Below, in pieces: positions 1-64,000 of a stretch of 64,000 bases of DNA. The notes below the pieces were generated by a model. That model had not been told where the DNA came from and did no database searches. It worked only from the letters and a program-made list of their open reading frames with translations. Made by a program: the position numbers and the translations under genes. The stretch comes from Euprymna scolopes (Eukaryota): assembly GCA_053919585.1 (NCBI GenBank), contig CM132809.1. One strand, given 5' to 3'. Position 1 is the first letter of the stretch. Every line of letters starts with the position of its first letter.

Positions 1-105
1 TGAAAATTGTTGGAACTATTTTTAGTTTTTTTCTTGACTGATAAAATCAAATATGATTGTAATGGTCTGCAAATCGCAGCAAGATATAACTGTATTTATA
101 TTAAG

Positions 106-109
<4 letters not shown>

Positions 110-164
<55 letters not shown>
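110..164. repeat. (TA)n microsatellite
   Basis: Direct reading; the source of spurious YIYIYI ORFs. Confidence 0.97.
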
Positions 165-168
<4 letters not shown>

Positions 169-604
169 CGCATCTAATATTTGATTTATATAGACAACTA
201 TTACATTGTCGTATACTCTGAACATGGTAATGTTTCACAACGATTGGTTCATAAAAAAACAAAGGCGTTCGTCAAACAACACAAATAAATTTTATCCGCT
301 ATTCATTATAGCTGACCATTAAAGGAAAATGTGTTGTTTTTTTTTCATTCAGAATCAGCTTGGATGAATATAGGATACACTTTATTTCTGTTTCCTGATG
401 AAGAATCTTTTCTTTTTAATAAACCAATTGTTCCGTAATATTACCATGTTCAGTGTAGCAACTAGATTACATTTTTCTGTATAAAAAATATTATACTCTG
501 CTCTTTTTATTGAGCTATCCTTATAATCTCTTTTTAATTCATAGGTTTATCTCGTGAATACATTAACTTAAACTATATATATATATATGCATATATATAT
601 ATGA

Positions 605-635
<31 letters not shown>

Positions 636-1452
636 CAAACTGCAAGTAAAACATTAATTGTATAAACCACATAAACGTAGGTAAACCTGTTTAAATTACA
701 TAAAACATTCAAACTTCGATGTAAAGCGTTCAATTTTATGAGCGATAACAACCTCGATAGAAATATAACAATCCTGCAAAACACGGAATCGTCTCGAGAA
801 ACAATTTAATAATATAAGTAATTGAGGTTCAATATAAATATATACATTTCATATATCTTTACAACAGCGTAACTGATCATATCACCCTGGCATCACCTAC
901 AGAAGGAATAAGGAGAAATGCGAGAAAAAAACATCTGTACAAACATTTCCATAATACAGACACAGACGAGATACATTTTATTTGATAAAGTACCAAGACG
1001 CTTATTCGATATTTTATTTATATACTCCATGAAAAAATTGGAAGAAACGTGTAATTATATACATTTAAAAACATCAGCAGAAATATTTTTATATTATCCG
1101 CTCTTAACGTTTGCCCCAACTGGTATCATTATTTAAATTATGAAAATGTATTTATAATTTGAGAAAAGGAGAATATTAAATTTACTACCTCTAAAACATG
1201 TACTTTTTTTTATAAAACGCGTTGTTTATTTCTTTTATTTTACAATTGATATTTTAGTAATAAAAAATGTTCCTAAATGTTAACTATGCCTCTGCTACTT
1301 TTTTCTATGATAATATAATTTTTGGTTTTATTATTAACAAAGAATATTTAAATATATGTTATTCTTAACGCTTAATTAATAATTAATATGTGTTTTCTGA
1401 TATTGTAATATTATTATTTACATTCATGAACGTGTATGAGTGTATAAAAATC

Positions 1453-1500
<48 letters not shown>

Positions 1501-1659
1501 TTAAGATACATTTTTTTACTTAGTATACACTACTTTTCAAGGGCCCGACGTTCACGTGAATACAATCGTTGAAGGCTGTAGGGTGGTAGTGTATCAATCG
1601 TTAATGGTATTAATTGGGTAGAATTCTATGATTTATGTGGAAAGTTTAACACACATTAT

Positions 1660-2190
1660 CTAACCGCGAAGCAGAACAGGGGAACAGTGTTCCAGAGGCG
1701 GGCTATCCGAGGATGTACGTTAGTTCACTGAAAATATGTTTAGATTTCGGCACAGATAAAGAGTGGGAGAAATCGTCATTAATTGCTCGTCGATTTATTT
1801 GTGAAAGTTTTGCAAACGTTGAAACCATAGATTGGAGTGCAGTCGATCACATGACATAAGCATGGTGATAAAAAACTGACATGTTCGTAAATTTCTTCTG
1901 TGGGATAGAAATCAAATAAAACGAGAGAAATGGCATCACATGTTTGATTTTTAAGCCGGTATTGAATTCTGTCAAAGCTTGATAGAGCAAGCCGAGAAGC
2001 CCATGCCCAGGCGTTGCAACAAACATCAAGTTAACAGCGTAGCTAGCTCTTATACAGAGAGAGGGTTACATTGCCAGTTAGATACATGCTCGAGCAGTAG
2101 AATGATTCAAGCATCAGTCTAGAATTCTTTGGAACGATTTTGATGTATGTGTTTAGATTTAGATCCGGGTTTCATGCCAGTCGAAGACAT
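1660..2190 (+). mobile_element. Highly degraded Gypsy-like pol (RNase H region) remnant
   Basis: Frameshifted fragments GTVFQ, KSGRN..LLVDLFVK, VDHMT*AW, LSRY*ILSKLD and QSRILWNDFD occur in the order expected for Gypsy RNase H (GAVLSQ, ERNY..ELLAVVxFVK, TDHxxLxW, LxRWxxxL). The match is weak. Confidence 0.35.
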
Positions 2191-3380
2191 GGNNNNNNNN
2201 NNNNNNNNNNNNNNNNNNNNNNNNNNNNNNNNNNNNNNNNNNNNNNNNNNNNNNNNNNNNNNNNNNNNNNNNNNNNNNNNNNNNNNNNNNNNNNNNNNNN
2301 NNNNNNNNNNNNNNNNNNNNNNNNNNNNNNNNNNNNNNNNNNNNNNNNNNNNNNNNNNNNNNNNNNNATATATGCATATGCATATACATACAGATTTACA
2401 TATGCCAGGGTCTGTGTAAATGTTTTTCTTAGTAAAGTTGTTCCTATAAGAGGCAAGGTTTTCCTATAATAGTTGAGTTATTCCAAGATAAGAGGAGGTT
2501 TCTTAACATTCCAGTGTCTTTCATGTCATACATAAGTATGGTATTCTTTTTTCTATCTCAGCTCTGTTAAACCCGATATGATTTGTTCTGGAACACATTC
2601 AGTGTTTGCTTTTACATGCAAATGTTCGTATATTACTCTCTAGTCTTCCTAGCGGAGACAGATTGTGCTGCAGAATTTTTATATCAGAGGAGTATTTGTT
2701 TGCAGTGATATACTCTGGTGAATAATAGATTTTCCGCATTTTGAAATTAAATTTTAGAGTAGTGCAAGAGATATTACCCTTTTCATTTTGAAGCATGATA
2801 CACCTCAGACGTGTATTCTAATATTATAACAGATTTTGTGCGGGGTAATATATACATATGTGAGATCCTTTGTTGGATATTTTTTACATTTTCTTCGACA
2901 GAGGTCGCACAGGTTTGTGATAGTGAGCAATGTTAATATGAAAATAAAGCAATCTATTATATATTTCGCATTGTGCCAGTGGCAGTAGGAAAACAAATAT
3001 GTACAATGAGAGTAAACACGTGAACATTTTTTGTAGAGAGGATGTTATATGTAGTTTACAATACATCTCTTCGTAGTTCTTCTTATTAAATAAATTGTTT
3101 TCTAAATATTAGCAACTGTATTAAGCACCAATTATTAACATAATTATGAGATGTTAATTAGTCTTTCTGCAGCGTCTTATTTTGAGTATCTATCACCAAA
3201 TATGTTGGATTGTTCATGAAGACATTAAAATAGTATTTAGTCAAGAAACAGGAAATGCAAATCGGATTTATTTTAAAACATAATTTATTCTTGCATTGTG
3301 TATCCATTTTAGATCAATTAAAAGAAAAACCATTAAATAAAATATTTGGTCAACTCATTTTATATACGCTCGCCCATTAC

Positions 3381-4107
3381 GTGTATATTTCATAATTTTG
3401 AAAAGCATGTATATTTTATAATTGTGAAAAGCATGTATATTTTATAATTGTGAAAATCATGTATATTTCATAATTGTAAAAAACATGTATATCTTATAAT
3501 TGTGAAAAGCATGTATATTTCATAATGGTGAAAAGCATGTATATTTCATAATTGTTAAAAGCATGTATATTGCATAATTGTAAAAACATGTTTATTTTAT
3601 AATTGTGAAAAGCATGTATATTTCATAATTGTGAAAAGCATGTATATCTCATAATTGTTAAAAGCATGTATATCTCATAATTGTGAAAAACATGTATATT
3701 TTATAATTGTGAAAAGCATGTATATTTCATAATCGTGAAAAGCATGTATATTTTATGATTGTGAAAAACATGTATATTTTATAATTGTGAAACGCATGTA
3801 TATTTTATGATTGTGAAAAGCATGTATAATTCATAATTGTGAAAAACATGTATATTTCATAACTGTGAAGAGCATGTATATATCATAATTGTGAAAAGCA
3901 TGTATATTTTATAATTGTGAACAGCCTGTATATTTCATGATTGTGAAAAGCCATGTATATTTTATAATTTTGAAAAGCCATGTGTATTTTATAATTGTGA
4001 ACAAACATGTATATTTTATATTGTGAAAAACATGTATATTTCATAATTGTAAAAAACATGTATATTTTATAATTGTGTAAAGTATGTATATTTTATAATT
4101 GTGAAAT
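3381..4107. repeat. 26-bp minisatellite, ~28 copies, consensus GCATGTATATTTYATAATTGTGAAAA
   Basis: Units start at 3405, 3431 and onward, a period of 26 read directly. Confidence 0.97.
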
Positions 4108-4337
4108 TATTAATTTGTGTTTTTATCATTATTTAAACAACGTTTGTTTAAGTAATGATAACAAAACAAATTAGTAATTAAATATTAATGAATTTAACAA
4201 AAATGAAAATATATAATTGTATATGAATTAAGAATTAGGAGTCGGCACCTCAACAATATATGTGTATATATATTTTTAGAGTCGTCACATGAATAATATA
4301 TATTTATGTAATGCGTCTGTATATATGCACACAACAC

Positions 4338-4339
<2 letters not shown>

Positions 4340-4407
<68 letters not shown>
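4340..4407. repeat. (TA)n microsatellite
   Basis: Direct reading. Confidence 0.97.
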
Positions 4408-4409
<2 letters not shown>

Positions 4410-5460
4410 GTTGTGAACCTAATACCATCACACAAAAACATGAAATGCAAGGTACACTCGCATGCACACCCATACACATACACATACACATACACACATG
4501 AATAAGAACCGACACATTAAAACACACACACGTGCGCGCATACAACCACACGCAGACATAAAACCCCTATCTCTAATACAACACACTGAACAATACCAAC
4601 CGTACTTAACCTCGAAACCAACAACACTAGGAGACACCTAGAACCATAGTATAATATCTGTTCAAACACCTCGCCCGCTCTTCAGTCAGGGGAGGAGAAC
4701 CCCCTCATGACTGAAAGTACTATCTTCCCTTCTATCATCCCCCTCCCATACCTGCACCCCCAATGCCCCCCTCTGGGGAACAAAATCTTCCCCACACTAG
4801 GAACCGTTCCTGGGTCTGGCCATACCCACATGGGGAGACAAATAAATAGAAACATTAAAAATCCCCTATTTTAAATACACCCCTCTTTCTAAACAAACAT
4901 AGTATAAGACTAAAACGAAAAATCACAATACTAAAATCCAAGAATCCAAAAAATACATATCAAAATAGAATGAAAGCACCCCTACCCTTACTTCAGACGA
5001 GGTAGTCCACCCTCCCCACATACACATTAGTAACGACCTCGGACCACACCCTCCTTCCTGTGAAAGCAAGTAACCCCAAAATACTATAAAACAATATCCA
5101 CATTCCCAAACCAATAAAAGCAAACACACACACGCACACACACGCGCACACACACACATAAACACACACACACATACACAGACCCTACCCCACCCTAAAG
5201 GAAAAGAAAATCACATTAGCAGAAAGAAATAGCGACTGACTACAGCCAGGTCAAAATCTCCCTGGACAAACCAAATAAAAAAGCAATAAAAAAGCAATAA
5301 AAATTCAGCATACCAATGTATCATAAACACTTACAAGCCTCCACCCCTTGGAAAAACTTCAAACTAACTTGGAAAATCGTCATTTTTACACATTTGAAAA
5401 TAATTTCTGAAGAGGACGCATCAGACCGTCTGAAACGTACATAAACGATTTCAACGACTT
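4410..5460 (+). mobile_element. Probable Penelope-like element 3'/pLTR region (A/C-rich) ending in a hammerhead-like motif
   Basis: Strongly A/C-skewed segment starting at a (TA)n tract and ending in CTGAAGA-stem-GAAACGTA. No coding motif seen. Confidence 0.4.
5394..5454 (+). ncRNA. Minimal type I hammerhead ribozyme-like motif (PLE type)
   Basis: CTGAAGA (5407-13), stem II GGACG/CGTCT (5414-18/5427-31), GAAA (5432-35), palindromic ACGT stem III with a GTA triplet, distal stem I TTGAAA/TTTCAA. Proximal stem I is imperfect. Confidence 0.55.
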
Positions 5461-6409
5461 AAAAACATTATTACAATGATCCAAACATAATTCTCAATGA
5501 AAAACCAAGACAGGGAATAATAAAAAAATGTTAAAAATACACATTGNNNNNNNNNNNNNNNNNNNNNNNNNNNNNNNNNNNNNNNNNNNNNNNNNNNNNN
5601 NNNNNNNNNNNNNNNNNNNNNNNNNNNNNNNNNNNNNNNNNNNNNNNNNNNNNNNNNNNNNNNNNNNNNNNNNNNNNNNNNNNNNNNNNNNNNAGCAGAA
5701 GAATTGATAATACAAATGTACACCGCTTCTAGTTTTCGTTTTCAGCATGTGTTTCACCTGCGTAATTTATGAAATAATAATCACAGTTTAGTTTTGTAGT
5801 TGCATTGTCTCATATTATATGAATTCTTTATAAACATTTAAATCATATTAAATGTGCTTTAATCAAATCAGACAAATACCATTTTGAATATGACGAAATT
5901 CCTCCAGCCAAATGTATCAGTCGTTGCGATAGGAAAAGTCATAATCAAATTAAAACTTTGACTTTATTTCTGCCTGAAATCTCAAACACTCTCCTTCGTC
6001 ATACATTGTGTGTTTCACTCATGAACAACTAAATATAGCAGCAAGTGAAATCTATACATTTACATAGAATTTCAATAAAATTACACATCTGTATGGAATT
6101 ACAAGTGTAGCTTAATTGAATTTCACAGTATCAACAGACATTTCAACTAAAAATTTTCTGTTTCCTTGTTATAAAACAAAAACAATGAAATTCGCTTACC
6201 GATTGCCAAGCATGGAATGAATAAATTGTTTTATTCTGCTGGAATTGGTAAATACGATTCTATATTTTGTGTTTTTGAGGTTTTTTTTATCGGATAAATG
6301 TGTGCTTTTTGTAAAAGAAACCGGCATAATATTTACTAATAGGCTTGATCCTGCCTACCGGGGGACTCTTACTACACCACTCAACACGTGGTCAATGCCG
6401 ATTGCCCCC

Positions 6410-6411
<2 letters not shown>

Positions 6412-6484
<73 letters not shown>
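6412..6484. repeat. (TA)n microsatellite
   Basis: Direct reading. Confidence 0.97.
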
Positions 6485-6486
<2 letters not shown>

Positions 6487-7680
6487 ATGCCCCTGTAAAT
6501 ATCTCCACAACAACTAAGATTGTTTATGCCATGGTGTTGACGGCGTTACGTATATCTAGACACCGCCAAAAATAGCCGAAAAATCAAGTTGATGTTGTTT
6601 TTTTAAAACGAAATTACATTTATTAACATCCATTATTTCTGAGAAACTTTTTTTCCGGAAAGATAACACCCTGAATTTTATCATATAAGAAAACCGTGTA
6701 ATGTAAAACTTTTTCTACTGTTTTTAATTAAATTTTAAATATAAATTTTTGCCAAAAAGTTAACAATTGGCATTTTTTGTCTTGCACAAAAAAACGTATA
6801 TAAATAGTTAAAAAAAAGGTTTTTGAAATAATTAATTTATTTATTTGTTGTCTAACTAAGATTTTGGGTGATTTTCTATGAGAAGATGCAAAAATATTAT
6901 TATATAAGTACCTGGATTTCAAATAATTCCACATATTCATATAGGCAACCAGTTACTTCGCGTCGATCTAGACAATGTTTACGTTTGTACCTGATAAAAA
7001 GCAAACTATGGAAGATCAAACAGGCCAAAAAAACTTATTTTTAAGTGACGAAAATTTCAATGTATTATTAACGCTGAGGCTACCCATTGAACGATGGGTG
7101 GCCCTTTTATGAGTTTGGTTTTTATGTGTATGTGTGTGGGGGCCAGACTCCCCAAAATGGGGGGGGCGATTTAAAGCAGAATAAAAAAAATTATTTCAGC
7201 GCGTTTGGTCCACCGTAGTCGAAATGCGGCAAACGTTTTCAAACGGGATCGAAAAAATGATGCTATTTTGAACACAAAGGGCACAATATTTATCGATTTC
7301 TTTGTATCGATTTTTCAAAGCATTCCCTGTTTAATAATGGTCATACATTATTCGGCTCGCTAAAAATATTGTTAATTTATTTATCAAAGATTTTAAAATG
7401 GCTTTTTTCTTATAACTATTAATTTTTGTTTTTTGCTTTGCTTAACTTGAATTAATTATTTTACTTTACATATTCCCTGAATTCACACCTCCAAACTCAA
7501 AAACGGGATAATTAAACACAATCGAAGTTCTGATATTCAGACGTCAAAATAAGGTATGGAAACAATGTTTTTTTAATCTATAATTCTGTACCTTACAACA
7601 ACACAATATGTTTTGTTCAGTTTCAGATGATTATTTTAAGCATATTTGGAACCCTCTTAAAACAAGGGATGTGTAAGCAA

Positions 7681-7686
7681 TATATT

Positions 7687-7764
<78 letters not shown>
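7681..7764. repeat. (TA)n microsatellite
   Basis: Direct reading. Confidence 0.97.
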
Positions 7765-7767
<3 letters not shown>

Positions 7768-8577
7768 TGTTATAAAGTTCATTCTTCTCTTAATAATCGC
7801 TGAAAATTTCGTACTGCTTGGATAATTACCTAATTTTTTGTAGATTTTTTTAAAAGTACTTACCTAACTCCCAAGTTTTGGCGTTACCTACGTATAACCA
7901 ATATTTTTTGTATTACTGCTTATCTGTTGATAATAATAGCTTTCTAAACGCATAGAGTAGACGGTAGTTTTTTTTGTACATCAAAATTTTCCCTACTTTT
8001 CGATGCATGTCTTAACGCATACTGGGGGTGCAAATGAACTTTCTAGGACTCGGCGAATCCCTCTTTCTATATNNNNNNNNNNNNNNNNNNNNNNNNNNNN
8101 NNNNNNNNNNNNNNNNNNNNNNNNNNNNNNNNNNNNNNNNNNNNNNNNNNNNNNNNNNNNNNNNNNNNNNNNNNNNNNNNNNNNNNNNNNNNNNNNNNNN
8201 NNNNNNNNNNNNNNNNNNNNNNNNNNNNNNNNNTTCCCCGAAGGTATCTTTCATTTTACATATGTTTCATATAAATTCTGGCATTCTGCAGATGTTCAAC
8301 TTAAATGGAGACGCCTTGCTAGTATTTTAGCTTTTTATTAAAAGTGCCAAAATATTTATCTTAGCTCACAGAAATCCCTGGGGCGACCCGGTCGTAAAAT
8401 ACGTTTTTATATGAGCTTTTAATTCATACATATTTAGTGCATACTATTGCTTACTTTTTTCTTTCGATTTTTATTCATTATAAAGTTGATATTAAAAAGG
8501 TAAAGAACTATATCCATATGACTTTGATGAATCAAAATAGAACCCAAAATTATGAGAACACATACACACACACACAC

Positions 8578-8622
<45 letters not shown>

Positions 8623-10239
8623 TATATAACTAGAGATGTTAAATCTATAATAGCAACCAAGACATACGTAGATTTGATAGTAAATCAGTTAGAAAAAATA
8701 GATGACTTATGTTCTGGCATCTATAATCAAACCCGAAACCAAAACTATTTAAGGCTTATTAGTAGCATTTTGTGAAAAACAAAGTAAAGTCACAATTTTA
8801 CGACAATTAATACGGTAGTAAATTTGTAATTGTGAAGTATGGGGGTAATGGGAATTTAGAATACATTTTGAAAAGAGCAATTCTGCATTTTAATTTAAGC
8901 GTAAGTGTTGTTTCTTGTGTTCTTCAGATTATATTACAGTAAAATTAATTCTATATGAAGATAATATGATCCAAAAATTAAAATAAAACGAAATAAATTA
9001 TAACTGATTATGAATATAAAAGATATAGATAATTACAAAGAAATGAAATGAGGTGTAAGCTTTAAATTTGGAAATATTTCTTCCGACTGACAAATAGCAT
9101 TAAAAAATGTCTAACTCATTTGTTTTGCTAAATATATTTCTTAGGCCTACACACAATATATAATCAACGTTTCCCTTTTTTCCTCAATCCTTAGTGACAC
9201 AGAATGCATTATATAAAGTATCATCGCATATATTACCGACCAAAAAAAATAAAGACAATTAAAAAAAAATGTTTCTTCTGAAGCATTTCCAAAAATGTCT
9301 ACTAACATCTAACACTTACTTGCTATGAGTTTAATACTTGTCCACATAGAAAACAGTTATAAAGCATTTTGAGTTGTATTGTAAAATTTGTGTTTCTCAT
9401 ATATAGGAGGATAATGTTGAATATGTATTAAGATTGAATACTGGCTTAATAAATAGTTGCAGCCCACACTTGAAAAAAAACATGATTCAAACGTATTAAC
9501 CAATGTATTTGCTTCTTTTTTAAAAACCAAAAACATCTCTCAATTACAAGGAAATCGCTGAGCTAGGTTCTCAAGAGTATAACAGCATATGCTGGGGTTT
9601 ATAAATAAACGTTCTCCATAACAGAAAATCGAACGCTAACGTATACAAATGATGTAATACCCCAGTTATATTTAGCCAGATAATTAGATTTATGGAAAAG
9701 ATGTCATTAACAAACATAATGTGAACTATGTTAACTAATCTTAAGAATATGTGCTTTCGATAATTGCATATTTCTCGCACAGATATTGTTCATTGGAGAC
9801 GGTAATGAAATTTGCGAATCTCCAGCGAAATCACGTTGTGCTGACATATGAACTAATGTAAAGTAACTAATGTAATGTAAACTAATGTAAAGTCGGTTTG
9901 ACATAGAAATTAATCCTATATAAAGAAATTAGGGTTGTAACTGTCAAATTGTGCACAATAATCCGCGAATCTTCTTAATAAAAATATTAAAGTCGTTTTT
10001 TTTTTAATTTTAATTGCGAATGATCTTAATTTTTTACTATGTTTTAAAGAAAGTATGGGAAATAACAACTTTTTGAAATAAACATAAATAGACTATTCGA
10101 TGTTAAAGATATTTTCTACGGTAAATTCTAATATTCACAGGTTCTCAGTCCATTTATCTACGTACATTTTTGTTCAGGGTTTACAATGTAAAATACCCGA
10201 GGAAACACGTTTTTGTTAAAGGCGATGTTGATAATTTTA

Positions 10240-10242
<3 letters not shown>

Positions 10243-10313
<71 letters not shown>
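10243..10313. repeat. (TA)n microsatellite
   Basis: Direct reading. Confidence 0.97.
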
Positions 10314-10316
<3 letters not shown>

Positions 10317-11639
10317 TGGAAAATCTACTTTTAATTAAGTTGCATTTGTGTATATTTTTGAGTAAAACCAATATATGCATTATATATTCATATTTCACAG
10401 CTGTGGGATATAAACCAATTCTGTAATATTTGTGTAGTGAAAAGTTAAATAGATAAATATTTATATTTTCATCAACTTATTCTATTAAATTTATTAAAAA
10501 AAATTATTTTTTATGCAGTAACAGTAAAATATCCAAACAAATTTGCCAGTAGCAATTCTAATTTTAATCACTTTTGTGATAATTAATGGACGCTTTTTTT
10601 TTTTTTAGAATATTTGGTAAACTTTACTAAACCACTCAATCTATTACTAATGACATCAAAAATGTACTCGATAGACGAAAATAGAATAATAACATAAAAA
10701 GGAATAATTTCTTGGTAACGGAGTATTGATTACATGAATATCTAAACAAACTGAAAGTGCAATTTCATCGGAACATTAATCTAACTTGGTATTAGGTAAT
10801 TCCTAAAATGACAAAATTCTTAATTTTGTTCATTCCCCTCAACAAAAAAGTGTATTGCATAAACAAGCTCATAAGAATTATAGTAGCTGTGACTTCACAT
10901 AGGAAAAAGGACGGGATATATGATAACCGCCACGTCAATACACGTAAGTAAACCGAAACAATACAGGTAAGTCAACCGAACGCTTCGGTCTACAAGATGG
11001 AAAATAATACCGTCGGTACGACTCGACAAACTATAAAAGACTGCTTTTGATACGACGCGATACGATTCCTAACAATTCCGTCCCCACGATATGGCATGAC
11101 GCGACCAATTCTGTCGACACGACCCGGAATGACATGGTGCCAGTCGAAATGACACGGTGCCAGAGCAAATTCGCTGAAAGATTCTGGGGTCGCATTTTTA
11201 TAGCCTGTGATGTTTATGTATACCGCCTGAATATCAGTGGTTATATCAGGATGTTTATCGATTATCGAGAGAAAGACACACAAACACGTGTGTACAGCTT
11301 TGGTAAATTTCCCGAAAGCACCGGATGATCCAGGGTCGTAAATCCTGTAACATTCGGATTACAACCCTTTTATTCAGATAAGGACATTACATTGCTATTT
11401 TTCAAAAATTTTGTTACTAATTATTGATGAAATATCAGGAGAGTTCGTTCAGAGTGAGGTGGTTGGATTATCTGCAAGGATGGGCCCAACTTTCTACAGA
11501 AGGAGGCGGCTGTTAACCTTAGTGAAAAAACGATGACAATTATAAATAATTATTAGGGCTTTCTTTGTTTTTTCTTTAATTTTTTTGTAAACTAATTTTA
11601 TTTTTTTGGGGGGGGGGAGATTAGTAATCAAATCTTTTG

Positions 11640-12545
11640 TGTGGCCGTCTTGTCCGGACTGAACGCCTGAAGTTTGCCAAGTGTTGTGGCCGGTTTTCTT
11701 CAGGAGCTGGTGGCGTTGTTGCCTCTGTATGGAGTTCATCTTATGATGAGTAATCGAGTGGGTAATGTTTGGATTTTGTTAGTCGTTTAGGGATCTTTTT
11801 GACGAAGCTGGAGTTTCTTGTAATTTGGTTGCCCTTGTGTGTGGCAGTAATCATGGATCTCTTTTTCATTGTTACAGTTAATGGGTAAGGTTGGTAGAGT
11901 GTGAAGGCTTTTGAGGTCTGGTCAATTTTCACAATGACTGTATCACCCACGCTGAGGTCACTGGGTTTCACATATGCTTTCTTGTCAGCGTATCGCGTTA
12001 TCGTTTTCTTGGCTTGAATATCACGCTTTCTAATACTGAGATCTCCAGCTATAGGTGTGACTAGGTGTGGCGGGCGGTTTTGTATTGCCTGGTCAAATAA
12101 GATTGAAGCTGGGGCTACTGCAGTGGTGCAGTGAGGTGTTGTTTAACCTTTGACTAGAGCAGCTTTGATAGTCTTTTTTTTACAGTGCGCATAAATCGTT
12201 CTGTTTCAGCATTGGCGTTATTTTTCGGTGTTTAAAACCAGTTATGAAGGCATATGCTATGAAATCAAAGCTGTTCAATGGTGGACAATTGTCTGTCTTG
12301 AGGGATGCACGTATTCCGAATTCGACGAATATCTTGTCCAACTGTGGTATGACTGATGCTAATGAGATGGGGTCCAGAATTTCAACCACAACTTGAGTAT
12401 TCATCTGTAATAACAAGCAGATATTTTCCATTCTGGAGATGGCCTAAATCAGCGCTAACTTCTGTCGATAGAGCTGTTGGTAACGGGGACATTTGTAGCG
12501 GTTCTCTTGTGGGTTTGGTAATTCTGATCTGGCAGCTGTGGCAGA
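11640..12545 (-). mobile_element. Ty3/Gypsy (K02A2.6-like) integrase remnant, pseudogenised
   Basis: Minus-strand translation gives CHSCQ..REPLQMSPLP..EVSADLGHLQNGKYLLVITDEYS, VIPQLDKIFVEFG..LKTDNCPPLNS..GFKHRKITP, TPHCTTAVAPA and KPSDLSVGDTVIVK..ITRNSSFVKK. This is the Zn-finger end, rve core and C-terminal GPY/F region. Confidence 0.9.
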
Positions 12546-12582
12546 TCATGATGTTTTCTTATATTAAGGGTGTACTCCTCCT

Positions 12583-13367
12583 TGTGAAGAAGGTAGTTAG
12601 AACCCCTTTTTCTCTGGAAATCCCGGCTCGTGTCGTCTAATTTTCTCTGAGGGTTGTTACATTGAAATCCTGTATGCTGAAAGCGAATATCAAAGTCTCA
12701 GGCAGGAAGAAAGGCAAACTCATGTACTGTAGTCTACAGAGTTAATTTTCACGAACTTATGTACAAATTGTTTTACAAATATCATTCAGTTCTTAGTAAG
12801 TTTTCAAAGTTCCAAATCTCTTCACAGTCATTGACAGACGGGTGGAATAGGAGGTAAAGGGGGCACGTCTCTATACAGTCTGTTCTTCTCCTCTGGTCTC
12901 CGTTACAATCTGATTTCTTCTGACTAATTTTCGCACGACAGTCGTATATAGTAAGGTATGTTGATGGGGTGGAAATTTCCTTAGACGATAAGATTTCGCC
13001 ACGAAATCGAAAAGCTGCAGGTTTTGCGTGTATGCCGTTCACAAACCTGGGATTTGAATTACTAATTCTCAAGACTCGCTAAGGTCAGGATTCAAGTTCC
13101 TGTCATCAACATTTAGCTGCAAAAATATATTTCTCTGGTTTCAAACAGCATCTATTTTGACATGAAATAAAATATATATTTATGTTCTCCTTTTAAATTC
13201 TCGTGGTTATCTGGCCCCACCCGGGAATGATTAGTAATCACCGCGTAGTTATAAAACTCCCCATTGGGAGATTACGTCACATTCGCACCCTCAAACTATA
13301 TTTCTTCGTATAACCAATAGGGTCTCTTCCCTTAACACACCACACCACGCCGTCATATTGTTTCACA
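12583..13367 (-). mobile_element. 3' LTR (~785 bp) of a minus-strand env-bearing retroelement
   Basis: Terminal inverted repeat TGTGAA...TTCACA. On the minus strand it is immediately preceded by a polypurine tract (GAGGATGGAGAGGGGGGG, 13370-13387). Confidence 0.6.
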
Positions 13368-14299
13368 GACCCCCCCTCTCCATCCTCAAATTTCCCGTCA
13401 AAATGATAACATATACACCATTTTTCTGCAGGGGTCTCCCCCTCTTTCATTCAAAAGTCCATATGAAATCAATTCAAACAAAGTTCGTAAAATCATCAAA
13501 AATGTAAAAGATTTAAGTTCGTCAGTTTTTTTCCACATGCAATTTTTTCTTTGTTTGCATATATTTTTTCAATTCACATTCATAATTCAAAGATAAGATA
13601 ATCATCATTAAAAAATTTAAACTCAATAAAATGCATTAAGTTCATTAATTAGCTCAAAAGAGTTACCCCCTTGTTTAAAAGTGTTGTCCCCTTTTTTCAA
13701 AATAACATTACTCGATTTTTCCAAGGTTTCATAAGCGTTATTTTCCCTTTTTCCAATTTCTGTTCATCAATTTTATCATATTTCAATTTTTCCCCACAGA
13801 GTCACAATTTATAAGAGGTTTTTTTTTCAAGTTTTTTTTCACTTCGCTGCTATCAACAGCACAGCCTCGTAATAAAGGGTATGCACCCCTAATCAGGGTT
13901 CTCAATGTACCCGCTTTTTATTGAGCTAGGGGAATTTTTCTCACCTTAAGCAGTTGTAGTTGAACGTTCAACTTTTATTTTACAGTTCAAGTCTTCTTTA
14001 TAAGCATTTTGTAAGATTTTCTTTCACTGAGGACTTCTTCTCATTTCAATAGGCGGTCATTCAATGTATCGTTGGGAAGTTTTATTCGATGGTTCTCAGC
14101 TCGGCGCCCTGCAAAAACTTAAGGTAAAACGGAGAGAAAAGAAAAGAAAAGAAGGTCTTCAAGTCGTTTTCAGTTCACTTGGATTTCAGCATCAGGGAAG
14201 TCTCTGGGTTGCACTTCGTTTTCTTTAGCACCAGCCGCCGCGTTTTCCAGAAGCACAGGCCGTTTCGGACCCGCCATCTCTGCAATCAGCTTCGAGATT

Positions 14300-15610
14300 C
14301 TATTCACCTTGCTCTCTTCCCATATTTGCTCTCTTCACGCCCCATACAACCACCAACAACATCACAATTATCGTTACTAGCGTGCTAACTCCAGCTCCTG
14401 TAACCATTATCTTATGAAGGCTTTTCCTAGCTTCTGTAATCTCCAGACCGGTTAATTCATTCAAATCTATCCGAACAACTCCTCCCATAGCTTTTGGTAG
14501 GCTAAGTCGGGTATGTGGTTGTGAATTAGTGATCAGGGTGTCCTAGAGGTCAGTGAGGTTAGTCAACTGGTCATTCGCTCACTCTACCTTTTATTAAATA
14601 CCGTTCCTCAACCTGAAAATACTCGGTAATCCTATGCCCTTTCCCCGGGCTTCACAACCCCTGTCCAGTTCTACCATAGTTTAAGATGTTCCCACCTTGA
14701 TTATCCCAGCAGCCGTATTACCGCATGCCTTAATCAAATCTATTCGTATATTGCGTGGATACCAACCAGGTGGCTTCAGCTTTTCTTATAGCCAGTGGCA
14801 AAAGAACTTCACTTGTCACTTCAACCTTGCAGACACTATTTATCACTCTCTCATCCCCCTGAAATAATCCCAACACACACAACTAATGACATACAACGGA
14901 CTCTGTGATCGGCAAATTCCAAGACCATTATTTCGGCATATTCCTGCCTCTTGCTGATTCAACAGCATAAATCTGTCTCTTCCCATATTAAACGCTACAT
15001 ATTCTGACTCCACTCTGTAACTGGCTACCAAACCTAACTTGGGTGGGTCCAGCGAATAAGGCACAACTTGATAAACCTTGTATTTTGTTCTTCGACTTAT
15101 CGAATCCTCTTCGTTAATTCAAACAAAAACACCAAGAGTTTAATATTCGGGTATATTATTATACTCCCCAAATATCTATTGTATCCATTAACACAGCTAT
15201 GACTGACAGTCATCGATCTCCCCAACCGCCCTACAGTCGGAGCGTTAATCAATGCTATTTTTTCCTAACCACAAGCAGAGCGAACGGGGTGCTCAGGGCC
15301 ACCGAGGGTCAACAATTCGCGATTCTGTCCACTCGCGTTGCACAGTTCCATCCTTCTGCCAGCTACCACTCGCTGCTCTGCTATCAGGCCATCTCTCCTG
15401 GTCTCCACAGATACACCAGCTTGATCACGCCCATCCCCGAAACACAGCGAGTAAAATTCCGTCAGTCAGTACACAACTATTTACAAAAAGTTAAGCACCT
15501 TTTGTCACAGGCTGTTTAAACAACCAATTCAGTTTCACTAAAATTACCCCGTAGCCTCATGGATAGTCAAAATAATAAAAAAAAAACTACAGGAAGCTAG
15601 ATACGCCACC
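14300..15610 (-). pseudogene. Degenerate env-like glycoprotein (baculovirus F / errantivirus env-like)
   Basis: Fragments YKVYQVVPY..VASYRVESEYVAFN..FMLLNQQEAGICRNNGLGICRSQSPLY, CVLGLFQGDERVINSVCKVEVTSEVLLPLA..WLVST and MVELDRGCEA..IGLP, then a TM helix VSTLVTIIVMLLVVVWGVKR. The Cys spacing is typical of F-like env. Many frameshifts. Confidence 0.7.
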
Positions 15611-15667
15611 TAATTCATTGAAGTCCCCTCGATATTTCAAAACATATCCCCCTAATACAATCTTTGT

Positions 15668-15820
15668 CTCTCCGTGTGACACACCCACGCTCGTGCAGAC
15701 AACGACCTCAATTTCGGCATAATTCATCTATCTCCCCATGGACGAATGATATGATACACTTCTTCTCTCTCCGTGTTACACACACACGCTCGTGCAGACA
15801 ACAACCTCAATTTCAGCATG
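15668..15820. repeat. ~100-bp-period direct duplication inside the env element
   Basis: TCTCTCCGTGT.ACACAC.CACGCTCGTGCAGACAAC.ACCTCAATTTC.GCAT occurs twice. Confidence 0.9.
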
Positions 15821-17757
15821 TATCTCCTTATGGACGATTAATAAAAAATAAAAAAAAAATACAGGGAGTGATCCACACGCCCACAGCGTCCTCCCAGGCA
15901 GCATGTCCGAATCCAGAAATGTACCAGGAGGTCACGCAAGCATCGGCAAACTCCTTACTCCCAAAATTCAACTTAAATGTTCCGTAATCCCTTTCAACTA
16001 ACTACAAAAAAAAAAAAATACTAAAATCTTTTATATTTAACGACCTCGCTCGCGGTTTGCGCCCTTTAAGGAGACTCACGTAACGCCTCGTTACGCACGA
16101 GAAATTCTGTCTTTTTTTTTTCATTTATATATTCAGGTGCGAACATCACGCACCGGATTTACTTGCAATGGAAAAATCCATCTAAAAAATATAAATCGCT
16201 TGTCGCGCACAAATTGGATGCGCTTAATTCAGTTATCACTTCACTCAATGATATTAATAATTAATTCCAAGTAATTCCTGCCAAAAGTGCGGCCTTTTAA
16301 CTCACATCTCGCAAATAAGAAATCCTTCCCGACTAAGGCAAAATGTTAATTCCGCCAAAGATCCATTTAATATCGGAACTTAACACCTTTAATTATCCTC
16401 GACCGAACTATCAATGATTTTGTTCCGTTTAAATGTAATCCTCCCAGACTGAGGTAACAAAAACATTTTTTTTTCAAATTCAACGCTCAAAATTTAATAT
16501 TTCCAAATTTTCTCGTTTGAATACATAAAAACACAACTTTCAACAGTTTAATTCTCACAACAGTGTTCATCATCGCTACATAAATATACAGCCGATATCC
16601 AGCTAAAATGTTTCGTCAAAGGTCTCGAACTGCTTAAAATAGTATTCTCGTTTTTTTAAACTTTAGTTTTAACTAAAATCAATCATCAGAGTTCTTCCTT
16701 CACAATTTTAAATTGTAGCGTAACTAAAGTAAAAAACAAAACATTATCATCAGAGCCAATCGACTCTAAACAGAACTCGACGAATATTCACTTTAAAATA
16801 AGTGAACAAAACTCTATACCCTCATATTAAGCTATTCTTGAGGAAGAGTAATCATTTTTTTATTCAAGCCTCGCATTGGGTGGGTCATGGGGGCCACACT
16901 TCATCCCATTTCCGATTTTTCGTTCCCCAAGAGGCAGGTATTCTCTCGCAGTTCCCATTTTATCTTGACCACATGTCACTCAAGGTCATTCGAACCCTTT
17001 GTCGTTGACCCCTGGTGACATCAATTAGAATCAAGTCAGTCTTCCGGCCCTGCAGGAATTTCTCTGGGCTATTCATCACCACCATCGTTGAGAGGGCTGC
17101 AAAAGCCTTCTCTCCTTCATCGTAAAAGTTAATTCCACCCTGACCTCTGCCACTATCACCACCGTTCCAGACGTGACCCTTCCTTGTTGTTATAATGCCC
17201 GCATCCACGCGATCCCCTTTTACGCCGGAATCGCAATTAAGAATTCCTTCTTACGTCTTAACTAGACATACGCGCAAGGATTTATTTATCTCATCATTAT
17301 TATGGATGATCACTCTACGCCCCCCCATGATAGTAAATTATTAAAGTATACGCAATATCAATTATTTCACAAGAGAGAAAAATTAGAAACACCAAGAGAA
17401 TAATAATAAAAACAATTATTCAATTACCAAAAAAAAAAAAAATAACTTCAAGCAAAGGCAATAAATATATTTTCCACTTTCTCTCTTTCTTTTTCAAGCT
17501 TTTAATTCAATAAAGAAAACATATATATATACATTTCATTTAAGCGTCAATTGGATTACAATCAATTGGTTTAGCATTACAAACAATAACACTTTTTCTT
17601 CCTTCTTTATCAAGCCTTTTAATTCAATAGAAAAAATATATATAACTCAATTCCATAAGGAAAATGTCCACGCCACAGCGATTGGTCCGTTTTAAAAACA
17701 ACGTCCGCTTGTACCTTCAACAATCCCCCGTTCCTTTCATTAACTCACTGATATCAC

Positions 17758-17999
17758 TGTTATGGATTGGAAGCACACACGGCTAATTGTTAATTTCACA
17801 GCGACAGCAAAGCACCGCTATCTCTCTCAATATAATGCTTCTTACTATCGCTCTCGCTCTCTCTCTCTCTCTCTCTTGGCCGATTTGCACAGACGAAAAA
17901 CAAATATTAGTTTTAATTACAATAGACACGTTATTCGGTATTTTTTACATTAACTACGACTCACCTTTCACGTCAAGTGTCGACATTTATAGATTAACA
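17758..17999 (+). mobile_element. Possible short solo LTR
   Basis: TGTTA...TAACA termini. It shares a TTACAA..CGTTATTC motif with the candidate LTR at 31783. No TSD seen. Confidence 0.3.
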
Positions 18000-18859
18000 G
18001 GATATGTTAATCATCAATACTACAGTTCAATGTGGGGTTGATAAGTAATTTACCAGGTATCAAAACATGTGTTATGAAAAGTAAAAGCAAATAACTGGCA
18101 GCCATTTTTCTTGCAAATGGGAAATTTGTTATGCGCATTCTAACAACATTTTCGTACCCCTAAAATTATGTAAGACGGCTTTCGAATAAACAGCCATACC
18201 TCCTCATTTTAAAAACCGCTTCGGGTTAAACGCCTCCAATTTTGCCATGTAAAGAACTGTTTTCGAATAAGCAATCTCAATCTACCCATGATTAAAAGTG
18301 TTATAGGTATATACAAATCCACTTCCCTATAATGAGGATAGCTTTCGGAATGAACTTTCTAGCTTTTAATTATGGGAAAGAAAAATATATGGTTTGTTGT
18401 CTTGCATGTATGCACATTTCTTACTACATAATTGTGAAAAAGTAGTTGCGATGAATTACATTAGCTTGTATATATTGATATCCTATGTTGTTGCGTCACA
18501 TAAACGATATATCAGCCCAAATTTTAACATGATATTCGTTGTTACATATCAAAAAATCCAATAAAAGTCGGCATCGTCAATCCAAACACCGCAATGAGAC
18601 TGAAATAAACTAATAAAAGGTTTACACGAAAGTAATCGTTTAAACGGCTAAGTGGCATTTCCAAGTACCAAATGACACATGCCATGTAATTACAATATTG
18701 CAAGCATAAATTATATTTTTCTACATTGTGTTTTGAAATCATTCTACACAATAAATTTAAATTAAATATATTTTACTAGAATATTACAATAAGTTATCCT
18801 TAAAATGGTAAAGAAGAGGATAGATCTTACAAAGACTTACAGTCTGCAATGAGTTGCTT

Positions 18860-19620
18860 AATCTAGAAAACAGCATGCCGCTGTCGTTGAAAACTCAACT
18901 TTTTCTTCGGTACCGAATCTTTTCTTTATAAGTTTAATGTGACGTGGAGATAGTGCACTTTTGCAATAATGTGTGGTTTATTCGATTCCGTTTTCAGTTT
19001 GAAGAAGATTAAAATGAGTGCAATTTTATTTAATGATCAGTCTGAAGCAATTTTCTCGACCCCCCCTAATTTTTATTGCCACTGATTCAAGATTAGAGAA
19101 CTTTAATTGAACAAATTACCATGTGACGAGAGTTTTATTCCTCGGACTACCATTATTCCTTCTTACATGCTATTTAAGTTTATGCGTAAACACCCTAATA
19201 AGATTGTTATTATATCAATATGTCTATAAATGAAGCTCAATAACATACCACAATGCTGTTGGCTTTTATATTCAAACACATTTCTTTCCTCAAAGCCGGT
19301 TTTATGTTGATTCCTAATCCATTGGAAGGCATTAAAACCTATTCATTTGCACTTCTTTCAGAAGTTAGACTCAAAATGTTTATGAAGAGCTTCTTGAAAA
19401 ACAATGCTACTAGTACATAAAACAGTGTTCAGATATTCACTGCTGAAAAATATATCATTTACAGAAATGCATTATTTACTAATGGCATTTTATATATATA
19501 TTGCATATTCAATAGTTTAAACAAGCGGTCATTTAAGAGTTTACAAATGTGGATAGTGACATAAATAATAATTGCAATCCTCACAGGATATTTTTCAAAT
19601 TTGAGAATATGAAGATTAAA
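18860..19620 (+). mobile_element. Very degraded CR1/L2-type LINE 3' fragment
   Basis: HWKALKPIH and YEELLEK(N)NATST.KNSVQIFTAEKY resemble the HERALR / YEELLxKxxxxSIHxKNxQxLxxExYK C-terminal motifs. Confidence 0.4.
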
Positions 19621-20459
19621 AATGAACTCAAATAGAGGATTAGGCTACTGGCGCGGATTCAATAACATAAAACACACCTTCGTGTACTAGCTCCATGAGG
19701 GGGGTGCAGAAAGATTTATTATGAATTCATTTTCGATTTACCAAAAAGAAAATTATGTACGATGGTAAAACATTCAAATATATGAAATACAACCTGGTAA
19801 CGTCTGATACTGAAGCTACTATGAAACCGTAATATTTCTATCCTTTATCCATAGAATGAATAGTATATAAGATAATCCTCGCAGAACCCCCATTTACAAC
19901 AGGGTATTTTATTTAAAAGTTTAAAAGCCTTCATGCAATTATCAATATAATTTCATATGATTACTTATTACTGAAAGAGATACTTTATTATAATGATAGT
20001 GTCTATCACGGTAAAAAAAATCATATCTTTAAAGTTATATATTTATGTTTTATATGATCTCTAGAAATCCAACTAGACAGATTTAAATTGTTTTCATCAG
20101 CGCAAACACAAACTTTTTTTAGGTTATATATTGTGTATTTACTCAGCTGTTTACTTTTCAATCGAAATTGGTATTTCGGAAAAAAGGATATTGATGGATC
20201 TTTTACATAGAACTAATGATTACATTCCAAATTCGTTCTCGTTGATGTTTTCTTCTCACGGGAGATTTGCATTATGCACATCAAAATCAAGTTTCCCTCC
20301 CTAATTCTATTTATATCTCTTTACCTCTTTCTCTCCTTTGAAATGCCACAATTTTTATAAAAGTGAAACCGTGTGGTATCTGTATAAAAACACAACTACG
20401 CTGTCAATGTTCAGTATACAGACTCGAGATTTTACACAAGAAATATTTAGATTTGAGAA

Positions 20460-21060
20460 AATGTTGGTAATCAGTTTTTAGCCAGAAATGTTTCTTTCAA
20501 ATTGTTACATTTAAACGATTTGATCTTTGAAAACTCTAACAAACTACTTTCTCAATTTTAGGTCTTAACATTTGAAATTGTAGATGTAGGTAACTTGACC
20601 ATGGTGCACCCTTTCACATCTCATCTAAGCCAAAAACAATAAATATCAAAGAATAAGAATTGGGTAAAAATCACAAAGAAATTGGTATTTTCGTTTTCTA
20701 AAAAATAAATCAGCCAATTTTTGGTCAAAACATTTCAAATGTTAGATAAAATGTATTCAGATAAATTACAATAATATACGGTGCTTGGCTCAAAAAATTG
20801 TCTTCCAAAGGGGAAACATTTTAACATATTTGGTATTTTCGGTCTCTAGCAAACTATTCAGCTAATTAAGTATCTAAATATTTGAAATTGAACATAAAGG
20901 TAAATCGGACATGCAGCAAGTTTTTACTAAGATTCCTGTCGAAAGTTTGGACGTCAAAAGTTTAGAGATGAAGTACTTGACTTTTGTAGATTCTATCGAA
21001 CGCCTCTGCCAATGCTGAGTCTAAACATTTAAAATGTTAGATGTTAGTTACCTGAGCATA
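20460..21060 (+). repeat. Degenerate ~150-bp tandem units related to the Helitron internal repeat at 40040-40230
   Basis: Recurrent TTGGTATTTTCG and CAAT....GTCTAAACATTTGAAATTG..GAT motifs. 21000-21050 aligns by eye with 40043-40097. Confidence 0.55.
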
Positions 21061-21071
21061 GGTCAAACATT

Positions 21072-21142
<71 letters not shown>

Positions 21143-21200
21143 TACACATAAAGTTAGCAACAGTACACACGGTCCTGAGTAAATCTGGGCTGAACTGCCA

Positions 21201-21271
<71 letters not shown>
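21072..21271. repeat. Two (TA)n microsatellites separated by 67 bp
   Basis: Direct reading (21072-21135, 21203-21271). Confidence 0.95.
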
Positions 21272-21273
<2 letters not shown>

Positions 21274-24109
21274 CATTTAATCTAAGGCATAAAATTGTTA
21301 ACAAAACGTGTTTACTTTATAAAGTAAAGGTACAACATATATGCACTATATAAAATAAAGGTACATGATTCAATTTGAAATTGATTGATCTTCAAAGTGC
21401 ACTTTTATAAATTTTACAAATTAAGTTAGAAAAATTTAATTTAAATTGAATAAAAAACTACTTCGGATTTATTTTATGTAATGTACATTCTGTTGTACTT
21501 TCTTAAATAATCATTGAAAATTTTATATCTATATCATTATTTGCTAGATGAAATATAATGTTATTAAATTTCAACAAAATGTAAATTACATAAAATAAAT
21601 TCAGGGTGATTTTTTAATAACATTTTAATTAAATGTTTATACCTTACTTTGTAATGTTTATAAAAATGCACTTGCAGATAAACAAATTTTATATTGATTC
21701 TTGTACCTATATTTTAAAGCTTATAGTAAAAACACACACACACACATAGATATATGTAATATATATATGCATATACTCACAAAACAACTTGCCTTGATAA
21801 AGGGTTACTAACAATTGCTATTTTAAATGATCTGAAATAGCAACAAGTCTTGAGCTTGATTCTGAATATTTCTCATATGTTATTGTAAAGAGGGTACTAT
21901 TATTTATATCTTCAGTATTTAACATGCTCTTACACAATGAAATTCAATTCACGTATGAAAACGAATATAAGAAATTTATAATATATGTGAAATATTTGGC
22001 ATGCATTTCTGTTGTATATGATTATTTGAAACTATATACATAACTATATATTTAGTTTCTACCAACAAATGCTCGAGAACTATCAGCTATTTTGGAATTG
22101 AGATGCAAAATAAATAAACAAGCAACTATTTCTGCCTTAAATATGAGTCAAGTTGTAATACCTTTCAACCTACAAATCTTGCAAAATGTCTTCCATTTTT
22201 TCGAGAGTGCTGATAACGAAAATAACAATTAAAATATCAGCAAATGAGTAGTGTGCAAAATACAGTATAGATTTAGTTTAAAAAAGGAAGGGGATTATTT
22301 TTCTGTATACACTGAACATTTAAGGAACCCCCATTTAATAACCAACGTCTCTTGTTCTTTTTTATGCACTTTTTTCTTTGTAATTATGGCTTCATCGACC
22401 ATCAAAACATTTTCCTTAAATAAAAAAGATGTGTATGTTTTGTGTGCTTAAAACGAATATCATTTTCTGCTATAACATATTTTACCGGGTATTAAGTAAT
22501 GGATTTATTCAAGATTTCGGCTGGTTCAAACACAAGCGCGGAAAATGTTGGATAATATTTAGAAAAATAATGTATTTGCGGCAAATTTAAATGCGATATT
22601 CGTTTCTAGCTCACTGGATATCCTATAGCAAACACATTTGTTTAAGGTTACTTTTCTGTTATTCTTCCGCGCCACAATAAATACCAGCCCTAAAAAATAA
22701 AACAACCATCTCTACAAAAAAAAACATGTAGCCGGAAGGTGAGTGTCATTTAACATTAAATAAACATAGACAAAAATGTGACACTTCAAGGGCAAATATC
22801 ACATAACCCACTTAACTCTCCAGGTCATTAGCTTTGCAAAGAGTTTTTATGACTTAAATTGTGATCAAAAGTCATCGATATTTCGAACTTATGAAATGTC
22901 CTTAAAAATGGATTTATAAATATACCTATGCTTGCAGCAAAATTACATAATGAAATGCTTATATCTTTGGTTTATGGGAAGAAACTACATGGATATTTTC
23001 AGACTTTTTAAGATTACAATACTATTGTATGGTTTTAAATGTATAGCAACTCGTTCAAAGGAACCTATGGTTTAAAACAATAAATTATGCCTAAAATTGC
23101 TTTCATTACTATATAGCCAGCAACATTAGTGTTACTACTTCGGTTGTCACTCCTACATTTGTCTGTTTATTGCTTTTTTAGTGTTCCTTAAATTTGCCTG
23201 TTTTCCTGCTTCGATTGCTTCCACTGTNNNNNNNNNNNNNNNNNNNNNNNNNNNNNNNNNNNNNNNNNNNNNNNNNNNNNNNNNNNNNNNNNNNNNNNNN
23301 NNNNNNNNNNNNNNNNNNNNNNNNNNNNNNNNNNNNNNNNNNNNNNNNNNNNNNNNNNNNNNNNTGCGGGAGAGTACAAGATATTTGACATTTTTCTTAT
23401 TTTAAAATGATGTTTACATCTACATACATGAATTTCTAACCCGTGATGTGACATTTACTCTCATGGGATTTACTTGAAGTTTTCTCCTTGAGAGAAATGC
23501 CAAAACAATTTGTCCTATTTAAAAATTACTATCATTCTCCTGTGTAACTATCTATTCTTATAGAATGATTTAAATATAAAATTCCCTTTAAACATATTAC
23601 AATAGTCCAGCACCAATTAGGATTCCTGCGTTTATTAACCTAGTGTAGGAAGCCTGTGATGTTCTGAGTAATAAAATTATCACCTTCGTGTTTCTTAATC
23701 ATACAAAGTGTGGTAGCTTTGTTACATGTTTTTTTTTTTACTTTTATGTTTACATAAATTCACGTTAAAAACATAGTAATTGTTGTGGGTAAAATGTAAG
23801 ATTTCGAGTAGGAATGATCAGTTTAATGATAAGAATAACTAAGACGTTATGCTACTAGGAAATTAAGTCGATTAAGCGTCAGTTTCAAGTCATTAAACCG
23901 CAGGTATTCCCAATATATCTGCACAGCATACACGATAAAGGTAATGCCCTGTTTTTAACTTGGATTTACGTTTCTTAAAATTACTCTTGTATTATTTTTT
24001 CATTCAACATATTTACATCGACATTGAGAAAAGCTGTATTTGTATTCTCGTTAGTTTACTGTAGCGAAAAATTATAATTAAAGTGTTGCTTTAACTTCTT
24101 TATAATTGC

Positions 24110-24900
24110 AGTACTTATGTGCGTATGTGACGTAGATATAATGCAGCGAAGCATATCCTTAAGCTGTATCCTTTCCTGTATAATTTATGGCGCTAAATGT
24201 ATTACTTTTACTCGGAAAGAATATAAGATATAATTTGTTTTAATCATCCCAAATACAATATGCTGTATTACACATCTATCCTTGAGAATAACTTTACGCT
24301 TCACAGTGATACTTTGAAAAATGAAAGATTTATCAGGAAATAACATTTTGTAGAAATGCATGACGTTAATAAACCCAGAATATATTTTTACTAATAATTG
24401 TTTATATAACTGCATACTTGTCCTGTATAAGGGGGCATTAGGAAAAGATAACACGGAAATTAACTATGAAAATGTAATGACGTGGGCATACAAACTCTAG
24501 CGTAGATCGGACAACCGATTGGAACCCCTTGCTAGTCCCATCCCGGATATGGAGCCATTGCTTGTAGCGTTGTCCTCTCGATATTTATTGCGAATGGATC
24601 AATACATCTGTAAATAATACAAGTCATCCGCTACATAATCCTCACAAGCCGATTAATCCGAAAATGTATAACAGTTGCTTCTATTTCTCGAAATGGTAAT
24701 AATTAATCTGATATTATAAATTTCATGTGGACCTAAAAATATATTATTGCAATTTTCTGACGGACCACGTGCAAGAATTTGACAACAATAAATTACTTGT
24801 GTTGGTAAGCTCAGCAAGACATAATTAAAAGTAAATGAGTATCACCCATGAGTCTTGTTGTAATAATCGATATAACATGTGTCTGTTTGCACCAGTGAGC
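24110..24900 (-). mobile_element. Very degraded LINE RT fragment
   Basis: Minus strand shows IFLGP, DYVADDL (YADD-like), SFPNAPL and IHLAP in the expected order. Confidence 0.35.
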
Positions 24901-26661
24901 TTTACAAGTGTTTATAACTGAGTTGATTGTCTATTTGAAAAAAAAACGCATTGTAAAAATATCTAGCAGTTGTTTTATATATATTTGAAAACCCCGTTTT
25001 TTATTAATTTACCGATGCAATATAATTAGTTACGTTGGCTGTCGGTAATTAATGTTACAATTCTAGCAAAATAGAGTTGCGGCCATTATATGTTACAGTG
25101 TAACTGCAGTTTTCGTATACGATGTAAAATTCCCCTATCCCAGGCAGGGTCGTTTGGCGAGGGTTTCATCTCTTTTAGTCAAACGTTTCATGGCCTAGAA
25201 CAAAGAAAACATTCTGTTAAAGTGTTTTTTTATAGACGTGCGCGTTTGTTTTATTAAAAAAAATACAGCAATTATTCCTTGGCTGTTCTCATAATTTAAA
25301 TTCAAACATGTTTTAAGATTAGTAGGGTTTGGCCTTTCTTGTGCATAGATTTTTTTTTTTATTTATAGGTTTCCCAATAGTGTCGCGTTTGCTAAAAATT
25401 GATTCGACATTAATAGTGTGCTATTAACGGTTAGCGCCATTTTGTTTATTACAACAGTGTTGACATATTTAATTTTGATCATGTCTTTTAAAATGAAAAT
25501 ATATGACTTTATGTCCAATTTTGATTTTTTAATATTTTTATCATGATTTTTTTACTGTTATATATTTGCATAATACATTTTAAATGATTTTTTCCCGTTA
25601 TACGTGCATGTGATTTATCTTATTTCTACAGTGAAAACTTTTGTGTCCTGTTTTGTACATGGCAAACATTTTTTACATGTATTGACTCCCCTGATCTAAA
25701 TGCATATTTTCACAGTGATTACTAGGTAATAGAATTTACCTTAAATTATTTAGAATATTAAAATATGTTTGGCTATATTTCCAAGGATGCTTACCGAGAG
25801 AAGAGAAAAAAAAATTATCTTATCAAACGCGCCGGCAATTCTTGGGAAAACGTCGTCAACTGGATAAATACGGAAACAGGAGTATGTCTTATACACGACT
25901 TCATACAGTTTTGAACAACTCGTTCACATGCTACGGCACGGCCAGAAACAGTTTCGTATACGCGCCCGACACCCGTGGATTTGAGTTTAAACCCCCGTGG
26001 ATTTGAACCGGAACAACTCCATAGACACGACACGATCCCGAAACAGTCCGTACCAACCCGACACGATCCCTAAACAGTCCGTCGAAACCACGTGATTCGG
26101 TTTAAAACAACTACGTTGGAACGATACGACACAATTTAGAATGGCTCCGTCATAACGACTCAACAGGAAACATTAAAACAGCAGAAAAAAATACTCCGTG
26201 AATTACTCTGGTATATGCTTTTAATTGCCGTCGGACGAACTCATTTTCGTCGTAAGTCTTTGGCACAATTTTTCAGCGCTTTCGCGTATACGCATCACAT
26301 TCTTCCTGATTTCGAGATCACACCACTGACAATTTTTGGCAGGTTGCTTTTTCTTAGTAATTTGCTTAACTGTGCAGGCTCGGAAACTTCCTCGAAAAAT
26401 GTTTACGGTGTTANNNNNNNNNNNNNNNNNNNNNNNNNNNNNNNNNNNNNNNNNNNNNNNNNNNNNNNNNNNNNNNNNNNNNNNNNNNNNNNNNNNNNNN
26501 NNNNNNNNNNNNNNNNNNNNNNNNNNNNNNNNNNNNNNNNNNNNNNNNNNNNNNNNNNNNNNNNNNNNNNNNNNNNNNNNNNNNNNNNNNNNNNNNNNNN
26601 NNNNNNNNNNNNNNNNNNNNNNNNNNNNNNNNNNNTTGTAACACCGTTGACTGTTATGATA

Positions 26662-26890
26662 CTGTCGTGGAGGAATGAGAAAAGCAAAGAATAAAAAAAA
26701 AAACTAACATATGCTTTCTTATCATTTTTCACTTTTTTAAAGTGTGTTATTCGACGTTGAATTTAACGCTGAATGAAATTAAGAACATTTTTGTTTGTGT
26801 TATAATTTATGTGCGATTTTCTTTCCTAGTGGTTCTTAAAAACAACTGTTTTGTGGGGAAAATAGAAAAGGTTACCGCAAGAATGTGCTC
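26662..26890 (+). repeat. Dispersed repeat copy A (MITE-like), homologous to 34711-34965
   Basis: Shared GGAGGAATGA.AAA.GC.AAGAATAA, CGTTGAATTTAACG.TGAAT.AAAT and TTTTGTGGGGAAAATAGAAA.GG.TTACCG. Confidence 0.85.
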
Positions 26891-26984
26891 TGGATCCTTG
26901 GGTTTATCATTCTTGAAAGACATTTTATCATGTAATAGTATATATAATAGTAGAGCTTTGTCATCTGTGAAACCATATTCGTCA

Positions 26985-27066
26985 CAATTTGATCAGATCT
27001 ACTGCCCCGCTGTGTACACCCCCCTTGTGTCGCTGAAGATTCATAACTGAAGCCGAATGTTAGCTA
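26985..27066 (+). mobile_element. Penelope-like C-terminal fragment plus decayed hammerhead-like motif
   Basis: IYCPAVYTPLV resembles the PLE GIY-YIG terminus (YxLPxVYxxL). It is followed by CTGAAGA-TTCA.TAAC.TGAA-GCCGAATGTTAGC. Confidence 0.35.
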
Positions 27067-28060
27067 TTCATTTCCATCATTGTAACCGTACTCAGCTGCG
27101 TTGTACATCTTTACTGCACACTCCTCGCCCAAAAAAATATCTCACTCCTGCAAGGGACGAGCAAATACATTGTCAGTCACTAATAATTCCTCTATACCAT
27201 TGACATACGCTTATATTGTACAATGCGTTTTCAGATTCGGTCGCAATCGTCTTGTCGTCCTTAGGCGCAATGTTGTGCCAGTGTACTGTTTTCAAATTGG
27301 TGCAAATTGGCTCTCTTGTGCCAGGGGATCTAAAGATTATTCCATTTCCCTATTATAACTGACCGACTCTACTAACGGCCACTTTTCTCATAACACAATC
27401 CCCTACTGCTTAATGACGCTAGCAGATGTTTGGCGCTGTCACTGCTTCCAGATATCAAAACACCTATGCCCACAATCTATTAACCCCTGGAGTAACTAAG
27501 TGCCAGATTAGGTTATATCCATATCAACTCTGCTATAATTTTCATGGATATAAACTCAAACTTGATTCCAATGCAATTAGGCTGGATCTTTGTATTAACA
27601 TTCTGTGCAGTATCCAACCGCAGTTCCGACATTGGTTCAGTTATTACTAAGAGAATAAAGTTTACCAATTGCAGCGCCCTCTTCAACCCTGGATGTCTAC
27701 TTGGTCGATTTATTATCTGTATCTGAGACTTTTTTTAGCGATTACGGCACGCACATGTTCGCTGGATTTTGTCATTTTGGGGATTTTATTTAACCATCAT
27801 TGTAGTATCCTAGTATGTTTTTCAGCTATTTTCTCGTGAGATTAAACGAGCCCCGCATCTATCTCCAGTACATATTGATGTTCGGGGTGTGGAGAGACGA
27901 ATCCTTATTAAAATTTCAGAGACTGCTTTGGTTTGAAATCTCATATGTCTGGGCAATGTGTTATTTACCTACCGATCTACAAATGTAGAGCTCTTTCTGA
28001 AATGAATTAGTTTTGTATCTAATCTGGATGTCATAATGTATTACCATCCTTAAACAAACT
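27060..28060 (-). mobile_element. Gypsy pol 3' part (RNase H/integrase), pseudogenised
   Basis: Minus strand: NQSSL (DASSL), NIN..LEIDA, SRHPGLKRAL, CTEC*YKDPA, RVDMDIT, LIDCGHRCFDIW..RQTSASVIKQ, PKDD..NALY. Confidence 0.8.
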
Positions 28061-28079
28061 AAACAAAATATACCACCTC

Positions 28080-30500
28080 CTGTCTGCCATAACGTGGACT
28101 GGCTTACACACTCAAATAAGACAAATGATGAGTGGGAGGTTCTGTCATGATATTGTCATTGCATATGACCTGACTCAGATTGTTCGCGAGCCCACCCGTG
28201 TGCCCGATACTACCGGTCAGTATGCAAGCTTTCTATAACTTTCCTCTCAACTTCCCCTGAGCTATGTTCATGTTGCCTTCTATCTCCTCTGGGATATTCC
28301 GACCACTCCGTTTTATCAGTAAAGATCAAAACAAAATGTAATAATCTTCAGACGTACCTCCTCACCGTACTGTATACTGATAATCTATGGCTAATTGGGA
28401 TAGCTTCCGTACATGTATAACTGATTTACCTCTGCATTCCATGTTGAAAAAGGATGTGCCCTCTATAGTATCAGACATGCCCGAATGGTTAATTGTATGC
28501 ATAGCCGATTGATACTATCAAAAAAATTCCAACAAAAACCCCAGTGTCAGCCAGTTTCTCCATATATACCAGCGTAATAGATGCACTGCGACTAAAGCTG
28601 CTTTCAGGAACGCTAGCAACCACTGTAAAAGAGTAATAAAAATGCAAGAGAGCTGTATGCTCGGCCCGTTCAATTCAAAGTAACTGATCAGCGGCTTGGT
28701 TCTCACAAGCAAATAACAAATAGGGTTCTGAACAGAAGCATGCGTTCTATCCCAACCATTATCAATGGACCAGAGGTCGTCTCCTCAACATCATACAAGC
28801 CCCCACTATTTGCCAAGTACTTTGTAGCGAATTCTACCCAATGCGACGATGGACATACACTCACGTATTTCCTCTTATAACACAACACGCTAGGTAACAT
28901 ACAAATATCTGTGAGTGAGGCCGCCAAGGTAATCAAGAACCTTCATTCCCGTAAATCAACTGGCTCTGACGGCATTCCAATTATAGTGTTAAAAAAGCTT
29001 CAAGCAGAACTTGCCCCCATACTTACAAAACTGTTTAAGCATTGCCTTAAAGAGAATTGCTTCCCAACACCCTGAAAACCCTCTTCAGTATTACCTGTAT
29101 TTAAAAATGCAGGTGATCAGTTATTGCCCTCTCAGTACAGACTAATAAGTCTTCTTTGTGGCATAAGTTGCTGGAATCCATATTAAATAGAGCAGTAGTC
29201 AACCAGCTTAGCAGAAATATCTTCTTAGTGACACGCAATATGGTTTCCGTTCTGTTTGATCTACGGCAGATGTGCTAACGATTATATCTCATATGATTAG
29301 TGAATCTCTCGACAAAGGCACTTACTCTTGACATATCAAAGGCCTTCGGTAAAGGCCCCCTTCACACAATTTCCAGCTACCGTATAACTGGACATGTTTT
29401 CTTTATCATTAAATCATTTCTCTCTGATAGGCTCATAAGAGTAGTATAATTATGGGCAAAAATCAGAGGTCCGCAGTATTAATGCAGGAGCCCCTCAGGG
29501 GTCCATCCTGAGCCCAACTCTTTTCCTGAGCTACATCGATGATCTTCCATAATACATACTTAAATTATTCGTTGACATCTATGCTGATGACACGACCATC
29601 TAGGGCAACACACCAATGGCTGTAAATGACAAAGTTCTCTCTGATGTTCTCTCTTCTGATATTTAGCACGTGTACAGTGGGCAAAGATATGACTTGTTAC
29701 CTTTAATGCATCTAAAACCAAGCTCATATATTCACATCATAAACGCTATGATGCCCATCTGGCATCAATTGAAATGGATGGGTTTCTTCTAGGGGAGGAC
29801 CCATGTTTTGATAAGATTTTGGGTTTGACCTTTACTCCTGATCGTAAATGGAACCCGTACATCAAGTCTGTTGCCAAGGTCGCTAAAAAAATGGTGGGAC
29901 CCTTCTACTACTCCAGAAAATATATCATTAATGATGAAATTCACTATATATATACAAGCGAAGTATATCCAAGGAGGGAATACTGGTGTCCCATCTGGGC
30001 AGGAGCTGCTATAAACAACCACCTCTGTCTTGACAAAGTACAACATAGATTCGTGGATTAGTGGGGGACGTATTTCTATCTTCCAGAAAAGATGTTGCTA
30101 GGCTATCTTTATTGTATCGTTATTTCCATGTCAAGTGCTCGTCTGAGTTCCAATCTCTGGTCCTCCCTCGCCAATCTTTCACGTTAAACACCCGTTTAGC
30201 TGAAATCACTGTCAATAATTTCCCCCACTGTTTATCTGTGTCTAAATCAAAACGTAGATTACATGAACTGCACGCCTTTGGAACTATCTACGTCTTTTCT
30301 GTTTTCCTCCTGACATGGATGTCTTCAAGTCCAACATAAACAAATTCCTTGATGAACCGCCCCCTTAAGTAAGTACTTTATGAAATCTCCAATACAGCAA
30401 CGTTATCCGATTGATTACTGTATACACAATGACCCTTATCCCGATTGGCTTCTGGGCCTCGATAAGTTGTACCCTCCATGTAAAAAAACACAAAAAAACA
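28080..30500 (+). mobile_element. CR1-Zenon-like LINE, 5'-truncated and pseudogenised (APE C-terminus + RT + 3' tail)
   Basis: HNVDWL..LTQIVREPTRVPD..PLGYSDH; KSTGSDGI; YRLISLL; QYGF; LDISKAF; GAPQGSILSP; YADD at 29580; EYWCPIWAG; RKDVARLSLLYRYFHVKCSSE; A-rich tail at ~30480-30500. Confidence 0.92.
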
Positions 30501-31730
30501 CGGTGGCGACACGTCAGGAGCCACGCTCCGAAAATGGTCAAACAGTTTCCAGCACACTGAAAATACAGTCCCGGTAAGAAGTCTGTCGGGGCCTACTGTT
30601 AGGTCACTTAAACGTAGCCATAACAGTTTTTCGTTTTTCTTCCTGAAAACGTATTCCTTACACGCGTAGGACATCTTTAAGCTGTTCTGGCCTCTTGTTT
30701 GCTAAACAAACTACTCCAAATATGTTTGATATGGGTTGCAGTACACACCCTCTCATACGCAAAAATGTCGTCCATATAAGAAAATCTATCCCTGTTTATG
30801 AGGGCATCCTAAAATGGGATGTCATTCACAATGACCTTTATTATGAAATTGCAAACAGTGATTAAAAATCCGAGGAAATACCTTGATCGTCATTGTTTCG
30901 AACAGTCAAAGAGATTTGTCAACACGTACTTGCAAATGGGGTTGTCGTGTTTCTAGCGTTGAAATTGTTTCTTTGCTGTCGCAATTTTTTCTTTGCAAGT
31001 TTAACCGCCGACATACACATTAGGCCACTGATAACACATAATATGCCGAACTTTCTGCTTGTACATCTCAACAACAGCAACAGGCGAAATTATACCTGGG
31101 TCAGAGTTGGTTCTCTAGAGATGGAGGCAACCAATTGTTATCGATCAACATTTGCAGTTAAGCGTCATATTCCTCACGCATATATGCTGGGGCTGAATAT
31201 TCTGTAAGTCTATTTTTCAACGATATTAGAGTTACGACTCATCCCATTTGAAACATGCGATCCATTTTTATTATTTTTGTTCTTAATTTGCTGATAAAAC
31301 TCGATAATAGTGATAACAACAATAGTTATTTAACTGAAATGTATAAAAGTTAACTCTTCGTCACTATACAGAAATACTCCCCTTAATATGTTCTTTCCGA
31401 CCAGACCGAACAACAAATCAAATCCATCTACGACGTCTACGGTAATCCTGAGCATTACAAAATAGCTAAGTGTGCTGCAATTTGTAGTGTGCACTGGAAT
31501 AAATTTTATTCGTCAGTTCCTTACAACACGACTTGCGAATCATGCACCCAGTATTAACTAAATCTCTACGCATTCATGCAAAAAGTAACAACCGGCAACG
31601 CTTCGTTTTCTATAGTTTGGAGAGTAAGATTGATTCTGAATCCCCCACCTGCTCGTTCCTTAGACACAATTTGGTAATATACCCACGTCATAACACGTGA
31701 TATTTCATCGAAATGTTAAATCAGCCATGG
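30500..31730 (-). mobile_element. Gypsy gag-end/protease/RT part, pseudogenised; continuation of 27060-28060
   Basis: Minus strand: DLVNTGC (protease DTG), EYDA*LQMLIDNNWL, GIISPVAVVEMYKQKVRHIMCY, HLQVRVDKSL, YMDDIF (30761-30778), VFSVCWKLFDHF..RVATVF. Confidence 0.85.
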
Positions 31731-31782
31731 CCACCGAGAGTAAGAAGAAGATCTGTTAACTGAAAAAATGCATGAAGACTTT

Positions 31783-32318
31783 TGTTATAGAGAGAGGAGA
31801 GGTGCGAATGAACTCGAAATCCGGGCCATCAAAACTGGAACCTGAACTTGGATGACATAGTCCTATGACGCAAGTCGGTTTATGGGTCAGACCGTTGAAT
31901 GGAGAAAAGTTCGAATGAACTTAAACCCTGACCGACAAAAATGAAACCCGGGAATAAGATGACGTAATTCGGCCGCAAGTAAGACTAAAGTCAAACACCG
32001 AGAGGGTCAGAATGTGGGTCGATGACGTAAATTGGTTAACGGATTACGAGGTCGAAAATTCATGAAAGTTAAATGATAAACAAAAGAACGAGTCAGTCAG
32101 AGAGTGACAGCAGAGAGGGGAGGACAGACAATGCTCAAGAGCATGTCACGGTCAGAATCACACCCGCCCCACCTACACTACCTTCACTACCATCTCCAAC
32201 GCCGTATTATGTGTATATGGATGTTTATTAAATCAACTAAGTTGTTTTATTACAAAGCGTCTCGTTATTCATTGATAAATGAACAGCGGTCATTCCATTC
32301 ACTAGACGACTTACAACA
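31783..32318. mobile_element. LTR-like segment (solo LTR or LTR of the adjacent Gypsy)
   Basis: TGTTATA...TACAACA termini, higher GC, and ATTAAA near the right end. TSD and PBS are not clear. Confidence 0.5.
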
Positions 32319-33345
32319 AACCTATATGCATAAATGCCAAACGAACTATCTCTCTATCGTTCGAGATATTAAAAAAATCTCGGATAGTTAAAATACAGGC
32401 TTGGTGCTAATAAAATAGAACGTACCCTGGCTAGATGAATCACTAAGACTCTTCATAAGAAAACAACAACAAAATAGAATAGACGTAACCGCCATACCAC
32501 CCAGTATATAACACTGTCAGTACTATATGAGGGTCATTTGAAAAAGAACAATAAAATATTTTTTAAAAAGAACAAAGAACCCAGTTCGATTAATACTAAA
32601 ACTGAACTTTATTCAATATAAAATATAAATATTATCTATGTAAAATTTTGAAGCAATATACCATTTAATACTGAAAAAACTGAATTATGAAGTTAGCAAA
32701 CAAATAATTATAAAACATATTACACACCAACGATGAATAATTTTAAAACTGAACACCATCGATAAATAATTTAAAGAATGAACACAAACGATAAAATGCA
32801 AAAAAATTGAAATCAAAGAAATAATTTAAATACAAATAAACAAAAGTTATTATTGCAGAAATATTTTTTTAATTTGATTTAGAGAAAAATCACATGGGTT
32901 GAATGTTATTTTTGGAACTTTAGAGATTATTCAGACTAACGTGCTCGTTTTGCGTGTTTATTTCACAACGTTTTATCATCGAATTTTGACTCCTTTATTA
33001 CATCCTCAGGCCGAAAATGATGTTCACATACCTAAAAACAAAATTAAAGGAAACATTATACCATAATGTAAACTATTGCTAAAATCTAAGAAAAGATAGT
33101 ATACAAACATTTACAATAAAAATTTCAGTGTAGTATATGTGCTGACGTGCAGTTCATTTGTTCTCTCCTATGTCAGTGGAGGAGAAATCCTTCATGATCG
33201 AGAAACTTTTTATTTTATTTTTGTTCCTATCCAGTGTGCTCCTTTCTGGGGAGCTAAACTGCCCCCCATTAAAAATCGACCTTGTGTCTAACTGTGTCCT
33301 CATGGGGAGGCAAGTAAATACATTTTTAAAAAATTCTTGACAAAT

Positions 33346-33780
33346 GTTCTCATGTAAAAATTATTTGTTCAGAATTCTAAAAAAACAATCAATTTTGATA
33401 TATAACGTTCAGTCACGGCTAATTTCATTAATAGCCGCGTGATGAATAATTTTCAAACAGACTTTAGAAAAAATATAGAACTTTCAAATATGTGGATATA
33501 CTCAATGAAAACTTGTATTTATTATTAAAAAAAAAACCTTTTTTAGAATTATTCCCATGTAAAAATTATTTGTTTATTATTTTAAAAAGAATAAATCAAT
33601 TTTAATATATAACGCTTAGTCACGGCTAATTTCATTAATAGCCGCGTGGTTAATAACTTACAAAACCATAAAAAAATATAGAACTTTCAAATATTTGGAC
33701 ATACTAAATGGAAGGTTTTATGTATTATTAAAAAAACATTTTGAAAATTATTCTCATATAAAAAGTATTTGTTTATAACT
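33346..33780. repeat. ~205-bp tandem repeat, 2+ copies, each with a CGGCTA..TAGCCG hairpin
   Basis: AGTCACGGCTAATTTCATTAATAGCCGCGTG and AAAAATATAGAACTTTCAAATAT occur twice, and a third unit starts at ~33750. Confidence 0.9.
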
Positions 33781-33907
33781 TTATAGCATAAAACAAAATT
33801 AAATTAAATTGTCAAACTTCCTACTAGCGTTTTTAGCCTCATAATAAAATAAACAGTTACAGATATCAACATAATATATGATGTGTTAGCAATAAATAGT
33901 ATTGTTT

Positions 33908-33991
33908 CTTTAATTTATATTAACAATGTTATCAAACGTTATGAAAGTACTTTAATTTATATTAACACTTTTATCAAACGTCATGGAAGTA
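33908..33991. repeat. 42-bp tandem duplication
   Basis: CTTTAATTTATATTAACA.T.TTATCAAACGT.ATG.AAGTA occurs twice. Confidence 0.9.
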
Positions 33992-34394
33992 CTAGAATAT
34001 AGTTCTAATTTATACACGTTTAATTATTAACAAATAACACACCTTACTTTACTATATTTGGTTGGAATAAAATTTCCTCTTCTAATGGCCCGTATCCAAA
34101 TTGAGAAAGTTTAGGATAAGAAAATATATGTACTTTGGGGCCTTTTGAATAATTTCCCCGGCAATTTGTTACAACGCAAGGATACACTATGTTAGATGAC
34201 AAACTGAAAACTAGACGGAACTGCAGCTGATAGTCTAGATCATATCCATAGAAGTGAATCAGATAATGGCGTCACGCTGTCATGTGCATGGCCTTCTTTA
34301 CTCTCGGTAGCCACGAATCAGCAGGGCAACCTATCTCCTTATCCAGTAGACAATCACTTACCAAGATTGTGTCTATAATATTTGTAACGCCGTC

Positions 34395-34600
34395 AGGAGG
34401 TATTCGTCTATTAGCTGTGCTTTGTGCGGGCCATGCCACTACTGCAGCATGCTCTGCAACTACAAACCAATGCTTTAAAATAGTACGGGAGCGATCTAGC
34501 CCTTGTGAAACATCAAGGCAATTCATACGAGAGGGTACTCATAATAGTAATGCAACATGTTCAGGCAATTCAGCAATGAATGCACATTGCCGGAAGTGAT
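34395..34600 (+). mobile_element. Penelope-like GIY-YIG endonuclease remnant
   Basis: VY/ISCALCG followed by CETSRQFIREGTH..NSAMNAHCRK matches VYxIxCxxC..GETxRxLxxRxxEH..SAxxxH. Confidence 0.5.
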
Positions 34601-34710
34601 CCGATACGCCACCTTAGTAGTTTGGTCAAACAGACATTAACAATTTCACTGGGTTGAAGACGGCTGGCTTTACATTGTTTCCATGCATTGAAGAAATCCC
34701 AATAAAGAAA

Positions 34711-34965
34711 CTGTTGGGGAGGAATGAAAAAGCTAAGAATAATAATAAAAAAAAACTAACAGGTATTTTCTCACCATTTTTCATTTTTTTAAGTTTTTAA
34801 TTCGAAGGTATAGAAGTCAATGACGTAGTACTTTCGTTGAATTTAACGTTGAATAAAATAAAGCACACGTTTTGTCTGTGTTATAAGTATACGCGATTTT
34901 CTTCCAAAAAAACTCTTTTTGTGGGGAAAATAGAAATGGCTTACCGTAAAAATTTGCTTGTGCCA
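34711..34965 (+). repeat. Dispersed repeat copy B (homologous to 26662-26890)
   Basis: Direct by-eye alignment over ~230 bp. Confidence 0.85.
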
Positions 34966-35725
34966 ATCTATGCTGCGGGCTGAGAAAGAAACGAACAGAT
35001 ACAAGATGGTGACCGGGGTTATTTAATGTCCATACTCTCGCACATTACCAGAGAAATCACGTCTCACGGATGTTTTAATGTGCGCATATACACTATCAAA
35101 GCAGGGGGCCATTGGGGAGAAGCGTTCAGACCTATGTAGAGTGAAAATCGTCATGCGACTCATCAGACTTTTTCGTACTGGTTTACATTGAAATTGATGG
35201 CAACGATATTGTAGTTGATCAAAAAACAAACCAGCAGTGCAGAGTTCCTAAAGCGGCCAGGTCTTAGAAGAACGTTCAGACCTGTGTAAAGTGGGCATCG
35301 TCGTGCAATTCGTCAAACGATAGATGTTCATATTTTTCGATGAAGTTCTGAAAACGCTGTTTATACTTTTTTAGAGTCATTCCGAAACATCTGATGGTTA
35401 AAACTGTATTTGTGCACCTAGAATTAAAAACAAAACCTTTCGCTTACGATTTCGTGTTTTCTTTTGACGTATATGTCTGAGATATGAAAACATATTTGCT
35501 GCAAGGGTGGAAATAAAAACATGAACCAATAGCTATTACGTCTGCATACATGTTCGTAATGCCCTCGTTCGAATTTCAGCTGGTAAATTTCATAATTTTA
35601 ATTTTCTAACTTTTGCGTTTATTCTTTCTGATTAAAACCGAGTATACTATTTCGCTGGGATTCGAATTACCTATATATTAAATTTCAAGTTCCTTGATCA
35701 GAAAACTGCCAGAGGTGTTCGACAA

Positions 35726-35730
<5 letters not shown>

Positions 35731-35788
<58 letters not shown>
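35731..35788. repeat. (TA)n microsatellite
   Basis: Direct reading. Confidence 0.97.
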
Positions 35789-35790
<2 letters not shown>

Positions 35791-36619
35791 CATTGTGTGT
35801 ACCTTTTATACATTTTTACGTAAATATAAGGCAAGCATTAATTATGTAGCATACTTGCATATATATATATATATATACATATATATATAATTAAACGTAA
35901 TAATTAACAAAATATGATAATTTCATAAGAACAGCGAGAAAATATAGAGAGTTAATAACCATAATGTTTGAAAGTATATGCAAATTTACTAGATTTTTGG
36001 AAGCTGAATGCAATTTCACTGGCCATATACAACCACGTTGCATTTTTTCTTTTAAATATACGGAGAAAAACAACCTTTAAATCTGTTTATGAAGACTTCA
36101 AAAATCCAAATTATATGAGTTTGGATGTGTGTGTATTTTATACAGGGTCGGACGATAAATTTCTCGATATAAAGAATACAACACTACATTTTTTTAACAG
36201 TAAAAAATAAGTTCCCACTGATTGCGACCCGCAAAAGCAAGATTTAGAAGATATACACAAGTAAAATATATACGTTAAAATAAAAAGGGCATGAAAATAG
36301 CGCAATATAGACTGCGGATCAAATTTTTAAACCACTTTAAACATCTTAAAAAGAAATTTTTTTAAAGGTATTAAACTTCACTCGAATAATCTTACCAATA
36401 CCTAAAATATATAGTAAACAAAGTTACACTCCTAATATTTGCTTAGATAATTTATATTTCTATAAGATTATGTTATTTTACACGTGCCTCAAATAATAAG
36501 CCACTGAGTATGAATTGCTAGCCTCTTCAGTTACAGATTAGGTCCAACAATGTAATGGTGTCAGTATGTCCAAATAAATAATGTTGAGCGTGTTCAAATC
36601 CTAGGTTTTCAAAAATCAT

Positions 36620-38270
36620 GAGGTCTGCACGCCCACCGAAAAAGCTAACATGCTTTTCAATCAGTTAGCCAAAAAATGTATTGGATTCAGAAAATAACTA
36701 CCTTTCTGACTTTCTTCTGCGGACAGACAGCACACAAGATTATCTGGAAATTACTCTTCCTCGGGTGCATGATATCCTTAAAAACAAAACATCTAGACAC
36801 CTCAAATGTATGTGAGCCCGATTTCACCCCGGCTGTGCCATTAAAATATGGTCCGTTAATGTTACTCCAGTTCTCAGTGCTTTAACCAATCCTGTTTTCC
36901 TGACTGCTGTAAAAAGTGCTTTCGTAGTAAAAATTTATAATAATTTTGGCGAACAATTTGATCAATTAAATTATCGCCCCATTAGACTGCTGCCGCTTTT
37001 CGACAAAATATTTGAGTTCATATTTAACTGAATTTAAGGTCATCATCTAACAACGGCTATAGTTTTGACCGGTCCAGAATATAAATTTAGGGAACCTGTT
37101 TTACATCAAATATACTAACTATAATCTTAGAACGTATATATCAGGCACTGGACAAACAGGAGATAGGAAAGCGGTAACCGTATATGAATTATTTAAGATT
37201 GTTAACAGGTTTAGCACGATTGTCGTCTAAGGAAAAGTAGATCATACGGTATGATTGAACGAATAAGAAACACAATGAAATATTTCCTTGATAATAAGGT
37301 TTTCCTCGATGTTTGTAAATCTAAACAATATGATAAAAATGAGGGTGCGCCCGAGGGTCGACTCTTGGACCTTTATTATTCCTAATGTTCATGAATGACC
37401 TCCCAGATTAAATAGTCTCTGGGATAAGTATAAGAGCTGATGACTCCACGCTCTATAACAGCCACGAAAAGAATTCATATAGACACATATCTAAGTAAAT
37501 TACAGGAACACTACGGAAGACCTCTAATCTTTAGTTGAATGGGGGCAAATATGAATTGCCGCATTCCGTGCTGCAAAGACTAAGCTTGTTCTCATTAAAT
37601 AATTACGTGAAACGTCATCCACTAATAGCTTTGGCTACATATGCATTACTTCAATCCGCTGCGTTTACCGTTCACAGAAAACATGAGTTTGAACAGATAC
37701 ATTGAGTGCATTGCCAAGGTCGCGGCAAGGAAGTTGAGATATCTCTACAGTGCTAGGATATTACTTACGCCTGAAAATATTCTGATCTTCTACAAGTCCA
37801 GCATTCGCCCATGCATTGAGCATTGTTATCAAATTTAGGATGGTGCATCTGCTACTAGTATCTCGCTCCTGGGCAGTGTTCAAAAAGAGTAACCAACTTG
37901 ATGGGTCCTGGACTATCATCTAATATTCAGTCTTTGGCACATTGACAAAATGATTCATCACCCTGCCTGGTCAACAAGTATTTTAATGGCGGATGTTCTG
38001 ATAGAAGTATAAGACTTTGTACACACTTGACGTAAAGACCTCGGACAGTCCCGACGAGTGCAGTAGAAATCCTTAGATATAAGAAGGTCTTCTACTCTTA
38101 TAGTTTCTTTTCCAGAACTGTTTAACTTTGGAAATCACTTCCGTGTTTCGGCTTTGGCACCTGTACTGACATGGAGAAGATCAAATGTAATATGAACAGA
38201 CATCTTGCTGCTTAATACTGTACAAAGTGTCCCTGCAATACACGGGCAGGATAATAGCCTCCTATATCAA
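36620..38270 (+). mobile_element. CR1-Zenon-like LINE, 5'-truncated RT region, closely related to 47200-50860
   Basis: NYRPIRLLPLFDKIFE; LGPLLFLMFMNDLPD; ADD at ~37436; IAKVAARKLRYLYSARILLTPENILIFYKSSIRPCIEHC. The 3' end AACAGACATCTTGCTGC..GATAATAGCCC is shared with 50773-50840. Confidence 0.9.
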
Positions 38271-38439
38271 ATTGGCACTGTGTCTTGTGTAGGATAAAAA
38301 TGGAATAGAATAAAAACAAGTTTTGTCAAGGCAGGCGGTTGCAGTTAAGTTGGATCCCAGTAAAACTGTGATTTGCAAATTTCTAAAGATCAGTTTCAAT
38401 CGCAGAGAAGTAAACTCATTATTAGCCCCCCACCCATTT

Positions 38440-38850
38440 CTGCGTTGACTAGGAGAAACACATGTGTTGTTGTGAAAGAAAGCAGACGTTTTTCTTGTCA
38501 AACTAAAGCAATCACAGCTGCTGATTGAAGTTCAAACATCATCGTTGATGACGGAGTGTCATCGTTTGTGCGGGGATAGATACTTACTCCAATATGGTAA
38601 TTCTGCAATCCATGTTGCACGAGGGATATTGGATTTCTGCAAGAAAATGGGGCTCATCTGTTGGGACATCTTGCATTCTCACCGAAATTTAACTTAATTG
38701 AATATGTGTGGGATGAATGGCAATAGATGTTTATCAAAAGGCAAACACTACTCAACAAAACAATCTTCGTGAACCCACCTGTAGAAGCTGGATCTACATC
38801 CCCGACACCTTAATGGAAAAGATTATTTCTAGCATGTCTATCATAGATTA
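38440..38850 (+). mobile_element. Tc1-like DD34E transposase remnant
   Basis: KESRRF (DESRF), RSVIVCAGI (GSVMVWAGI), QYGNSAIHVAR (QQDNARPHVAR), FLQENG..AFSPKFNLIEYVWDE (SPDLNPIEHVWDE). Confidence 0.8.
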
Positions 38851-39189
38851 ATTTATCGTGTGATATTGGATCTTTGAGAATATTTCTGAAAGAAATATAA
38901 TATTAGACAACACCAAACAAAGAAAAATAGCTCAATATACTTGATAGAGCAAATAGAATTAACATTTTTTTGTTTAATTTTAATTCAGAATAAACGGCAA
39001 TTTTCGGAGAAAAAGTTATTGTTTGAATAAAAAATACAGTTCAGATTTTTTTAACCAATGGATTTTTGATGTAGGAAAATGTATGAGCAAAAACATAAAA
39101 TTCGAAATACTATTGTTATTTAGCACATACAAATAACATTTATTTTTTGTATTATTTTTATTTATTGCGGACTATTTTTCTCACCTTGT

Positions 39190-39326
39190 ATTAGTTGTTT
39201 TACAACGGTATAGCCGACTATTCTTCTAGCCTTCGTCAGGTCGCAACCGCGACGGATAGGATCTCTGAATCCCCTGACTGCATTTAGTGCAATTACTGCC
39301 TTCCATAGTTGTTTTCGTCTGACACG
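39190..39326 (-). mobile_element. Penelope-like GIY-YIG C-terminal fragment plus decayed hammerhead-like fold
   Basis: RRKQLWKAVIALNAVRGFRDPI, then TTGCGAC-C-CTGACGA-A-GGCTA.GAAGAA.TAGTC-...-GTTGTAA. Stems I and II pair, but the GAAA box is lost. Confidence 0.35.
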
Positions 39327-39598
39327 TTTTTTTTTATTTTTTACAAGCTGGTCCCCACTTATCCAGGCCCGGAAGCAACTCGAGGATACGGAATGTTGCG
39401 TACAGGACGTTAGTGCTGACATTCGATAAAGTTTCTTACTTAAGGGGGCGGTTCATCAGGAATTTGTCTATATTGGACTTGAAGACATCGGGTTAAGCTT
39501 CCGGCCGACTTTTAGTAGGATTGAAACCGCTATCTTCAGATTATTCTCACCTAGAACCGTAGAGAGTCAACATCTCTATGAACTGAACCACGGGACCC
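39327..39598 (-). mobile_element. tRNA-derived SINE with a CR1-Zenon-derived 3' tail
   Basis: Head GGGTCCCGTGGTTCAGTT (A box) ... GGTTTCAATCC (B box). 39345-39489 is homologous to the LINE 3' end at 30318-30482. Ends in an A-tail. Confidence 0.85.
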
Positions 39599-39775
39599 AG
39601 AAATTAACTGAACAATGACCATTGATAGAAGCCATTATTGTATTTTTAGATAGCATTACCCATGAACCATAATATAAATGAAATGAAATGCTATTTCATA
39701 TTAAGTGTAAATCAATCTATCCAATTTCGGTAAAGATGGCTGTTGTTATTGTAACGAACATATTTATAATAGCAA

Positions 39776-39841
<66 letters not shown>

Positions 39842-40701
39842 AAAGTGAAAGTGTATGTCTGTGTGTTTGTCTGTGTGTCTGTATGTGTACATTTCCCGAC
39901 ACAATAACTCCGTCAATTTCCAGTCTACCAACTCGAAATTCGATATACAAGGTACTGAGATTTAGGAAAACCATTTTAATCCGTTTTCGGTCAGAAATTT
40001 GGCTGTTAAACGGTTAAAGTTCACTGATTTGACTTTTGAGAACTCTACCAAACTCATCCGCCAATGTTGATTCTAAACACTTGGAAATTTGGACATGGAT
40101 CTAACTTAATCACTTGATGTGAGCCTATAACAATAAATGTTAAGTGGGCAAACGTTAAAAAAATTGACCTCTGCGGTCTCTACCAAATTACTCAGACAAT
40201 TTCTGGTCTAAACATTGGAATTTTTTTTATAAAGGGGATTCTGTGGTAGGGCAAGCTTCGGTTTGTGTCGAAAATTTTCGCTACCAATATATAAATCTAT
40301 GTATGTGTGTTTGCATGTCTGCCTAAAACTTTTGGCAGAGAGGGGCAGATTTTCAGAAGATCAGTATCGTCGTGAAGCTCGACCCTTCAGACTACAAATA
40401 CCGAAACTTGGCAAAAAACACAAAATGAATTGTTTCACCCTCAACTGGGCACTTTTCTATAGGAAGAGGTTGCTGTTTTCATCGATATTTTCGAAAGCCA
40501 TCCCCTGTTTTCGATTGTCTAGCTTAGATTTAAAGCTAAGCCACTTCTGTGTTGACGGTGTTCGTAATAGCAAAGACGTCATGTTTTTCCCGTTCTTTTC
40601 CTCCTTTATAGTACGGGTTCGAGGATGAGCTCCAACTACAATTTTTTTTTAGCTCAACACACGCCTCCAAACACCGGGGACACGCCGGACACCCATGCTG
40701 G
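39776..40701 (+). mobile_element. Non-autonomous Helitron
   Basis: A|TC start with TC(TA)n..AAAAGTGAAAGTGTATGTCTGTGTG and a (GTCT/GTGT) tract. 3' hairpin CCGG.GGACACG.CCGG (40674-88), then CTGG|T (CTRR end, AT target). Confidence 0.75.
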
Positions 40702-40709
40702 TAGACTAA

Positions 40710-41160
40710 TAATGCATTGACTACATCAGGATATCAATTCATATTAAAACTAAATATAATATATTATGCACAATTAAATCTGTTTTTTTTACCTGGCTAA
40801 AATCATCCCTAAAAATTACCTGAGTAAAGAATAAATTTACATTGGAATGACTCAAGATACCTTCAAGTAGAGACTATATGCACACAACTCTACATAAAAA
40901 ATACACTGGAAAGAAATATGATGCATCTCTAGCCGCACGATTTTGTCGCTTAAAAATTCTAACACTACATATGAAATAGAATGGGCGTTCGTTGATGTTA
41001 ACAAATTTTTATGGCCCACCTCCAAAACCTGCACCAATGCGCCACAAAAATATAGGATTCTTCAGGATATCAATAACACATCTGTAGCTTGTATGAACAT
41101 TAAAATTAGATTTTCAGAAGATCTCGCCACAAAACGGAAGTCCTCCTTGCAAAATGGTCT
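40710..41160 (+). mobile_element. Penelope-like element C-terminal GIY-YIG endonuclease, pseudogenised
   Basis: NIIYYAQL; IYIGMTQDTFK*RLYAHNS; LSLKNSNTTYEIEWAF; PTSKTC..KYRIL; MN..RKSSLQN. This matches YIGxTxxxFKxRxxxH...LKxxxxxYxIxW...CxLCxxEK...LNxRxE..KxxL. Confidence 0.8.
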
Positions 41161-44087
41161 TTCAACCAATACACACCCTAATTAAAACACCTTTATTCCA
41201 TATTCACCTCTTGAACAGGACCTCCCTACCACTAATCCTTTTCGAAAAGTTCCAAAGCAAAAAATATGCGACGTTATAGCAATAAGTAGCAGTAGTTATA
41301 TGAAGTATGAAATACTATTTCAACAGTTATTATAATAAAAAAAACAATATAAGAATTCCACAAAATAATATCAGAAATTAGAATAAATAGAAACAAAATA
41401 CGTTATAATTGCGTATGGTTTAATCCGCGCGTTAGCGGACACATACAATTAATTTACTGAATAATTGTCCTAAATTATTCAAAACACATATACACAGGCC
41501 CCAACTTAGGAAAACTATGAACTAAAGTACTGTAAAGTAATGATTCTCTACAACCACTGCACAAGAGAAAAATATAATAAATATTATGAATGCTAAAATA
41601 TAGAAGAAATTAAGGAGTATGGTAATTTAATATATCTTAATGCTAAAGAGGAATCTCTTTGGAACTGTAAAGGTTCATTTTGGAAGCTAAATATCTTATC
41701 TCTTATACGGTATGCAAAATTTGTCATTAATATTAATAGAAAAATAAATTATCTAGGGTTCACAAGAAATGATCTAATTTACATATAATGTTATTGAAAG
41801 ATCTTCTCGTAAGTAATTAGAAGCAAACATCGCTATTAGCAACATGGATAAAAGAAGCAAGAAAAGTGAAGTTGAATATAAATCGAAAATTGTATAGTAA
41901 GAAGTGGCAGTGAATATGCACAAAATAAGTCTGGTCGTTGCAACCGTTACATTCTACAATCATATCCTATAATAATATCAATTTAATTTCTACTAAACAG
42001 ACGACAAGAAGTAGTTTAAAAATGTTTGCATAGATCTACGTATATCCTGGCATCGTTAAAATGTGATTAGGTTAAAATTATAAGGTAATTACTTTAATTT
42101 AATAGAAAGACGATGGAGGGAGTTTAGAATAATCCAATTTACTAACGTAAATGTAATAACACGAGTGGCATCAAATCATTACTTGTAACGGCATATGTCT
42201 ATTACATAATTTTGGATATGTAATGTATAGGCAATAGTAGTGTATTTAACAATAAATATAGGAAGAAATTTGATATATTGACATAAAGTGAAATAGGTTA
42301 GACAGTATATAATAATTTTACGCGAATTTTTATTTTTATTAAATTATTTATACCTGATAATTATGAGTTTGTAAACAATTATATTCGCCTAATATATAAG
42401 AAACAAAATAATAACCAAGGGTAAATATCAAGTAAATTGGGTCAAAATATGACGTAAATATAACAATAACATAAATACTATCTTAATATGAACATTTATT
42501 AGTACAATAACTAATACGTTAGAATAAGTAATATGCTGTGAATGATGTTCTAATTTAACTATAAATGCACACATCAATATGGTTTTCACAATTGAAGTAA
42601 ATTGTACTCGACAATATAGACAAGTTCTGAACTAAATTTTAACGTGGATGGACGTATTTTCCCCGGATAATCTAAGGTATACATAAAACATTTAATCTTT
42701 ATTTATAGAGGCATATAATCATAAATATATTTTTACTGGACATAAGCGGCATATTTGAAGAATTATAAAGGTGTATTCCGATACATTCCAGTCCAACTAC
42801 TTTTTTGAGGAAAAATCATTGATTGATTAAAGCTTGTTGTAATTGAGGCAAACTCATTGATTGATTAAAGATTTTTGTAATTTTTAAATAAAGTACATAT
42901 ACCAGGTTAAAATTGAGTTACATATAATAACTATTTAAGATTAAAGTTGTAATAAATAAACACACCTATATGATAGTATAGGTGTGCATATAATAGGTTA
43001 CATTATAATTCGTTTACACATACAAGTGTTATTATATAATTGAATACATATATTTATGAAATCAAATATATACATATGAGGATTAAAATAAAAAAAAATA
43101 TTTAGTGAAATATAACCATTGATTTGTACAGTAAAATAATGAAATATAATCTATATAAATAAGAGAACACATGGATGCTTGTAAAAATCATACAGGTAAA
43201 CTCTAAAATTACTGGTCATATAACACATAAATTCTATGGCAAAATATTCATACACCAACGATGATTTATAGCGTATAATATAGTTGTTTATATGCATGGG
43301 TATCGCGTACGTACATCAGCAAATTTAGATGCAAAATGGATTTTTTTTTTTGCTTTTAATGTACATGCGCATATTCGTTTCATTCCTTCATGTTGTTTAG
43401 AAAACAACACCAGGCTAGAACGCTACATTGTTTTCAATTCTAGTTGATGACGCTAACTCATTTTTACATGTCTTTTTGAAACTAAATAAAATACTGAAAT
43501 ACTACGTGAAGTTTACTCACGGTTTTGAATTTGTGAATACGAGGCAACGCCTATATATTTTATTCATTTTGTATTTGTCGTTTGTACACACAAAAATTAC
43601 TTTAAGAAATTACTTTAAATACATTACTTTAACAAAAGTTCTATCGCTTACGAATGCAAATGATTTTAATATATTGTTTATAATACAAAAAAAACACCTG
43701 AATTTGGAAGCGATAGAATTTTCCAGATATTAATACAAATATACGACGGCATAGCTATATCTCTTTTTTATATTATTCTTTGACCGAGGAGATTACCAAT
43801 TATTATTTTCAAATAAATATTCGGTGTTTTTGCAGTGTACGCACCGTGTAACATTTCAGATAAAATTTCCAAAAAGAGTTAAATTTATGTTGCATTTTGC
43901 ATGTTATTTATTAAATTGCGAGGTGAAATTAGAGAACAGTTGAGAATCCTCCCTACACCATGTTATTTCTTTCTGAATTACGAGGTTATTGTTTCATCAT
44001 AATTCGTAAACTGCACAAATATAAATAGTCTAACGTTCCAAACGTGTGCATGTTTGCAGACTTTATATTCATTTTCGAAAACATACA

Positions 44088-44140
<53 letters not shown>

Positions 44141-44168
44141 GTCTATATATATATATATATATATATAT
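44088..44168. repeat. (TATC)n followed by (TA)n compound microsatellite
   Basis: Direct reading. Confidence 0.95.
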
Positions 44169-47100
44169 TTCTTATATTCATTTCTTTATGAGATAAACAA
44201 ATATGTATATCAAACTAAAACTGCAACCTTCTCTGAATGCAAGTGTTGATATTACTATTAATATTTGATAAACCTTTCTTACACAAGACATTATTACAAC
44301 ACCAAATACAAGTTTATCTCCAAACAAGATTATAGCTAATCAGATAAAATGCATCATGTACTTTACATTTACAATTATGAGAAGGCTTAATTACTTTCGA
44401 CAGCTCGCTTACAGTAGATTAATTAATTTCGTAATGTGATTTTCATAAGGACACAAACAAAACTAAAAAAAAAGAACATGCGTTCTCCTTTGATTCCTCG
44501 AACCCACTAGAATCTTATATTGTCGTATGTCACGTTAAACAACCTAAATTAAGTCACAAGCCTAGTTCAACACACGAGAGTTTCGCACGACATCAATCCT
44601 TCGGACATAAACAGAGATCCTCTTGCCCATTAAAACGAAATAATATAAAAATGTAATTTTGATCAAATATCAAAAAATACTTTTTAAGTGTCTACACCCA
44701 CATCGATACAGGTGTAGATCGACATTATAACATTGTAAGTTTATTCAATTATTTTCCATTTTTTTCTATAGCCTTTTCTTTCTTATATTAATATTTCATT
44801 CTCTATTTTTAAAGATGACAATACAAGACGTTGAATTTTATATGTTATGGCATACCTATGTATCTTTATCCAGGTATTAAATGAACAGATATTTATTTCC
44901 TACAAACATTCGAACGTGTTTGAATGTCTTTTTTATTTAAAAAAATAAACTTTACGAAATGAATTCAAATATACGCATACATATTTAAGTTTTATTATTA
45001 TTCTTAAACCGATATGATAAAGAAATATTAATTTTTGAAGAATCGGTGTTTTTGCAGTTACATTTAAGATAGGCTTTTAAAGTAAACTTACCATTTTATG
45101 GAGATTTTTCATTAAATTGTTAGGTAAAAGTAGGGGGTTAGTTAACGACCGAACTCCACATATTAAATATGTTTTTTTTCTAAATAATTACCTTATTATT
45201 TAAGCATGCTTCGCACAAGGCACCTACCAAAAAAGTCTTAACTTTTTGTGAACGTGCGTTTTCTTGTATATATAAAGTACTACGCATTCCAGACGTTGAT
45301 TTTTCTTTATTTATAAAAAACATAAGCATTTCAGACATTAACATGAATATACCAAATGCATATCTAAAGATTTTCTTTATCATTTAACCGATTAGATAAA
45401 CAGCTACTAAATATGTGCGCTATTTTTTGCACAAATAGAAAATTAGGATGTAAGATTANNNNNNNNNNNNNNNNNNNNNNNNNNNNNNNNNNNNNNNNNN
45501 NNNNNNNNNNNNNNNNNNNNNNNNNNNNNNNNNNNNNNNNNNNNNNNNNNNNNNNNNNNNNNNNNNNNNNNNNNNNNNNNNNNNNNNNNNNNNNNNNNNN
45601 NNNNNNNNNNNNNNNNNNNNNNNNNNNNNNNNNNNNNNNNNNNNNNNNTAGATAAACTAATATTAATGCCAAACAAAAATATAATTTCCCCGCATGCTTG
45701 TGTTTTTATTTTTTAGTATTTTGTTCTGATGAAAGATTTTCTTACAAAATGTAACATGTGTGGTCGTGGTTCTGTTTTTCTGTATTAAGGAAAATTTTCA
45801 TGAGCCATTTACTGCATTCAAATAAGTTTAAGACAATTATAACCAAACGTAGATGGTTATTTCCATACACATTTTTTTTGGAAACTAGGAAATTATACAT
45901 AAACTATATTTTCAGTAAAACTCGTTTTTTCAGATTTTGCAGTTTTCGTTACAAAGTTTATAATTCATTGTAATAAATAGATGACGACGAATGTAATTAA
46001 TACCTTAAAATGTCTTGAAGGTCAGATGGGCAATTCTCAGTTCTATTACCAATTATTTTTAAAACGAAACTTCGCCTACAACATTATATTTAATCTGTGA
46101 ATATAGTTTTCATAAGCACAACAAAATGTTTTCACAATGATGAATTTAGGATTTTTTATCTATTTAATTATAATGCACGAGCAAAATATTCAAATATATA
46201 AAAAACACCCTTATAAAGCCGGGTGTTTCAGCTAATTAGTCAATAAATTGATTATAAGAGGTAATAGAGATATAAGACCCTACAGAAAAAGAAATGGCGA
46301 CCCTTTAAACATAATGCAAAAATTAATGCAGAAATTTTTAAGCCATAATAACATGTTACGGACATTCAACAATAGAGGAATTCTAACACGCAAATAATGT
46401 TTAATAAAATATTTATTTAGTGTAATAATAAAATTAGTGTAAACAATATATTAATATTATGTATAAACATGTAAATTATAATATAAATTAAAAATAGATT
46501 TACTATAAAACTAAATACATATATTATACATTTATGCAATGTTTACATTATCTATTGCAATAAACCATTATAATTAATGACTAATGAATGAGATCGATCA
46601 CATAAAATATTGTAGTAAAAGTAATAACAAAAAGATAACATTATATTGATGCATAAGAAAGCGTAGAAAACGCTGCTTTTAGAAAAGGGTGATATGATAA
46701 AACATAATAACAACTATATTGTTTTAATGTTAAATTCATGTAATGCCTAAACATCTTTATTTTATTTAAGATCAATATACTCTCATTCTTCTGCTAGGTA
46801 AAGGTTTAAAATATCCCAAACCTGTCAAATTAATCATCTGCTTTTTTTCTGTTCTACCAAACTGGGGCTCTCAAACATGAAACATTTTTAACTGCTGAAA
46901 AAACTCATAAGGTTATATGAATAATATCTGAGAATGTTTTATGACATTTTGTCTTTTATGCANNNNNNNNNNNNNNNNNNNNNNNNNNNNNNNNNNNNNN
47001 NNNNNNNNNNNNNNNNNNNNNNNNNNNNNNNNNNNNNNNNNNNNNNNNNNNNNNNNNNNNNNNNNNNNNNNNNNNNNNNNNNNNNNNNNNNNNNNNNNNN

Positions 47101-47199
47101 NNNNNNCATTTAAATCTGTATAATTAAATTATACATATATATGTTTGTGTACATTTGACCATATATGCACATGTTTACAAACTAACCCTGTAACATTAA

Positions 47200-50100
47200 C
47201 TAACCACACGGCGTCGCAGAAAGACCTGTATTAGGACCCAGGCGTGGACCAAACCCTCTCAGGGCTGATGGACACATCAGATCTTCCTAGATTACCAATC
47301 TAGGGGAAGGAAAACTCTGAAACTAAACCAAAGCGGACGGAGCCCTCTCCAGTCTTGGACGACAACCTTCCGAGAGCTGGTGACTTAAACAAATTACCGG
47401 TCATCCAACCTAAATTGCTTAAGGAGTATATAGGATCTGTCTATCGCCGGCTTCCATAGTCCTTCTTTGCCTATTAGTCAGGCGCAGAGACACTATCACA
47501 AGTGAATCGACAAAACACTTAGTGGTTGATCTTGTTTCTTGATTAGGGAATTGAATGCCGTTCCCGCACTCTCGACACATCCCACCCCTCAAAACTAGGA
47601 ACATGGAGTGCTTGAGTCCCACACATGCCTGTGCAATTAGAGTTGGTTATCTTCTTCCGATAGGCTGAGGGTAGGGGATTGACAGATCCTGGCTGCCGTT
47701 TCCGACTGGTAGTACAGGTGCCCTAACTCTTTGGTAGCGCTTAGAAGGCGTCTACATCAACAGTTGTATAATATCGGGATATTTGTAGTGCTATGTCGCG
47801 CATGGAAAGGGACACTACACTCATCCCCGATGGGTTTTCCTGAGTCCACAGTCCTAGTTGAAGAAAGGTCAGCTAATTTTCTACTTGTGTTGCATGTCTG
47901 ATACCCTGCATAACCTCTTGTTCAGCTCCCCCTCACCTAACTGAAACTTATTAAACACATGACAGTACAATAAAAAATAAGCTTAAACCAGGCCTAGGGA
48001 CAAACAAATCCAACTTGCCTCCTCCCTTGAGGCTTTCATTCACTAACATCCGTGCGCTTAGAACTAATTTAGCTGATGTTGAAGCATTTCTCCTTACAAA
48101 CACCCCGGATACTTTAGCACTAAGCGAGACAAACCTACACTCCTCCATCCTCTCTAACGACTTTAACATGCCTGGCTATCTCCCAATGTGGCGTAAGGAC
48201 TCTGACCGATATATGCACGGACTCGGAGTCTACATTCGTAACACCCTTCCCCTGACAAGAGAAACAAGCCTATAAACGGATGATCAAGTCTTTATGTGCT
48301 TTAGACTAAACATACAACACTACGTTAGTTACTTTAATTATCTCTACAGCTCTCTCTCGATCCATGACTGCACCATAATAAACAAAGTCTCTGACAGCAT
48401 AGATACAACACTCTCTTTCGACACTAGCGCACAAGTACATGTATTTGGTGACCAAAAAAACTGGGTTGGATCCTCTACTCACACAGATGCAGCGGGCAGC
48501 ACAACACATAGTTTTGCTATACCTCACTCCCTATCACAAATGGTTACGTTTCCAACCCGTTTCCCTGACAAGCAAGAACAACATGCATCACTGCTAGATC
48601 TTTTTCTGACTACAGTTCCCGAGGATTGAACAACAAATGCTAACAACCCACTCGGGAACGCTAACCATGCAGTGATAATGGTAAAAATCGCCCTAAATTC
48701 TAAACACAAAACGGAAGAGCACTGACGCCATCAGAGATCTTATCAGAGATTGGGAAATATGTTTTCCTCTCCCTGATGAACAGTGCGCAAATGAGACCAC
48801 TGAATGCTGCAAAACATCAATGGAAGCTCATGTCCCCATGCGGAAATTTTATAGCAAGGCCCACTCTCCCCAAATGGTTTATTTCGACTTGCGCAACTGA
48901 CATTGCTCAAATGCAGCATGCATACCGCAGATTTAACCAACATAAGTCCAGTTCAAACAAACAGAAGTATATAGAAGCTAGAAATAACGTTAAGAAAAAA
49001 ATACCGACAGCTAAGAGAGAATTTACAGAAACCACTAAAACGCATCGAAGCACAAAAATTAGGACATCGTGACTTCTAAAAAATCTACAGCAGTGTAGTA
49101 AATACTGGGCAATCAATAATTCCGCCGCTAACCAACAATAACGAGGTTGTTTGCTCAGCAACCGGCAAGGCTAATATGCTTTCAAGCTGGTTTGCCTCGA
49201 ACTCCACACTGGACCCTTCCAACCCCCCCCCCCCGGCCTGACTTTCCTTTGCGGACGGACGCCACGCAAGACGATCTAAAAATCACTCCTGCTCAGGTAC
49301 ACGCTATCATAAAAAAAACGTTTTAACTTCAAAAGCATGTGAACGTGATGTCATCCCAGCTGTGCTATAAAAAAATGTGATCAGCCGAAGTAGCTTCAGT
49401 TCTCTCCAAACTCTACAGCAAATGCCTTAATGAATCTTGCTTTCCGGGCTGTTGGAAAACTGCTCCTCTGGTACCAGTATTCAAGAATTCTGGCGAAAGA
49501 ACTGGCCCAGTAAATTATCGCCCCATTATCCTCCTCCCACTTTTTGCCAAAATATTTGAGACCGTAATTAACCATGCTCTACTCCATCACCTTACAGAGG
49601 CTAAACTTCTGACTGACAAACAATATGGATTTAGACTAGCCCGATTCACAGCTGACATCCTCACTGTAATCTCTGAACGTATATAGCATTCACTGGACAA
49701 AGCGGGGGAGGGCAGAGCGGTAGCTCTAGATGTATCTAAGGCTTTTGACAGGGTATAACACAAGGTTCTCCCCAGGAAAATTAAAGCATACGGTATAACT
49801 GGTAGAATACTTAACATAATTAAATCCTTCTTAGATAAGAGAAAAATGCAGATTGTCCTCGACGGTCGTACATCTAAACAGTGTGATATAAATGTGGGAG
49901 TGAGTCAGGGGTCTATCTTGGACCTCGAATGTTCCTAATATTTATTACTGACCTCCCCGACAAAACTGCCTCTGAGATGGGTATGCTGATGACACTACAC
50001 TCTATAACAGGCATGACAGGAAAACAAATGAACACATATCTAAAGAAATGGCAAAACCACTAGAGGATGGCCTCCAATCTGTAGTTGAATGGGGACAAAA

Positions 50101-50860
50101 ATGGATGGTCACATTCAATGCTGCCAAGACTAAACTGGTTTCCTTCAATAATTACAAGAACCCTTCTCTGGCACCAATAGCAATGCCCAGTGACTCCGTG
50201 TCTGAGAGTACATCGTTCAAACAGCTTGGCCTAACGTTCACAGGAAATATGAGTTGGAACAATTACATTGAAAAAATTGCCAGGGCTGCTGCGAGAAAGG
50301 TAGGCTCACTCTACCGTGCTAGAAAACTACTGACACCTGAAAGTATCCTGTACCTCTATAAGGCCACCATTCGCCTATGTATGGAGTATTGTTGTCACAT
50401 TTGGGCTGGTATACCTGCTACTAATCTCCCGCTCCTAGATAAGGTTCAAGTGTCGCAAATCTTATAACCCCTGAACTGGCATCTAAGCTTCAGCTTGTCC
50501 CCTCGACGAAACGTTGCATCCCTCTGCCTGTTCTACAAGTATTATAACGGTGAATGCTCTGACGAACTGCAGACACTTGTGCCCCCACGACGTAGACACC
50601 ATCGACAAACCCGACAGGCAGATAAATCCCACACCCACACAATAGAGATCCCTAGATGTAAAAGATCTTTCTACTCCAGTAGTCTCTCCCCCAGAAACGC
50701 TAGACTCTGGAATTTCATTCCGGGTTCCTGTTCCCATAACTGTACTACATGCAGAAGATCAAGTGTAACGTGAACCGACATCTTGCTGCCCAAATTCCAA
50801 CATAGTGTCCCCCTTAGTTGCTTCTCCTGATAATAGCCCCCTACATTAATATGGCAATAT
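47200..50860 (+). mobile_element. Near full-length single-ORF CR1-Zenon-like LINE (5' leader + APE + RT), pseudogenised
   Basis: LSFTNIRALRTNLADVEAFLLTNTPDTLALSETNL (APE); HGLGVYIR; PTRFPD..SLLDLFLT; NYRPIILLP; QYGFR; LDVSKAFDRV; YADD at 49982; LYKATIRLCMEYCCHIWAG; RRNVASLCLFYKYYNGECSDEL. Several stops and frameshifts. Confidence 0.93.
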
Positions 50861-53196
50861 GAGATGAGAGAAATTTATACTTAAAAACATTAAAATTAAA
50901 ATTGAAAAAGAGAGAAGAAAAGAAAGCAGGTTTAGGATTTCAAGAAGTTGTTTGTAAACGATAAAAAAGGAAAACTTTGATAAAATATAAAGAGAAGATA
51001 GTATAGATAAAATAATAGCAGAGTATAATTTCTGCGTGTCATAACAAAGCGCTGAAAATGAATAAAAGTGACGGATTGCGTACGGCACCAAATTCTTTTT
51101 GGGTAAAAATGTCTACAAAAATCGGCGGCAGTGATGACAGGAGGCAGATATAGTCAACATGCGTCGCATTTTTGATACGCCACAAAATTAATATAAAATC
51201 AATTAATATAAAGTAAACATGGGAAAGTATTATCATAGATTTATAAATGTAAAATGATATTTAGTATTATCCAGAGTAATAAAGTGAAAAAGAAACTGTT
51301 ATAAATTTTATGAGTTGTAATAAAATAAACAACTAAGTAAAAACGCCATGTTTTAATTAATATAGGTTGGATGATTTTATTTAACAAAACCAGACTTAGA
51401 TGAATATATTATTACAATTATGCATGAAAGTTTAGGGTAAAGATAAGCTGCTTGAGATAAATAAGTTTAAGGTTAGGGTTAGGGTTGGTGTGAAACAGCT
51501 GAAAAGCTGGAATTCATAATGCTTGCAAACAATCAAAGATTCATTTCTAATATTTAATAATGTGTCTATATCTCTGGTTCCAAATACCCTCACTCCACCC
51601 ACAAAATGATACATTTTAAAAGAACCAATACTTGGGCATATCAATATTACCCTAACTTTCGTTAGCTGCATGATTTTTTTTTTCATTACTAATTTTGAGA
51701 TTTGGAGGCTAGTGTAGAACAGGAATCGAGTAGCGGTGAGAGGTTCTAAGAAAAACATGTGTACTACGAGCCTATGGTCAAGTCGTTTCAGCGAGAAGGT
51801 ATTGGTATTATTTTAAATGTGCTGTTGTTTATTGACCTTAATTTTCTCTTTGATCTGGACTAATATTTTATCCTCATCACCGTTACATCCTCATCTAATT
51901 TTTTTTTTTAGTGGCGACTTCATTATTTGTCCATTTTTTTATTACCTTAATTTATTTTTAGCTTTGCCATTTTATGTTTATGTGCTTCGCGTTTTCTAAA
52001 CTATTTATTTATTTATAGGATGTATGGTCATTGTAAGTACCTGTGGACAGATATTAAAGCTTATTTATATGAGTTAAATTAAAGCTGTATACAAAGAGAT
52101 GTATTTTTTATATCTGCCGTTGTGTCTGAAGTAATTACAGCTGCAAAGGTTTCATTTTCTATATGTAATTTTATTTCGACGGTTGCCATGCTTCTCTTTG
52201 AGTTTGTTATCTTTTTACTCAATACGAGAACGTAAATATATTTTATAGACTGATATTCGTCGTTACAGACATGGATATCCAGATCATATGCATGCAAAAA
52301 GGTACAAATAAGCAAAATTGTTATATATGAGCGAAGTATAGCGTTCCAAACTCATCAGCTCGAGTACTTATTTAACATTTGGGATCAATTGTGTGGTTTG
52401 TTTCCGTCATGCTGGCTTATTATAGTGCCTCTTTAAGCTATAGATCCATATTCTATTTACAAACGTACTAAACCAATTCCTTATTTTAGTTAATGGTTGT
52501 CGGTATTTACTTATCAAGTATCACTTTTATTTAGTTCGAGGCATATTGTGTTTTCGTATATTAGTTAACGATAGAGCTGGGCATAGTGCTGAGTGCCACA
52601 AGAAGCTGGTTCATTCCTGCATTTAGTCTAGTTATTTATGCATACCAATTCTTTCGACGCTTTCAGGCTTTTAGTAGATATAGATTAATTTGTGGGGTGG
52701 CACGACTACGTTGTATCGTTTCATCTCTTTCCTTGGTTCATGTATAGATCGCTTTAGATATTGGGAGTGAGGGGGTATGAATTGTAGTATTCCTTCAACG
52801 AGGAGAGCTCTATTTACTTTTACAACTTTTGAGCGGAGACTCAACAGTGTTTTCAAGTTATAGCTGATACTACTTATTTCATTAGTAATATTTTACATTC
52901 CTTTAAACTTATAATATCATGGCGTTCGGTTAAATATTACTGAAATCGGTTATAATTTGCAAACACTTCTGAAGCTTAGCTTAGAATAAGAAGTAAAAGA
53001 ACATACGAATGACGATCTCCTTAAAGAAATAACACTACAATGCATTACCCCTATCCTTCGAATATCTTAATTTATATTTGAACCAATAATTGAAAAAATA
53101 CAAATTAGTCCATAATAACCTACAAAAATATAATAAATAATTGTACTCACCGAAAAACATCAAAGAGTAGGGTAGCATAATTAACTTAACCAAATA

Positions 53197-53199
<3 letters not shown>

Positions 53200-53277
<78 letters not shown>
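53200..53277. repeat. (TA)n microsatellite
   Basis: Direct reading. Confidence 0.97.
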
Positions 53278-53281
<4 letters not shown>

Positions 53282-54339
53282 ACGATTATAAGATGCAATA
53301 AAGACATAAGGGATATTGAGATTTGGGGAAACCTACACATGACTAAACAAAGTGAAATACAATTTTCCACTAACTGGGTAAAGANNNNNNNNNNNNNNNN
53401 NNNNNNNNNNNNNNNNNNNNNNNNNNNNNNNNNNNNNNNNNNNNNNNNNNNNNNNNNNNNNNNNNNNNNNNNNNNNNNNNNNNNNNNNNNNNNNNNNNNN
53501 NNNNNNNNNNNNNNNNNNTACTAAAGTAATCTATTGGTCTAGCACGCAAATAATTCGAATGAAGTATGACTGTAAAGCGGTGAAGAATAAGAAAAAGGAC
53601 AAGATAATTGATCCCGGACGGTAACTAAGTACTCTAACTAGACGAATTTATAACGCAATACTCCAATAGTATAGAGAATTATACGCTCTTATGTACATGT
53701 GTGCATGTATATGATTTGGCAAACCTACATCTAATACGAAGCATATAAACCCAAGTAATATATTAATATTCTCGTATTGAGTAAAAGATAAACAATTCAA
53801 ATTAAAATATGACAACCCTCCAAATAAGTTTACGTATCGATATAAAATAGTTTCCGTCAGACATAATTTAATGAAAATTAAATAAACTTATAAAAAGGCG
53901 AAGAATAGAATAAATTAACCAAAAAATACAGCTTATCATTAAAATACACGAATAATGAATTTGTCAGCGAACAAACACTCATAAAAATCCTAGGATATGA
54001 AAGTAACAGCGATGAAAATCTAATATTACTACAGATAAAAGTGAACAATAAGGTCCATAATGGTTAAACAATACTAATACCGCTACGCTGCTACAACTGG
54101 ACTACATGCGATCGTACTCACCCAATTTTGTTTTCCAAAATTCTTACCCACTTATTTTCTACGACCTTTCTCTCGAAATTCCTATTGTTCACCTTCACAA
54201 AGTATACAAACAACTATCTTCCAGAGCGTTAACCATACCCGAACATCATATAAAACGAATGTAAACTTGACTCTCCTTTTGATATCGCGCCGGTTTTGGT
54301 AAAATTGAGTACTCTTTTCGAATTTGGATTTCCCTTAAA

Positions 54340-54470
54340 CATGTGCGCACAAAGGTAACTTATAATATGTGTATAATTTACAGACTTATTAATAGCCCTG
54401 TTCTCAATTGAGGACTCTTTAATAATCATGCGGATTTCGTTGGATTTACATCTAGTAAACCAATCAATAC
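54340..54470 (-). mobile_element. Possible Penelope GIY-YIG C-terminal scrap next to (TA)n
   Basis: NEIRMIIKESSIENRAINK resembles the RxIxESxxI...IN terminus. Confidence 0.25.
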
Positions 54471-54476
54471 AAATAC

Positions 54477-54478
<2 letters not shown>

Positions 54479-54541
<63 letters not shown>
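54479..54541. repeat. (TA)n microsatellite
   Basis: Direct reading. Confidence 0.97.
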
Positions 54542-54544
<3 letters not shown>

Positions 54545-56000
54545 TAATACGTGTTACGTTATGATTTTTATTATTCTAATGCGCATCTACTCACACCTTT
54601 ACCTCTTATTTGCATGAACCACTTGATTTATATTTTATTATCTTAAATTAATTATGTTGCAATATAAAACTTAAATCATATCGAGGGGAAATCTTAGTGA
54701 TGCCCACAAGTTTCTCCTTTATGTCTTCATTAACAAATATTGGCCTGAAGGGAATTATCTAACGTTCCTATGAAAATCATGTTGCTGTAAGGTAGCCCGA
54801 GGCAAAACCAGTTATCATCATATATAATCTTCTCCGGCTCATTTACTTTAAGTCGGTTCACATAAAGGGTGAAAGATCGATATTTCCTGACCGTTGTTGT
54901 GGATCTCATTGCATAACAGATTTATTACTGACGTTGTAGTAATCCTGTTATTACCAGTTAGTTAAAAATAGATTTTCCTTTTTCTGACGGGCGTCTTTTG
55001 TGCGATAAATATGCTATATAGAAGTGCCTACGTTCTAAACATGCATTCTCTAAGTAAACTTTTTGTAATTGTAAATTTCCATATACCTATAATAGTCAAG
55101 CTTGATTTGTCAATTATGCTTCCAGTTTTGTAAGTATATATTCCTCTTAAGATTGTGAATCTCTGAAAAATGTACACAGTTTTTGTAAGAAGCTTTAAAT
55201 AGCCAGGGGGAATATGTATAAATGTGCATCTAGGGTGGAATATACCAGTCTATTTTATGTGATAGTTGTATTTAAAATAATTATACCATTTATTGAAACA
55301 TCATAAAACAGTTTAGCAAGCGTTACTGTAAATGGTGATATTTTACGCTCTCTAGTTACTGTATATATATATTACTATGATTTGCCATCAATGACGCGGA
55401 ATATTCTATTCGTCTTCGGATAGATAGCTAATATCTAGTCGTTAAAGTACATTAGGAATCTTAGATGATCCGATTTAATTTCTATTTTTCTTATTGATTA
55501 AATATTTATGGAACTCAATGCACTCAAGTATGAAAATATAATATAAATAAAAATTTTACATGAATTATATTTTAATTTTACTAAAACCATCCTTACTTGT
55601 GTTAATCTTTATATTCTTATTCAGTTTTAAATATGATATAATATATTTTTATATAATCAATATCGATCAAGATTCTTAAACAGCTTCGAACTGAGGTTGT
55701 AAAATATATTTGTTTAATTAAAAATAACCAGATTAAATAAAACGTATACGAAGATTAGTTTCATTTTTAAAGTATTAGATAATTATATTTCGTAATGATT
55801 ACATACTATAAGATGTGATAAAAAATCAATTACACTTTAGAATCATTGAGAAAAATTTTGGTATCTTTGACGGAACATTGTAAAACCATTAAACGTATTA
55901 CTTCAAAGTTCACTTGAGTCCATATTAAATTATATCGCAGCTTACTTTAAATCAATATTCAGTCCAACGTGATATAACGCTGAATCGGACAAATACTCGC

Positions 56001-56062
<62 letters not shown>
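56001..56062. repeat. (CT)n(CA)n compound microsatellite
   Basis: Direct reading. Confidence 0.97.
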
Positions 56063-56065
<3 letters not shown>

Positions 56066-56539
56066 TGAATTATTAATCTATTTTTCAATTTTTTTTCATA
56101 ATTATTCAATTGTGAAAAACAAACTATGTCATCGTGTAAAGTAATATTATTTGTGGAGTAGTTTTCTAATAACACATTGTTAGTTTTAAAGCAAGAACAG
56201 TATTTTAACAACTATACATAAATGGAAACACACCTGGATTTATATTACCTTTCCTAGATATATATAGTAAGGTAATAGAAACTGGTATTTAGAGGCGATC
56301 TGCTCTAAAACAACTAGTTTCCAGTTTCGTGATTTTAACAACAGTAATATAACTCTCTAATACAGATTCAATAAAAAAAACAATGCTTAGAATACTCAAA
56401 ATAAGACGTAGGTATTCAGCTTTTTTACCAACCACGTATTGTTGCAGTATACGAAACGTATACAGGCATATAGTAATACACTATTGCATATATTTGCAGA
56501 GTGAAATATAAATATATCCAATGGGGAAACCTGTTCTTT

Positions 56540-59500
56540 AACTAGATATAGACCCTGAAGAGCCAGTAGGGATTCGAGAAAAATGGCCGAAGGCATTAAC
56601 CGGGCAAATATAGAAAGAGGTGCGAAAGTCTGGGTTAAAGCCGGAACTCGTGTTCACAAAACGCGTTGGTAAAGTACGTCAACCAAAAGAAAATTGTGAT
56701 TGCATCCAGCAAGGGTGATTCTGCCCCACTAGTGAAAAGGAGTGCTCGCCTTTCTCTAGGACCATATGACAGTAGAACACGTTGCTTATTTTTTGGAACT
56801 ATTACTAGGAAAAAGACTCAAAACAAAAAAGTGACGAAAAGAGTATTTATGTGAATATAATTGAATTTGTTCCAACTGTAATAGTCCATTTCAAAACCAA
56901 AGGTGGATGAGTAGGGCAATTCTCTTTAAAGTTGGCTTTAATATTTCAGTTGTGACCTTCGGGAAGGGCACTGTGTTTACTACAAGTCATGTATTGTTAA
57001 CATCTGTATAATGCGAAATATTCCAGGACAATTCCCGTCAGCTGAATCCACCAAACTACGTAAAAGTGGAAGACCAATGGACAGGGATCAGGATGAGGTA
57101 TTCGAGTCTGTTTGTGCCATTCGAGAGAAAAAACACGAAGAACAGCTTACAATATCGGCCCTTACCACTATTATGATAGAATACTTGCATCGTAGTAAAT
57201 CCACGGCGCAGAGAAATCAGCTGCTATGTCTATATAGAAGCTTTATACCCGTGAGTGACGGTCGTAGTTGCGTCAACAACTTTATTGCTATTTAGGGAAC
57301 CCCTCTGGCATTCCTCGTGAATACAAATATTCATTTCAAGTGAATAATAAAAAGCACAGAACAAGCAATTCTCCAAAACGCAGCTACACTTATCAAAATG
57401 TATGTTAAGACAACAATTAAATCAGTGGTGGATATGTATCCAACAACTGTAGTACTGAAACGAGCACCGGCATTAGATTTTATTCCAGCCAGTTTTCGCT
57501 TCTTTTTGCAACATTTGTTTGCTGGGACAAAAAAGGTCCAGAAAAATTGCTGGCATCGGGCAAGCAGTCGTTCCAGCAGTGTGCCAAGAACTGATATGAT
57601 GCCTCTACTGATTGGTGTCCTGTTGCAAATGCACAACATATAGATGACAATTATTGATTGATAGTCTTAAAACCTTAGTAGTTTCCTCATTATATCAAGT
57701 GGTAATTTTTTTTAATTGAACGCAACATTCTCACTTGCCCCGGACGTGTAACGCGGTGACATGTACATTCTTGGCCACTCCCTGTTGTTTGCAGTGAATC
57801 ATAACATTAAACATTGAATCGAAAGCGCGCCTTCCATGGAATGGGAATGATCGCATCCATCACCCCAAAAAAGCAAGTAAGTCATAGTATATCACGACAA
57901 AAATGTCCGACCTTTAACTTGTCGTAAAGGTGAAGATCTATATTAAAGATCATCGCTTTTTAAAGCATATCAACCGTTGCTTAGAATTTCTGTAAGTTCC
58001 ATGCACACCTGCTATCTGTGATCGCAATCTGGATATTATTTGGCAATGTATTCTCACTTCAAACTGACTACATCCAGTAAGGAAGGCATGATTGCATCTG
58101 CTACATAATGACTACAAATATCCGGGACAATATTCGTTATAATTTCTTCCAATGATAAACATGAACCTAGGAGATAAAACATGTATCCTGTCTACACTAG
58201 ATTACCTATGCAGTCTATCCGCAAAACACAACCTGTCAACTATTATATCTTTTGATCAACCGCTATTTTGGAAAGCATCTTAAGTAGTGATCGCTTTTAC
58301 AGATATTATTTAAATAAGGAATGTGATACTGTTGCTTGGCATTTTCCATACCTTTCATTGGTGTACTGAGTGCCATTCAGATTTTGATCGATGACATTGG
58401 ACTCAGGAAAATTATAGAGATAATGCTGCCGTACACATGATGAGCGGAAAAGCTATAAAGTGAGCATTTCGTTGCCAGCTGCTATTACATCAGTGCCTTA
58501 CCCAACCCAGAAGTATATCAAAAGTTCCCCTCCTGATGTTATGCAATCCAATACGTGGCTGCTCTTGGATCAGATCTTGTGATCGAGCAAGCGCTAATGT
58601 GCTCACTCAAAATCCAAGGCAGTGAGACACGAGCGAGTAGAATGTCATAGCACCAGAGAACAGTCATCGACTCAGTAATCTTTCTAAAACCTTGACGTGC
58701 AAGATCTTACCGAATCAAGTTATGCATCAAATCTAAACCAAAAGGAGTATTCTGTCTCTCAGTTAAAATGAGATGAGATAGATCTAGGAGAAGTTGCAGA
58801 AAAACAGAAACGTGTTACACCGTTTTCTGCTAAGGCATAGCTACGCAAAATCAGCACAGGAATTCATGGCAACGATGACGTCAATATACAGGACGACTAT
58901 TAAAATTGGAAGAGACATTGTTAAAAATGAACGGATAATCAGCCTTTTCATACTATCACAAACGGAGTCTGAATGCAAAAAAAAAACGAGCATCCAGCAA
59001 CAACGTGAAGTATCTGAAGATCGTTGCATCGACCCAGCACTCATGTATCAGGAGGTTCTCGTAGTCTCTCAGATGAGAACAAACGACAAACGACAACTTT
59101 CCGAAGCGATAAGAAAATATATCAAAGCAAAATCGGACAGTGCCTTGCAGCAAACCCTATCAGTTACAGAGCGCAGCATACTAGACGGAGGATCTCTTCT
59201 ACATGAAATGAAAGGAAGGTAGCACCAACAGTTCGACTGCAAACGAAGGTACTTCATTAACTCTCAAAAACTATGGAACGACGACTGTGATGTATGATTG
59301 TTATTGTGTTGGACCACACATACACCACTGTGCGCATCAGAGGTAAAGTCGACGGTTGAATGTAAAGAAGGTAAACATTACTGGGGGGAATATTTTCTGG
59401 GTAATATGACCATCTTTCGTTGAATGGAGCAAAGGAGAATGTGTATATGCAATTGGTCATGGAACGAATGAAGCAGACACGATATAATTTTATTTAAACA

Positions 59501-60290
59501 TGAGCAGAAGCTGACATTGAGTTGTAAAAACAACCATCAGTATGTCTGCAATCAGACCGACAAGCGTTATTAAAGAATACGCATATTGTTTTCTTCTCTG
59601 CCTGTTTCATACAGATTTTTCAAAATATAGTGCACTCTATTTTGGATCTGACATGTTAACAATCCTACGTCTATAATCGTAAGGTTCTCAAACAGGTATT
59701 TGGTGAAGCTGTGGTCACTGTCCTATTGTTTCTGTATGCCTTTACAGGATGTGATACGGTGTCCAGAATGTTCGGCATTGGAAAAGAACTTGAGGTTAAA
59801 ACTAATCATCAAAGGATAACAATACTGACAGACTGCTCCAAAGCGTTCTATCAACGAAAGTTAACGCAGGATGTATTGGGTAGCAATGGGTCTAAGGCAA
59901 TGAGGGCACTACTCAATGGAGATCCGAAGGACTGACTGGCGTCGATTTGATACAATATGCTATGCAAAAAGATTTCACGGGCAAAAATGTTCGTCACGAT
60001 ATAACGACATACTTTAAACGCTTCTGTCTGTAAATTTCATTCTCTGCAGACCTACTACCAGCTTATGGAGTGGATTGAATGTAGTGATGAAATGGCAACA
60101 TCTGCGCCCGGATGGGACGTAGTAAGAGAAAAACTTATTCCAGTAAAGACAGACAAAATCCTGCTCCTGATGAACTGATTCAGATGATTCGGTGCAACTG
60201 TTTGCCCTAATGTATACCTGACGAAAGCATGGACTAGAATATACAAGTGCAAGATAGTAACTGTGACAATGTAAAAAGTGCCCCAGTCTT
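56540..60290 (+). mobile_element. Decayed large transposon-like ORF: FDQPL/LGxFH region + FEN1/XPG-like PIN motifs + C-terminal CXC
   Basis: Intronless, colinear plus-strand motifs across frameshifts: GINRANIERG..VH, RCLFFG, DLREGHCVYYKSC, SGRP, FHGMGMIASITP (57832), FLPMIN..DKTCILSTL, FDQPLFWKA (58251), LLGIFH (58335), HMMSGKA (58434), SDLVIEQALM (58570), DGGSLLH (59184), VMYDCY, AEADI, FTGCDTVSRMFGIGK (59747), FHSLQTYYQ..W, PAPDELIQMIRCNC (60187), RKHGLEYT. Confidence 0.75.
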
Positions 60291-62729
60291 AGGTTATGAG
60301 GATGAGGAGAAAAAAGTGTAAACATCTTTAATAGTACATTATGTGTGGGGTATGGGCATCCATAGATATGGAATAAGTGATGATTCAACATCATTGGCAA
60401 TCCTTTCAGGTGACAGAATTATCGTCGAAACATAGATAAAATGCAACATTTATCGGGTTATCCTCAAAACTGGCCGTGTTAGAGAGTTAAAACGTAATGG
60501 AAAATAACTCGTAAAAAAATATTCAACTTCCAAATTATAATTCTCCCGATGCTCACATCTTGTCCAACTTTTAGTATGATGTATAGTCGACGCAACCTGA
60601 CAAAAAACTGCAAGAAAAACTAATTCTTACATCATTTTTAATATGTTTTCGTATTTTGGCTGGGCTAATACGAGCCAATGTATAAGGCACTTACTGATAG
60701 TCAAACTAAGTGGCGAATGCAATATATAATATATAATATATAATATATAAACATACGAACATATGTATAAAATATGAAATATGTAAACATACCAAAATAT
60801 GTACAAAAGAAATTAAAAGGAACTAAAACAAGCGCAATATATAAGAAGATCTGATTATATTAAAAAACTACTTGGCATATAAAAATATCAAAATACTTAA
60901 ACAATTATTTGTCAAATATACCCGAATAAATAAAGTGCGAGGAGAAATTTTGTGCATGCCACCAGCGAAACGGACAGATCGATTAATAAATATAACTCGT
61001 TTAGTGTTTCTGTAATAGTGTGCATTACTATTTGACATCAGTTACAATTTTGAATCCCCAACAAAATCTAAAAAAAATGGGAAATGTAATTATTTTTTAA
61101 ATTTATGATTATTTCATAATTCATATTAAACGCATATCACAAAGAAAATTGTTTAATAAATTGCATTCACACAAGTTTACTAAGATCTTCTTCGAGCTTA
61201 GTTTAATAGAATATACAGTTATATCTAAACTTTATTGGATCGGAATTTACGCTCTATATATGCATTTTTTGTGAAGTGATTTAAAATAATTTCCAAACCT
61301 TAAAATCCGGCGCATATTCTTGTTGTTATAATTTTATAACTAACGACTTACATGTAGTAAAATTTGCTACTAATTATGAAATCAGTATATTTAATACAAT
61401 GCATGCTAATTTTGTTTAGCTACAAAAATATTTTAATAATGACAGAGATACTCAATATCTATGCGAATATAAAGCAGTCTTATATTAGTAATATAATAGT
61501 GTTATTTACTACTTAAAATAGTTATTGGATAGTAATAACATTGCATAACTGTTTTCTCCAAACGGCGTAGTATAATTACCCCTAGAAAGTTTTTTTTTTC
61601 CAGATCAAAATATACATGGATATAACAGAACTAAGATGTAAAAGAAAACATGAGACTTACATTTTGGAGACAAGTTCACGCTGAGTTCACGCGGCAGCTG
61701 AACACGTTTAATTAAACGTGAGTCTGTTGCGGATGACGTCATTTAGAAATGATGACTACACTCTTGTGCTTATAAAGAAAAAGAGTATTCGCACACATAT
61801 CAGAATAAACTGACTACACAAGTAATGCTTGGAATTAGATTAGATTGTATATTTTTATCCGCGTATAGAAACATTTTAGCCACATCAATAATATACTTTT
61901 TAAGAGGATGTTTGCAGTATTATAATAAGGGTTTCTACTAGTGTCAGATAACATTTGCAAAATACATTGTTCGAGCTATTATTTTGTTAAATGAACAGTA
62001 CCATGCTCTGGGATGTAGACACTATTAAATATTAGTCATTATGTGAGAATTAGACTGAGTTTTTTTATGCCTCTCCATGTCTATCGAATTAAACACAACA
62101 ATGAACGTAACATGAAATAAAATATTACATATCAATACGGATACATCCCTCGATAAAACATTACATTCAAAATATTCAATTACAATTTAACTGAAGTATA
62201 CTATAAAAAAAAACATGATTAAGTCTGAAAATATAAGATCCCCATATCCTCGTTTACAAGATAAATAATAATATGAGTGTATAAAATATAACGAGTAAAG
62301 GTATACGCGTATGAATCACTAAATGAACTGCGATTGAGTTGTGACCTGTGTATGGTTTTGAAATAATATATAAGAAAGAAATCCATGCTGTGAAATAGAG
62401 ATCTAAATCAGTATTTACTTAGCAATATTAAATTTATATCAATTACACCGTTTCGATGTATTGTCCAATTTATTATTACTATTGTGATTATGAAATTTTG
62501 AAGTAACACTTTTACATATAACATATGGAATTCTTTATCTCGAATTATAGCAATGCATACATTCATTTTTCTACGTGAAAAATTATCACCGAAACTTAGG
62601 ACAAATCAAACATATAATTATTGCAGGAGGAATCGTGGTAAACATGAAGGTATCTTAATCAACGCTAAATAGAAGGAGAATTTATCAATACCCTTTTTGC
62701 TAATAGAGTGATCGCGTAAAGAGAAAACA

Positions 62730-63220
62730 ACGAGTACAAAAATCTCATCCAGGCTGATTTAAAAGACTGCAGTTCACACTGAAATATTGGGATGTCGTGG
62801 TTATGGTATAGGGTGTAATTTGCTATGAGGGTTCCTCAAAAAAGTGAAGTGCGAAAAAAAACATCAATTCTACTAAACATGTTTCAATATTACATGAGGG
62901 AAGGCTACCAATATTCTCAAGTGGTAAAATGAACCAAGTTCACTCTCTATTTATAAAAGATAGCCTCTGTTTAACTCTGCTTGAGGCAAACATTATTTGT
63001 TTAGCAAAAATAAATTAATAGATTAATACATTTCCATAGCAAATAATCTCCCTAGATATAAACCCGATGGGAAATTCTAGGGGCATACTTAATCTGAACG
63101 AAAAAAAGAAATGGAAACTATCTTTTAAGCCTAAGCTTTTAGGAATATTGCGCAAGACATCGCAAGAAATACCTTATAATTATATCCCTCAACTGATCAA
63201 TGGAATGTGTGAAGCATTAA
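62730..63220 (+). mobile_element. Tc1-like transposase C-terminal remnant
   Basis: TLKYWD.VMV*GVICYEG (TVKxGGxVMVWG), NSTKHVSIL, SLDINPMGNSRGIL (SPDINPIENLWGIL), LRKTSQEIPYNYIPQLINGM. Confidence 0.8.
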
Positions 63221-64000
63221 AAACATCAAAGAGTTTATCAACACAGAATCGGTGTTTAATTTGTAGCCATATATGTAATACTATAAATTATATGTTTATT
63301 GAAATAAATGTCTATTCATTTCTGTCATATCTGTGTACATTAAGGTTTAATACTAGTAGATTTATTCAATGTTCAAAAGACATGATCAATCATTATTTAT
63401 GTTCATATATACCAACAATATACCCGTGTCCATAGGAGAATGAGTGCAAGAGTAATTTGATTTTATTAGTACACACATTTTGTATACTCTCACTTTAAAT
63501 ATTCTTCACACTGTGCATTTTTATTATTAATTCATCGGTTTAATATTAATAAATAAGATATTTTTAATGGGAGGTTGCATATATTATTACAACAAAAGTA
63601 AAAAAAAAACGTGTTTTATAATTTATTTAAAACCTCGTTTTTTATGGTGTGCATATATAATTATAAAATCCTAATGCTCTTAAGGAATGCTTGTAACGTG
63701 TGGATTGTTTTGTTTATAGCAGGTTTTCTTATTGACTGTCAGCTGATTACGTAGGTGCAGATCTATCACATAAAATAGATAACCAAAGAAATATATTGTC
63801 GTTGTGATAAAAAGACAAAAAGGTATTTTGTTCAAGAAGATGATTCTGATAATCAAATAAGCCCGTTTTCATTTGAGAGTGTACGTCGGCGTTGATAACA
63901 GTAATCCTGTATATAATATGTTCGGATTTTTTATAACAACAATATAGATCCTCAGTAAAAGGTGCTTACAAGCATCGTCCATTAACATCTAGTTCCATCC

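What the first reader, a model, noticed from the sequence alone, without database searches (positions are those of the whole stretch)
56540..60290. Large unclassified transposon-like protein coupling an FDQPL/LGxFH domain, a FEN1/XPG-like nuclease motif set and a CXC zinc domain
Seen: about 3.8 kb of intronless plus-strand coding debris with ordered motifs, from N-terminal Cys/His clusters through FHGMGMI, FDQPL, LGxFH, HMMSGKA, SDLVIEQ, DGGxLLH..VxDxY..ADI..GCDT..FGIGK to a terminal RCNC..K.GL.. CXC. Established: the D..D..DAD..DxD..GCD..GIG pattern is the acidic active-site and H3TH signature of FEN1/XPG/asteroid-type PIN nucleases. From memory, similar multi-copy proteins in invertebrate genomes are usually annotated only as uncharacterised or Tesmin/TSO1-like CXC. 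Inference: lack of introns, decay by frameshifts and internal deletion, and the TE-rich context point to a mobile element. A putative RNase-H-like transposase half fused to a flap-endonuclease-like half fits none of the common DDE superfamilies that I can recognise here. This is the best candidate for an undescribed system in the window.
Basis: partly seen in the sequence, partly recalled or inferred. Interest (0 to 1): 0.8.

Follow-up and report, generated by a model that had tools for sequence, protein, structure and literature searches.

The report
Dead copy of Academ DNA transposon
This stretch is a broken, end-truncated copy of an Academ-type DNA transposon, a jumping-gene superfamily described in 2010 whose large protein joins a transposase to a DNA-repair-type nuclease, so it is real but not an undescribed system.

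Summary

It is one decayed copy (window 56399-60667) of a very abundant repeat of this 5.9-Gb genome. The copy lacks its 5' inverted repeat. It has at least 7 frame changes, at least 25 stops and a ~350-bp internal deletion.

Intact relatives in public data are 1,411-1,538 aa. They have N-terminal CxxC..HxxC clusters and a DDE RNase-H-like transposase core. The core model is nearest to P element transposase (Z 11.2). Next comes an EXO1/FEN1/XPG-type 5' nuclease (Z 16; all seven acidic residues, the Lys/Arg pair and the helix-turn-helix motif are invariant), then a 9-Cys CXC module.

The claim that it is unclassified fails. A published, curated bivalve repeat library holds a consensus labelled DNA/Academ-1. 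It has the same termini (TAGTCCAGTC...GACTGGACTA) and encodes the same motifs. Copies here have 240-300-bp inverted repeats and 3-bp target duplications, as reported for the nuclease-encoding Academ lineage (AcademX).

Other first-reader notes of this scan already name Academ elements elsewhere in this genome.

How the nuclease serves transposition is untested. I infer that it cuts the 5' strand.

The parts
56399..60667 (+). Whole decayed Academ copy (4,269 bp). It is 5'-truncated and its 3' terminus is intact. GC is 39% against 31% in the flanks.
   Evidence: Limits of homology to 29 other genomic copies. 3' terminus located. GC.
56586..57640 (+). Remnant of the N-terminal region (aligns to P0004 aa ~30-383): degraded CxxC..HxxC clusters (CLFF 56783-56794, VYYKSC 56975-56992) and the helical lead-in to the core.
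   Evidence: tblastn of P0004 and P0002. Invariant Cys/His columns in alignment A2.
57790..58499 (+). First part of the DDE core. The ADNVDHN site (first Asp) is destroyed and reads SES*H* at 57790-57810. It is followed by FHGMGMI 57832-57852, FDQPL 58251-58265 (second Asp), LGIFH 58335-58349 and HMMSGKA 58434-58454.
   Evidence: Invariant D436/D439, D587 and H618 in A2. Strand/helix positions in model m0531b5f391aa.
58500..58503 (+). Breakpoint of an internal deletion of about 350 bp, which removes about 125 aa of the helical insertion domain (P0004 aa 672-797).
   Evidence: other copies carry extra DNA between query positions 1962 and 1964.
58504..58665 (+). End of the DDE core, with SDLVIEQ 58570-58590 (catalytic Glu, E828 of P0004).
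   Evidence: Invariant W818, D824, I827, E828 and Q829.
58688..60157 (+). Linker and XPG/FEN1-type 5' nuclease remnant: DGGSLLH 59184-59204, YDCY 59293-59304 (FDGY), EADIE 59507-59521 (DAD), GCDT 59747-59758 and FGIGK 59771-59785 (helix-turn-helix motif). The DTD motif is lost.
   Evidence: Profile A3 against PDB sequences: EXO1 at E 7.5e-6 with the motifs aligned. Fold matches.
60160..60290 (+). Remnant of the C-terminal 9-Cys CXC zinc module (RCNC 60190-60201).
   Evidence: Invariant or near-invariant Cys columns 1399-1431 in A2/A3. Sub-threshold Pfam preSET_CXC and TCR hits.
60354..60667 (+). 3' terminal inverted repeat, ending ...TTTTGGCTGGGCTA. The family terminus is ...TTGACTGGACTA.
   Evidence: This stretch matches, in inverted orientation, the region upstream of the coding part in 20 other copies. 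Within-copy repeats are 200-260 bp at 78-86% identity.
60668..60670 (.). ATA, the 3' flank where one copy of a 3-bp target-site duplication would lie. It cannot be confirmed here because the 5' end is missing.

Best explanation
The stretch is a dead, 5'-truncated copy of an autonomous Academ DNA transposon. It belongs to the nuclease-encoding lineage, called AcademX in Repbase usage and Academ-1 in RepeatMasker labels.

Shown:
- The family's single long ORF (about 1,450 aa when intact) encodes N-terminal Cys/His clusters.
- Next comes a DDE RNase-H-like transposase with a large helical insertion domain between the second Asp and the Glu. Its putative triad is D436 or D439, D587 and E828 (P0004 numbering).
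- Next comes an XPG/Rad2-family 5' nuclease with a complete active site, then a CXC zinc module.
- The elements carry 240-300-bp terminal inverted repeats starting TAGTCCAGTC and make 3-bp target duplications.

Inferred mechanism:
- The zinc modules and the inverted repeats position the protein on both ends.
- The DDE core nicks the 3' ends and later joins them to target DNA 3 bp apart.
- The fused structure-specific 5' nuclease cuts the other (5') strand at the single-strand/duplex junction created at each end. It would play the part that TnsA plays in Tn7, or that hairpin formation plays in hAT and RAG.

The window copy can do none of this. Its first Asp motif and its DTD motif are destroyed, part of the insertion domain is deleted, and it has no 5' repeat.
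For: Classification:
- Read codon by codon, it encodes MEQCIIC, ADNVDHN..TFHGMGII, ITFDQPLYWKA, LGGFH, DLIIEQVLMRS, VIDGGSLIQR, VFDGY, ADADVLIV, EDTDLLVL, TGCDTTSRLYGIGK and CGCK..RRCNCRRHGLEC.
- The family here has the termini TAGTCCAGTCAA...TTGACTGGACTA.
- Repbase treats matching terminal positions 1-11 plus the same target-duplication length as a superfamily criterion for non-autonomous elements.
- AcademX is reported to encode a nuclease and to make 3-4-bp duplications.
- Both-ended copies here show TAA/TAA, ATT/ATT, a possible ATAT/ATAT, and GAT/AAT.

Nuclease half:
- Profile A3 hits EXO1 at E 7.5e-6 with FDG, the K..R pair, DAD, DTD, GCD and GIGK aligned.
- Foldseek probability is 1.00 to FEN1, EXO1, Rad2 and XPG.
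- VIA-align Z is 16.0 to EXO1 (254 aa aligned, rmsd 3.9) and 15.2 to FEN1.

Core:
- The model has pLDDT 87.9.
- Its best structural match is P element transposase (Z 11.2, 369 aa, rmsd 5.2), then Transib 7.7, Hermes 7.5 and RAG1 7.0.

Abundance and decay.
Against: - I could not run a computed alignment against Repbase or Dfam Academ reference proteins. The match to the curated consensus rests on termini found by text search and on my own codon-by-codon reading of a printed sequence.
- Pfam gives nothing above threshold. DUF6589, XPG_I and the CXC families are all sub-threshold.
- The target-duplication evidence is four old copies in AT-rich DNA, and the window copy itself cannot be tested.
- The key Academ papers (Kojima 2020; Yuan & Wessler 2011) are not held in the library. 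The statements about AcademX are therefore second-hand, from PMC10045372.
- The role proposed for the nuclease is inference only.
- In FEN1 and EXO1 the chain starts at the nuclease domain: the structural alignment begins at chain residue 2. Here about 1,000 residues precede the domain, so its chemistry may differ in detail.
Confidence: 0.9

Rival explanations
1. The element belongs to an undescribed transposon superfamily. Its resemblance to Academ would be superficial.
For: No Pfam family reaches threshold on any piece or any full-length relative. AlphaFold DB relatives are all unnamed. Foldseek finds no PDB match at E <= 0.001 for the core.
Against: A published curated consensus labelled Academ-1 has identical termini and the same ordered motif series through all domains. 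The nuclease content and the 3-bp duplications fit what is reported for AcademX. The curated bivalve Academ mean length of 5,565 bp fits a 1,450-aa ORF plus the repeats.
Confidence: 0.03
2. It is Academ, but the XPG-type nuclease does not take part in excision. It works after strand transfer, trimming 5' flaps or overhangs at the gapped integration or donor site, that is, a repair helper carried by the element.
For: The nearest structures are EXO1 and FEN1, enzymes of flap removal and resection. The Lys/Arg pair that positions the 5' phosphate is conserved. The sister lineage AcademH carries a helicase instead and makes longer duplications (9-10 bp against 3-4 bp). The citing paper links that difference to the accessory enzyme, which points to a role at the target-joining or repair step.
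Against: Host FEN1 and EXO1 are already available for such repair, so strict conservation of a fused copy across 16-18 diverged full-length relatives (30-40% identical to P0004) suggests an element-specific step. There is no experiment either way.
Confidence: 0.3
3. It is a member or offshoot of the P element superfamily that captured a host XPG-family nuclease.
For: P element transposase is the best structural match for the core (Z 11.2, well above the next group at about 7.7). The spacing from the second Asp to the Glu (241 aa) is long, as expected for a core with a large insertion domain.
Against: Sequence identity in that alignment is 11%. There is no Pfam Tnp_P_element or THAP hit. Duplications are 3 bp, whereas P elements make 8 bp (my own knowledge). 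The termini and motifs equal a curated Academ consensus. Repbase lists Academ and P as separate superfamilies.
Confidence: 0.03
4. It is a decayed paralogue of a domesticated host gene, not a transposon.
For: Some relatives in gene catalogues carry host-like names, for example 'Protection of telomeres protein 1' and 'C2H2-type domain-containing protein'.
Against: There are thousands of candidates in this genome. All 29 fetched copies are broken in different ways. Shared termini, long inverted repeats and target duplications are present.
Confidence: 0.01

Closest known systems
Academ superfamily, nuclease-encoding lineage (AcademX; 'DNA/Academ-1' in RepeatMasker-style libraries). Example: Academ_A.kagoshimensis_2 in the curated bivalve library of PMC10294476.
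   Same: Same terminal sequence (TAGTCCAGTC...GACTGGACTA). Same ordered motifs from the N-terminal CIxC through DNVDHN, TFHGMG, TFDQPL, LGGFH, IEQ, DGG, FDGY, DAD, DTD, GCDT and GIGK to the CXC. One long ORF. 3-bp duplications, within the reported 3-4 bp.
   Different: A different, older family in another genome. Window pieces are about 25-48% identical in protein to the nearest intact database relatives. The window copy is truncated, deleted and full of stops.
AcademH (helicase-encoding Academ lineage; Kojima 2020, cited in PMC10045372 and PMC10799480)
   Same: By the cited accounts it is in the same superfamily with a related transposase. The weak DUF6589 signal may be this kinship, but I did not test that.
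   Different: It carries a helicase instead of the XPG-type nuclease and makes 9-10-bp duplications. No helicase is present here.
Drosophila P element transposase (PDB 6p5a, 6pe2)
   Same: Best structural match of the core: an RNase-H-like DDE fold split by a large insertion domain (Z 11.2, 369 residues, rmsd 5.2).
   Different: Only 11% identity. No THAP domain was found. No fused nuclease or CXC is known for P elements. The target duplication length and the termini differ.
Human EXO1 and FEN1 (XPG/Rad2 family 5' nucleases; PDB 5v0a, 8yjl)
   Same: Same fold (Z 16.0 and 15.2). All seven acidic residues, the Lys/Arg pair and the helix-turn-helix motif are conserved.
   Different: About 15% identity. 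The domain sits after about 1,000 residues of another enzyme rather than at the chain start. It is followed by a CXC zinc module instead of PCNA- or MMR-binding tails. Pfam XPG_N and XPG_I do not reach threshold.
Tn7 TnsA/TnsB (a separate 5'-end nuclease working with a DDE transposase)
   Same: Functional analogy only: a DDE enzyme for the 3' ends paired with a second nuclease that could cut the 5' strand. For Academ this is inference.
   Different: TnsA is a restriction-enzyme-like protein, a separate polypeptide, and bacterial. There is no homology.

Membership tests
Academ superfamily (AcademX / Academ-1) | Transposase homologous to reference Academ transposases | tested here: met
   The curated Academ-1 consensus encodes ADNVDHN..TFHGMGII, ITFDQPLYWKA, LGGFH and DLIIEQVLMRS, the invariant motifs of alignment A2/A4. 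Caveat: I read the printed consensus codon by codon. No computed alignment to Repbase or Dfam was possible.
Academ superfamily (AcademX / Academ-1) | Encodes an XPG-type nuclease in addition to the transposase | tested here: met
   EXO1 profile hit at E 7.5e-6. Foldseek probability 1.00. Z 16.0. The nuclease is in the same ORF in 16 or more full-length relatives. PMC10045372 states that AcademX encodes a nuclease.
Academ superfamily (AcademX / Academ-1) | Terminal inverted repeats with termini shared with classified members (Repbase rule: positions 1-11) | tested here: met
   5' TAGTCCAGTCAAT and 3' ...TTGACTGGACTA in many copies, against TAGTCCAGTCATT...GACTGGACTA in the curated consensus. 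Repeats are 200-260 bp aligned at 78-86% identity. The window copy keeps only the 3' one.
Academ superfamily (AcademX / Academ-1) | Target-site duplication of 3-4 bp | tested here: met
   Four both-ended copies: TAA/TAA (L015+L018), ATT/ATT (L029), possibly ATAT/ATAT (L002), and GAT/AAT (L017). The sample is small, old and AT-rich. It cannot be tested on the window copy.
XPG/Rad2/FEN1 5' nuclease family | Seven metal-binding carboxylates plus the Lys/Arg pair and the helix-turn-helix DNA-binding motif | tested here: met
   Invariant D1055, D1095, D1166, D1168, D1190, D1192, D1252, K1104 and R1111 (A3 numbering), plus the invariant GCD..S and the Lys (K1262) of the GxGK motif. They align to the EXO1 motifs.
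XPG/Rad2/FEN1 5' nuclease family | Pfam XPG_N / XPG_I at gathering score | tested here: not met
   Only 1 of 18 members touches XPG_I, at E 0.066. There are no hits for the window pieces. This is a divergent member by sequence but clear by fold.
P element superfamily | Tnp_P_element/THAP domains and 8-bp duplications | tested here: not met
   No such Pfam hits. Duplications are 3 bp. Only a fold resemblance exists.
KDZ / Zisupton transposons (CxC-cluster associated) | KDZ transposase domain | tested here: not met
   No KDZ or CxC1-6 Pfam hit on six full-length relatives or on the 30 core segments. The CXC here resembles the Tesmin and preSET type, and only below threshold.
Tesmin/TSO1 CXC domain | 9-Cys CXC pattern recognised by Pfam TCR or preSET_CXC | tested here: inconclusive
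   The Cys pattern C-x-C-x3-C-x4-C-x-C-x6-C-x3-C-x2-C-x4-C is invariant or nearly so. Pfam E-values are only 0.011-0.044. The model is unconfident there (pLDDT below 50).
Pfam DUF6589 | Match at gathering score (27 bits) | tested here: not met
   10 of 30 members hit at E 1e-4 to 0.1, best about 18 bits, covering profile positions 136-404. A distant relation is possible.

The most novel reading that the evidence does not exclude
Academ may be a eukaryotic cut-and-paste transposon that solves second-strand cleavage with a fused, dedicated structure-specific 5' nuclease, as Tn7 does with TnsA. Its DDE core would belong structurally to the insertion-domain group, nearest to P element, followed by Transib/RAG1 and hAT. 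As far as I could find, neither point has been tested experimentally and no Academ structure exists.
Probability: 0.35. Interest if true: 0.55.

Novelty: already known. Interest (0 to 1): 0.15.

Why it matters
For this window it matters little: the stretch is one dead copy of a classified repeat and should simply be masked as DNA/Academ.

Two points are of wider use:
- Gene catalogues in many animal phyla carry these proteins as 'uncharacterized' or 'Tesmin/TSO1-like CXC'. No Pfam model catches them, so they are easily mistaken for novel host genes.
- Academ is a little-studied superfamily. Confident models of both enzymatic halves now give a testable division of labour between a P-element-like DDE core and an EXO1/FEN1-like nuclease with a complete active site.

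Tried and rejected
- **Pfam on window and genomic pieces.** Eight window pieces and five longer ORF pieces from other copies gave nothing. A single-sequence PDB search was also blank.
- **More genomic copies.** Ends were therefore defined from the 30 loci already held.
- **Inverted repeats inside the window.** The search found none for this element. The reason is that the 5' repeat is missing, not that the family lacks repeats.
- **Frame-corrected consensus.** Natural intact relatives from the protein library served for profiles and folds instead.
- **Literature.** Kojima 2020 (PMC7165386) and Yuan & Wessler 2011 (PMC3093488) are not held. The supplement of PMC5751038 is not held. Majorek 2014 does not mention Academ. 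Searches on DUF6589 were uninformative.
- **Foldseek on the core.** Foldseek alone gave only weak rows (E 0.009 or worse). The relation to transposases became clear only with VIA-align.
- **Readings considered and rejected.** P element member, KDZ/Zisupton member, and domesticated host gene (see the rival explanations and the membership table).
- **Repeat signal at 54.4-54.6 kb.** The apparent high-copy match is only a (TA)n microsatellite.
Full report
**1. What is in the window**

Six-frame reading of 56.3-60.6 kb shows no ORF above 144 aa on the + strand. G+C is 39% inside the stretch against 31% in the flanks.

An intact 1,445-aa relative from the protein library (P0004) aligns colinearly from aa 59 to 1435. 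The alignment comes in eight pieces that switch frame at least seven times and contain at least 25 stops. P0004 residues 672-797 have no counterpart. The junction is at window 58500-58503, where other genomic copies carry about 350 bp more.

**2. It is a repeat with defined ends**

- The stretch finds 108 scored pieces (485 candidates) elsewhere in this 5.9-Gb genome at 67-83% identity.
- A protein search with P0004 finds 3,998 first-look candidates. Several of these belong to less decayed lineages with open frames above 1,400 aa.
- None of the 29 fetched copies of this particular subfamily is intact; the longest frame is 457 aa.
- Homology between copies runs from window 56399 to about 60667.
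- The last ~310 bp (60354-60667) match, in inverted orientation, the DNA that precedes the coding part in 20 other copies. Full elements therefore carry long terminal inverted repeats. Within a copy these are 200-260 aligned bp at 78-86% identity.
- The termini are 5' TAGTCCAGTCAA... and ...TTGACTGGACTA 3'.
- The window copy ends ...GGCTGGGCTA at 60667. It lacks roughly 430-470 bp at the 5' end, including the whole 5' repeat.
- Four copies with both ends show flanking TAA/TAA, ATT/ATT, possibly ATAT/ATAT, and GAT/AAT. That indicates a 3-bp (perhaps 3-4-bp) target-site duplication, on a small and old sample.

**3. The protein**

A profile of five natural ORF pieces (A1) finds 4,952 clusters at E <= 0.001 among 1.84 billion representative proteins. 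The full-length members are 1,411-1,538 aa. Alignment of 16 of them (A2) shows four modules.

| Module | P0004 residues | Key features |
|---|---|---|
| N-terminal clusters | ~1-280 | Two CxxC...HxxC clusters, then a helical segment |
| DDE core | ~280-975 | ADNVDHN (D436, D439), TFHGMG, TFDQPL (D587), LGxFH, W..G..D..IEQ (E828) |
| 5' nuclease | ~1030-1370 | DGG (D1055), FDGY (D1095), K1104, R1111, DAD (1166/1168), DTD (1190/1192), GCD (1252), GxGK |
| CXC module | 1399-1431 | Nine-Cys pattern |

The core model is confident (pLDDT 87.9, pTM 0.87). It places the first Asp motif on a strand, the second just after a strand, and the Glu on a helix that follows a long all-helical insertion. That is the layout of DDE transposases with an insertion domain. 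Foldseek alone is weak. VIA-align gives P element transposase at Z 11.2 (369 residues, rmsd 5.2), ahead of Transib (7.7), Hermes (7.5), RAG1 (7.0) and ISCth4 (6.6).

The C-terminal model (pLDDT 81.5) matches EXO1 (Z 16.0, 254 residues, rmsd 3.9), FEN1 (15.2), XPG (12.8) and GEN1 (11.7). The sequence profile alone reaches EXO1 at E 7.5e-6 with the catalytic motifs in register.

Pfam reports only sub-threshold DUF6589, XPG_I, TCR and preSET_CXC.

**4. What it is called**

A DDE transposase plus an XPG-type nuclease suggested Academ to me from memory. The primary papers are not in the library. Held papers give the following:
- Academ is a Repbase superfamily of DDD/E transposons.
- Its AcademX lineage encodes a nuclease and makes 3-4-bp duplications, while AcademH encodes a helicase and makes 9-10-bp duplications.
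- Curated bivalve Academ consensuses average 5,565 bp.

The decisive test came from the supplement of that bivalve paper (PMC10294476). [quoted passage not shown] Read codon by codon, its ORF encodes MEQCIIC, ADNVDHN..TFHGMGII, ITFDQPLYWKA, LGGFH, DLIIEQVLMRS, VIDGGSLIQR, VFDGY, ADADVLIV, EDTDLLVL, TGCDTTSRLYGIGK and CGCK..RRCNCRRHGLEC. Both the termini and the whole motif series are those of the family in this window.

The element is therefore an Academ (AcademX/Academ-1) transposon. The caveat is that this comparison was made by text search and by eye, not by a computed alignment to Repbase or Dfam.

**5. How it most likely works**

Shown: two complete active sites are conserved in one polypeptide across relatives only 30-40% identical to P0004. 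Long inverted repeats and 3-bp duplications are also shown.

Inferred:
- The DDE core nicks and later transfers the 3' ends with a 3-bp stagger.
- The fused 5' nuclease cleaves the complementary strand at the junction formed at each end. This would be a built-in second-strand nuclease, analogous to TnsA of Tn7.
- The zinc modules bind DNA.

The main rival is a post-integration or donor-repair role (flap trimming). That rival fits the EXO1/FEN1 resemblance, and it fits the link the literature draws between the accessory enzyme and the duplication length. Neither role has been tested.

One difference from cellular FEN1 and EXO1 is worth noting. In those enzymes the chain starts at the nuclease domain (the structural alignment begins at chain residue 2). 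Here the domain is internal.

**6. The window copy**

It is non-functional:
- The first Asp motif reads SES*H*.
- The DTD motif is lost.
- About 125 residues of the insertion domain are deleted.
- The 5' repeat is absent.

**7. Verdict**

This is a real feature that was correctly observed, with its domains correctly recognised, but it is already classified. Three first-reader notes of this scan on other pieces of the same genome also speak of Academ elements. I did not check those loci. Interest is low for the locus. There is modest general interest in the untested mechanism of the superfamily.

Noticed in passing
own genome, e.g. matches listed (not fetched): Besides the old subfamily of this window (copies 67-83% identical, all broken), the genome holds less decayed Academ lineages. 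Some matches have open frames of 1,436-1,475 aa with few or no stops. About 4,000 first-look candidates suggest that Academ is a major repeat class in this 5.9-Gb genome.
   Followed up: partly
supplement 12 of PMC10294476, entry Academ_A.kagoshimensis_1: A second curated 'Academ-1' consensus starts TAGCCCAAG and encodes a clearly different protein, with motifs such as FGPFHIMLAYFG and TLEQTINAD. The label therefore covers at least two divergent lineages with related LGxFH-like and IEQ-like motifs.
   Followed up: no
alignment A4, Pfam DUF6589 (Atlas row 2): The segment from after the second Asp to the Glu hits DUF6589 below threshold in 10 of 30 members. DUF6589 may be the transposase domain of a related (possibly AcademH-type) element family. 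This was not tested.
   Followed up: no
window 54470-54542 and about 56040-56110: Two simple repeats: a (TA)n microsatellite and a (CA)n/(GT)n plus (GA)n-type repeat just upstream of the truncated 5' end. The first produced spurious many-copy BLAST matches.
   Followed up: yes
L024:382-1185:+ and L026:89-1126:-: Next to other copies of the element lie two unrelated features. One is a 268-aa open frame with reverse-transcriptase-like motifs (YADD), likely a LINE. The other is a ~1-kb tandem array that reads as FIYIFCIISY repeats, a satellite.
   Followed up: no
window 2193-53518: Eight runs of N (134-222 bases each) lie in the window, none inside the element.
   Followed up: no
AlphaFold DB cluster hits: Two Academ-core relatives are named 'Protection of telomeres protein 1' and one 'C2H2-type domain-containing protein'. 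These are probably annotation carried over from fused or mis-merged gene models.
   Followed up: no
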